Part shown: piece by piece, positions 1 to 32,000 of the stretch
Position numbering within the stretch: the stretch's first letter is position 1
Layout of the letters: the number at the start of each line of letters is the position of its first letter
From: Akkermansia muciniphila ATCC BAA-835
GTDB taxonomy: Bacteria; Verrucomicrobiota; Verrucomicrobiia; Verrucomicrobiales; Akkermansiaceae
Assembly (NCBI RefSeq): GCF_000020225.1
Contig: NC_010655.1
Span: forward strand, 810,001 to 842,000
Length of the DNA: 32,000 bases
Direction: 5' to 3'
The notes under the pieces: generated by a model
Told to the model about the DNA's origin: nothing
The model's database searches: none
Seen by the model: the letters and a program-made list of their open reading frames with translations, nothing else
Position numbers and translations under genes: made by a program

Positions 1-2282
1 CCCTCAAAACTGAGGGCGGCAATATTTCCCTGGGAGACAATTCCGTCCTGGATGGCACTACTGTTTCCGCAGAATCCGCCGACCTGAACAAAACCGTTTA
101 CAGCAATGACGGCGGCAGCTGGAATACCGTCGCAAGCACTGAAAAGCTGGGCACCATCGAAGGCAGCGTCACGCTGGGTGAAAATACTACCGTCAAGGGA
201 AATTCCACCCTGACAGCGGATGACAATATCGCCATCGGCAACAACAGCGTCATCACCGGCAATACCGCCGCTGACGGCGTGATCTCCGCAGGTGGCCAGA
301 TTTCCATCGGGGACGGTACCCAGGTCTTGGATAACACCGCCACCAGCGACGGCAAAGCCGCCATCAACCTGGCGGACGGGCAAACCCTGTACATCGGCTC
401 CGGAGCAATCCTTTCCGGCAATACTTCCAACGGCGTTTCCGGTTCCGTGCAGGCTGGCCAAAACACCCAGATCAACGTTTATACGGACGCCACCGCCTAT
501 ACCTTCATCAATGACGGCATCTCCACCACGGCCGCCGCTTCCACGGCTGACGCCGCTCCGCTGGCTGCTGACCAGACCGTCATGACGAAGACCGGAGCGG
601 GAACTCTCGTTTACGGCGGCACAGGAACCACCGATACGTTCGGAGGAACCTACCAGCAGCTTGAAGGCAACCTGATCATCGGCCATGCCACCTTCGGCGC
701 CGTTGACTCCGCCACCGGAGAAGTCGGTCCGCTCCAGTCCATTGACGGCGCCGTAATGGGGACGGACGATACTGTTTACGACATTCGGACGGGACAGGTG
801 ACCCTGGCGAAGAATTCCACCATGAAGGGAGCTTCCGCCACTTTCGGAGGCGATTCTACCTTGCTGCTGAGCGACGGGTCCGTACTGGACTTCGGCACTC
901 CCGCCACGTTCCAGGATAATTCCCGCGTAGGCATCCAGGTATCCGACGCCAGCGGCAATCCCGTTCCGCTCGCCCAACTCCGCAAGGGGACGGAAAGCGT
1001 GACGGTCACGCTGAACGGCACGGACATTTCCGGACGCCTGCTGAACAACGTATTTCTGAGCACCACCATGGCTCCGGGAACGGCGGAAGGCACCACCACC
1101 ATCACCCAGGATATGAAGGGCATTGACGGCCCCATGTCCGGCTACAACGGCAACGTTTACACCGTAGCGGCCGCTCTGGAAAACAACCGTCTGAATGTGG
1201 CCGCCGGTTCTCCCGCCGCCCAGTTCTATGAAAACCTGTTCCGGGCCACGAGCGCGGATGAAGCGGCCCGCATCATCCAGTCCGTCAGCGGTGAACACGT
1301 GGTGAACTTCACCTGGGCAGCCAGCCGCACCGTGCGGAACTTCGCCGACCTGGGGCGCATTCAATCCGCCGCCTCCATGGCACGCCAGACGGAAGACACC
1401 GTTGAAGTAGTGGACGCCAAGGGTTCTCCGATCGCCCGCAAGACAATCGCCAGAGGCAACGGCAATATCTGGGTGGGCGGCATGGGAATCTGGGATGACC
1501 AAGATGCCCGCGACGGTGTTTCCGGGTATAAGTATAATGCCGGCGGTTATGCCGTAGGCATTGACTACAAAGCCGCTCAAGGTTCCCTGATCGGCATCGC
1601 CGCCGGTCAAAGCTTCGGCAGCTTCAAGGATAAGACAGGCATCGGCGCCGACTACGACGTCGATTCCTTCCTGGCCATGATTTATGGACGCATGCATCCC
1701 TTCAGGGACAGCAAGTTCACTCTGGACGGCTACGGCGCCTACGGACGTTCCCGTTTCAAAGGTGATTCCTACATCATGGGGTCTGCCGCCAACGGCAGAG
1801 CAGATACGGACACCTTCAGCGGCGCCCTTTACGGCACCTGGACGGAACGTTTCGCACTCGGCAGGGCCTTTATAACACCTTACACGGGTATTGAGTTCAT
1901 GACTTCCGAACTCAAGGGATTCTCTGAAAGCGGACCTTATGGGCGCACCTTCGGCCACGCCCGGGCCCAGAACTGGACCATTCCTGTCGGCATTACGATC
2001 GCCCGCGCCTACCAGACGGACGGAGGCACCACCATCACCCCGGCCTTGACGGTAGCCGTATCCCAGGATGTGAGCCGCATGAATCCGAAATCCAATGTCG
2101 CCGGCCCCCTCGGAACCTGGAACGCCCGCGGCGTCAATGTTGGCCGCACCGCATTCCGTTTGAATGCCGGCATTGATGTGCTCTTCTCCAACCAGTGGGG
2201 AGCACGCGTCTGCTACCAGTTCGAGACCCGCAACAAGCTGACCGCCCACGGTATCAACGGCGCCCTCAGCTATACGTTCTAA
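1..2282 (+). CDS. Autotransporter (type Va) outer-membrane protein, 5'-truncated by the window edge; beta-helix-like passenger plus C-terminal beta-barrel translocator
   Basis: The frame of the listed ORF 279..2282 (GTG-initiated in the track) stays open back to nt 3 with no stop, so the gene starts upstream of the window. The passenger is G/N/T/S/D-rich with recurring short G-x-N/T-x-I/V/L turns. The last ~280 aa show an alternating aromatic/hydrophobic beta-strand pattern and end in GALSYTF (terminal Phe, an OM beta-barrel signature). A strong terminator follows. Confidence 0.85.
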   Translation, partial: LKTEGGNISLGDNSVLDGTTVSAESADLNKTVYSNDGGSWNTVASTEKLGTIEGSVTLGENTTVKGNSTLTADDNIAIGNNSVITGNTAADGVISAGGQISIGDGTQVLDNTATSDGKAAINLADGQTLYIGSGAILSGNTSNGVSGSVQAGQNTQINVYTDATAYTFINDGISTTAAASTADAAPLAADQTVMTKTGAGTLVYGGTGTTDTFGGTYQQLEGNLIIGHATFGAVDSATGEVGPLQSIDGAVMGTDDTVYDIRTGQVTLAKNSTMKGASATFGGDSTLLLSDGSVLDFGTPATFQDNSRVGIQVSDASGNPVPLAQLRKGTESVTVTLNGTDISGRLLNNVFLSTTMAPGTAEGTTTITQDMKGIDGPMSGYNGNVYTVAAALENNRLNVAAGSPAAQFYENLFRATSADEAARIIQSVSGEHVVNFTWAASRTVRNFADLGRIQSAASMARQTEDTVEVVDAKGSPIARKTIARGNGNIWVGGMGIWDDQDARDGVSGYKYNAGGYAVGIDYKAAQGSLIGIAAGQSFGSFKDKTGIGADYDVDSFLAMIYGRMHPFRDSKFTLDGYGAYGRSRFKGDSYIMGSAANGRADTDTFSGALYGTWTERFALGRAFITPYTGIEFMTSELKGFSESGPYGRTFGHARAQNWTIPVGITIARAYQTDGGTTITPALTVAVSQDVSRMNPKSNVAGPLGTWNARGVNVGRTAFRLNAGIDVLFSNQWGARVCYQFETRNKLTAHGINGALSYTF

Positions 2283-2326
2283 GTAGGAGAGCGCTCCAGC
2301 GCATGCTTTTACTTGGTTATGGTAGG

Positions 2327-2357
2327 CCCTTTCCCGCCCCACGCGGGAAAGGGTTTT
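2327..2357 (+). terminator. Rho-independent terminator of the autotransporter gene
   Basis: Perfect 11-bp stem ccctttcccgc (2327-2337) / gcgggaaaggg (2343-2353), 5-nt loop, then TTTT (2354-2357). It lies 45 nt after the stop codon. Confidence 0.8.
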
Positions 2358-2393
2358 CCGTATGTTTCCGCATCCGTTCTTTTAATTCCTCTG

Positions 2394-2577
2394 CGGATTC
2401 CCAATCCGAAAAATAAATCCACGTCTCTTTATTATGCATAAATAATTGGAATTGTGAATTATATAATGGTTTTAAATTTCCCGCAGGAAAGTTTCTGGTT
2501 ATAAGACGACTCTGTTCATGTATTTGTATAAACATCTCGTTTTTATCGTTTAGTGTTGACTTCGGATTGGGAATCCG
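2394..2577. repeat. Perfect 17-bp inverted repeat pair flanking a 150-bp AT-rich spacer (candidate invertible element or paired palindromic operators)
   Basis: cggattcccaatccgaa (2394-2410) and its exact reverse complement ttcggattgggaatccg (2561-2577). Each arm is itself a palindrome, CGGATT-N3-AATCCG. The enclosed 2411-2560 is strongly AT-rich and carries a TATAAT-containing tract (tatataat, ~2460-2467). The right arm ends 33 nt before the ATG at 2610. Confidence 0.75.
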
Positions 2578-2609
2578 TTACCCGTGCTTTTTTGAAGTAC
2601 CTGATCAAC

Positions 2610-3350
2610 ATGAAATTATCTACATTCTGCATCTTATGTTGCCTTTCCGCAGGTCTTTCCCAGGCTGCCACCTACGTCTGGAGCGGAGCGGCAGGGAACG
2701 GAATTTACGGAAATTCCAACAACTGGACGGTCAACGGCGCGCCGAACGGCTATTATCCGCAAAGCAATAGTGATACCGCCATCATCGGAGAAAATGCCGG
2801 AACGATCACCTGGTCCACCGGGCAATCTTATTTCGGAGCCACTAACACAGTCCAAATAGACTCCGGAAGCACCCTGCTTTGTACAACGGAAATAGGAGAT
2901 CTCAACGTTAATTCTTTCACGCTGAAAGGCAATTCCCAATTGATATTTGAATCCAGCAACGCCCTTGGACTGGGACGTGATTTCACGCTGAACTTCGGCA
3001 CGTTTACGGCGGAGGAACACGGTTCCTGGGTTGCCACGAATCTCCCCAGCTTCTGGACCAATGGGAAAACCGTCACCTTCGTCGGCACACTGGATATGAA
3101 CAACCTTTCCGGAAGCGGAACTATTGAACTCGCTTCCATTAAATCTTCCCAACTGGGAGGCAATCTCAATTTGGACCTGAGCGGCCTGGACATTACCGGC
3201 AACAACCAAATTCAAGCGGATGTAACACAGGTCACGGAAAACGACATCATCAAGGTGTTGATTAACTACGAAACCGTTCCGGAACCCACAACGGCCACGC
3301 TGAGCCTCCTGGGACTGGGCGGTCTGCTGTTAAGAAGAAAGAGACAGTAG
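2610..3350 (+). CDS. PEP-CTERM sorting-domain surface/secreted protein
   Basis: ATG at 2610 gives a clean signal peptide, MKLSTFCILCCLSAGLSQA. The listed 2553 GTG start adds a non-signal extension running through the inverted repeat. The C-terminus VPEPTTATLSLLGLGGLLLRRKRQ has the PEP motif, a hydrophobic helix and a basic tail. The body is G/N/T/S-rich. Confidence 0.8.
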   Translation: MKLSTFCILCCLSAGLSQAATYVWSGAAGNGIYGNSNNWTVNGAPNGYYPQSNSDTAIIGENAGTITWSTGQSYFGATNTVQIDSGSTLLCTTEIGDLNVNSFTLKGNSQLIFESSNALGLGRDFTLNFGTFTAEEHGSWVATNLPSFWTNGKTVTFVGTLDMNNLSGSGTIELASIKSSQLGGNLNLDLSGLDITGNNQIQADVTQVTENDIIKVLINYETVPEPTTATLSLLGLGGLLLRRKRQ

Positions 3351-3373
3351 CCTCTTCCGCATGTCTGATTCCA

Positions 3374-3412
3374 CCCCGGCTTATTCCTCAAGGAAAGCCG
3401 GGGTTTTCTTTT
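3374..3412 (+). terminator. Rho-independent terminator after the PEP-CTERM gene
   Basis: Stem ccccggctt (3374-3382) / aagccgggg (3395-3403), followed by TTTTCTTTT (3404-3412). Confidence 0.75.
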
Positions 3413-3514
3413 GCCGCTGGCCCGGTTTGCGCACGCCTCCCTTATATCGCAACATTTATCCTGCGGAACCATATAGCATCCTTCCAGACGGAAAAATCCG
3501 TTTTCCAGAGCAGG

Positions 3515-4885
3515 TCAGAACTCGCAATTCCGCGGGGTACGGGCAAAAGGCAGGACGTCGCGGATGTTGGTCACCCCGGTCACGAACATCAACAGGCGTT
3601 CAAACCCGGCACCGAATCCGGCGTGCGGCACCGTGCCGTAGCGGCGCAGATCCGCATACCACCGGTACGCTTCCGCATTCATGCCCATGCTGCGCATGTT
3701 TTCCTCCAGAATATCCAGCCGCTCCTCACGCTGGCTGCCACCCACGATTTCACCAATGCCGGGCACCAGCACATCCATGGCGGTAACGGTCTTTCCGTCT
3801 TCATTCAGGCGCATATAGAAGGGTTTAATCTCCTTCGGGTAGTTGTACACGATGACGGGGCATTTAAAATGCTCCTCCGTCAGGAAGCGTTCATGTTCGC
3901 TCTGCAGATTGATGCCCCAGGAAACGGGGTAATCAAATGTTTTGCCGCTCTTGAGCAGGATATCCACGGCTTCCGTATAGGAACAGCGCACAAACGGCGT
4001 TTCCTTCACATGCTCCAGGCGTTCCCGCAGCCCCTTGTCTACAAAACGGGTCAGGAATTCCACTTCTTCCGCGCTGTTTGCCAAGGCATCGCCGACGAGA
4101 AAACGGACAAACTCTTCCGCCATGTCCATGTCTCCATACAGGTCGCAGAATGCCATTTCAGGCTCCACCATCCAGAATTCCGCCGCATGGCGCGTAGTAT
4201 TGGAGTTCTCCGCCCGGAACGTGGGGCCAAAGGTATAAATGTTGCTCAGGGCGCACGCGAACGCTTCCCCTTCCAGCTGGCCGCTTACCGTGAGGTAGGC
4301 CGCCTTGCCGAAGAAATCCCGGGAGGCGTCACGGGAAGTAGCGTCTCCCACATCCAAAGTCGTCACGCGGAACATTTCTCCGGCCCCTTCGCAGTCACTG
4401 GCGGTAATAATGGGAGTGCTGACCCAGGAAAAATCCCTTTCCTGGAAAAAGCGGTGGATGGCGAAGGCCAGCCTGCTGCGCATGCGGAACACGGCTCCAA
4501 ACAGGTTGGTGCGGGGGCGCAAATGGGCGATGGAACGCAGAAACTCCGGCGTATGCCCCTTTTTCTGCAAGGGATAGGAATCCGGAACAGCCCCCACCAG
4601 CTCCAGGGAAGCGGCGCGCAATTCCCATCGCTGCCTTCCCTGCCCGGCAACCAGAGCGCCGCGGATGCTCACGGCAGACCCCGTAGCCATTTCTCCAATC
4701 CGTTCATAGCCGGGGATACCCTCATCCGCCACGACCTGCAGGGAGGCGACGGAGGAACCGTCATTCACCTCCAGAAAGGAAAAAGCCTTGGAATCACGGC
4801 GCGTACGCACCCATCCCTGAATCAGTACGTCCGGCATTTCCTCCTCACTGTCCAGGACATGTTTCACCAATGTTCTGTTCATCAT
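3515..4885 (-). CDS. asnS: Asparagine--tRNA ligase
   Basis: Class IIb aaRS pattern with an N-terminal OB fold ([23 protein letters not shown], very close to the E. coli AsnS N-terminus). Class II motifs are [21 protein letters not shown] and GFGAGFERL. The start is moved to the MMNRT methionines (4885/4882) because that matches AsnS N-terminal length; the track start at 4915 is the alternative. Confidence 0.92.
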
Positions 4886-4990
4886 GGCGCAAGTATAATA
4901 CAGCGCCTTGCCCATGCCAGCAGAATTGCTTCACCACGGAGAGAATATTACGGATTTTCCGGCAGAGAAGGAGGGGATATGCCGCACCTG

Positions 4991-6271
4991 TTATTTGGAA
5001 GGCTGCATGACCTGCCGCCCCGTCGTAATGGCGATGGCATCCGCCAGCGGCATTTCCTTCTCCGTATGGGCGGCCCCCCAGGAATCTGAAAAGATAAGCG
5101 TTTTCTTTTCCTCGTCAAAACCGATAATCAGCCTCAAATGGCCTCCGCGCGTCTGGGACAAACGCAACGGTTCCGGAACAATGCCAAGCTGCACGGACCA
5201 AAACACGGGGATGCCCGCCATGATATAGGGCCTGATGGCATTGAGCCACCTGTCCACCTGGGACGGTGATCCGGCACGCGCCAGCTTCAGGACTTCTCCG
5301 TCCGCATTGTCCCAGAAACCGGACCAGTCATGTTCATTTTCCACCTTCTCTTTTTTCAGCTTGGAGGCAGCGCGGTTATAGGCTTTCAGCAGATTCCTGA
5401 AATCACGGGAATTCGCCAGGGAATCCAGCACTTTGATCCGTATCTGGAAGCGCGTCCCGATTTTTTTCAGGTTTTCCGCCATTGCCGCCGTATTAGTGCC
5501 TCCGTCCGCAGAGGTATTGGCCAGGGAAGCCAGTTCATGCTGATCCACATAGTCCATTCCATAATAGGCAAAAATGCGGGCGGCGGTAGCCACCACGCAA
5601 TAACCTTTCTGGCCCTGGTCCACCATGGGAATATCCTGAATCACCACCCGCTTTCCTTCTTTCCTGACGTGCTGCTTGATATCCGCCTTTCTGGCCCGGG
5701 AAGAAGCATCTCCCCTCGCGATGGAATCTTCCGTGGGACCGGCCTTCATCCGGATAAATTCCGCTTCAAACTCCCTGCCCTCCCGCGATGTATTGATCTC
5801 CAGGGTAATCGCCCCGTTGTCCCAAATCCAGGACCAGCCGTTGACTTTGACTACCGCCTCCTTACGGGAGGCCCGGTACTCCTTGGGCTGAATCCCGGTA
5901 AGAGCGGTCAGGGATTCCTTGATGAGCTCCAGGCGCTTGTCAAATTCATCCTTGCCAATGGCCCCGTTATCCCCCTTGTTGTACATCATGACAGTCATTG
6001 ACTGGGGGGCTCCGTCCTTCCAGTTCACCAGCATTTCCCCCAGGGACATGTCCCCTATCTTGATGGAGGGCTTCGCAATCCGGAGCTGGGTCTTGCCTTT
6101 ATCCACCCAGCCGCCGGGCTCTCCGTTAAAATACTTTCCGAACAAATCCGGCTGAGGCAGCTTCCAGAACGCACCAGACTTTAAATCCGGCGCCATGTTG
6201 CCCGCGCCCCAGGCGGAGGGAAGAAGGCAGCAGACTGAAAGGAAAGGCAGAATGGCAGAGATAAATCGCAT
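4991..6271 (-). CDS. Secreted protein with an uncharacterised N-terminal domain and a C-terminal papain-fold (C39-like) cysteine peptidase domain
   Basis: Signal peptide MRFISAILPFLSVCCLLPSAWG. The C-terminal half shows the Gln/Cys block QGQKGYCVVATAARIFAYYG (Cys225, codon 5597-5599) and the His/Asp block GGHLRLIIGFDEEKKTLIFSDSWG, matching the C39-like peptidase pattern (Q..C...yyG ... H..vv.Gyd....i.D). The N-terminal ~180 aa are not recognised. Confidence 0.65.
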   Translation of the reverse strand: MRFISAILPFLSVCCLLPSAWGAGNMAPDLKSGAFWKLPQPDLFGKYFNGEPGGWVDKGKTQLRIAKPSIKIGDMSLGEMLVNWKDGAPQSMTVMMYNKGDNGAIGKDEFDKRLELIKESLTALTGIQPKEYRASRKEAVVKVNGWSWIWDNGAITLEINTSREGREFEAEFIRMKAGPTEDSIARGDASSRARKADIKQHVRKEGKRVVIQDIPMVDQGQKGYCVVATAARIFAYYGMDYVDQHELASLANTSADGGTNTAAMAENLKKIGTRFQIRIKVLDSLANSRDFRNLLKAYNRAASKLKKEKVENEHDWSGFWDNADGEVLKLARAGSPSQVDRWLNAIRPYIMAGIPVFWSVQLGIVPEPLRLSQTRGGHLRLIIGFDEEKKTLIFSDSWGAAHTEKEMPLADAIAITTGRQVMQPSK

Positions 6272-6429
6272 AACGAAAAAAGGGGCGGGGAATAGCCCCG
6301 CTGCTCGGAATCTACGCTGGTAATGTATTCTCCCATGACGGTTCTGCCAAGAAAAAATGAATCTTCCTCCAGCGAACCATTCCTTCTTTATCCTCTCCCA
6401 TCCGTCCTTTTCTAATAATGCTGCCCGGT

Positions 6430-6472
6430 AAAAAAACCGGCCTGCCGCAGTAAATTCCGCAGCAGGCCGGTT
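6430..6472 (-). terminator. Rho-independent terminator of trxA (minus strand)
   Basis: On the + strand, an A7 run (6430-6436) precedes stem ccggcctgc (6437-6445) / gcaggccgg (6462-6470). Read on the minus strand this is a GC stem followed by U7, 26 nt after the trxA stop. Confidence 0.8.
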
Positions 6473-6497
6473 TGAATGAATAAACCAGTCCGATGAT

Positions 6498-6815
6498 TTA
6501 CATGAACGGACGCAAACGCTGCATGATAGCGTCCTTGGAAGAAGCTCCCACCATCGTATCCATGATTTCCCCGTCCTTGATAATCAGAAGAGTGGGGATA
6601 GTGCGCACGCCATAGGTGGCGGCCAGTCCGTTGTTGGCGTCCACATCCACTTTGCCCACTTTGATCTTACCGGCCAATTCCGTAGAAAGCTGGTCAATAA
6701 TCGGGGCGATCATGCGGCAGGGACCGCACCATGTAGCCCAGAAATCGACAAGCACAGGAATGTCGGACTTCAGAACTTCATCCTCAAAATTTGCTTCAGA
6801 AAATACGTTTGCCAT
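6498..6815 (-). CDS. trxA: Thioredoxin
   Basis: 105 aa with the canonical WCGPC active site ([15 protein letters not shown]) and TrxA-length fold pattern ([28 protein letters not shown]). Confidence 0.93.
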
Positions 6816-6853
6816 AGTACCGCTTAGAGTATTTCAACAATCATTACGTTCAC

Positions 6854-7531
6854 TTATTCTTCCGCATCGGCGCCATCATCGGAAGACTCTTCAGCAGAAA
6901 CGTCATCGGCCGTTTCTTCATCGGCGGCGGGAGCAGCGGGGGCAGGCTTGGAGTCTCCGCCCAGCCAGCCAACCATGCTGCGGGCTTCCAAGGTGTCCGT
7001 AGCGTATTGATAACCGATGAAAACAAGCGCAAAGGCAAGGGCCACAAAGGAGAGGACATTCAGCAGCGTACTGGGAGCCGCATCCGTATCTTCTTGAAAC
7101 TTCCTGGCCGTAAAGGAGGCGGAAGAAACCGGAGAGGCCGCGGGTGCGGTATTCAGCCCGATGGTGGCCTGCGGAAGCTGTGCTGTCGCCATGCCTGCTC
7201 CGGGAGGAGTCAGAGGAACAGTAGGAGCGGCAGCGGCAGGCGCCGCGCCAGCAGGAGGAACCACGGGGGCCACAGGCGTAGTGGCGGAGCCGAGGGCAAC
7301 CGTCTTTAATCCTCCGCCAAGCTTGATGCCTCCGCCAAGACCGGCGGGACGAAGGGGAATAGTGGGCGCAGCGGCGGCAGGCGGAGCAGCAGGTGCCGCA
7401 GGCGCGGCGGCTACCGGAGGAACGGCCGGAGCGGCAGGTGCCTTGGGCACGGAAGGAGCAGCCGGCGGAGTCGGAATGCTGGGCGGAGGCGGAGTACCGC
7501 CCGGAATGGAGGGGGGAGGTGGATTACTCAT
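6854..7531 (-). CDS. Pro/Ala-rich low-complexity membrane-anchored protein with an acidic C-terminal tail (hypothetical)
   Basis: About 150 aa of P/A/G/V low complexity, one clear TM helix (LLNVLSFVALAFALVFIGYQY), then an acidic tail (ADEETADDVSAEESSDDGADAEE). It ends 38 nt upstream of trxA on the same strand. The antisense frame is also open because of composition. Confidence 0.6.
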   Translation of the reverse strand: MSNPPPPSIPGGTPPPPSIPTPPAAPSVPKAPAAPAVPPVAAAPAAPAAPPAAAAPTIPLRPAGLGGGIKLGGGLKTVALGSATTPVAPVVPPAGAAPAAAAPTVPLTPPGAGMATAQLPQATIGLNTAPAASPVSSASFTARKFQEDTDAAPSTLLNVLSFVALAFALVFIGYQYATDTLEARSMVGWLGGDSKPAPAAPAADEETADDVSAEESSDDGADAEE

Positions 7532-7719
7532 ATCGGAAAAATAACTGTGCTGAACGATAGCTCTCGCTTATTTCAGCCCGTAAATCAAGAAAAAGAATGC
7601 GTAGAACCTGAATTCCGTGCAATTTTTTTTAATTTGAAGCGTATTCCATCTCAAACACGCTGTCCGGACTTGCCCTGAAAAGCGTTCTTTCCTACGCTGT
7701 GTATCCGGCATTATCTCAT

Positions 7720-8400
7720 ATGAAACCCATTACCAAACTAGCTTCCTCCACCCTGCCCGACGGCTCCGTTCTCGACCTATGGGAACGGGACGGTTTCCAC
7801 TTTCTTTTGCGCGACGGCGTACAGACAGCGTCCAGCTTTTCCCACGGAAGCAATGAAGCGGCGGCAGCCATGGCGGCGGCTCCGGTTAAAAGAGCCAACC
7901 AGCCCTCCTTCCTTCTCGACGGCCTCGGCCTGGGATTCACCCTGTTCGCCCTGATGGATCAAATTCGCAGAGAAAAGGCCCGCTTCATCGTGGCGGAACC
8001 CTGCAAACCGCTTATCTACTGGCACAAGGAACTGATGAACCAGGAACGGCCCGGATTCCTGCACGATCCCCGCGTCAGCGTGGAATTTACCCCGGCGCTT
8101 CAAATCGCCCGCAAGAATCCGAAAAGCTTCCACGCCATTCTGTCCCATTCCACGCACGAACGCATGAACCTGAGCGTAGCCGAAGCTTCCGACTATTTTG
8201 CCGCACTCAAGCAGGGCGGTCTGCTGGTCATTACGGTAGCCCGCCCGGACACCCGACTTTCCCGGACACTGCAAAAAGCGGGGTTCGAAGTAAGCACGGA
8301 AGCCGTTCCGGCCTCACATAAAGGAAAGAAAACCGCTTTTCACACCGTTATTCTTGGAAAGAAGGGACGTTTCGTCCCCTTCTCCGCTCACCAGTCCTGA
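7720..8400 (+). CDS. Spermidine-synthase-like class I SAM-binding-fold protein (short form, no N-terminal tetramerisation domain)
   Basis: The pattern LDLWERDGFHFLLRDGVQTASSFSHGSNEA ... FLLDGLGLGFTLFALMD ... FIVAEPCKPLIYWHKE ... DPRVSVEF ... FHAILSH ... ALKQGGLLVITV ... AGFEV matches the widespread bacterial spermine/spermidine-synthase-like family. ATG at 7720 is preferred over the GTG at 7699. Confidence 0.65.
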   Translation: MKPITKLASSTLPDGSVLDLWERDGFHFLLRDGVQTASSFSHGSNEAAAAMAAAPVKRANQPSFLLDGLGLGFTLFALMDQIRREKARFIVAEPCKPLIYWHKELMNQERPGFLHDPRVSVEFTPALQIARKNPKSFHAILSHSTHERMNLSVAEASDYFAALKQGGLLVITVARPDTRLSRTLQKAGFEVSTEAVPASHKGKKTAFHTVILGKKGRFVPFSAHQS

Positions 8401-8415
8401 TTCCATCCTATTATT

Positions 8416-9600
8416 ATGAACTGCACATCCCTTACCATGGCCGGACTTCTGGCCGCCCTGTCCCTGGGAATTCCCTCCCTGGCGGATTCCATTGCCCCGG
8501 GCATTCTTCTTCCCAAAAAAAATACCAAATCCATTTCCTTCTCCCCCAAGGGGACCTCGGACATTTTCCTGCTCGGAATCATGCCGCAGGGAAGTTCCGT
8601 CAAGAAAGGGGAATCCGTAGCTCAGGCGGACTTCCGCATACTGGACAATAGTATCGAAGATTATGAACGCGCCATCAAGAGCAAGAACCTGGAGGTGTTG
8701 AAACTCCGGTACGCCCTGGACCAGCAGAAGGAACGTTCCGCCCTGGCCCTGCAAAAATATCAGACGGCCCTGACACGGACGGAAGAGGATCAAAAGGATT
8801 TTCTGGAAAAACGGAAGGCCCGCATGCTGGCGGAAGAAGAGGAACGCGTCAACAAAGCCCTGCGCCACATGTCCTACAAACAGGAAGAGCTGAACCAGCT
8901 TACCAAGATGTACAAGGATGACCAGGTGGCGGAAGAAACGGAAGAGATCATTTTGAAACGCCTGAAAAATGAACTTGGGGAAAGCGAATTTGCCGTTCAG
9001 GGAGCCAAACTCGTTGCGGAACTGGCCAAGCTGCGCAATATTCATCGCCTGGGGGAAGACTATGCTACGGCAGTCAAGGAAAAGCAGATGGATCTGGAAC
9101 AGGCAAGGAAGCAGGCGGATTTTGATCTGGAACAGAAAAAGATAGCCCTGACGGAGGCGGAAGTCTCCCTGAGACGCCTTCAGAATAAGTACAATGAACT
9201 GAAAGCAGACCGGGAAATGGCCTCTTTCAAGGCCCCGGAAAACGGCATCCTGCTGTACGGCGGATATGTGGCGGACAAGTGGGTGGCCATTCCGGTGGCG
9301 GAAAAGCTGAAACCCGGCGGCAAACTGGGAGCTTTTGACAAAATCGCCACCATCGTTCCGCCAAACTCGGAACTGATTGTCCAGGCTACTCTTCCGGACT
9401 CCACCGCTACGCCCAAGGTGGGGGAAACCGTCGTCATCAAAATAACGAACATGCAGATTCCCGGCGTTATTACGGAAGCCAGCCCCATTCCGGGAGCAGA
9501 CGGCAAGCGCCGCATTATCATCACGCCCAAGGTTCCCGCCAGCCAGATTTTCGCCCCCGGCCTTCCCGTCCAGGTGACCATCAAGGACCAACAGGCCTGA
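8416..9600 (+). CDS. HlyD/membrane-fusion-protein-like periplasmic adaptor (pump partner not present in window)
   Basis: Signal peptide, then a lipoyl-like half motif (SVKKGESVAQADF), a ~200-aa heptad-rich coiled-coil hairpin, a second half motif (FKAPENGILLYG) and a beta-barrel-like tail (VGETVVIKI...GVITEASPIP). This is the standard MFP architecture. Confidence 0.72.
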   Translation: MNCTSLTMAGLLAALSLGIPSLADSIAPGILLPKKNTKSISFSPKGTSDIFLLGIMPQGSSVKKGESVAQADFRILDNSIEDYERAIKSKNLEVLKLRYALDQQKERSALALQKYQTALTRTEEDQKDFLEKRKARMLAEEEERVNKALRHMSYKQEELNQLTKMYKDDQVAEETEEIILKRLKNELGESEFAVQGAKLVAELAKLRNIHRLGEDYATAVKEKQMDLEQARKQADFDLEQKKIALTEAEVSLRRLQNKYNELKADREMASFKAPENGILLYGGYVADKWVAIPVAEKLKPGGKLGAFDKIATIVPPNSELIVQATLPDSTATPKVGETVVIKITNMQIPGVITEASPIPGADGKRRIIITPKVPASQIFAPGLPVQVTIKDQQA

Positions 9601-9619
9601 TTTCCCTTAACGGATCCCC

Positions 9620-10846
9620 ATGAATAAAGCCGTCCTTTTCCTTGCCGCCCTTGGAGCCAGTACGGCGCTCTGCGCTCCTGTTCCGGCGGAAAAAGCGGAA
9701 AAAAGGGATACCATTCCCATTGCCAGGGTTCCGGATGTTCCGCCTCCCTCCCGGGAAACGCTGGACGCTTCTATCCGGAAGGCGGCTGACTTTCTGTTGA
9801 AAGAACAGAACAGGGACGGTTCCTGGGGAAACCATACGCGCACCAAGGGTCTGAATGTTCTCTGCCCTTATCCGGAAGGCCCCAGATCATTCAGGACAGC
9901 CTCCACCTCTTTGTGCGTGATCGGCCTCCTGACCAGCCCCCTGAAAGAAGACCCCGCCGTCAAGGCATCCCTGGACAAGGCGCTGCAGTACCTGCTAACC
10001 ACGCTGCCCACCCTGAAACGGGGAGACACCCGTACCGTGCTTGGCGTATGGGGCCATGCCTACGGCCTCTCCGCCCTGAGCCGGGCGGCGCGGAACCTTC
10101 CTGCGGATGCCCCTTTGCGCGAAGAACTCAAAAAGGTGGCCTCCCTCCAAGTCAAAGCGCTGGACCAGATGGCGGACGTCCAAGGCGGCTGGGGCTATTA
10201 CACATTTGAAACTTTTTCCAAGCGTCCCATTGGAGAACCCACTTCCTTCCTGACGGCTACAGTCCTTCTTGCCTACAAGGACGCGGAACAGGCCTTTGGC
10301 CTCAAAGCGGAACCCCGCATCGTCAAACGCGCCGTCGCCTGCCTGGAAAAACTGAGGACGCCCGCCGGCAGCTACGTCTATTCCCTTTCCCATTCCTTTT
10401 ATCCCGGCAGGCCCATCAACCGCCACACCGGCAGCCTGGCCCGCACTCCCGCCGGGGATCTGGCTCTGATGCGGTATGACCCGTCCTTTATTTCCAGGAG
10501 TCAGCTGGAAGACGGCCTGGAACGCATCTGGAGCCGCGGCGGCTGGCTTTCGCTGGCTGTAAAGAAGCCCATTCCCCATGAAAGCTTTGCCCAGAACGCG
10601 GGCTATTTTTTCTATTACGGGTATTATTACGCCGCCCGCTGCCTGGAGGAAGTGACGCCGGAACACCTGGCGCGCCATGCGGCCCATCTGGCAAGCGACC
10701 TCCTGCCCATGCAGGAAGAAGACGGGTCCTGGTGGGATTACCCCCTGTACAATTACCACAAATTCTACGGCACCGGATATGCCTTATATGCCGTCTCCCG
10801 CGTCAGAGAATCCCTGTATCCCTCTGATGCGGCAACAACTTCATGA
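9620..10846 (+). CDS. Secreted prenyltransferase/squalene-cyclase-repeat (alpha/alpha toroid) protein, paralogue 1
   Basis: Signal peptide MNKAVLFLAALGASTALCA. QW-like repeats FLLKEQNRDGSWG and MQEEDGSWWDY, with GGWGYY in the middle. The periodic helical pattern is typical of terpenoid cyclase/prenyltransferase beta-subunit-type toroids. Confidence 0.72.
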   Translation: MNKAVLFLAALGASTALCAPVPAEKAEKRDTIPIARVPDVPPPSRETLDASIRKAADFLLKEQNRDGSWGNHTRTKGLNVLCPYPEGPRSFRTASTSLCVIGLLTSPLKEDPAVKASLDKALQYLLTTLPTLKRGDTRTVLGVWGHAYGLSALSRAARNLPADAPLREELKKVASLQVKALDQMADVQGGWGYYTFETFSKRPIGEPTSFLTATVLLAYKDAEQAFGLKAEPRIVKRAVACLEKLRTPAGSYVYSLSHSFYPGRPINRHTGSLARTPAGDLALMRYDPSFISRSQLEDGLERIWSRGGWLSLAVKKPIPHESFAQNAGYFFYYGYYYAARCLEEVTPEHLARHAAHLASDLLPMQEEDGSWWDYPLYNYHKFYGTGYALYAVSRVRESLYPSDAATTS

Positions 10847-10849
10847 CCC

Positions 10850-12103
10850 ATGTTCCGCCCGCTGACGACCATTTTTCTCGCCACCTTGTGCCTGCATCTT
10901 CCCGCAGCGCAGGGGGAATCCGTGCCAGAGGAAAAAACGGATGTTATTCCAATCGCCAAAATCTCGGATATTTCCCCCGCAAAACCCGGACAATTTGACA
11001 GGGCATTCCGCCGCGGCGTGGATTTCCTGCTGAAAACGCAAAATAAGGACGGCTCCTGGGGCGACCACCGGGTAATCGGCACCTGGAACATCCTCTGCCC
11101 CTACCCGGACGGGCCCCTCACCTTCAAAACAGCCAGTACCGCCCTGTGCATTGCAGGGCTCAACGCCAGCCCCCTGCATCATGAACCCGTCGTGCAGGAA
11201 GCCATGACCCGTGCTGAAGACTATCTAATCCGTACGATGCCCCATCTGAAACGCGGCGACGCTCTGTGCGTTTACAACACCTGGGCGCATACTTACGTGC
11301 TGGATGCCATGAGCATGAGGGCTGCAAGACTGGCCCCGGACAGCCTTCGCTACAGGGAACTGAAGGAATGCGCCCGCTCCCAGGTAAAAAAACTTAATGA
11401 ACTGGCTTCCGCCATGGGGGGCTGGGGCTACCTCACTTATTCCGGCTTCAGCAAACGCCCTGCGGCCCAGCCCACCTCTTTCCTGACGGGAACCGTCCTT
11501 ATCTCCGCCTGGATGGCAGGAAAATCATTCGGCCTTTCCCTTGATGATAAAATATTTACCCGCGCGCTGAAATTCCTCAAATCCCAGAGGACGCCTGCGG
11601 GAACCTATGTTTATTCCCTTTCCCATTCCTTCTATCCCGGCAGGCCCATCAACCGCCATACCGGCAGCCTGGCCCGGACTCCCGCCTGTGATTACGCCAT
11701 CAGGCTCTGGGAACCGGAGGACATCTCCCTGCGCCAGCTTGTGGACGGCCTGGACCGCCTGTGGAGCCGCAGGGGATGGCTGACGATGGCCCTGCATAAA
11801 CCAACTCCCCACGAGAGTTTCGCCCAGAATTCCGGCTATTTTTTCTATTACGGATACTATTATTCAGGAATGTGCCTGGACATGCTGGCGCCAAACCAGG
11901 TAAAGCGTCATGCATCCCTGTTGGCGGACGATATTCTCACCCGCCAGGGAACAGACGGGGCCTGGTGGGACTACCCCCTGTATAATTACCACAAATTCTA
12001 CGGCACCGGATATGCCCTGTACGCTCTTTCCCGCGCCTGGGACAAGCTGTACGGCCAACCGGAACCTTCTCCATCCTCTATTTCCACACTATCCCGGCCA
12101 TGA
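10850..12103 (+). CDS. Secreted prenyltransferase/squalene-cyclase-repeat (alpha/alpha toroid) protein, paralogue 2
   Basis: Collinear with paralogue 1 over its whole length, with roughly half or more of residues identical by eye. Same motifs (FLLKTQNKDGSWG, GGWGYL, TDGAWWDY). It starts 3 nt after the paralogue 1 stop. Confidence 0.72.
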   Translation: MFRPLTTIFLATLCLHLPAAQGESVPEEKTDVIPIAKISDISPAKPGQFDRAFRRGVDFLLKTQNKDGSWGDHRVIGTWNILCPYPDGPLTFKTASTALCIAGLNASPLHHEPVVQEAMTRAEDYLIRTMPHLKRGDALCVYNTWAHTYVLDAMSMRAARLAPDSLRYRELKECARSQVKKLNELASAMGGWGYLTYSGFSKRPAAQPTSFLTGTVLISAWMAGKSFGLSLDDKIFTRALKFLKSQRTPAGTYVYSLSHSFYPGRPINRHTGSLARTPACDYAIRLWEPEDISLRQLVDGLDRLWSRRGWLTMALHKPTPHESFAQNSGYFFYYGYYYSGMCLDMLAPNQVKRHASLLADDILTRQGTDGAWWDYPLYNYHKFYGTGYALYALSRAWDKLYGQPEPSPSSISTLSRP

Positions 12104-13245
12104 TAAATACCATGAAATCGCTTTTGGCGCTCTGCCTGTTTTACAGTGCGGCTTCCGTCTCCACCGCAGAAACCCCAATTAAACATACTTCCTTCAGACC
12201 CGGAGAAATCTGGACGGACAACAACGGCGCGCACATCAACGCCCACGGCGGCGGCATCCTGTACGACAAGGGAACCTATTACTGGTACGGGGAACACAAG
12301 GTGGAGGGGGACGCGGGAAACTATGCCCAGGTGGGGGTTCACTGCTATTCCTCCAAAGACCTCTATAACTGGAAGGACGAAGGAATCGCCCTGAAGGTGG
12401 TGGAGGGGGACCATTCCCACCCCATCGCCAGGGGCTGCATCCTGGAACGCCCCAAAGTGGTTTACAACAAAAAGACCGGAAAGTACGTGATGTGGTTCCA
12501 CCTGGAACTCAAGGGGAAAGGATATGGATCCGCTTACGCGGGGGTGGCAACGGCAGCAAAACCCACAGGGCCATTTAAGTTCCTGAAGGCCGGGCGAGTC
12601 AATCCGGGCAAATGGCCCCTGAACATGGATAAAAAGGACCAAACCATGGAGACATTCAAAGGGGTACCCGGCCTGACTTCCAGCGCACTGCCCGAAGGCG
12701 TACGTTCCGAGGATATGTTCAAGAAGGATTTTGAAAAAGGACAGATGAGCCGGGACATGACCATTTTTGTGGATGACGACGGCAAGGCCTACCACATTTA
12801 TTCTTCTGAAGAAAATAGCACAACACACATTGCGGAGCTGACACCGGATTACACGGGGCATACGGGAAAATTCGTCCGGGCATTTCCCGGACGCTTCATG
12901 GAAGCTCCCGCCATCTTCAAACATAAAGGCAAATACTATTTCATCGCCTCCGGATGCACGGGCTGGGCTCCCAACGCCGCCCGCAGCGCCGTGGCCAAAA
13001 ACATCGCCGGCCCATGGATGGAATTGAAAAATCCCTGCGTGGGGCCCAAGGCAGGCATCACGTTCGGCGGCCAGAGCACTTTCATCCTGCCCGTGCAGGG
13101 CAAGCCCGGAAAATTCATCTTCATGGCGGACATCTGGCGACCGCAAAATGCCATTGACGGCCGCTATATGTGGCTTCCCATCCAGTTTGACGGAGACCAG
13201 ATCAAACTGGAATGGAAGGACGAATGGACGCTGAAAGACATGTAG
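12100..13245 (+). CDS. Glycoside hydrolase family 43 (five-bladed beta-propeller), copy A; possibly exo-beta-1,3-galactanase-like subfamily
   Basis: Signal peptide, then TDNNGAHINAHGGGILYDKGTYYWYGEHK, ILERPKVVYN..GKYVMWFH, RDMTIFVDDDGKAYHIYSSE, FMEAPAIFKHKGKYYFIASGCTGW and GKFIFMADIW. These are repeated propeller-blade motifs characteristic of GH43. The ATG at 12100 overlaps the upstream stop (ATGA); the alternative start is 12112 (MKSLL). The subfamily guess comes from remembered similarity of the AHGGGI..GTYYWYGE block and is unverified. Confidence 0.8.
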   Translation: MINTMKSLLALCLFYSAASVSTAETPIKHTSFRPGEIWTDNNGAHINAHGGGILYDKGTYYWYGEHKVEGDAGNYAQVGVHCYSSKDLYNWKDEGIALKVVEGDHSHPIARGCILERPKVVYNKKTGKYVMWFHLELKGKGYGSAYAGVATAAKPTGPFKFLKAGRVNPGKWPLNMDKKDQTMETFKGVPGLTSSALPEGVRSEDMFKKDFEKGQMSRDMTIFVDDDGKAYHIYSSEENSTTHIAELTPDYTGHTGKFVRAFPGRFMEAPAIFKHKGKYYFIASGCTGWAPNAARSAVAKNIAGPWMELKNPCVGPKAGITFGGQSTFILPVQGKPGKFIFMADIWRPQNAIDGRYMWLPIQFDGDQIKLEWKDEWTLKDM

Positions 13246-14375
13246 TACGTTTACCTCCAATACATATGAAAATATTAACAGCCATCCTTTCCGCTAATCT
13301 GGCATGCTGCCTTTTCTCCGTTGCCGCAGCAGAAACCCCAATTAAACACACCTCCTTCAGACCCGGGGAAATCTGGACGGACAACAACGGCGCGCACATC
13401 AACGCCCACGGCGGCGGCATCCTGTACGACAAGGGAACCTATTACTGGTACGGGGAACACAAGGTGGAGGGGGACGCGGGAAACTATGCCCAGGTGGGGG
13501 TTCACTGCTATTCCTCCAAAGACCTCTATAACTGGAAGGACGAAGGAATCGCCCTGAAGGTGGTGGAGGGGGACCATTCCCACCCCATCGCCAAGGGCTG
13601 CATCCTGGAACGCCCCAAAGTGGTTTACAACAAAAAGACCGGAAAGTACGTGATGTGGTTCCACCTGGAACTCAAGGGGAAAGGATATGGATCCGCTTAC
13701 GCGGGGGTGGCAACGGCAGCAAAACCCACAGGGCCATTCAAGTTCCTGAAAGCCGGGCGAGTCAACCCGGGCAAATGGCCCCTGAACATGGATAAAAAGG
13801 ATCAGACGACCGAATTCACCAAGGAAATGCCCGACTACGTCCGCATCATCCGCAGGGACTATCCCGGCGGGCAGATGAGCCGGGACATGACCATTTTTGT
13901 GGACGACAATGGAAAAGCCTACCACATCTATTCCTCGGAAGGCAATATCACCCTTCACATCGCGGAGCTGACGCCGGATTACACGGGGCATACGGGAAAA
14001 TATGTCCGGGCGTTCATCAACCGTTACATGGAAGCTCCTGCTATTTGCAAACACAAGGGCAAATACTATCTTATCGCTTCCGGATGCACGGGCTGGGCTC
14101 CCAACGCCGCCCGCAGCGCCGTGGCCAAAAACATCGCCGGCCCATGGATGGAATTGAAAAATCCCTGCGTGGGGCCCAAGGCAGGCATCACGTTCGGCGG
14201 CCAGAGCACTTTCATCCTGCCTGTACAGGGCAAACCCGGAAAATTCATCTTCATGGCGGACATCTGGCGGCCCAAAAACGCCATTGACGGCCGTTACCTG
14301 TGGCTGCCCATGAAATGGGAGGGTGACCAGATTATCCTGGAATGGAAGGATGAATGGACGCTGGATGACCTGTAA
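12166..14375 (+). repeat. Tandem direct duplication (~1.13-1.16 kb period) comprising the two GH43 genes
   Basis: 12166-12637 matches 13329-13800 (offset 1163) with only a handful of substitutions by eye. 12951-13100 matches 14081-14230 (offset 1130) without any difference I can see. The segment between is divergent and includes a net 33-nt length difference. Confidence 0.9.
13266..14375 (+). CDS. Glycoside hydrolase family 43, copy B (tandem paralogue of copy A)
   Basis: Same motifs as copy A. The ATG at 13266 gives signal peptide MKILTAILSANLACCLFSVAAA; the track start at 13212 overlaps copy A and adds no signal peptide. Confidence 0.8.
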   Translation: MKILTAILSANLACCLFSVAAAETPIKHTSFRPGEIWTDNNGAHINAHGGGILYDKGTYYWYGEHKVEGDAGNYAQVGVHCYSSKDLYNWKDEGIALKVVEGDHSHPIAKGCILERPKVVYNKKTGKYVMWFHLELKGKGYGSAYAGVATAAKPTGPFKFLKAGRVNPGKWPLNMDKKDQTTEFTKEMPDYVRIIRRDYPGGQMSRDMTIFVDDNGKAYHIYSSEGNITLHIAELTPDYTGHTGKYVRAFINRYMEAPAICKHKGKYYLIASGCTGWAPNAARSAVAKNIAGPWMELKNPCVGPKAGITFGGQSTFILPVQGKPGKFIFMADIWRPKNAIDGRYLWLPMKWEGDQIILEWKDEWTLDDL

Positions 14376-14394
14376 ATTTATCTCCTTCCTTTTT

Positions 14395-14868
14395 ATGCAG
14401 GATACGGTTTATTGCTTCCATCTCCTTGCCGGAAGGCAGAAGCGGAGCCTTCTGTATGCCTTGTGCTCCGCTCTCCTTGTTGCAGCAGTCTGGCTGCTTC
14501 ATCCGGAATGGCCTTTCTGGGCGGGCTACATTGCCTGGGCACTCGCTTACGCGGCAACGCTGATTGTTCAACACACCATTCCCCTTCCCATCCGCTGCCC
14601 GCACTGCGGAAACGCCGGGCTTTATTCTGCTCCGCAAACTCCGGAAGAACAAAGAAGGCCGGATACAGGCATCATGCTGGAATGCCGGGGTTGCGGTTCC
14701 ACCTTTTACACGGACGCCTATTTGCCCTGGCCGGGAAAAATTATCCGCCGGCGCCCCACTTGCCCGGAAGAATGGGAAGAAAAATCTGCCCGTAAACAAG
14801 CCGGGCCCGCTTCCTCCGGAGAGGAACGCAGGCCGGAAAGGTCTTTCGTCAACGGAGGAAAAATCTAA
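14395..14868 (+). CDS. Small membrane protein with a C-terminal zinc-ribbon (hypothetical)
   Basis: The ATG at 14395 lies 19 nt after the GH43-B stop. Two hydrophobic helices (LLYALCSALLVAAVWLL, AGYIAWALAYAATLIV) are followed by CPHC-x32-CRGC and a basic/acidic tail. There is no family recognition. Confidence 0.5.
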   Translation: MQDTVYCFHLLAGRQKRSLLYALCSALLVAAVWLLHPEWPFWAGYIAWALAYAATLIVQHTIPLPIRCPHCGNAGLYSAPQTPEEQRRPDTGIMLECRGCGSTFYTDAYLPWPGKIIRRRPTCPEEWEEKSARKQAGPASSGEERRPERSFVNGGKI

Positions 14869-15284
14869 CGGGCTTTTTTGGAAGCCATCACGTAATTCCT
14901 CATGCGCTGGTCTGCGGGGGTGGTGGGGCGCACGCTGGTAACCCAATTGCCGTCCTTATCCTTCTTTTTGATTTCCGTTCTGTCGCGGTACAATTTCGCG
15001 GAGAAATCGCTGGAATCAAGAACAACCGGCCCCGGACCTGTCGTGACAATGGGAGTGGGAGGAACCTCCGCAACCACCGTCATTGGAGCGGCAAGGGAAT
15101 TATACCAGTACACCAGTTCCTGCTGGCCGACAGGATCGTCCGGATAAGGAGCATAAGCTCCGTTATTGGTGGAAACCTTTACATAGGCCGGTTCCGGAAA
15201 TGTGGTCTGATAGGAAGAGGGGGAACAGGCCCCCAACAACAAAAGGCCGGCTCCGCCGGCAATAATCATGGAATGCAGTTTCAT
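14865..15284 (-). CDS. Lipoprotein (hypothetical)
   Basis: MKLHSMIIAGGAGLLLLGAC carries a lipobox (LLGAC). It is convergent with the upstream cluster, and the stop codons overlap (cta/taa at 14865-14868). Confidence 0.65.
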   Translation of the reverse strand: MKLHSMIIAGGAGLLLLGACSPSSYQTTFPEPAYVKVSTNNGAYAPYPDDPVGQQELVYWYNSLAAPMTVVAEVPPTPIVTTGPGPVVLDSSDFSAKLYRDRTEIKKKDKDGNWVTSVRPTTPADQRMRNYVMASKKAR

Positions 15285-15458
15285 ATAGGCATTGGACTCT
15301 CTTCCGCCACCTGCCGTTCAGAGGATGTACGGTTCCGGAATATTACGGGCACCCGCGCGTCTTGCACTTGAGCGCCATTCCCAGCGCCGTACGCCATCAT
15401 GCGGAGGAAAGGAGCTTGCCGTCCCCCCGGCGGCATGGTTGAATATTATTTCCTCTCC

Positions 15459-16358
15459 ATGATTACGGATTTCCGGCTGAAAGTGTTTGAAACCGTCGCA
15501 CGGCGCCTGAATTTTACGCGCGCGGCGGAAGAACTGTTCATCACGCAGCCGGCCGTCACCCGGCATATCAAGGAACTGGAACGTCTGCTGGATGCCCGTC
15601 TGTTCAAAAGGGAGGGACGAGGGATTGCCCTGACGGCGGAAGGCGTGCGCCTGCTGGCCCATTCCCGCCGCATCCTCAAGGAATACGAAACGCTGGCTGA
15701 AGAAATATCCTTTGGCCGCAATTCCCCTGTTTCCGGCGAATTGAGCCTGGGAGCCAGCTCCACCATGTCCCAGTATGTGCTGCCTCCGCTGCTGGCCCTG
15801 TTCAACCGCCATTACCCGGAAATACGCATATGGCTGAAAAGCGGCAATACGGAGGAAATAGAACAGGCCGTCCAGGATGAATCCGTGCAGCTTGGCATCG
15901 TGGAAGGCACGGCAACGCGCGCGAACCTGCATTACCAGCCATTTATGGAGGACGAAATTATTCTGGCAGGAGGCATGCAGGCCGCCGTGCCCAGTGAAGG
16001 GCTTTCCCTCCCGCAACTCTCCCATGTGCCCCTGATCATGCGTGAACCGGGGTCCGGCACGCGTCGGGTGGTGGAGGAAGCGCTGAAAAAACACGGGATC
16101 TCCGTTTCCGGCCTCCATGTTCTGATGATGCTGGGCAATACGGAAAGCATCAAAATGTATCTGGAGCATTCTCCGGCGTGCTCTTTTCTCTCCTCCCTTG
16201 CTGTCCGGGGAGAATTCAAACGCGGAAGTTTGAAGAAAATACATCTTCGCCACCTGGAAATTCGCCGCACCTTCCACTTCGTCTCAGGACATGGAGACCA
16301 CAGCAGAATCAATGAACTGTTCATCAAGTTCTGCCGATATTATTATAACAAAATTTAA
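15459..16358 (+). CDS. LysR-family transcriptional regulator
   Basis: N-terminal HTH MITDFRLKVFETVARRLNFTRAAEELFITQPAVTRHIKELE, followed by a LysR substrate-binding-domain pattern. The ATG at 15459 matches the family N-terminus; the track start at 15399 is upstream. Confidence 0.9.
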   Translation: MITDFRLKVFETVARRLNFTRAAEELFITQPAVTRHIKELERLLDARLFKREGRGIALTAEGVRLLAHSRRILKEYETLAEEISFGRNSPVSGELSLGASSTMSQYVLPPLLALFNRHYPEIRIWLKSGNTEEIEQAVQDESVQLGIVEGTATRANLHYQPFMEDEIILAGGMQAAVPSEGLSLPQLSHVPLIMREPGSGTRRVVEEALKKHGISVSGLHVLMMLGNTESIKMYLEHSPACSFLSSLAVRGEFKRGSLKKIHLRHLEIRRTFHFVSGHGDHSRINELFIKFCRYYYNKI

Positions 16359-16392
16359 TTGGCTATAACAATTTTTAATTAGATTTTATAAT
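16344..16392 (+). promoter_or_regulatory. Two 17-bp direct repeats spaced 20 bp apart plus a TATAAT box; candidate LysR operator and promoter for the downstream YeiH-family gene
   Basis: tataacaaaatttaatt (16344-16360, overlapping the LysR stop codon) and tataacaatttttaatt (16364-16380) are 15/17 identical. TATAAT lies at 16387-16392, with a poor -35 overlapped by repeat 2. The function is inferred only. Confidence 0.4.
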
Positions 16393-16476
16393 GGCTGCAT
16401 CGTATATTATTCCGCAGCCAATTCGGTACGCTCCCGGCCAGATACAACGGGCAGCCGCAACCATCATTTACCGACC

Positions 16477-17499
16477 ATGTCTCCCAAACATCTAGCCAAT
16501 CCCCTCCACGGCATCCTGCTTATTGTTCTGTTTTCCTTTTCCGCTTTTTACATTGCTGATTTTGAATGGGTGAAACATCTTTCCCTCAGCCCGCTGATCG
16601 TCGGCATCGTGCTGGGAATGCTTTACGCCAACAGCCTGCGCAACCACCTTCCGGAAACATGGGTTCCCGGCATTCAGTTCTGCACCAAGCAGGTTTTGAG
16701 AACAGGCATTGTCCTGTACGGATTCAAACTGACTTTTCAAAGTGTCATCGACATCGGCGGCTCCGCCCTGGCGCTCGACCTTATTGTGGTCACTCTCACC
16801 ATTCTTCTGGGAGCCGGGCTGGGGCGCCTGCTGAAAATGGACAGGGACACGGCCCTGCTGACCTCCATCGGCAGTTCCATTTGCGGGGCAGCAGCCGTTC
16901 TGGGGGCGGAACCCGTCGTCAAAAGCAAACCTTACAAAGCCGCTGTGGCCGTTTCCACCGTGGTCATCTTCGGCACGCTCTCCATGTTTCTGTATCCAGC
17001 CCTGCACCGGGCCGGAATACTGGATCTGACGCCGGAACAAATGGGGCTTTTTACCGGAGCCACCCTTCATGAAGTGGCGCATGTGGTGGGCGCCGGCAAC
17101 GCCATGGGGCAAGCTATTTCCGATCCGGCCATTATCGTCAAAATGATCCGGGTAATGATGCTGGCCCCGGTGCTGGTCGTCCTGAGCATTGTCCTGGCCC
17201 GGAGGGACCCCTCTTCCGGAGCAAACGGGGAAAAACGGAAAATTACCATTCCCTGGTTCGCCTTCCTGTTCCTTGCCGTCATTGGCTTTAATTCCCTGCA
17301 CCTGCTGCCTGCCGGACTTGTGGACGCCATAAACACCCTGGATACATTCCTGCTGACCATGGCGATGACGGCCCTGGGCGCGGAATCCAGCTTTGAGAAG
17401 TTTAAAAAAGCCGGAGCGCGGCCTTTCCTGCTTGCAGGCTTCCTGTATATCTGGCTTTTCTTCGGAGGTTACTGGCTGGTCAAGCTGATCAGCCTCTAA
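16477..17499 (+). CDS. yeiH: YeiH/UPF0324-family membrane protein (putative sulfate-exporter family transporter)
   Basis: About 10 TM helices with family-typical blocks SPLIVGIVLGMLYAN, TKQVLRTGIVLYGFKLTF, GSSICGAAAVLG and GATLHEVAHVVGAG. It is adjacent to a LysR regulator, as yeiE/yeiH are in E. coli. Confidence 0.82.
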   Translation: MSPKHLANPLHGILLIVLFSFSAFYIADFEWVKHLSLSPLIVGIVLGMLYANSLRNHLPETWVPGIQFCTKQVLRTGIVLYGFKLTFQSVIDIGGSALALDLIVVTLTILLGAGLGRLLKMDRDTALLTSIGSSICGAAAVLGAEPVVKSKPYKAAVAVSTVVIFGTLSMFLYPALHRAGILDLTPEQMGLFTGATLHEVAHVVGAGNAMGQAISDPAIIVKMIRVMMLAPVLVVLSIVLARRDPSSGANGEKRKITIPWFAFLFLAVIGFNSLHLLPAGLVDAINTLDTFLLTMAMTALGAESSFEKFKKAGARPFLLAGFLYIWLFFGGYWLVKLISL

Positions 17500-17514
17500 A
17501 TTCTAAAAACATTC

Positions 17515-17563
17515 CTCCTGCGGAAAGAGGGCAAGGCCTACGCCCTGCCTTTCCGAACAGGAG
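17515..17563. terminator. Long imperfect hairpin after the YeiH-family gene (terminator-like, no U-tract on + strand)
   Basis: Nested stems ctcctg/caggag (17515-20 / 17558-63), cggaaag/ctttccg (17521-27 / 17549-55) and gggc/gccc (17529-32 / 17542-45). It is flanked by A5 upstream and A6 downstream, so a U-run follows only when read on the minus strand. Confidence 0.35.
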
Positions 17564-17880
17564 AAAAAAGCCGTTTCACCGGCAGAACGTGAGAACCGTT
17601 TCAGCACAGGTTCACCGCCTCGTTCCATCCTGATTTCCTGCCAGAAAATCCGGTTGAAAAGGATCACCGGAGAAACCATGCCGGCATGGGATGACGGAAC
17701 ATGCGGAGCGCCGCATCCTGCCCGCATTACTCCCTACTGGCCACCTGTGCCGCCCAATACAGACATCCTCTCTTTGCTTTCTCCGCTACTGCGGCAGGTT
17801 TTCCCGGTAAGGCTCAATAAAAATTCATAGTCAAACCGTTTGGAGACGCTATAGTATGCGTACCCAGTTCTTAAAAACAA

Positions 17881-18954
17881 ATGGCAACCAAATTATTCAT
17901 TCCCGGACCCACTGAAGTAGCACCTGAAGTACTTGCCGCCATGAGCGGCCCAATGATGGGACACCGATCCAAAGCGGCCTCCGCCCTGCAGCGCCGCATT
18001 TCCAACAATCTGCGCCGCATCCTGCTGACGGAACAGGAAATTCTGCTTTCCACTTCCTCCGGTACGGGCCTGATGGAAGGCGCCGTGCGTTCCTGCACCG
18101 CCAAACGCGCCGCCATTTTTTCCGTGGGCGCCTTCGGCGACAAATGGTACAAGATCGCTACGGGCAACGGCGTGCCCTCCGATATTTTCAAGAGCGAACT
18201 GGGGCAGCCCACTACCCCGGAAATGGTGGACGCCGCCCTCTCCACCGGCAAATACGACACCATTTGCATCACGCACAATGAGACGTCCACCGGCATCCAG
18301 AACCCGGTGGAGGAAATTGCGGAAGTGCTTAAAAAATACCCGGATGTCGTGTGGTGCATGGACGCCGTGAGTTCCGCCGCCGGCTCCCGGATTGAAACGG
18401 ACAAGCTGGGCGTGGACGTACTGGTGACCTCCACCCAGAAGGCGCTTGCCCTGCCTCCCGGCATGGCTGTCTGCACGCTATCCCAAAAAGCGTACGAACG
18501 CACCGCCTCCGTTCCCAACCGCGGCTGCTACTTTGACCTGCGTTCCATTTACGACACCATCCAGAAGAAGGACTACCAGTACACGAACACTCCCTGCATC
18601 TCCATCATGTACGCCATGGACCTCCAGCTCCAGCGCATCATGCAGGAAGGTGTGGAAAACCGCTTTGCGCGTCATGAAGCCATGGCCGAATTCGTGCGTT
18701 CCTGGGCGGATGAATATTTCAGCGTCTTTGCCAACCGGGACCACCTTTCCTGCACCCTGACGGTGATCAGCAACACGAGGGACATTGACATCGCCTCCCT
18801 GAACAACTCCCTGATCGAACGCGGCATGCAGCTCGGCAACGGTTACGGGGACTTGAAGAACAAAACGTTCCGCATTGCCCACATGGGCGAGCTGACGATG
18901 AATGACATGCGCTCCATCACGTCCAGCATCGTGGATATCCTGAAGCTCAAATAA
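17881..18954 (+). CDS. Class V PLP-dependent aminotransferase (AGXT/archaeal-type phosphoserine aminotransferase-like), probable serC-equivalent
   Basis: KLFIPGPTEVAPEVLAAM N-terminus, HNETSTG, DAVSS and the PLP-lysine block TSTQKAL. The serine-pathway role is inferred from the downstream serA. Confidence 0.82.
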   Translation: MATKLFIPGPTEVAPEVLAAMSGPMMGHRSKAASALQRRISNNLRRILLTEQEILLSTSSGTGLMEGAVRSCTAKRAAIFSVGAFGDKWYKIATGNGVPSDIFKSELGQPTTPEMVDAALSTGKYDTICITHNETSTGIQNPVEEIAEVLKKYPDVVWCMDAVSSAAGSRIETDKLGVDVLVTSTQKALALPPGMAVCTLSQKAYERTASVPNRGCYFDLRSIYDTIQKKDYQYTNTPCISIMYAMDLQLQRIMQEGVENRFARHEAMAEFVRSWADEYFSVFANRDHLSCTLTVISNTRDIDIASLNNSLIERGMQLGNGYGDLKNKTFRIAHMGELTMNDMRSITSSIVDILKLK

Positions 18955-18966
18955 GCGAGGCCCCTG

Positions 18967-18998
18967 CCCTCTTTTCCGGCTCCGTCCGGAAAAGAGGG
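18967..18998 (+). other. Perfect 13-bp stem-loop without a U-tract, 12 nt after the aminotransferase stop
   Basis: ccctcttttccgg (18967-18979) / ccggaaaagaggg (18986-18998), 6-nt loop. The downstream sequence cggaacgcc is not U-rich. Confidence 0.5.
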
Positions 18999-19283
18999 CG
19001 GAACGCCTCCGCCGGAACATGAACGGAACAATCGCCGGGAACAGGATACATCGCGGATATCCCGGAACTTGTTCATCTTTGATCTTTTCCGCATCCCGGC
19101 GGCATTCGTCATCGTCCAAGCTTTCAATCAGGCACGGTCTTTCCGGGACAACCCGTTCTTTCAGGACTCCATTTCACGTTATTTGCTGCTGTTCATTGCG
19201 GCATGCATTTTGGCCGGGCTTGTTTCCAGCATTCGTGCGCTATATCATCCTTCCCATTACTGACTTTCCGAACTCTTCCTTCC

Positions 19284-20537
19284 ATGTCCACTCTCCATCC
19301 CTTCCCCGCCCTGCGTCCTCCTCGGGAACTGGCCGCGCGGGTCTCCTCCCTCCCCTATGATGTCATGAACCACCGGGAAGCCGAGGAAATGGCCGCCGGA
19401 AATGACGCCTCTTTCCTCCATATCTGCCGTTCCGACATCGACACGAGCGAAGCTGCCATCCATGCCCCGGAAACCTACGCCAAGGCCAGGGAAAACCTGG
19501 AAAGGTTTGTCCGCGAAGGGTACCTCTTCCGGGATGAACGGCCGTCTTTCTACATCTACCGACAAATCATGTGGGGGCGCGTACAGACGGGCATCGTCGG
19601 CTGCGCCTCCGTGGATGAATATGCCAGCGGCGCCATTAAAAAGCACGAACTGACCCGCAGGGAAAAGGAACTTGACCGGATTGAGCATTTTGACGCCTGC
19701 TCCGCTCAGACGGAACCGGTATTCCTGGCCTACCGCAAACATGAAGGTCTTTCCGCCATCATCCGGGAATGGATTAAATTCCACAAACCCGAATATGATT
19801 TTACCACGGAGGACGGCGTCACCCATATCCTGTGGCCCGTTTCCGAGCCCGGCACGGTGGAAGACATCCGCAAAAGCTTTGAGGAAGTGGACGCCCTTTA
19901 CATTGCGGACGGGCACCACCGCACGGCTTCCAGCGCTGCCGTTTCCGCCAGGCGCCGCCAGAAACACCCGGACTACACGGGGCAGGAAGAATTCAACTAC
20001 CTGATGGCTGTCGTCTTTTGTGATGAAGACCTTTTCATCATGGACTACAACCGCGTCATACGCGACCTGAACGGCCTGACTGAAGAGGAATTCATGGAAA
20101 AACTCCGTACCTCCTTTGACATAAATCCTGTGGATACCATTCCCGGAGAAGGCTACGCCCCCCGCGCCAAGCATGAGTTCGGCATGTATCTGAATGGACG
20201 CTGGTATTCCGCCACGGCCAAACCGGGAACCTTCCCGGTCGGCCATCCCATCGAAAGCCTGGACTGCGCCATCCTCCAGGCGAATGTGCTGGCTCCCATT
20301 CTGGGCATTGACGATCCACGCACGAGCGACCGCATCGACTTCGTAGGAGGAATCCGCGGTCTGGGAGAACTGGAACGCCGCTGTTCCGGGGAAATGGCGC
20401 TGGCTTTCTCCCTGTATCCCGTCACCATGGCCGACCTTTTCCGCGTAGCGGACGCCGGAGAAATCATGCCTCCCAAATCCACCTGGTTTGAACCCAAGCT
20501 GCGCAGCGGGCTTTTTATCCATACCATTGAACAATAA
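19284..20537 (+). CDS. DUF1015 family protein (function unknown)
   Basis: The family-typical N-terminus MSTLHPFPALRPPRELAARVSSLPYDVM (PF.alRP......v...PYDV), ADGHHR and a length of ~417 aa. The ATG at 19284 is preferred over the track start at 19203. Confidence 0.78.
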   Translation: MSTLHPFPALRPPRELAARVSSLPYDVMNHREAEEMAAGNDASFLHICRSDIDTSEAAIHAPETYAKARENLERFVREGYLFRDERPSFYIYRQIMWGRVQTGIVGCASVDEYASGAIKKHELTRREKELDRIEHFDACSAQTEPVFLAYRKHEGLSAIIREWIKFHKPEYDFTTEDGVTHILWPVSEPGTVEDIRKSFEEVDALYIADGHHRTASSAAVSARRRQKHPDYTGQEEFNYLMAVVFCDEDLFIMDYNRVIRDLNGLTEEEFMEKLRTSFDINPVDTIPGEGYAPRAKHEFGMYLNGRWYSATAKPGTFPVGHPIESLDCAILQANVLAPILGIDDPRTSDRIDFVGGIRGLGELERRCSGEMALAFSLYPVTMADLFRVADAGEIMPPKSTWFEPKLRSGLFIHTIEQ

Positions 20538-20556
20538 TCTTTTCCACCGTACCAAC

Positions 20557-22128
20557 ATGAACAAGGTCCTTATTCCTACCAAACTCTCCGACGTAGCGGC
20601 CAACACGCTTAAAACGGCCGGCTATGAAGTCATCCAGGACGCTGATACGCCTCTGGAAAAACAGGTAGCCGCCCATCCGGATGCCGTGGCTCTGATCGTC
20701 CGCAGCGAAAAAGTCACTCCGGAAATCATGGACGCCCTTCCTTCCCTGAAGCTGGTCGTCCGCGCCGGAGCCGGTTACGACAACATTGACATTGTGTACG
20801 CCCGCAAAAAAAACGTGGACGTCATGAATACCCCCGGGGCCAACTCCAATGCTGTGGCGGAAGAAGTCATGGCCATGATTCTGGCCTACTACCGCCACAT
20901 CGTCCAGGCGGACGCCACCACCCGGGAAGGCCTGTGGGAAAAGAAAAAATACATGGGCAGCGAGCTGACCAAAAAGACGGTGGGCATCATCGGCCTGGGC
21001 AACATCGGCCGCAACCTCGTCAAGCGTCTGCAGGGATTTGAACCCATTCTGCTGGGCTACGATCACTTTCTGGCACGCCAGCGCGCCCTGAACATCGGCG
21101 TCACCCCTACCAGCATTGAAGATATTTTCTCCCAGTGCGACATTATTACCCTGCACGTTCCGGGCGGCCCCTCCACCCACCACATGGTGAACGCGGAGCT
21201 CATTGGAAAAATGAAAGACGGAGCAGTACTCATCAACTGCTCCCGCTACGGCGTGGTGGATGAAGAAGCGCTGGCCGCCGCCAAGGCCGCAGGCAAAAAC
21301 ATCGGCTACCTGACGGACGTACATCCCAAGGACGCGCCCGGAGAGAAGCCTTCCGCCCCCATTGCGGATTTGATTCTTCCCCACCTGGGAGCCAACACCC
21401 GGGAGGCCAATACGAAAGCGGCCAAACGCGCCGCAGAACAGATGATCGCCTACTTTTCCGACGGCGACACCTCCTGCGTGGTGAACGGGGAATCCCCCAG
21501 CGGCCTCAATCCGGCCCATCTTCAACTGGCGTTTCTGCTCGCCTCCCTGGCGCGCAAGGCCGGCGGCAACAAGCCCATCCGCCGCGTGGAATGCACTTTT
21601 TACGGCAACCTGCGCATTTTCCGCAAATGGTTTACGGCCCCCATTCTGGAAGGCCTTCTGCCGCATGCGGAAAAAGGGCTCATGCCTGCCGCCGCGGAAG
21701 AATCCCTGCGGGAGCACGGCATCGTTTTCAAAGCGAGGGAACCCAAAGACGACAAACCTTATGAAGATTCCATCACGCTGGACGTGGCCATGGAAGAGGA
21801 AGAGGAATATTTCCACACCAGCGTGCGCGGCGTGGTGACGGAAGGCATCCCCATGGTCTCCCGCCTGAACAATTTCAACGGATTGTACGCGGACCTGCGC
21901 GGCACGACATTATGCCTGCGCTACAAGGACCGCCCGGGTATTATCGCCCTCATCGGCTCCGCCCTGTCTTCCAATGGAATCAACATTGACAACATCGCCG
22001 CCCCGGCCGACCACGCCACCAGGGAGGCCCTGACCGTGATTAAGACCAACCAGCCGGTTTCCGATGAACTGCTGGATAAAATCGCGAAAGAGATAGATGC
22101 CATCTCTGCGTTTTCCCTGAATCTTTAA
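20557..22128 (+). CDS. serA: D-3-phosphoglycerate dehydrogenase, long form with C-terminal ASB/ACT regulatory domains
   Basis: MNKVLIPTKLS start. 2-hydroxyacid dehydrogenase NAD motif GIIGLGNIGRNL, catalytic-region blocks (LHVP, NCSRYGVVDE, HLGANTREA) and a C-terminal ACT-like segment (TLCLRYKDRPGIIALIGSALSSNGINI). Confidence 0.92.
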   Translation: MNKVLIPTKLSDVAANTLKTAGYEVIQDADTPLEKQVAAHPDAVALIVRSEKVTPEIMDALPSLKLVVRAGAGYDNIDIVYARKKNVDVMNTPGANSNAVAEEVMAMILAYYRHIVQADATTREGLWEKKKYMGSELTKKTVGIIGLGNIGRNLVKRLQGFEPILLGYDHFLARQRALNIGVTPTSIEDIFSQCDIITLHVPGGPSTHHMVNAELIGKMKDGAVLINCSRYGVVDEEALAAAKAAGKNIGYLTDVHPKDAPGEKPSAPIADLILPHLGANTREANTKAAKRAAEQMIAYFSDGDTSCVVNGESPSGLNPAHLQLAFLLASLARKAGGNKPIRRVECTFYGNLRIFRKWFTAPILEGLLPHAEKGLMPAAAEESLREHGIVFKAREPKDDKPYEDSITLDVAMEEEEEYFHTSVRGVVTEGIPMVSRLNNFNGLYADLRGTTLCLRYKDRPGIIALIGSALSSNGINIDNIAAPADHATREALTVIKTNQPVSDELLDKIAKEIDAISAFSLNL

Positions 22129-22164
22129 CAGGGAAAGACGCATTTCCGGAAACCTGCTTTTCAG

Positions 22165-22212
22165 ACCGCCCGCTTCCTTCATCTCCGGAGGGAAGCGGGC
22201 GGTTCTTATTTC
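22165..22212 (+). terminator. Rho-independent terminator after serA
   Basis: Perfect 13-bp stem accgcccgcttcc (22165-22177) / ggaagcgggcggt (22191-22203), followed by the U-rich tcttatttct. Confidence 0.85.
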
Positions 22213-22219
22213 TGCCATG

Positions 22220-22248
22220 TTGACAAGGCTTACCCATTTTTATATCAT
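22220..22248 (+). promoter_or_regulatory. Sigma70-like promoter for the coiled-coil protein gene
   Basis: TTGACA (22220-22225), a 17-nt spacer and TATCAT (22243-22248). It lies 25 nt upstream of the ATG at 22273. Confidence 0.55.
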
Positions 22249-22272
22249 TGACTGAATCGTCGGAACATATCC

Positions 22273-23322
22273 ATGCGCTACGTACTGCTTCTCCTTACCT
22301 TGTTAACCGCCGGATTTTCCGTCTGGTACTATCAAAACCGCATTTCCCCGGAAGGAAAGGAACTGGCCGCCCAAAAAACAACATTGGAACAGGAGGCCGC
22401 AATATTGGAAAAAGCCGTTATCCAATCCCGAAAGAAGCTGGATGATGCCCAGGATGCCACCCGGGCGGCGGAAGAAGACATAGAGAGATTCCAGCAAGCT
22501 TATCTCCAACAAAAAAGGCAACAGCATCAGGAAATCCAGGATTCCGCCTACCAAAAAAGCGTGGCGGACCAGCAGGAAGAAGTGAAGGAACACGACCAAA
22601 AGATTGACCGGCTGCGCCGCCGCATGAAAAGGCAAAGGGAAAGCACCAAATCCGCCAGGGAGGAACTGCTCCGGAAAAAGGAGGGAATGAGAACCCAGCT
22701 TGACAGGCTGACCGATCAGCAGAGGAGCATTCAGGCGGAACTGGAACAGGCGGAACGCGAACTGGCCCAAAAACGGGAAGAGGCCAAAAGCAGGAAGAAA
22801 TTGTCCGGGATTGCCCCTCAGAAGGGAAATATTTCCGAACTTCAGACACAGATGAACCTTATCCGCCAGAAAACCGCAGCTGCTAAGGAAAAAATGAAAG
22901 CCGTAGATGCGGCGCTGGAAACTCTGGAAGAAAAGTCTGGCAAACAGGAACGCCTGATGCAGAAGGCGGAGGAGAAACTCACCCAACAGAAAAACAAGGT
23001 TCTGGCCGACGATGACCGGGACGAATCCGCTGTCCCGGAACCGGGCGATGAAGACTTGCTGGCGTCTGCCGAATACAGGGAGCTGTCCAGAGATGTACGG
23101 AAAACTCTGGAACAGGCCCGTAAAAAAGAAGAACAGGCATCCCGGGCCTATGACGAAGCCCGCGCGGCCATGCGGAAAGTCTCCAGGGAAGAAGTGAAAA
23201 AGCTGGCAAAGAAGGAAAAAGACCATGCCTCCTTTCAGAAGCTGTTCACGGGTGCAGCCTCCGTCGCGGGATTTATCCTGCTCCTGTTCACGGGTGCGGC
23301 CTTCCGCAGCAGCAACAGTTGA
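22273..23322 (+). CDS. Long coiled-coil protein with hydrophobic helices at both termini (hypothetical)
   Basis: N-terminal TM helix (YVLLLLTLLTAGFSVWYY), ~300 aa of E/K/Q/R-rich heptad-like sequence, and a C-terminal TM helix (AASVAGFILLLFTGAAF). It has its own promoter and follows the serA terminator. Confidence 0.7.
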   Translation: MRYVLLLLTLLTAGFSVWYYQNRISPEGKELAAQKTTLEQEAAILEKAVIQSRKKLDDAQDATRAAEEDIERFQQAYLQQKRQQHQEIQDSAYQKSVADQQEEVKEHDQKIDRLRRRMKRQRESTKSAREELLRKKEGMRTQLDRLTDQQRSIQAELEQAERELAQKREEAKSRKKLSGIAPQKGNISELQTQMNLIRQKTAAAKEKMKAVDAALETLEEKSGKQERLMQKAEEKLTQQKNKVLADDDRDESAVPEPGDEDLLASAEYRELSRDVRKTLEQARKKEEQASRAYDEARAAMRKVSREEVKKLAKKEKDHASFQKLFTGAASVAGFILLLFTGAAFRSSNS

Positions 23323-23428
23323 ACGTCTGCCGGAAAATGAAATGCACGGAGAACAAGGAAGCACCCGCCTGCCCTCAGGGAGTCGTTGACGGACGGCAGG
23401 GATATGATAGTCTCAGGCCAGCCTGATC

Positions 23429-24112
23429 ATGCTCACACTGGCCCAGATTCACGGACAACCGGAAATTTTCCATTCCATTCAGGGGGAAGGAGTCTCCCAG
23501 GGAACACCCTGCGTTTTCCTGCGTCTGGCAGGCTGCAATCTGGCCTGTTCCTGGTGTGATACGGCGTATTCCTGGAACGGAACGGTTCCCGGAGTGCGCC
23601 TCGCGCCTGAAAAGGCGGCTGAACTGGTGCTCCATTATCCATGCCGCCGCCTGGTCCTGACCGGAGGGGAGCCGCTCATTCAGCAAAAGGCGCTTCCCGC
23701 CCTGCTGCGCCTGTTGCCGGATCATGCCGTGGAAATGGAAACCAACGGCACCATCATGCCGGATACGGAACTGCTGAAACGCGTCACGCAATTCAACGTA
23801 TCTCCCAAACTCCCCCATTCAGGCAATAACGACGTTAAGACTTGGAAACCGGATATCCTGCGCTGTCTGGCGGGTACGGAGAAAGCCTGGTTCAAATTCG
23901 TCGTGGCGTGCGAGGACGATGTCAGGGCCGTTCTGCAGCGGGCTTCCGAAGCGGACATTCCCCCGGAACGAATTCTGATCATGCCCCTGGCCTCCACACG
24001 GGATGAGTTGAACGCCATGCGTCCGCAGGCGGTGGAATGGTGTCTCCGCTACGGTCTTCGTTTTTCAGACCGTCTGCATATCGCCATCTGGAACAGCAAA
24101 AAAGGCGTTTAA
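23429..24112 (+). CDS. queE: 7-carboxy-7-deazaguanine synthase (radical SAM)
   Basis: EIFHSIQGEGVSQGTPCVFLRLAGCNLACSWCDT carries the QueE N-terminal signature with the CxxxCxxC cluster motif. The length (227 aa) also fits. Confidence 0.88.
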   Translation: MLTLAQIHGQPEIFHSIQGEGVSQGTPCVFLRLAGCNLACSWCDTAYSWNGTVPGVRLAPEKAAELVLHYPCRRLVLTGGEPLIQQKALPALLRLLPDHAVEMETNGTIMPDTELLKRVTQFNVSPKLPHSGNNDVKTWKPDILRCLAGTEKAWFKFVVACEDDVRAVLQRASEADIPPERILIMPLASTRDELNAMRPQAVEWCLRYGLRFSDRLHIAIWNSKKGV

Positions 24113-24203
24113 GCACGCTCCTGACTCATCAGGAAAGACAAATGCTTCCCGCTTTTCCGGCCGGAATTCCGCAAGCCTCCAAGGCTCTGCGCCATCGGGA
24201 AAC

Positions 24204-26183
24204 CTACGCTTTCTGTTTCAAATCCAGCAGCATCTGGGTATTGCTGGGGTATTTGTTCAGGAAAAACAGGAACCGTTCCATGGCTTCTACGGGTTTATGC
24301 CCGGCTAAAGCGCGGCGGATCAGATTCATCTTGTACAGCCATGCTTCCGGCATAATGAGCTCTTCCCTCCGCGTCCCCGATTTCAGAATGTCCACGGCCG
24401 GGAAGATATATTGCTCCGCAATGCGGCGGTTCAGCACAAGTTCCATATTGCCCGTCCCCTTGAATTCCTGGAAAATCAGGTCATCCATGCGGCTGTTGGT
24501 TTCCACCAGGGCGGTGGCAATGATAGTCAGGGAACCGGCCTGGCGCGTATTGCGGGCGGCGGCAAAAAGGCGCCGGGGCATTTCCAGAGCGCGGGCATCA
24601 ATGCCGCCGGACATCGTGCGGCCGCTTCCCTTGTCAGCGTTATTGTAGGCGCGGGCCAGGCGAGTAATGGAATCCATCAGCAGGAAAACATGCTGCCCCG
24701 CCTCTACAAGCCGTTTGGCGCGTTCAATGCAAAGTTCCGCCATGCGGCAGTGATCGCGCACCCTTCCATCATTGGAAGAAGCGTATACTTCAGCTCCGGG
24801 GAGGGAACGTTTAAACTCCGTCACTTCTTCCGGACGCTCGTCTACCAGAAGCACCATCAGGTGAATGGAATCCCTGTAATTCTCCAGAATGGCTTCCGCC
24901 ATGTGCTGAAGCAGCGTCGTCTTCCCTGCGCGGGGCGGAGAGACAATCAGGCCGCGCTGGCCGCGCCCGATTGGAGCAATCAGATCCAATGTGCGGGTGG
25001 TGTAACGCTCCGGCCGGGTTTCAAAAGAAATGCGCTTATTAGGATTGACCGCCTTGAGCTCTTCAAAGTGCGGGTTCTTGCGCGCTCTCTCCGGAGCAAC
25101 CCCGTTAACGGAGGCAATTTCCGTCAGAAGAATGCCGCGGTCATGACGGCAGGCCTGCCCATGCACCCACACGGCAGGACGCAGACCGAACCTGCGGATC
25201 ATATCCTGCGGCACATAAACGGCTTCCGCAAAAGCGTCAAAATCATTATCCGGCTTCCTTAAAAAGCCGAACCCCTTATTCGTAATTTCCAGCAACCCGT
25301 CCACCGGTTCCGGCGGCGCCAGTTCACGGGGGGCGCTGTTCTGTGGGGTTCCGCCCTCCTGATTATTATTCCAGCGGTTTTTAACCCGGTCATTGCCGTT
25401 TCTGCCATTGCGGCCATCCTGGCGGTTATTCCGGTTTTTGTTGAAACGGTCGTTGTTATTCCGGCGGTTCTGCCTGTCAAAACGCTGCCTTTGCGACTCA
25501 TTTGTCCGACGCGGCTCCCGGGCGGCATCTTCGGAAAAATCCGCCGCACCTTCCTGCACCACCTTGATGGACGGAACGGAAGCATCCGCCTCCGGCTCCT
25601 GTTCCCTCGGTTTCCTCACAAATCTCTGGCGAATAACCTTCGGCCTGCCTTCTGCGGGCTGCTCCGGAACAGAATCGGAAGAATCGGAAGCCGGCTCGGC
25701 AGGCGCCGCATGAACGGCAATTTCCGCCTCAGGGCCGGCTGAATCACCGTTCTCCGGAGCAACAGCCTTGGCAGCACGCCTGCGCACCGGCTTGACGGCG
25801 GCTTCCGTTCCGGAGACAATCGCAGAGCCGTCAGTTTCCGGAACCTCCTCCACAGGCTTCTTGCGCGGGCGTCCGCGCCGGGGCCTGGCAGGAACATCCT
25901 GCGCTTCTTCCACCGGGATTTCAGCACTGCTCTTACGGGAAGTCTTCTTCCCCGGCACATCGACACTTTCCATCCCATCATCCGCCAATTCAGCAACCTT
26001 CTTCCTTATCGTCCGCTTGCGGGGCGCCGGGGAAGAATCCTGTTCCGTCCCGGGCACTTCCGCAGCAGTCTGGGGCTTTACCGGAGCTTCCGCCGCAGAC
26101 TTGGTTTTGCGGATAATACGTTTTTTGGGCGCCGGCTCCGGAGAAACCTGTTCCGGAGTCAAATCTGGGGGGGTATCAGACAT
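24204..26183 (-). CDS. rho: Transcription termination factor Rho with a ~295-aa low-complexity N-terminal region
   Basis: The C-terminal ~365 aa are canonical Rho: OB/CSD-like GLLEITNKGFGFLRKP...IRRFGLR, Walker A GQRGLIVSPPRAGKTTLLQ, VLLVDERPEEV and the Q/R-loop region GGIDARALE. The N-terminus is a disordered basic/acidic and N/R-rich sequence. Confidence 0.93.
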   Translation of the reverse strand: MSDTPPDLTPEQVSPEPAPKKRIIRKTKSAAEAPVKPQTAAEVPGTEQDSSPAPRKRTIRKKVAELADDGMESVDVPGKKTSRKSSAEIPVEEAQDVPARPRRGRPRKKPVEEVPETDGSAIVSGTEAAVKPVRRRAAKAVAPENGDSAGPEAEIAVHAAPAEPASDSSDSVPEQPAEGRPKVIRQRFVRKPREQEPEADASVPSIKVVQEGAADFSEDAAREPRRTNESQRQRFDRQNRRNNNDRFNKNRNNRQDGRNGRNGNDRVKNRWNNNQEGGTPQNSAPRELAPPEPVDGLLEITNKGFGFLRKPDNDFDAFAEAVYVPQDMIRRFGLRPAVWVHGQACRHDRGILLTEIASVNGVAPERARKNPHFEELKAVNPNKRISFETRPERYTTRTLDLIAPIGRGQRGLIVSPPRAGKTTLLQHMAEAILENYRDSIHLMVLLVDERPEEVTEFKRSLPGAEVYASSNDGRVRDHCRMAELCIERAKRLVEAGQHVFLLMDSITRLARAYNNADKGSGRTMSGGIDARALEMPRRLFAAARNTRQAGSLTIIATALVETNSRMDDLIFQEFKGTGNMELVLNRRIAEQYIFPAVDILKSGTRREELIMPEAWLYKMNLIRRALAGHKPVEAMERFLFFLNKYPSNTQMLLDLKQKA

Positions 26184-26234
26184 GGAAAAGAAAATTGAAC
26201 TGCAACAACAGGCGTCTCCTGAAGGACAACAGCG

Positions 26235-26990
26235 TTAACCAAGCTGCTCAAGGATTTCTTCCGCCACATCGAAATTGGAGAAGACGTTCAGCGCGTCATC
26301 ATAGTCGTCCAGCGCTTCATACAGGCGCAGGGCGGCCTTTGCCGTTTCCAGATCATTAATCACGGAAGCATTCTGCGCCACGGAAATCAGCTTCATGGAA
26401 ATTACCGTATGTCCGGCTTCACGCAGGGCGGCGCACACGTTGTTCAACTCCGTTGGGCTCGTAACAAACACCCATTCATTGTCGGAATCCCCCTGTTCCA
26501 CATCATCCGCGCCGCATTCCAGCGCCAGATCCATGGCGGAATCCTCCGTAAGACCTTCCGCCATGATGCGGGCCTCTCCCTTGCGTTCAAACTGGTAAGC
26601 CACGGAACCGGGCGTACCGATGCTGCCTCCGTTTTTGGTGAACAGGGTACGCAGCTCGGAAGCGGAACGGTTTGTGTTGTCCGTCGCCACTTCAATCAGG
26701 AAAGCCGTGCCTGAGGGGCCGTAGCCTTCATAGGTAATCTCCTGGATGGTAGCTCCTCCCAGTTCCCCGGTGCCTTTTTTGATGGCGCGTTCAATATTTT
26801 CCTTGGGGGTGGACACGGCCTTGGCTCCGTCAATGGCGGCGCGCAGGCGCGGATTCAGATCAGGATCTCCGCCGCCGCTTTTGGCGGCCAGCATGATTTC
26901 ATGGGCAAAGCGGGCAAAAACCTTGCCCTTCTTGGCGTCTTCCTTAGCCTTAACGTACTTGATCTTAGACCATTTATTATGTCCTGACAT
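26235..26990 (-). CDS. yebC: YebC/PmpR-family DNA-binding transcriptional regulator
   Basis: MSGHNKWSKIKYVKAKEDAKKGKVFARFAHEI...GGGDPDLNPRLRAAI is the hallmark N-terminus. The ATG at 26990 is preferred over the track start at 27038. It ends 51 nt upstream of the rho start on the same strand. Confidence 0.9.
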   Translation of the reverse strand: MSGHNKWSKIKYVKAKEDAKKGKVFARFAHEIMLAAKSGGGDPDLNPRLRAAIDGAKAVSTPKENIERAIKKGTGELGGATIQEITYEGYGPSGTAFLIEVATDNTNRSASELRTLFTKNGGSIGTPGSVAYQFERKGEARIMAEGLTEDSAMDLALECGADDVEQGDSDNEWVFVTSPTELNNVCAALREAGHTVISMKLISVAQNASVINDLETAKAALRLYEALDDYDDALNVFSNFDVAEEILEQLG

Positions 26991-27296
26991 AGAATTGGGA
27001 ATAATAGTAAGTGTAGGTGAAAAGAGACAAACTAACAAGTGGAACTGTTCTGCAACCCGGGGAACACATTGTCATTTGCAAATACCACGCAGGAAGGGAA
27101 TCAGGGTGCGGCCATCCGTAAATATATTACAGGTACCGGATACTCTGCCGGGGAACACGCCGCGCACCTTCAGGAGCTCCGGCTACCTCTTGGCAGTCAC
27201 TCTCAACACACGCAAAATAACGTATTCCCCAGCATTGGCAATACTTTTTTAGGTCACGGCAACCGGCTGCTTTCAGAGTTATCTTCTACCGCCTTC

Positions 27297-27372
27297 AATT
27301 AATTTTTAATATATTTTGATTATTTAAAATAATAAATACTGTTTCTTTAATAGTGAAAATAAAAAAATATAT
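27297..27372. promoter_or_regulatory. About 75-bp extremely AT-rich tract in the divergent yebC-rho / CDF intergenic region
   Basis: aattaatttttaatatattttgattatttaaaataataaatactgtttctttaatagtgaaaataaaaaaatatat contains only a few G/C, in a window that is otherwise GC-rich. It sits ~130 nt upstream of the CDF start. Promoter/UP-element or nucleoid-protein site is inferred. Confidence 0.4.
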
Positions 27373-27499
27373 CCGCACAGCAGGCTCCTGTTACGCATCC
27401 AGCCCTGATGGTGCAGGGGGTGATTCCGTCATGGGCCAAAGCCTGAGTTCTAACGCCGCCTCTGTTATCATTGACTAAGAAAGGGAGGCGGGCTTAGAT

Positions 27500-28957
27500 A
27501 TGCCCTTCTTTCTTTTTCCCTGTCTTATGGAACAAGCAGCGCACCAGGAAAAATCACATGCGGCCCTTTCCTCCGTCCTGTGGTCCGCCTTTTTAACGGT
27601 CATCAAGCTCTGGGCCGGCATTGTAACCGGCAGCCTCGGCATCATTTCCGAAGCCCTGCACAGCGGGCTGGACCTGATGGCTGCGGCCATGACTTTTTAC
27701 GCCGTAAAAGTGGCGTCCCGCCCTGCGGACGAAAGCCACCCCTACGGGCACGAAAAGGTGGAGAATCTTTCCGCCCTGGCGGAAACAGCCCTCCTTTTAG
27801 TTACCTGCGCCTGGATTGTCTGGGAGGCTGTGGACCGTCTGTTCTACAATGAGGCGGAGATTACCCTCACCTGGTGGGCTTTTGCCGTAGTGGCCGTCTC
27901 CCTGCTGGTAGATGTGAACCGTTCCGCCATGCTCCGCCGGATAGCCAAAAAGCACAAAAGCCAGGCCCTGGAAGCGGATGCACTTCACTTTACCACGGAT
28001 ATCTGGTCTTCCGCAGTCGTGCTCCTGGGTCTTTTCTGCATCTGGCTGGCCCATCTGGTCCCTGCGGAATCAGCCTGGCACGGCCTCCTGGAGAGGGCGG
28101 ATGCCATTGCGGCCCTGTTTGTGGCGGCTCTGGTTTGTTCCGTGGCTTTCGGCCTTGCCAAACGTTCCATCCACGCCCTGATGGACGGCGGTTCTTCCTC
28201 CCTGACGCGGCAGGTGCTGGACGCCATGAAAAAGAATGCCCCGGATTATCCGGTCAAACGCATCCGCCTGCGTGACGGAGGCTCGCGCATCTTTGTAGAG
28301 CTGGATGTGGAAGCGCCTGCGGAACTGCACGTGGATGACGCCCATGATGTGGCGGAATCCATTGAAGGCATTGTAAAGCATGAATTGCCGGAAGCGGACG
28401 TCATCGTCCATATCGAACCGGCGCGGGAGAATCTTTCCAATATGGAGCCGGACATGATTATCCACCGGCTGGCCTTGCGCCACCATGTCCGCATTCACGG
28501 TTTTTATGCAGGCCACGGCAAACAGGCCCCCTGTTATTTCATGGATGTGGAAATTCCGGCGGATTGGCCCCTGGAACGCGGCTACCATGTGGTGGAGGCT
28601 TTCAGGGATTCCATTCTGCATGAACTCAAGCCGGAAAAGGTAATTTGCCGCATTGAACCGGATTGCCGCGACATGGAAACAGGCGCCATTGCGGAACAGG
28701 TTTCTCCGGAAGAAGTGCGCCTGAAGGTAAATCTCATTCTCCAGCAGCACAGAAACATCCGCAAGATCCTCAAGCTGGACCTGACCAGGGAGGCCAATTT
28801 CCCAACCTTGACCTGCGTGTGTTCCGTGGACGCCTCCCTGACTATCCGGGAATGCCACCAGATCGCCTCGCAGCTGGAAAACCAGATAGAAAACGCACTA
28901 CACCACCTAGGGCGCGTTACCGTCATTCTTAAACCGTCCAAGCAGAACAGAAATTGA
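27500..28957 (+). CDS. Cation diffusion facilitator (CDF) transporter with an extended C-terminus containing three tandem CTD-like repeats
   Basis: CDF TM core with HSGLD in TM2 (27659-27673) and HFTTD in TM5 (27986-28000), plus HPYGHEK. It is followed by three successive alpha-beta-beta-alpha-beta units, ending HIEP, RIEP and ILKP. GGAGG lies 11 nt upstream of the ATG at 27500; the alternative start is 27527. Confidence 0.88.
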   Translation: MPFFLFPCLMEQAAHQEKSHAALSSVLWSAFLTVIKLWAGIVTGSLGIISEALHSGLDLMAAAMTFYAVKVASRPADESHPYGHEKVENLSALAETALLLVTCAWIVWEAVDRLFYNEAEITLTWWAFAVVAVSLLVDVNRSAMLRRIAKKHKSQALEADALHFTTDIWSSAVVLLGLFCIWLAHLVPAESAWHGLLERADAIAALFVAALVCSVAFGLAKRSIHALMDGGSSSLTRQVLDAMKKNAPDYPVKRIRLRDGGSRIFVELDVEAPAELHVDDAHDVAESIEGIVKHELPEADVIVHIEPARENLSNMEPDMIIHRLALRHHVRIHGFYAGHGKQAPCYFMDVEIPADWPLERGYHVVEAFRDSILHELKPEKVICRIEPDCRDMETGAIAEQVSPEEVRLKVNLILQQHRNIRKILKLDLTREANFPTLTCVCSVDASLTIRECHQIASQLENQIENALHHLGRVTVILKPSKQNRN

Positions 28958-28967
28958 ATGACTGTTG

Positions 28968-29000
28968 CCGGATTCCCGTAAAAACATGTTCCGAATCCGG
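28968..29000. other. Weak hairpin between the convergent CDF and CPA2 genes
   Basis: ccggattc (28968-28975) / gaatccgg (28993-29000) with a 17-nt loop and no U-tract on either side. Confidence 0.3.
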
Positions 29001-29063
29001 GAAGGAGAAACGGTTTCCATTCCGGGCATGGGAACCTCCGCCCGGACAAAGCGGAGCCAACGA

Positions 29064-30809
29064 TTATGAATGGCCCGCAACGGAAACTCCGGGCATTTCC
29101 CTGTCCAGCTCCGCGCGAATGCGCTGGCGCTCGGAAACGATCTGTTCGTCGTCCGCACCGCCTTCCCGCAGGAAATATTCCGCCATGGACAGGGCTACTT
29201 CCGATTCCGAGGAAAAAACCTGGGAAGCGCCGGCTTCCTTCAGTATATCCACGTCCCTCATGTACTTGGTGTGAATCATCACGTCAATATGAGGGTTAAG
29301 CTCCAGAGCCACGCCTACTATCTCCTTGGCGTCCGGAATGGAAGCGGAGAGAATCAGGCTTTCCGCATATTCAATGCCCGCATGGCGCAGAATTTCCCGC
29401 TGGCTGGCATCCCCGTAAACAATATCCCCTCCCTGCTCCCGTATAGCGGTAACCGTGTCTATGTTCATTTCCACGATGATGACTTCCACCCCGTTGTCAT
29501 TCAATATCCTCTTAAGAATGCGCCCCGTGGGGCCAAACCCTACCAATACCACGCGCCGCGCATCCGGAGCGGGCAAGGCCATGCTGTTCACGCCCCCCGG
29601 GTCCGCAAGCCCTATGCCGCGTTTTTGCAGCCATTTGACTGCAGGTCCAATCTGCCGATACAGGATGGGATTTAAGGAAATGGAGACGACAGCCGCCAGA
29701 ATGATGGCCTGATTGGCATCCGGAGGCAGGATGTTGTACATGAGACCTATTCCGGCGAGAATGAAAGAAAATTCACCCACTTGAGCCAAGGCCACGGATA
29801 CGCTCAGCGCCAGCGGCACCGGCCGCCTCAGGCAACGAACAACCACATAAGCCGCCAGCGGCTTGCCGATCATCACCACCCCCAGCGTTGCCAGGGCCAG
29901 AGGCCAGCAATCCCCCACGGACATCGGGTCAAACATCATCCCCACGGAAACGAAGAAGAGAACCGCAAAAGCATCCCTCATCAACATGGCTTCCGCCGCC
30001 GCGCGCGCGCAGAAGTCCGACTGGCCTACAACCATCCCCGCCAAAAACGCCCCCAAAACCATGGAAGCGCCAAAGAATTCCGCGGAGCACACCGCCACGC
30101 CCAGCGCAATGACCAGCACAGCCAGCGTAAACAAGTCACGCGCGCCCGTTCGGGCCACGTACCGCAGCACCAGCGGAATGACTTTTTTCCCGGCAAACAG
30201 CGTCAGGGCCACCAGCAGGGCCAGCTTGACGAACATCCAGCCAAGCTCGGAAAGAATGCCGCCCCAGTCTCCGGCGCCGCTCTGGCGCGCTTCCATCACG
30301 GCGGGGATGAGAACCAGCAGCAGAATGGTAAACAGGTCTTCCACTACCAGCCATCCCAGGGCCACATGGCCGCCGGGCGTATGGAGGTTCTGGTTGTCTT
30401 CCAGCACCCGCGTCAGCACTACGGTACTCGCCACGGAAATCGCCATGCCAAAAACCAGTCCAGAAATCGCGGACCATCCGAACATCCACCCGACCAGCAC
30501 CCCCAGCACGGTAGCCACGGATATCTGCACAACGGCTCCCGGCACGGCCACTTTTTGCACGGCAATCAAATCCTTCAAATGGAAATGGAGCCCCACCCCG
30601 AACATCAGCAGGATAACGCCCAGCTCCGCGAATTGTTCCACCGTATGGGAATCCGCAACAAATCCCGGCGAGTACGGCCCTACCGCCACCCCGGCCAGCA
30701 GGTAGCCCACCAGCGGGGATAAATGCAGTTTTCTGGCAATAAGGCCGAAAAGAAGGGCAGCGGCCAATCCGCCGACAAAAGTGAGAATAAGGCTGAAATC
30801 GTGATCCAT
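29064..30809 (-). CDS. CPA2-family monovalent cation:proton antiporter (YbaL/KefB-like) with a C-terminal RCK/TrkA-N domain
   Basis: MDHDFSLILTFVGGLAAALLFGLIARKLHLSPLVGYLLAGVAVGPYSPGFV aligns with the E. coli YbaL N-terminus, so the start is set at 30809 (track start 30848). About 12 TM helices are followed by the Rossmann motif RVVLVGFGPTGRILKRIL..GVEVIIVE. Confidence 0.9.
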   Translation of the reverse strand: MDHDFSLILTFVGGLAAALLFGLIARKLHLSPLVGYLLAGVAVGPYSPGFVADSHTVEQFAELGVILLMFGVGLHFHLKDLIAVQKVAVPGAVVQISVATVLGVLVGWMFGWSAISGLVFGMAISVASTVVLTRVLEDNQNLHTPGGHVALGWLVVEDLFTILLLVLIPAVMEARQSGAGDWGGILSELGWMFVKLALLVALTLFAGKKVIPLVLRYVARTGARDLFTLAVLVIALGVAVCSAEFFGASMVLGAFLAGMVVGQSDFCARAAAEAMLMRDAFAVLFFVSVGMMFDPMSVGDCWPLALATLGVVMIGKPLAAYVVVRCLRRPVPLALSVSVALAQVGEFSFILAGIGLMYNILPPDANQAIILAAVVSISLNPILYRQIGPAVKWLQKRGIGLADPGGVNSMALPAPDARRVVLVGFGPTGRILKRILNDNGVEVIIVEMNIDTVTAIREQGGDIVYGDASQREILRHAGIEYAESLILSASIPDAKEIVGVALELNPHIDVMIHTKYMRDVDILKEAGASQVFSSESEVALSMAEYFLREGGADDEQIVSERQRIRAELDREMPGVSVAGHS

Positions 30810-31035
30810 ACGCGCGTGACAGGGATAAGGGGTATTCTTGACCGCCAAGTCGTTTTTACGCTATCGCGTTTTATTTTCCCTCACAAGAACGCATTGCGCC
30901 GCATGGAAATGCAGTCGCACTTTTTGCATGAAAAATGGCCCCGGCAAATTTTCATCATATCCTATTTGCGACCGCTCCTAATTTAATTTTCCCATACGGG
31001 ATTCCTATCAAACGTGTTAGTAAAATTCGTCCTGT

Positions 31036-31212
31036 TCATTCCCGGGAAGCTGCCGGGTCATTGTCCCGCACTGGCGGTCGGACAAATGCCCATACATCAC
31101 CATCGGCAATTTTTACATCCTGCTGCCGGACAACGGAAATAATCCGCCGGCCCGGAAAATCCAAAGCAGGAACGCCCGCCGGGCAGACACTTTCGTTTTC
31201 AGGCTCTTCCAT
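31036..31212 (-). CDS. Possible small ORF (58 aa), below the track length cutoff
   Basis: My own translation is MEEPENESVCPAGVPALDFPGRRIISVVRQQDVKIADGDVWAFVRPPVRDNDPAASRE. It is not low complexity and is the only non-trivial ORF I found in a 478-bp gap. It has no recognisable SD or family. Confidence 0.25.
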   Translation of the reverse strand: MEEPENESVCPAGVPALDFPGRRIISVVRQQDVKIADGDVWAFVRPPVRDNDPAASRE

Positions 31213-31326
31213 ACTCCATGCCCATACCCCTGAACTTGGAAAAATTGATAAAATACCCCCAATTCCATTTGAATTTCCAGGAAATTAATTTATTTTATAT
31301 TGGAAATAATTGATTTTTTCAAATCT

Positions 31327-32000
31327 ATGACTGAAGATGCCATATTCAAGGAACAGTGGAACCTTCTTAAGAAGGAGATGGCAATGGGAGACGCTCATCT
31401 CCAGCAAAGGCTGGAACAGTTCATTTTCCGGCAATACGGCCGGGCGGTTCTGACGCATTACATTAAAGCCCTTTCCGTCCTGGAGCTCAGCCGCCATTTC
31501 TACCTGCGGTTCCGCAGGAGGAGCCGTGCCGTAACGGAACCCATTCTCTACTGGACCGTGCTTGCGGAAACAACCATCCACATGACGCTGGAGGGAGTAA
31601 AAGACATGCACCCCTTCATCTCCCTGCCGGCACGTGCCGGCGCAACCTTCCAGCTTGACATGTTAAAAGACTGCTACCTTCTTTATTTGAGGGACCGGGG
31701 ATATCCCTGCTGGCCCAGGGCCTCCCGCAGAAGCTGCATCATCCGGAACAAATGGAACGCTCCGGAACTGGAAGCCGCCTATTTCCTCCGGTTGTGCCAG
31801 AACAGCACGGACCGTCATTATGCCAACGTGATGAATATCCTGCTGGAAGAAATACTGCACATGCTGATTACCCTCCGCCAACTCAGGAACCACGGAAAAA
31901 ACCTGCTGGAACTCAGAAGAAGCCGGAACTCCAATTCTTCCCCGGGCGGCGTTCCGCCGCCGTCCCTCCGCCCGCAGCACCCTCCGGAAGACAGTCTTTA
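31327..32000 (+). CDS. Hypothetical protein, 3'-truncated by the window edge (not in the supplied ORF track)
   Basis: Codon-by-codon reading from the ATG at 31327 (MTEDAIFKEQWNLLKKEMAMGDAHLQQRLEQF...) finds no stop through nt 32000 (at least 224 codons). It spans both listed minus-strand ORFs (31285..31611 and 31663..31980) and is preceded by an AT-rich promoter-like tract. No family is recognised. Confidence 0.5.
   Translation, partial: MTEDAIFKEQWNLLKKEMAMGDAHLQQRLEQFIFRQYGRAVLTHYIKALSVLELSRHFYLRFRRRSRAVTEPILYWTVLAETTIHMTLEGVKDMHPFISLPARAGATFQLDMLKDCYLLYLRDRGYPCWPRASRRSCIIRNKWNAPELEAAYFLRLCQNSTDRHYANVMNILLEEILHMLITLRQLRNHGKNLLELRRSRNSNSSPGGVPPPSLRPQHPPEDSL

What the first reader, a model, noticed from the sequence alone, without database searches (positions are those of the whole stretch)
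7699..14868. Seven-gene co-directional cluster: pump-less HlyD-like adaptor, two secreted alpha/alpha-toroid paralogues, two GH43 and a Zn-ribbon membrane protein
Seen: seven + strand genes with junctions of 15, 19, 3, -4 (ATGA overlap), 20 and 19 nt. I found no hairpin/T-tract terminator between them, and the cluster ends head-on against a convergent gene. Five of the seven open with signal peptides. Established: HlyD/MFP adaptors normally sit beside an inner-membrane ABC/RND/MFS pump and often a TolC-like duct. Prenyltransferase/squalene-cyclase-type toroids are normally cytoplasmic or membrane enzymes. The (alpha/alpha)6 toroid is also a recurrent glycoside-hydrolase and lyase fold. Inference: the adaptor has no pump or duct gene anywhere in these 32 kb. 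It is instead juxtaposed with exported toroid proteins and exported GH43 enzymes. This looks like an uncharacterised envelope module (glycan capture, processing or scaffold) rather than an efflux system. I cannot map it to any described system.
Basis: partly seen in the sequence, partly recalled or inferred. Interest (0 to 1): 0.72.

Follow-up and report, generated by a model that had tools for sequence, protein, structure and literature searches.

The report
Pump-less envelope adaptor paired with toroid protein
The seven Akkermansia genes are real, but only the first part is ancient: an exported efflux-type adaptor protein paired with a doughnut-shaped protein of unknown function, a pairing kept across two bacterial phyla with no pump beside it, while the mucin-related sugar-cutting enzymes are a recent add-on.

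Summary
The seven co-directional genes exist as described, in Akkermansia muciniphila, and by inference correspond to Amuc_0693-0699. The cluster is composite.

**Conserved core.** This is g2, an EmrA/MacA-like periplasmic adaptor, followed by g3/g4, an exported (alpha/alpha)6 toroid duplicated here.
- The toroid family occurs in at least 558 Planctomycetota and Verrucomicrobiota species genomes.
- In 69 of 76 evaluable loci the adaptor lies directly upstream on the same strand. The junction is usually -4 to +40 nt.
- No pump or duct gene is conserved nearby.
- Four natural adaptor-toroid fusion proteins indicate that the two work together, probably in contact.
- Other loci encode an adaptor followed by a toroid fused to an S41 peptidase or an SGNH hydrolase.
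- g1, a degenerate spermidine-synthase-like protein, joins the core only in Verrucomicrobiales.

**Lineage-specific parts.**
- The GH43_24 pair is the published Amuc_0697/0698.
- It is a single gene in two other Akkermansia lineages, replaced by GH36+GH20 in another, and absent outside the genus.
- g7 was found only in A. muciniphila.

**Family status.** The toroid fails every tested defining feature of squalene cyclases, and no solved structure is close to it.

**Verdict.** The pump-less adaptor plus exported toroid idea is strengthened. The seven-gene glycan module idea is not supported. No description of the pair turned up in the papers searched, and its function is unknown.

The parts
7720..8400 (+). 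g1: 226-aa cytoplasmic spermidine-synthase-like (PABS-fold) protein with degenerate motifs. By inference Amuc_0693. Lineage-specific first gene of the core operon.
   Evidence: No Pfam or NCBIfam hit alone. A profile of 10 homologues hits B. subtilis SpeE 1IY9 at 7e-8 and other spermidine synthases. Two of the 10 members hit Pfam Spermine_synth. The SpeE GGGDGG motif aligns to GLGLG(F/H). Homologues sit at position -2, same strand, in 16 Verrucomicrobiales/Akkermansiaceae loci only. No signal peptide.
8416..9600 (+). g2: 394-aa exported periplasmic adaptor (MFP) of EmrA/MacA type with lipoyl domain, long alpha-hairpin and beta-barrel. It lacks the membrane-proximal domain. By inference Amuc_0694.
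   Evidence: Remote homologues (24-31% identity, E 1e-20 to 1e-28) carry PF25989, PF25967 and PF25975. AF2 model pLDDT 84 with helices 74-168 and 174-267. Best Foldseek hits are EmrA 4TKO (2.8e-15), EmrAB-TolC and MacA. The alignment shows Akkermansia proteins end about 90 residues before Planctomycete ones. Most family members have a signal peptide without a lipobox.
8884..8961 (+). Codons 157-182 of g2: the invariant hairpin-tip motif EELxQLxxMYxxDxxxExTEEIILxR, which is the most conserved stretch of the adaptor family.
   Evidence: Eleven of the 19 invariant columns of the 32-sequence two-phylum alignment fall in residues 157-180. The model places the helix-turn-helix turn at residues 169-173. 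The motif is retained in the fusion proteins and in the L097 adaptor. The hairpin region is nearly gap-free across phyla.
9620..10846 (+). g3: 408-aa exported (alpha/alpha)6 toroid, member of a PVC-wide family. By inference Amuc_0695.
   Evidence: Weak SQHop_cyclase_C hit, 31.8 bits. AF2 pLDDT 89 and pTM 0.89, with 12 main helices. 40-45% identity to Planctomycete homologues. There are 32 invariant residues, including W144, H146, Y148, Y254, R275, H320, D373 and aromatic clusters at helix N-termini. Foldseek gives only generic toroid matches, TM about 0.5.
10850..12103 (+). g4: 417-aa exported toroid, paralogue of g3. By inference Amuc_0696. The duplication was seen in most Akkermansia loci examined.
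   Evidence: 55% identity to g3. It keeps all family-invariant residues, since it is row 2 of A1. Two toroids occur in L001-L004, L014 and L092-L094. One occurs in the Akkermansia MAG L013 and in nearly all other loci.
12100..13245 (+). g5: GH43 subfamily 24 glycoside hydrolase with an extended loop; the published Amuc_0697. Lineage-specific passenger.
   Evidence: Pfam GH43 at 76 bits. 2e-130 to BT3683 (6EUG). The literature gives GH43_24, Tn-seq importance on mucin and poor conservation among strains (10.1101/2024.03.27.586211). No homologue in non-Akkermansia loci.
13266..14375 (+). g6: GH43 subfamily 24 glycoside hydrolase; the published Amuc_0698. Tandem duplicate of g5.
   Evidence: 84% amino-acid identity to g5. 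DNA identity is mosaic, 98-100% in the flanks and 45-57% in the centre. About 60% identity to BT3683. Active only on pNP-Gal in the published screen. The second copy is absent in L092 and L094.
14395..14868 (+). g7: 157-aa (or 167-aa) small membrane protein with two hydrophobic segments and a CxxC...CxxC Zn-ribbon-like motif. Found only in A. muciniphila in this analysis. Function unknown.
   Evidence: Only sub-threshold hits: Zn_ribbon_4 at 0.0036, TgpA_N at 0.0012, ECs_2282_CxxC at 0.0019. Called in all A. muciniphila loci. Absent at this position in L092-L094 and in all other loci.

Best explanation
The cluster is a composite operon.

**Core.** Its ancient core is a two-protein, Sec-exported periplasmic assembly found across Planctomycetota and Verrucomicrobiota.
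- One partner is an EmrA/MacA-type adaptor with a fixed-length hairpin of about 95 residues per helix, roughly 140 Å. Its acidic tip is the most conserved part of the protein.
- The other is a roughly 45-kDa (alpha/alpha)6 toroid.

**Shown.**
- The two genes are adjacent and tightly coupled in about 90% of loci.
- No transporter or duct gene is conserved beside them.
- Nature has fused them four times, always in the order adaptor C-terminus, linker, toroid.

**Inferred.**
- The toroid binds at the membrane-proximal base of the adaptor. This is the position the transporter's periplasmic domain occupies in tripartite pumps.
- The toroid uses its conserved aromatic/His/Arg/Asp/Glu pocket to bind or modify an endogenous envelope substrate, either a glycan or a lipid-linked polymer.
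- The invariant hairpin tip docks onto a conserved outer partner, most simply a TolC-like duct.

**Add-ons.**
- In Verrucomicrobiales a degenerate spermidine-synthase-like gene was added upstream.
- In Akkermansia the toroid was duplicated.
- Exported glycoside hydrolases were appended downstream: GH43_24 once or twice, or GH36+GH20. They probably use the operon's transcription. They are not part of the conserved machine.
For: **Distribution and synteny.**
- The toroid family occurs in at least 558 species genomes of two phyla and forms 433 clusters at 50% identity with E<=1e-30.
- An adaptor is directly upstream on the same strand in 69 of 76 evaluable loci.
- Measured junctions are mostly -4 to +40 nt, with fourteen -4 overlaps.
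- The next gene after the toroid is convergent in 45 of 77 loci.
- Clustering of all neighbours finds only the toroid, the adaptor and g1-like proteins as recurrent, and no pump.

**Fusions.**
- P0229, P0237, P0249 and P0255 carry HlyD_3/HlyD_D23 domains, a Pro/Ala-rich linker, and a toroid without its own signal peptide.
- P0237 is carried by 4 contigs, and the two places shown come from different samples.
- The P0237 linker is only about 25 residues.

**Adaptor.**
- The fold matches EmrA and MacA.
- Invariant residues concentrate at the hairpin tip, and the hairpin is nearly gap-free across phyla.

**Toroid.**
- It is much better conserved than the adaptor: 40-45% versus 24% identity between phyla.
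- Its invariant residues lie at the N-termini of alternate helices.

**Passenger genes.**
- GH43 and g7 are absent outside Akkermansia.
- The GH genes vary within the genus.
Against: - No direct evidence of complex formation, stoichiometry or localisation. No multimer prediction could be run.
- The pocket inference rests on secondary-structure positions, not on inspected coordinates.
- Seven of 76 loci have a toroid with no adaptor upstream, and one adaptor lineage (P0071) has no toroid downstream. The pairing is therefore not obligatory in cis.
- The tip motif is not the canonical RLS motif as I recall it, so TolC docking is a guess.
- In several Akkermansia lineages different GH genes occupy the same downstream slot, and elsewhere hydrolase domains are fused to the toroid. 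The GHs could therefore be functional partners and not passengers.
- Co-transcription of g4 and g5 was not tested.
Confidence: 0.55

Rival explanations
1. Ordinary tripartite efflux. g2 is a normal MFP that serves an ABC (MacB-type), MFS or RND pump and a TolC duct encoded elsewhere. The toroid is an accessory periplasmic protein, for example one that handles substrate.
For: The fold and remote homology are those of EmrA/MacA/YknX-type adaptors. Planctomycete members keep the C-terminal membrane-proximal domain that normally contacts a pump. One locus (L006) has a MacB-like ABC pair 5 kb upstream on the opposite strand.
Against: No pump or duct gene recurs near the pair in about 80 loci from two phyla, whereas from general knowledge MFP genes are normally adjacent to their pump. 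Akkermansia and L097 adaptors have lost the membrane-proximal domain. Family members have cleavable-type signal peptides with no consistent lipobox or anchor. The partner that is conserved and fused is the toroid, not a transporter.
Confidence: 0.2
2. Hydrolase platform. The toroid is a docking or regulatory module, not an enzyme. It holds exported hydrolases (GHs, S41 protease, SGNH esterase) on the adaptor at a fixed height in the envelope. On this view the GH43 genes of A. muciniphila are true partners.
For: The toroid is fused C-terminally to Peptidase_S41 (P0242) and to GDPD-like plus GDSL/SGNH domains (P0206, L020). Each fusion is still preceded by an adaptor. In several Akkermansia lineages the slot after the toroids holds different exported GHs: GH43_24, or GH36+GH20. 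Amuc_0697 is reported as important on mucin.
Against: In most PVC loci no hydrolase is nearby, and the next gene is convergent. The 32 invariant residues lie at alternate helix N-termini, which by inference line the central cavity and suggest a catalytic or ligand pocket more than a generic docking surface. The hydrolase fusions are three cases among hundreds of clusters.
Confidence: 0.15
3. One reading: all seven genes form one dedicated envelope module for capturing or processing host (mucin) glycans.
For: The seven genes are co-directional with junctions of 20 nt or less and no terminator-like site in the junctions. Five products are exported. The arrangement is identical in the A. muciniphila assemblies examined. 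Amuc_0697 has a Tn-seq phenotype on mucin.
Against: g5-g7 are not conserved even within the genus and are absent elsewhere. The core is present in Planctomycetota and free-living Verrucomicrobiota that have no mucin niche. The GH43_24 enzymes showed no activity on the mucin glycans tested.
Confidence: 0.08

Closest known systems
EmrA / MacA-type periplasmic adaptor proteins (membrane fusion proteins, HlyD superfamily) of tripartite efflux pumps
   Same: Same domain order: lipoyl domain, long alpha-hairpin, beta-barrel. The best structural matches are EmrA 4TKO, EmrAB-TolC and MacA. Remote sequence homologues carry MFP Pfam domains. From general knowledge, Aquifex EmrA also lacks the membrane-proximal domain, as the Akkermansia protein does.
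   Different: No adjacent pump or duct in any of about 80 loci. Soluble-type signal peptide in place of a lipid or transmembrane anchor. Its own invariant acidic tip motif. An obligate-looking partnership, sometimes a fusion, with a toroid protein.
Squalene-hopene cyclase / class II terpene cyclases, including small single-barrel forms (8PAK, 8PAJ, MstE)
   Same: Same (alpha/alpha)6 barrel with QW-type repeats (Q-x-x-D-G-S-W). The profile similarity is confined to these repeats. The small cyclases are the top Foldseek hits.
   Different: TM is only about 0.5 with 12-16% identity. There is no DxDD-type acidic motif among the invariant residues. The protein is exported. NCBIfam scores are 10-fold or more below the cut-offs. 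The operon partner is an adaptor, not isoprenoid genes.
Alginate system Alg44 (MFP-like periplasmic domain) with AlgL (periplasmic alpha/alpha-toroid lyase), and BcsZ in cellulose secretion. Recalled from general knowledge, not tested here.
   Same: An MFP-like periplasmic protein and a periplasmic alpha/alpha-toroid glycan-cleaving enzyme work in one envelope-spanning polymer export apparatus.
   Different: Those systems are encoded together with a synthase, an outer-membrane porin and other parts. None of these is conserved here. No sequence relationship to AlgL or BcsZ was detected.
GH43 subfamily 24 exo-beta-1,3-galactosidases (BT3683, 6EUG)
   Same: g5 and g6 are about 60% identical over the full length. 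They are the published Amuc_0697/0698.
   Different: The published screen found no activity on mucin or defined glycans, and only pNP-Gal hydrolysis by Amuc_0698.

Membership tests
Periplasmic adaptor / membrane fusion protein (HlyD superfamily) | Lipoyl, alpha-hairpin and beta-barrel fold | tested here: met
   AF2 model at pLDDT 84 has beta strands, two helices of about 95 residues, then beta strands. Foldseek gives EmrA at 2.8e-15 and MacA at 1.3e-11.
Periplasmic adaptor / membrane fusion protein (HlyD superfamily) | Sequence match to curated MFP models | tested here: inconclusive
   g2 itself has no Pfam, NCBIfam or PDB sequence hit. Homologues at E 1e-20 to 1e-28 carry PF25989, PF25967 and PF25975. 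The fusion proteins hit HlyD_3 and HlyD_D23 above cut-off.
Periplasmic adaptor / membrane fusion protein (HlyD superfamily) | C-terminal membrane-proximal domain that contacts the pump | tested here: not met
   Akkermansia proteins end about 90 residues before Planctomycete ones, which do carry it. It is also missing in the L097 adaptor.
Tripartite efflux system | Adaptor gene adjacent to an inner-membrane ABC, RND or MFS transporter and often an outer-membrane factor | tested here: not met
   None in the 32-kb window. No transporter cluster recurs next to the pair in about 80 loci.
Tripartite efflux system | Hairpin-tip RLS-type motif that docks TolC | tested here: inconclusive
   The tip carries a different invariant acidic motif, MYKxDDxxEETEE. 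The comparison with RLS is from memory and no residue-level structural alignment was available.
Squalene-hopene / oxidosqualene cyclase (class II terpene cyclase) | Score above the curated family cut-off | tested here: not met
   TIGR01787 scores 32 bits against a cut-off of 322.7, and TIGR01507 scores 31 against 431. The Pfam SQHop_cyclase_C hit passes only marginally, on one repeat region.
Squalene-hopene / oxidosqualene cyclase (class II terpene cyclase) | Catalytic DxDD / DCTAE acid motif | tested here: not met
   The only invariant Asp is D373. D368 belongs to a QW repeat. No Asp-rich motif appears in the consensus.
Squalene-hopene / oxidosqualene cyclase (class II terpene cyclase) | Two-barrel architecture of about 630 aa, cytoplasmic-face membrane enzyme | tested here: not met
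   A single barrel of about 360 residues follows a signal peptide.
Protein prenyltransferase beta subunit / LanC-like toroids | Zn ligands that include conserved Cys | tested here: not met
   No invariant or near-invariant Cys in 42 sequences.
Alpha-2-macroglobulin thioester domain (TED) | CxEQ thioester motif within a multi-domain protein of about 1500 aa | tested here: not met
   Pfam TED_complement is below cut-off for g3 (18.1 against 22 bits), although one tandem-toroid relative passes. There is no conserved Cys. The protein has a single domain.
Glycoside hydrolase family 43, subfamily 24 | GH43 five-bladed propeller domain above cut-off and close similarity to characterised GH43_24 members | tested here: met
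   Pfam scores are 76 and 73 bits against a cut-off of 32. BT3683 matches at 2e-130 and 1.3e-126. Ct1,3Gal43A and other exo-beta-1,3-galactanases also match.
Glycoside hydrolase family 43, subfamily 24 | Exo-beta-1,3-galactosidase activity | not testable with these tools
   Published data report only pNP-Gal hydrolysis by Amuc_0698 and no activity on the tested glycans.
Spermidine synthase (PABS) family, for g1 | Sequence relationship and dcSAM/catalytic motifs (GGGDGG, acidic D-x-x-D region) | tested here: inconclusive
   The profile hits SpeE 1IY9 at 7e-8. Two of 10 members hit Pfam Spermine_synth. GGGDGG aligns to GLGLG(F/H), and the A. muciniphila protein has SHSTHE where SpeE has DSTEP. 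It is likely not an active aminopropyltransferase.

The most novel reading that the evidence does not exclude
The adaptor-toroid pair is a previously unrecognised class of envelope machine specific to Planctomycetota and Verrucomicrobiota. A soluble (alpha/alpha)6 enzyme takes the place of the energised inner-membrane transporter at the base of an MFP assembly. The invariant hairpin tip plugs into an outer-membrane duct. A periplasmic polymer or lipid would then be processed and passed outward, or an envelope layer held at a fixed distance, with no dedicated ATP- or PMF-driven pump.
Probability: 0.18. Interest if true: 0.85.

Novelty: new variant of a known kind. Interest (0 to 1): 0.6.

Why it matters
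Membrane fusion proteins are understood almost entirely as adaptors between an energised inner-membrane pump and an outer-membrane duct.

Here a whole subfamily spans two phyla and at least 558 species genomes, including the heavily studied gut symbiont Akkermansia muciniphila. It is instead wedded, and sometimes fused, to a conserved exported toroid of unknown activity, with no pump in sight.

If the pair is a self-contained machine, it would add a new way of using the adaptor scaffold. It would also assign a role to one of the better-conserved unknown proteins of PVC envelopes.

For Akkermansia biology there is a practical point. The GH43 genes Amuc_0697/0698 sit at the end of a housekeeping-type operon. 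Transposon phenotypes and expression data for them should be read with possible polarity and co-transcription in mind.

Tried and rejected
**Searches that gave nothing useful.**
- Direct Pfam, NCBIfam and PDB sequence searches of g1, g2 and g7 gave nothing, or sub-threshold hits only.
- Foldseek of the toroid against the PDB gave only generic (alpha/alpha)6 matches at TM about 0.5: small squalene-cyclase-like proteins, cellobiose 2-epimerases, AprG, GH76, GH105, PL-like. No family can be assigned.
- A profile search of the toroid against PDB sequences matched only the QW repeats of cyclases.
- Rfam and tRNA scans of the window were empty.
- The sigma-70 promoter scan found none, and terminator-like sites were at chance level.

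**Neighbourhood analysis.**
- Clustering of all neighbouring ORFs in about 80 loci found no conserved pump, duct, synthase or hydrolase.
- Co-directional operonic neighbours other than g1-like proteins are heterogeneous.
- A relaxed HMM search did not recover hidden adaptors in the 7 exceptional loci.

**Literature.**
- Searches for Amuc_0693-0696 and Amuc_0699, for HlyD plus squalene-oxidase-repeat proteins, for PF13243 and for orphan MFP plus toroid found no description of the pair.
- The Akkermansia Tn-seq paper (Davey et al. 2023) could not be retrieved, so fitness data for g1-g4 are unknown.

**Readings considered and rejected.**
- Squalene or terpene cyclase, prenyltransferase, LanC-like and alpha-2-macroglobulin TED readings of the toroid, because the defining motifs are absent.
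- A single toroid capping a hexameric adaptor at the hairpin tips. The 1:1 fusions through the adaptor's C-terminus with a linker of about 25 residues disfavour it.

**Not done.** I ran no further search on g7.

Full report
**Source and observation**

The window is Akkermansia muciniphila. The g2 protein is encoded identically on many A. muciniphila assemblies, including the complete genome CP042830.1 at about 0.81 Mb. Independent gene calls there give the same seven + strand genes.

The ORF list confirms the coordinates and the junctions of 15, 19, 3, -4, 20 and 19 nt. It also confirms the convergent gene that overlaps the end of g7.

There are two small corrections.
- g1 starts at the ATG at 7720. 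All homologues begin MKP.
- The start of g7 is ambiguous, giving 157 or 167 aa.

The consensus scan finds no terminator-like site in a + strand junction, and the total number of such sites is at the shuffle expectation. g2-g6 begin with signal-peptide-like N-termini. The rest of the window holds housekeeping genes and no ABC, RND or MFS efflux pump or TolC-like gene.

**What each gene is**

*g5 and g6.*
- They are GH43 enzymes about 60% identical to the Bacteroides exo-beta-1,3-galactosidase BT3683.
- They are 84% identical to each other.
- They are the published GH43_24 pair Amuc_0697/0698. The published screen found no activity on mucin or defined glycans. Amuc_0698 cleaved pNP-Gal. Amuc_0697 scored as important on mucin in a Tn-seq screen yet is poorly conserved among strains (PMC11790493).
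- By consecutive numbering, g1-g4 and g7 would be Amuc_0693-0696 and Amuc_0699. This is an inference. No paper in the library mentions those tags.

*g3 and g4.*
- They are 55% identical paralogues with weak SQHop_cyclase_C hits.
- The AlphaFold model is a confident single (alpha/alpha)6 barrel, pLDDT 89.

*g2.*
- It has no direct Pfam, NCBIfam or PDB sequence hit.
- Its remote homologues in Planctomycete-like contigs carry MFP domains: YknX_C, RND-MFP_C and CzcB_C.
- Its model shows a lipoyl domain, two helices of about 95 residues forming a hairpin, and a beta-barrel.
- The best structural matches are EmrA, EmrAB-TolC and MacA.
- The Akkermansia proteins lack the C-terminal membrane-proximal domain that the Planctomycete proteins have.

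*g1.*
- A profile of its homologues hits spermidine synthases (1IY9 at 7e-8).
- The GGGDGG motif is replaced by GLGLG(F/H).
- The acidic catalytic region is lost in A. muciniphila.

*g7.* It is a small membrane protein with a CxxC...CxxC motif and only sub-threshold hits.

**The key result: a conserved adaptor-toroid pair**

The first few contigs encoding distant g2 homologues showed a toroid gene of about 400 aa immediately downstream and no GH43.

I then anchored on the toroid, which is far better conserved than the adaptor. Between phyla it keeps 40-45% identity against about 24% for the adaptor.
Nearly all titles name Planctomycetota (Pirellulales, Gemmatales, Planctomycetales, Phycisphaerae) or Verrucomicrobiota (Akkermansiaceae, Verrucomicrobiales, Opitutia).
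- A profile search of 1.84 billion representatives gives 433 clusters at E<=1e-30.
- Of the 79 loci fetched, 76 have sequence upstream of the toroid. In 69 of these an adaptor ORF lies directly upstream on the same strand.
- Measured junctions are mostly -4 to +40 nt, with fourteen 4-nt overlaps.
- A relaxed search did not find hidden adaptors in the 7 exceptions.
- The gene after the toroid is convergent in 45 of 77 loci, so the toroid usually ends the operon.
- All-against-all clustering of the neighbours shows only three recurrent families: the toroid, the adaptor, and g1-like proteins at position -2 in 16 Verrucomicrobiales/Akkermansiaceae loci. No transporter, duct, synthase or hydrolase recurs.

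**Fusions**

Long hits in the representative search are informative.
- P0229, P0237, P0249 and P0255 (830-986 aa) have an N-terminal adaptor with HlyD_3/HlyD_D23 domains and the family's tip motif. A Pro/Ala-rich linker follows, then a toroid that has lost its own signal peptide.
- P0237 is carried by four contigs, and the two places shown come from different samples, so it is not an assembly error.
- The fusion always runs from the adaptor's C-terminus, which is the membrane-proximal end of an MFP, to the toroid. In P0237 the linker is only about 25 residues. In that protein the toroid must sit near the adaptor's base, not at the hairpin tip roughly 140 Å away. This is an inference from the geometry.
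- Other fusions attach hydrolase domains to the toroid's C-terminus: Peptidase_S41 in P0242, and GDPD-like plus GDSL/SGNH in P0206 and L020. In each case an adaptor gene still precedes the fusion.

**Anatomy of the two core proteins**

*Adaptor.*
- Eleven of the 19 invariant columns lie in residues 157-180, giving the motif EELxQLxxMYxxDxxxExTEEIILxR.
- This stretch brackets the turn of the hairpin at residues 169-173.
- The hairpin region aligns almost without gaps between phyla despite about 24% identity. Both its length and its acidic tip are therefore under constraint.
- Most family members have signal peptides without a lipobox.

*Toroid.*
- Thirty-two residues are invariant in 42 sequences.
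- Apart from three QW-type repeats, they sit at or just before the N-termini of alternate helices: W144/H146/Y148, S209/F210, Y254, S272/R275, H320/E321, Y329/F330/Y332/Y333, and W372/D373/Y377/Y379/H380.
- In this fold that region lines the central cavity. This is an inference, because I could not inspect coordinates.
- This pattern suggests a catalytic or ligand pocket.

*Families the toroid does not belong to.*
- It has no DxDD motif and no conserved Cys.
- It has a single barrel and is exported.
- Its NCBIfam cyclase scores are 10-fold or more below the cut-offs.
- It is therefore not a squalene or terpene cyclase, prenyltransferase, LanC or thioester domain by the features I could test.
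- Foldseek finds nothing closer than TM about 0.5.

**The passengers**

- GH43 and g7 have no homologue in any non-Akkermansia locus.
- Within the genus the picture varies:
  - two other lineages have g1, the adaptor, two toroids and a single GH43, with no g7;
  - Akkermansia sp. N21169 and a related MAG have GH36 (+GH20) in that slot;
  - another Akkermansia MAG has one toroid followed by a 1236-aa gene that looks like a DEAH-box helicase by eye.
- The two A. muciniphila GH43 genes are a recent tandem duplicate with mosaic DNA identity. Identity is 98-100% over about 400 nt, 45-57% in the centre that encodes the variable loop, and 85-100% at the 3' end.
- The seven-gene unit was found only in A. 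muciniphila. Its downstream part is a variable slot that, in this GH-rich genus, often holds exported glycoside hydrolases.

**Interpretation**

*Shown.*
- The operon is composite.
- The adaptor-toroid gene pair is conserved across two phyla and translationally coupled.
- The pair is repeatedly fused.
- No pump is encoded with it.

*Inferred.*
- The two proteins form a periplasmic complex, with the toroid at the adaptor's base.
- The toroid binds or modifies an endogenous envelope substrate. The wide ecological spread of the pair argues against a mucin-specific role.
- The invariant tip docks onto a conserved outer partner, possibly a TolC-like duct.

*Rivals.*
- An ordinary efflux adaptor whose pump is encoded elsewhere.
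- A hydrolase-docking platform, which would make the GHs genuine partners.

The data do not exclude the first two. The third is contradicted by the lack of conservation of g5-g7.

No paper in the searchable library describes the pair. The Akkermansia Tn-seq paper could not be retrieved.

**Verdict**

It is an uncharacterised, pump-less adaptor-toroid system of the PVC superphylum.
- I rate it a new variant of a known kind (MFP-based envelope systems), with moderate to high interest.
- The function remains unknown. The mechanistic model is an inference that multimer prediction, pull-downs and non-polar mutants could test quickly.

Noticed in passing
window 12100-14375: The two GH43_24 genes have mosaic DNA identity. 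Identity is about 98-100% from 12210 to 12630, only 45-57% around 12630-12750 (the region encoding the variable active-site loop), and 85-100% towards the 3' end. This suggests gene conversion or a loop swap after tandem duplication.
   Followed up: partly
L097 1524-3629; L098 4046-6901; L020 1173-4103: In other lineages the toroid is fused C-terminally to a Peptidase_S41 domain, or to GDPD-like plus GDSL/SGNH hydrolase domains. An adaptor gene still lies directly upstream in each case.
   Followed up: partly
L095 6778-13903: The fused adaptor-toroid gene P0237 overlaps by 4 nt a preceding PF00144 (beta-lactamase / DD-peptidase family) gene. It lies about 1.8 kb upstream of a PG_binding_1 protein. 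This hints at a peptidoglycan connection that I could not generalise.
   Followed up: no
window 7720-8400: g1 belongs to a Verrucomicrobiales-specific family of short spermidine-synthase-like proteins in which GGGDGG is replaced by GLGLG(F/H). The A. muciniphila member has also lost the acidic catalytic region, with SHSTHE where SpeE has DSTEP.
   Followed up: partly
window 6854-7531 (- strand): Divergent from g1 is a 225-aa protein that is mostly Pro/Ala repeats, with a C-terminal hydrophobic segment and an acidic tail. It has no family hit. It is conserved next to thioredoxin in other Akkermansia loci.
   Followed up: no
window 4991-6271 (- strand): An exported 426-aa protein with a C-terminal Peptidase_C39_2-like domain.
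   Followed up: no
window 279-3350: The 3' part of a 1051-aa autotransporter gene that runs off the window start, followed by a small PEP-CTERM protein.
   Followed up: no
L093 11855-17182: In Akkermansia sp. N21169 the slot after the two toroids holds GH36 and GH20 genes, with a convergent GH89 (NAGLU) gene. A different set of exported glycosidases therefore occupies the same position.
   Followed up: partly

Follow-up and report, generated by a model that had tools for sequence, protein, structure and literature searches.

Two tandem genes for secreted GH43 subfamily 24 (GH43_24) enzymes in Akkermansia muciniphila ATCC BAA-835 are near-identical in two blocks and divergent in the segments around them. 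The near-identical blocks are due to gene conversion rather than to a young duplication, and recombination between the same repeats has changed gene copy number in other strains. We consider it very probable that an old tandem duplication was followed by repeat recombination, which would have given rise to both conversion and hybrid genes while two enzyme variants were kept.

Organization of the locus

Coordinates are positions in the window, the whole stretch of 32,000 nucleotides that was analysed (NC_010655.1 810,001-842,000, forward strand, GCF_000020225.1). The features of the locus are as follows.

9620..12103, + strand: two tandem secreted alpha/alpha-toroid paralogues directly 5' of A (ORFs, weak PF13243 matches)
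12100..13245, + strand: gene A, ORF for a secreted GH43 subfamily 24 enzyme of 381 aa, Amuc_0697
13266..14375, + strand: gene B, ORF for a secreted GH43 subfamily 24 enzyme of 369 aa, Amuc_0698
12100..12165, + strand: signal-peptide region of A, non-homologous to its B counterpart at 13266-13328
12166..12638, + strand: conversion tract 1 in A, partner 13329-13801 in B, 7 differences in 473 nt
13329..13801, + strand: conversion tract 1 in B, offset 1163 from the A tract
12639..12741, + strand: paralogue-specific loop of A, …TMETFKGVPGLTSSALPEGVRSEDMFKKDFEKG, 53% identity and a 33-nt indel relative to B
13802-13871, + strand: loop of B, …TTEFTKEMPDYVRIIRRDYPGG, partner of the A loop at 12639..12741
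12742..12948, + strand: moderately divergent segment of A, partner 13872-14078, 82% identity
12949..13091, + strand: conversion tract 2 in A, partner 14079-14221 in B, 143 nt identical
14079..14221, + strand: conversion tract 2 in B, offset 1130 from the A tract
13092..13245, + strand: paralogue-specific 3' end of A, partner 14222-14375, 84% identity

Gene A carries a long, ancestral-type loop and gene B a short, derived one. We equate gene A with Amuc_0697 because Bakshani et al. (Nat Microbiol 2025, PMC11790493; bioRxiv 10.1101/2024.03.27.586211) give that name to the long-loop enzyme. The reading frame of gene B is open from an ORF-maximal ATG at 13212; the true start is most likely the ATG at 13266 instead, since the resulting 369-aa form, with its signal peptide, is the one used by public gene calls. 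The two upstream alpha/alpha-toroid genes share 75% nucleotide identity across about 450 nt, and the stop codon of the second overlaps the start of gene A. A scan of 7400-15500 returned no promoter-like sites, and terminator-like sites there were no commoner than chance.

Identity between A and B is a non-random mosaic

B is 90% identical to A (Bakshani et al. 2025, PMC11790493, give 87%), and the genes differ at 103 of 1044 ungapped sites. These differences are unevenly placed, as the first-pass annotation had proposed: none of 20,000 permutations reached the observed identical runs of 226, 144 and 143 nt, the largest permuted run being 128, and the result was the same with third codon positions alone. 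Tract 1 differs at 12186, 12189, 12204, 12431, 12576, 12588 and 12603, with a single amino-acid change (R/K, codon 12430). The near-identity noted earlier for 12166-12637 and 13329-13800, including the one R/K change, is thus borne out (7 differences in 472 nt). A second pair of intervals, 12951-13100 and 14081-14230, had been called identical; this is true of the 143-nt run at 12949-13091, and beyond it two synonymous differences occur, at 13092 and 13095.

In frame, the loop spans 12643-12741 in A (33 aa) and 13806-13871 in B (22 aa), a difference of 11 codons, in agreement with the loop peptides and 33-nt length difference first described. The DDDG/DDNG, EENSTT/EGNITL and FPGRF/INRY differences were likewise read correctly, as was the dissimilarity of the signal peptides, whose coding regions share 40% nucleotide identity in this genome.

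Fold, active site and distribution of functional residues

Both proteins match PF04616 well above the cut-off of 32.2 bits (A, 76.2 bits, E 3.6e-21; B, 72.6 bits) and match PDB entry 6EUG (BT3683) with E-values of 2e-130 for A and 1.3e-126 for B. By sequence, A and B are GH43 subfamily 24 members, with a predicted activity of the exo-beta-1,3-galactosidase type. Modelling covered A: an AF2 model built from a 42-sequence alignment is a five-bladed beta-propeller (pLDDT 91.4, pTM 0.92), and its best nine Foldseek rows are all GH43_24 structures (6EUG, 6EUH, 6EUF, two chains of 3VSF, 7BYS, 7BYX, 7BYV and 5FLW).

The catalytic acid Glu, the pKa-modulator Asp and the base Gln (Glu208, Asp158 and Gln263 of Pc1,3Gal43A) lie in the motifs MEAPA, SRDM and GGQST in both A and B, and these residues are invariant in the 42-sequence alignment. 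In GH43_24 the canonical base Asp is functionally replaced by a conserved Gln, and both A and B have this replacement. The residues of the -1 subsite (Glu57, Glu102, Arg103, Tyr126 and Trp229, in YWYGE, ERPKV, GYGSA and CTGW) are also kept in both. By alignment, in Pc1,3Gal43A numbering, tract 1 encodes E57, E102/R103 and Y126 of the -1 subsite, and tract 2 encodes the Trp of CTGW together with the Gln that serves as catalytic base. Segment 12742-12948 encodes the pKa-modulator Asp, the sequence around the catalytic acid Glu and a plus-subsite triplet that reads E-N-S in A and G-N-I in B.

The closest characterized comparison is BT3683 of Bacteroides thetaiotaomicron, a GH43_24 exo-beta-1,3-galactosidase (6EUG/6EUH/6EUI). 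It shows 54% identity and a Foldseek TM of 0.88-0.92 between the A model and 6EUG/6EUH, and it shares the catalytic Glu, Gln and Asp and the residues of the -1 subsite with the Akkermansia enzymes. It also has an insertion loop at the position of theirs, where 6EUF, 3VSF and 7BYS lack the insertion. It differs in the sequence and length of that loop and in its plus-subsite triplet, D-N-L. BT3683 acts on arabinogalactan; the published activity for the Akkermansia pair is that of Amuc_0698 on pNP-Gal. In the model of Bakshani et al. (2025, PMC11790493), the loop lies next to the active site.

Some complete chromosomes have one hybrid gene in place of two

The complete chromosomes CP027003.1 and CP072046.1 each have a single hybrid gene, as does a 2.79-Mb metagenome contig; hybrid-bearing single-contig chromosomes measure 2.73-2.99 Mb, and a hybrid single gene was listed in 5974 sample blocks. 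The distance from flank to flank is 1113 with the hybrid and 2276 with two copies, and the difference of 1163 is exactly one repeat unit. L170 aligns at 99.3% to window positions 9100-12638 and 13317-17375. One repeat unit has thus been lost in register, between collinear flanks and in reliable assemblies. Copy-number change between the repeats is real, and the expectation that direct repeats of this kind should drive it is supported.

We took as established the hybrid form found in complete chromosomes and did not count short-read metagenome contigs as hybrid evidence; such contigs are unsafe for this purpose, since repeats that exceed the assembly k-mer in length are collapsed. Hybrid form 1146, with its crossover in tract 2 (the 143-nt block), and an arrangement of A plus a B copy with an A loop occur in short-read assemblies only, and some variants have flanks identical to those of two-copy strains. 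These observations would suit a locus that is stable in nature, its single hybrids and A-looped B copies being artefacts of repeat collapse. We regard this as unlikely, since the tract-1-crossover hybrid is found in the single-contig chromosomes and the 2.79-Mb contig, carries its own polymorphisms and falls mostly in one flank-haplotype clade, and since a nonsense allele is common to seven contigs, one of them of 3.0 Mb. The existence of one-isoform strains or of the nonsense allele implies that retention of both enzymes is non-essential. If the B copy with an A loop is real, conversion is able to cross the loop and sequence heterology is no absolute barrier.

Gene conversion has homogenised an old pair of paralogues

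Within the genome, A and B are 98.5% and 100% identical in tracts 1 and 2, whereas orthologues from sister species are 81-88% identical there (81-86% in tract 2). In the loop the relation is reversed, with 53% identity between A and B and 85-89% among orthologues. Synonymous sites follow the same pattern: dS between A and B is 0.06 in tract 1 and 0 in tract 2, where orthologues stand at about 0.5-0.7 (0.51-0.70 in tract 1), and rises to 0.90 in 12742-12948 and 0.69 in the 3' end, 13092-13245. Quartet sites scored against the genome G035 gave by-genome to by-paralogue ratios of 36:0, 0:25, 9:12, 16:0 and 1:10 from tract 1 through to the 3' end, and counts against G007 were similar, with 9-6 by-genome and 12-14 by-paralogue sites in segment 12742-12948. 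The signal-peptide regions gave 14 by-paralogue sites and none by genome. Segment trees change topology accordingly, the A and B of one genome grouping together in tract 1 (90%) and tract 2 (70-85%), and B sequences forming a clade in the loop (99%) and in 12742-12948 (100%). Independent complete two-copy chromosomes show the same mosaic. Paralogues that resemble each other more than their orthologues do, homogenised synonymous sites, a duplication that predates the tracts and incongruence among segments together identify concerted evolution, as had been suggested earlier for the flanking blocks.

The pair and its two loop types recur in at least seven Akkermansia species (including G007, G035 and L011-L014), and outgroups have one gene only, with an A-type loop. 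Fixed differences between A and B polarise mostly as B-derived, including three fixed B-derived residues in the 3' end, and on this polarisation B is the derived copy. Its loop appears to have arisen in place from the A-type, ancestral loop by two deletions plus substitutions, and does not resemble a foreign replacement. Within each paralogue, loop dN/dS is 0.01-0.05 across species; between A and B the ratio is without meaning, and positive selection undemonstrable there, because synonymous sites are saturated.

The first-pass annotation had offered a recent duplication with a replaced loop as an alternative to conversion. On such a reading the copies would be near-identical save where the loop and its neighbouring segments had been replaced or had evolved very fast. 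Two blocks of very low divergence with sharp boundaries are what such a history would leave, but it does not account for the two conserved loop types in at least seven species, for the well-supported clade of B-type segments, for A/B dS values of 0.7-0.9 in 12742-12948 and the 3' end that match the between-species level, or for orthologues that differ by 12-19% inside the near-identical blocks. Were each sister-species pair an independent duplication, the same 11-codon deletion and substitutions would have had to recur repeatedly. We therefore consider recent duplication highly improbable.

Several recombinant forms occur in the population, as they might if variation at the locus were programmed, with a cassette-like switch making enzyme diversity on demand. 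This too has very little to recommend it, as there are just two loop alleles, each conserved across species at the low dN/dS given above, the repeats are direct rather than inverted, and the forms are fixed per lineage and not mixed. With two loop alleles and direct repeats the locus does not have the properties of a shufflon, a DGR or a phase-variation system, and no recombinase was found among the Pfam domains listed for called neighbouring genes. Purifying selection, acting very strongly on the catalytic core and without recombination, would fit the encoding of invariant -1 subsite residues within the blocks but is barely credible, because synonymous sites are homogenised as well, in the same codons at which orthologues diverge, and 36/36 and 16/16 informative sites group by genome. 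On this evidence all three of these readings were rejected.

A model for conversion, deletion and divergence

In the model of old duplication followed by repeat recombination, the duplication would predate the radiation of the A. muciniphila species group, and homologous recombination between the direct repeats would act in two ways, as gene conversion and as loss of a repeat unit. Non-reciprocal conversion would repeatedly homogenise 12166-12638 and 12949-13091 with their B partners, the latest event having probably occurred in the A. muciniphila lineage itself. Unequal crossing-over in register, or an equivalent deletion between the repeats, would drop one repeat unit, and the hybrid left behind would take its 5' end, signal peptide included, from A and its body from B. 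Conversion would halt at the loop, the next about 200 nt and the 3' end, as the 33-nt indel and roughly 47% mismatch may block extension of the heteroduplex, and selection may act alongside this heterology barrier to keep the two enzyme variants distinct. The tract boundaries are most likely set by the heterology block and selection jointly; the part played by selection, like the recombination pathway, we infer.

The -1 subsite, which binds galactose, and the catalytic Gln are encoded in the homogenised parts, and the loop, the plus-subsite triplet and the neighbours of the acid in the protected parts. This arrangement suggests that A and B cleave the same sugar linked to different aglycones. 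Probably, then, the two share the cleaved sugar and differ in the aglycone accepted, and B may be a neo-functionalised derived copy. An effect of the loop on substrate specificity is plausible. More tentatively, and at rather less than even chances, the segment that escapes conversion may set two aglycone specificities, with repeat recombination producing natural variation in enzyme repertoire between A. muciniphila strains, the states being both isoforms, B-type only, possibly A-type only, and none.

Relation to known systems and significance

Bakshani et al. (2025, PMC11790493) described 87% identity and a loop difference between Amuc_0697 and Amuc_0698, the genes A and B here, and found Amuc_0697 to be poorly conserved among strains. 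Their screen detected pNP-Gal activity alone, in Amuc_0698 alone; the oligosaccharides tested were not cleaved, and no natural substrate was found for either enzyme. That paper compares proteins only; it does not treat the mosaic at nucleotide level, conversion, how old the duplication is, or hybrids as a cause of poor conservation. What is added here is the mechanism. A literature search on Akkermansia and gene conversion gave no relevant match.

Gene conversion is known to cause concerted evolution among bacterial paralogues, for example tufA and tufB of enterobacteria. As in that pair, paralogues within a genome are closer than orthologues, in discrete tracts that include synonymous sites; unlike tufA and tufB, A and B are adjacent direct repeats, conversion is partial and spares a functional segment, and the same repeats yield deletion hybrids. 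Unequal crossing-over between tandem paralogues is a general source of hybrid genes, and the present hybrid, with exactly one repeat unit lost in register and an intact ORF, does not differ from others in principle. The locus is a tidy, textbook-type case of partial concerted evolution and recombination between repeats, with no new principle, and a new example of an unequal-crossing-over hybrid in the glycan-degrading repertoire of a gut symbiont.

A. muciniphila is in probiotic development, and strain differences in its use of mucin and glycans are of practical interest. A fused gene in many strains and a broken gene in some supply a simple mechanistic reason for one strain difference. The segment of about 310 nt and the C-terminal approximately 50 residues that tell the two enzymes apart could aid the search for substrates. 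If recombination does create a polymorphism in aglycone specificity, strains would differ in glycan foraging partly for this reason.

A tandem pair of GH43 subfamily 24 genes

Genes A and B lie directly downstream of two tandem paralogues encoding secreted proteins.

9620-10846, + strand, first upstream paralogue, 408 aa
10850-12103, + strand, second upstream paralogue, 417 aa
12100-13245, + strand, gene A, 381 aa (ORF, Pfam GH43)
13266-14375, + strand, gene B, 369 aa from ATG 13266 (ORF, Pfam GH43; open from 13212)

In A. muciniphila BAA-835 the pair corresponds to Amuc_0697 and Amuc_0698 (PMC11790493). In homology searches the nearest relatives of both were all from Akkermansia, and the best PDB match for both was BT3683, a GH43 subfamily 24 beta-1,3-galactosidase (E 2e-130 for A, 1.3e-126 for B). 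An AlphaFold model of A (pLDDT 91.4, 42-sequence alignment as input) matched the BT3683 structures 6EUG/6EUH with TM 0.88-0.92. The longest ORF of B begins within the 3′ end of A (13212-13265), and the true start is likely ATG 13266, which lies 20 nt past the stop codon of A, is used by public gene calls and yields a normal signal peptide. A scan of 7400-15500 detected no promoter-like or terminator-like site between A and B, suggesting that they are probably carried on one transcript with the upstream genes.

The upstream paralogues, which adjoin the GH43 gene(s) in every strain examined, have weak matches to the squalene-hopene cyclase C-terminal (alpha/alpha-toroid) family, and the stop codon of the second overlaps the start of A. 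They are ~75% identical at the nucleotide level (10354-10802 vs. 11587-12035) and thus show no sign of recent conversion.

Mosaic identity between A and B

The first-pass annotation described the copies as a mosaic, and codon alignment with exact offsets bore this out.

Table. Segments of the A/B alignment
Signal peptide, 12100-12165: no partner offset; 40% identity
S1, 12166-12638: partner at +1163; 7 differences, one amino-acid change (R/K); dS 0.06
S2 (loop), 12639-12741: no partner offset; 53% identity, 11-codon length difference; dS saturated
S3, 12742-12948: partner at +1130; 82% identity; dS 0.90
S4, 12949-13091: partner at +1130; 143 nt identical; dS 0
S5, 13092-13245: partner at +1130; 84% identity; dS 0.69

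When the 103 differences were permuted 20,000 times, no permutation produced identical runs as long as those observed (226, 144 and 143 nt); third codon positions alone gave the same outcome. The block at 12951-13100, initially read as identical, is nearly so: 143 nt are strictly identical, but two synonymous differences fall at the block end. Independent complete two-copy A. muciniphila chromosomes have the same mosaic (2-8 differences in S1, 0-2 in S4), so the reference arrangement is not an assembly artefact. In sister species A and B differ at 15-42 positions in S1 and 9-23 in S4: there, too, these tracts have been homogenised, but less strongly or longer ago.

Gene conversion within an old duplication

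Two origins had been proposed, conversion of the flanks or a recent duplication with a replaced loop. Within the genome, A and B are 98.5% and 100% identical in S1 and S4, vs. 81-88% for orthologues of different species; in the loop the corresponding values are 53% vs. 85-89%. Codon-level constraint cannot explain the S1 and S4 identity, since orthologues there have dS of 0.5-0.7. In maximum-likelihood trees built for each segment, A and B of one genome clustered in S1 (90%) and S4 (70-85%), and B copies formed one clade in S2 (99%), S3 (100%) and S5 (80%). Quartet patterns against two sister-species genomes carrying the pair, G035 and G007, switched in the same way.

Table. Quartet sites (by genome, A and B of one genome agree; by paralogue, copies agree across genomes) and fixed A/B differences polarised by four outgroups
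S1: by genome:by paralogue 36:0 (G035), 36:0 (G007); B-derived 0, A-derived 0, ambiguous 0
S2: 0:25, 0:22; B-derived 8, A-derived 2, ambiguous 13
S3: 9:12, 6:14; B-derived 5, A-derived 1, ambiguous 2
S4: 16:0, 13:0; B-derived 0, A-derived 0, ambiguous 0
S5: 1:10, 3:7; B-derived 3, A-derived 0, ambiguous 0

Segment identities, dS, trees and quartets therefore all agree that gene conversion homogenises the flanks.

Any such gene was present in only 7 of 61 sampled genus genomes (tandem pair in 3, single copy in 4), so the GH43_24 gene belongs to the accessory genome of the genus, with the tandem pair limited to the A. muciniphila group. The pair is also present in representatives of four more Akkermansia species (L011-L014). 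The B-type loop, TTEFTKEMPDYVRIIRRDYPGG, and the A-type loop are each almost unchanged in all pair-bearing species. In outgroups with one copy, A. glycaniphila and a Verrucomicrobiales genome among them, the loop is long and A-like; the duplication is thus older than the radiation of this species group, and the B loop is the derived form. Recent duplication is ruled out by this old two-loop pair, found across several species, and by the paralogue-wise S2, S3 and S5 trees.

In the species represented by G007 (L004/L009) and L014, the B signal peptide resembles that of A (60% nucleotide identity vs. 40% in the window), indicating that homology or conversion reaches a different 5′ boundary in different species.

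Copy-number change and hybrid genes

Loci from a metagenome scan were classified, and the sites that distinguish A from B in the window were used to paint them. Several arrangements occur among strains with flanks 98-100% identical.

A+B: 2276 bp between two conserved flanks
Single hybrid, crossover in S1: 1113 bp (2276 minus 1163)
Single hybrid, crossover in S4: 1146 bp (2276 minus 1130)
A plus a B copy with the A loop: 2309 bp

The S1 hybrid is established. It is found on NCBI chromosomes assembled as one contig (CP027003.1, 2.73 Mb; CP072046.1, 2.79 Mb) and on a 2.79-Mb metagenome contig, and its locus is 99.3% identical to the window with exactly one repeat unit missing; the expectation that the repeats drive copy-number change is thereby supported. 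A search for its exact 370-aa protein listed 5974 sample blocks, of which 38 have contigs larger than 1 Mb. The corresponding counts for A (148 blocks) and B (659) fit the published poor conservation of Amuc_0697 among strains (PMC11790493). S1 hybrids bear polymorphisms of their own and mostly fall in one flank-haplotype clade (90%); the exceptions, loci L159 and L130, suggest that the hybrid may have had more than one origin. One hybrid lineage (L115-L119, L146, L157; 7 metagenome contigs, one of 3.0 Mb) carries TGG to TAG (W91*) at the codon equivalent to 12370-12372; some strains thus probably lack any functional copy. This lineage also has an A-type patch of ~15 diagnostic sites within S3.

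The S4 hybrid and the B copy with the A loop come from short-read assemblies only, some with flanks identical to those of two-copy strains. Exactly these products can arise during assembly when a repeat exceeds the k-mer length, and both are therefore treated as candidate forms. In L092 and L174-L179 the second copy has the B signal peptide and B 3′ end but matches A at all 312 nt of the loop and S3; the exact protein was listed for 65 sample blocks, every one a short-read assembly, and this form is a long conversion tract or else the product of misassembly.

A separate Akkermansia lineage (L015, L097), represented by metagenome-assembled genomes only, has a single hybrid that switches from A- to B-type between FPGRF and ICKHKGKYYL, at the end of S3.

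Homogenised and protected segments

Residue roles were taken from Pc1,3Gal43A and BT3683 (PMC7939473) and positioned by alignment. S1 encodes Glu57, Glu102/Arg103 and Tyr126 (YWYGE, ERPKV, GYGSA) and S4 encodes Trp229 and the catalytic base Gln263 (CTGW, GGQST); all are kept in both copies and invariant across the family alignment. The unconverted S2+S3 part includes the insertion loop, the most length-variable region of the family, which is lacking in the solved GH43_24 enzymes BT0265, Ct1,3Gal43A and Pc1,3Gal43A and which in published models of A protrudes towards the active site (PMC11790493). Also within S2+S3 are the conserved pKa-modulator Asp, the triplet aligned to Pc Asn179-Asn180-Gln181 (+1/+2 subsites; E-N-S in A, G-N-I in B, D-N-L in BT3683) and the four residues preceding the catalytic acid (PGRF in A vs. 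INRY in B).

Fixed A/B differences are mostly B-derived. Within each paralogue the loop has dN/dS of 0.01-0.05; between A and B, saturation at synonymous sites makes the ratio uninterpretable. We infer that A and B share a common glycone pocket and may differ in aglycone recognition, B being the putatively neo-functionalised copy. A published screen found no natural substrate, and pNP-Gal activity for Amuc_0698 only (PMC11790493).

Mechanism and significance

The in-register products, together with general knowledge of repeat recombination, point to homologous recombination between the 1.1-kb direct repeats, which would generate both conversion tracts and hybrid genes. Conversion tracts stop at points of sharp identity loss, where heteroduplex extension would be blocked by the 33-nt indel and the density of mismatches. 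Selection may also remove convertants, as suggested by strict loop-type conservation across species. If the B copy with the A loop is real, the barrier to conversion would be mainly selective.

Earlier work had already reported this gene pair and its 87% identity, as well as the loop divergence close to the active site and the fact that Amuc_0697 is poorly conserved between strains (PMC11790493). In the literature searched, neither the nucleotide mosaic nor the gene conversion, duplication age or hybrid genes were described. Partial concerted evolution and hybrid genes formed by unequal recombination are well-known kinds of event, of which this pair is a well-documented further case. Its practical value lies in strain typing and in the search for substrates of the A and B enzymes.
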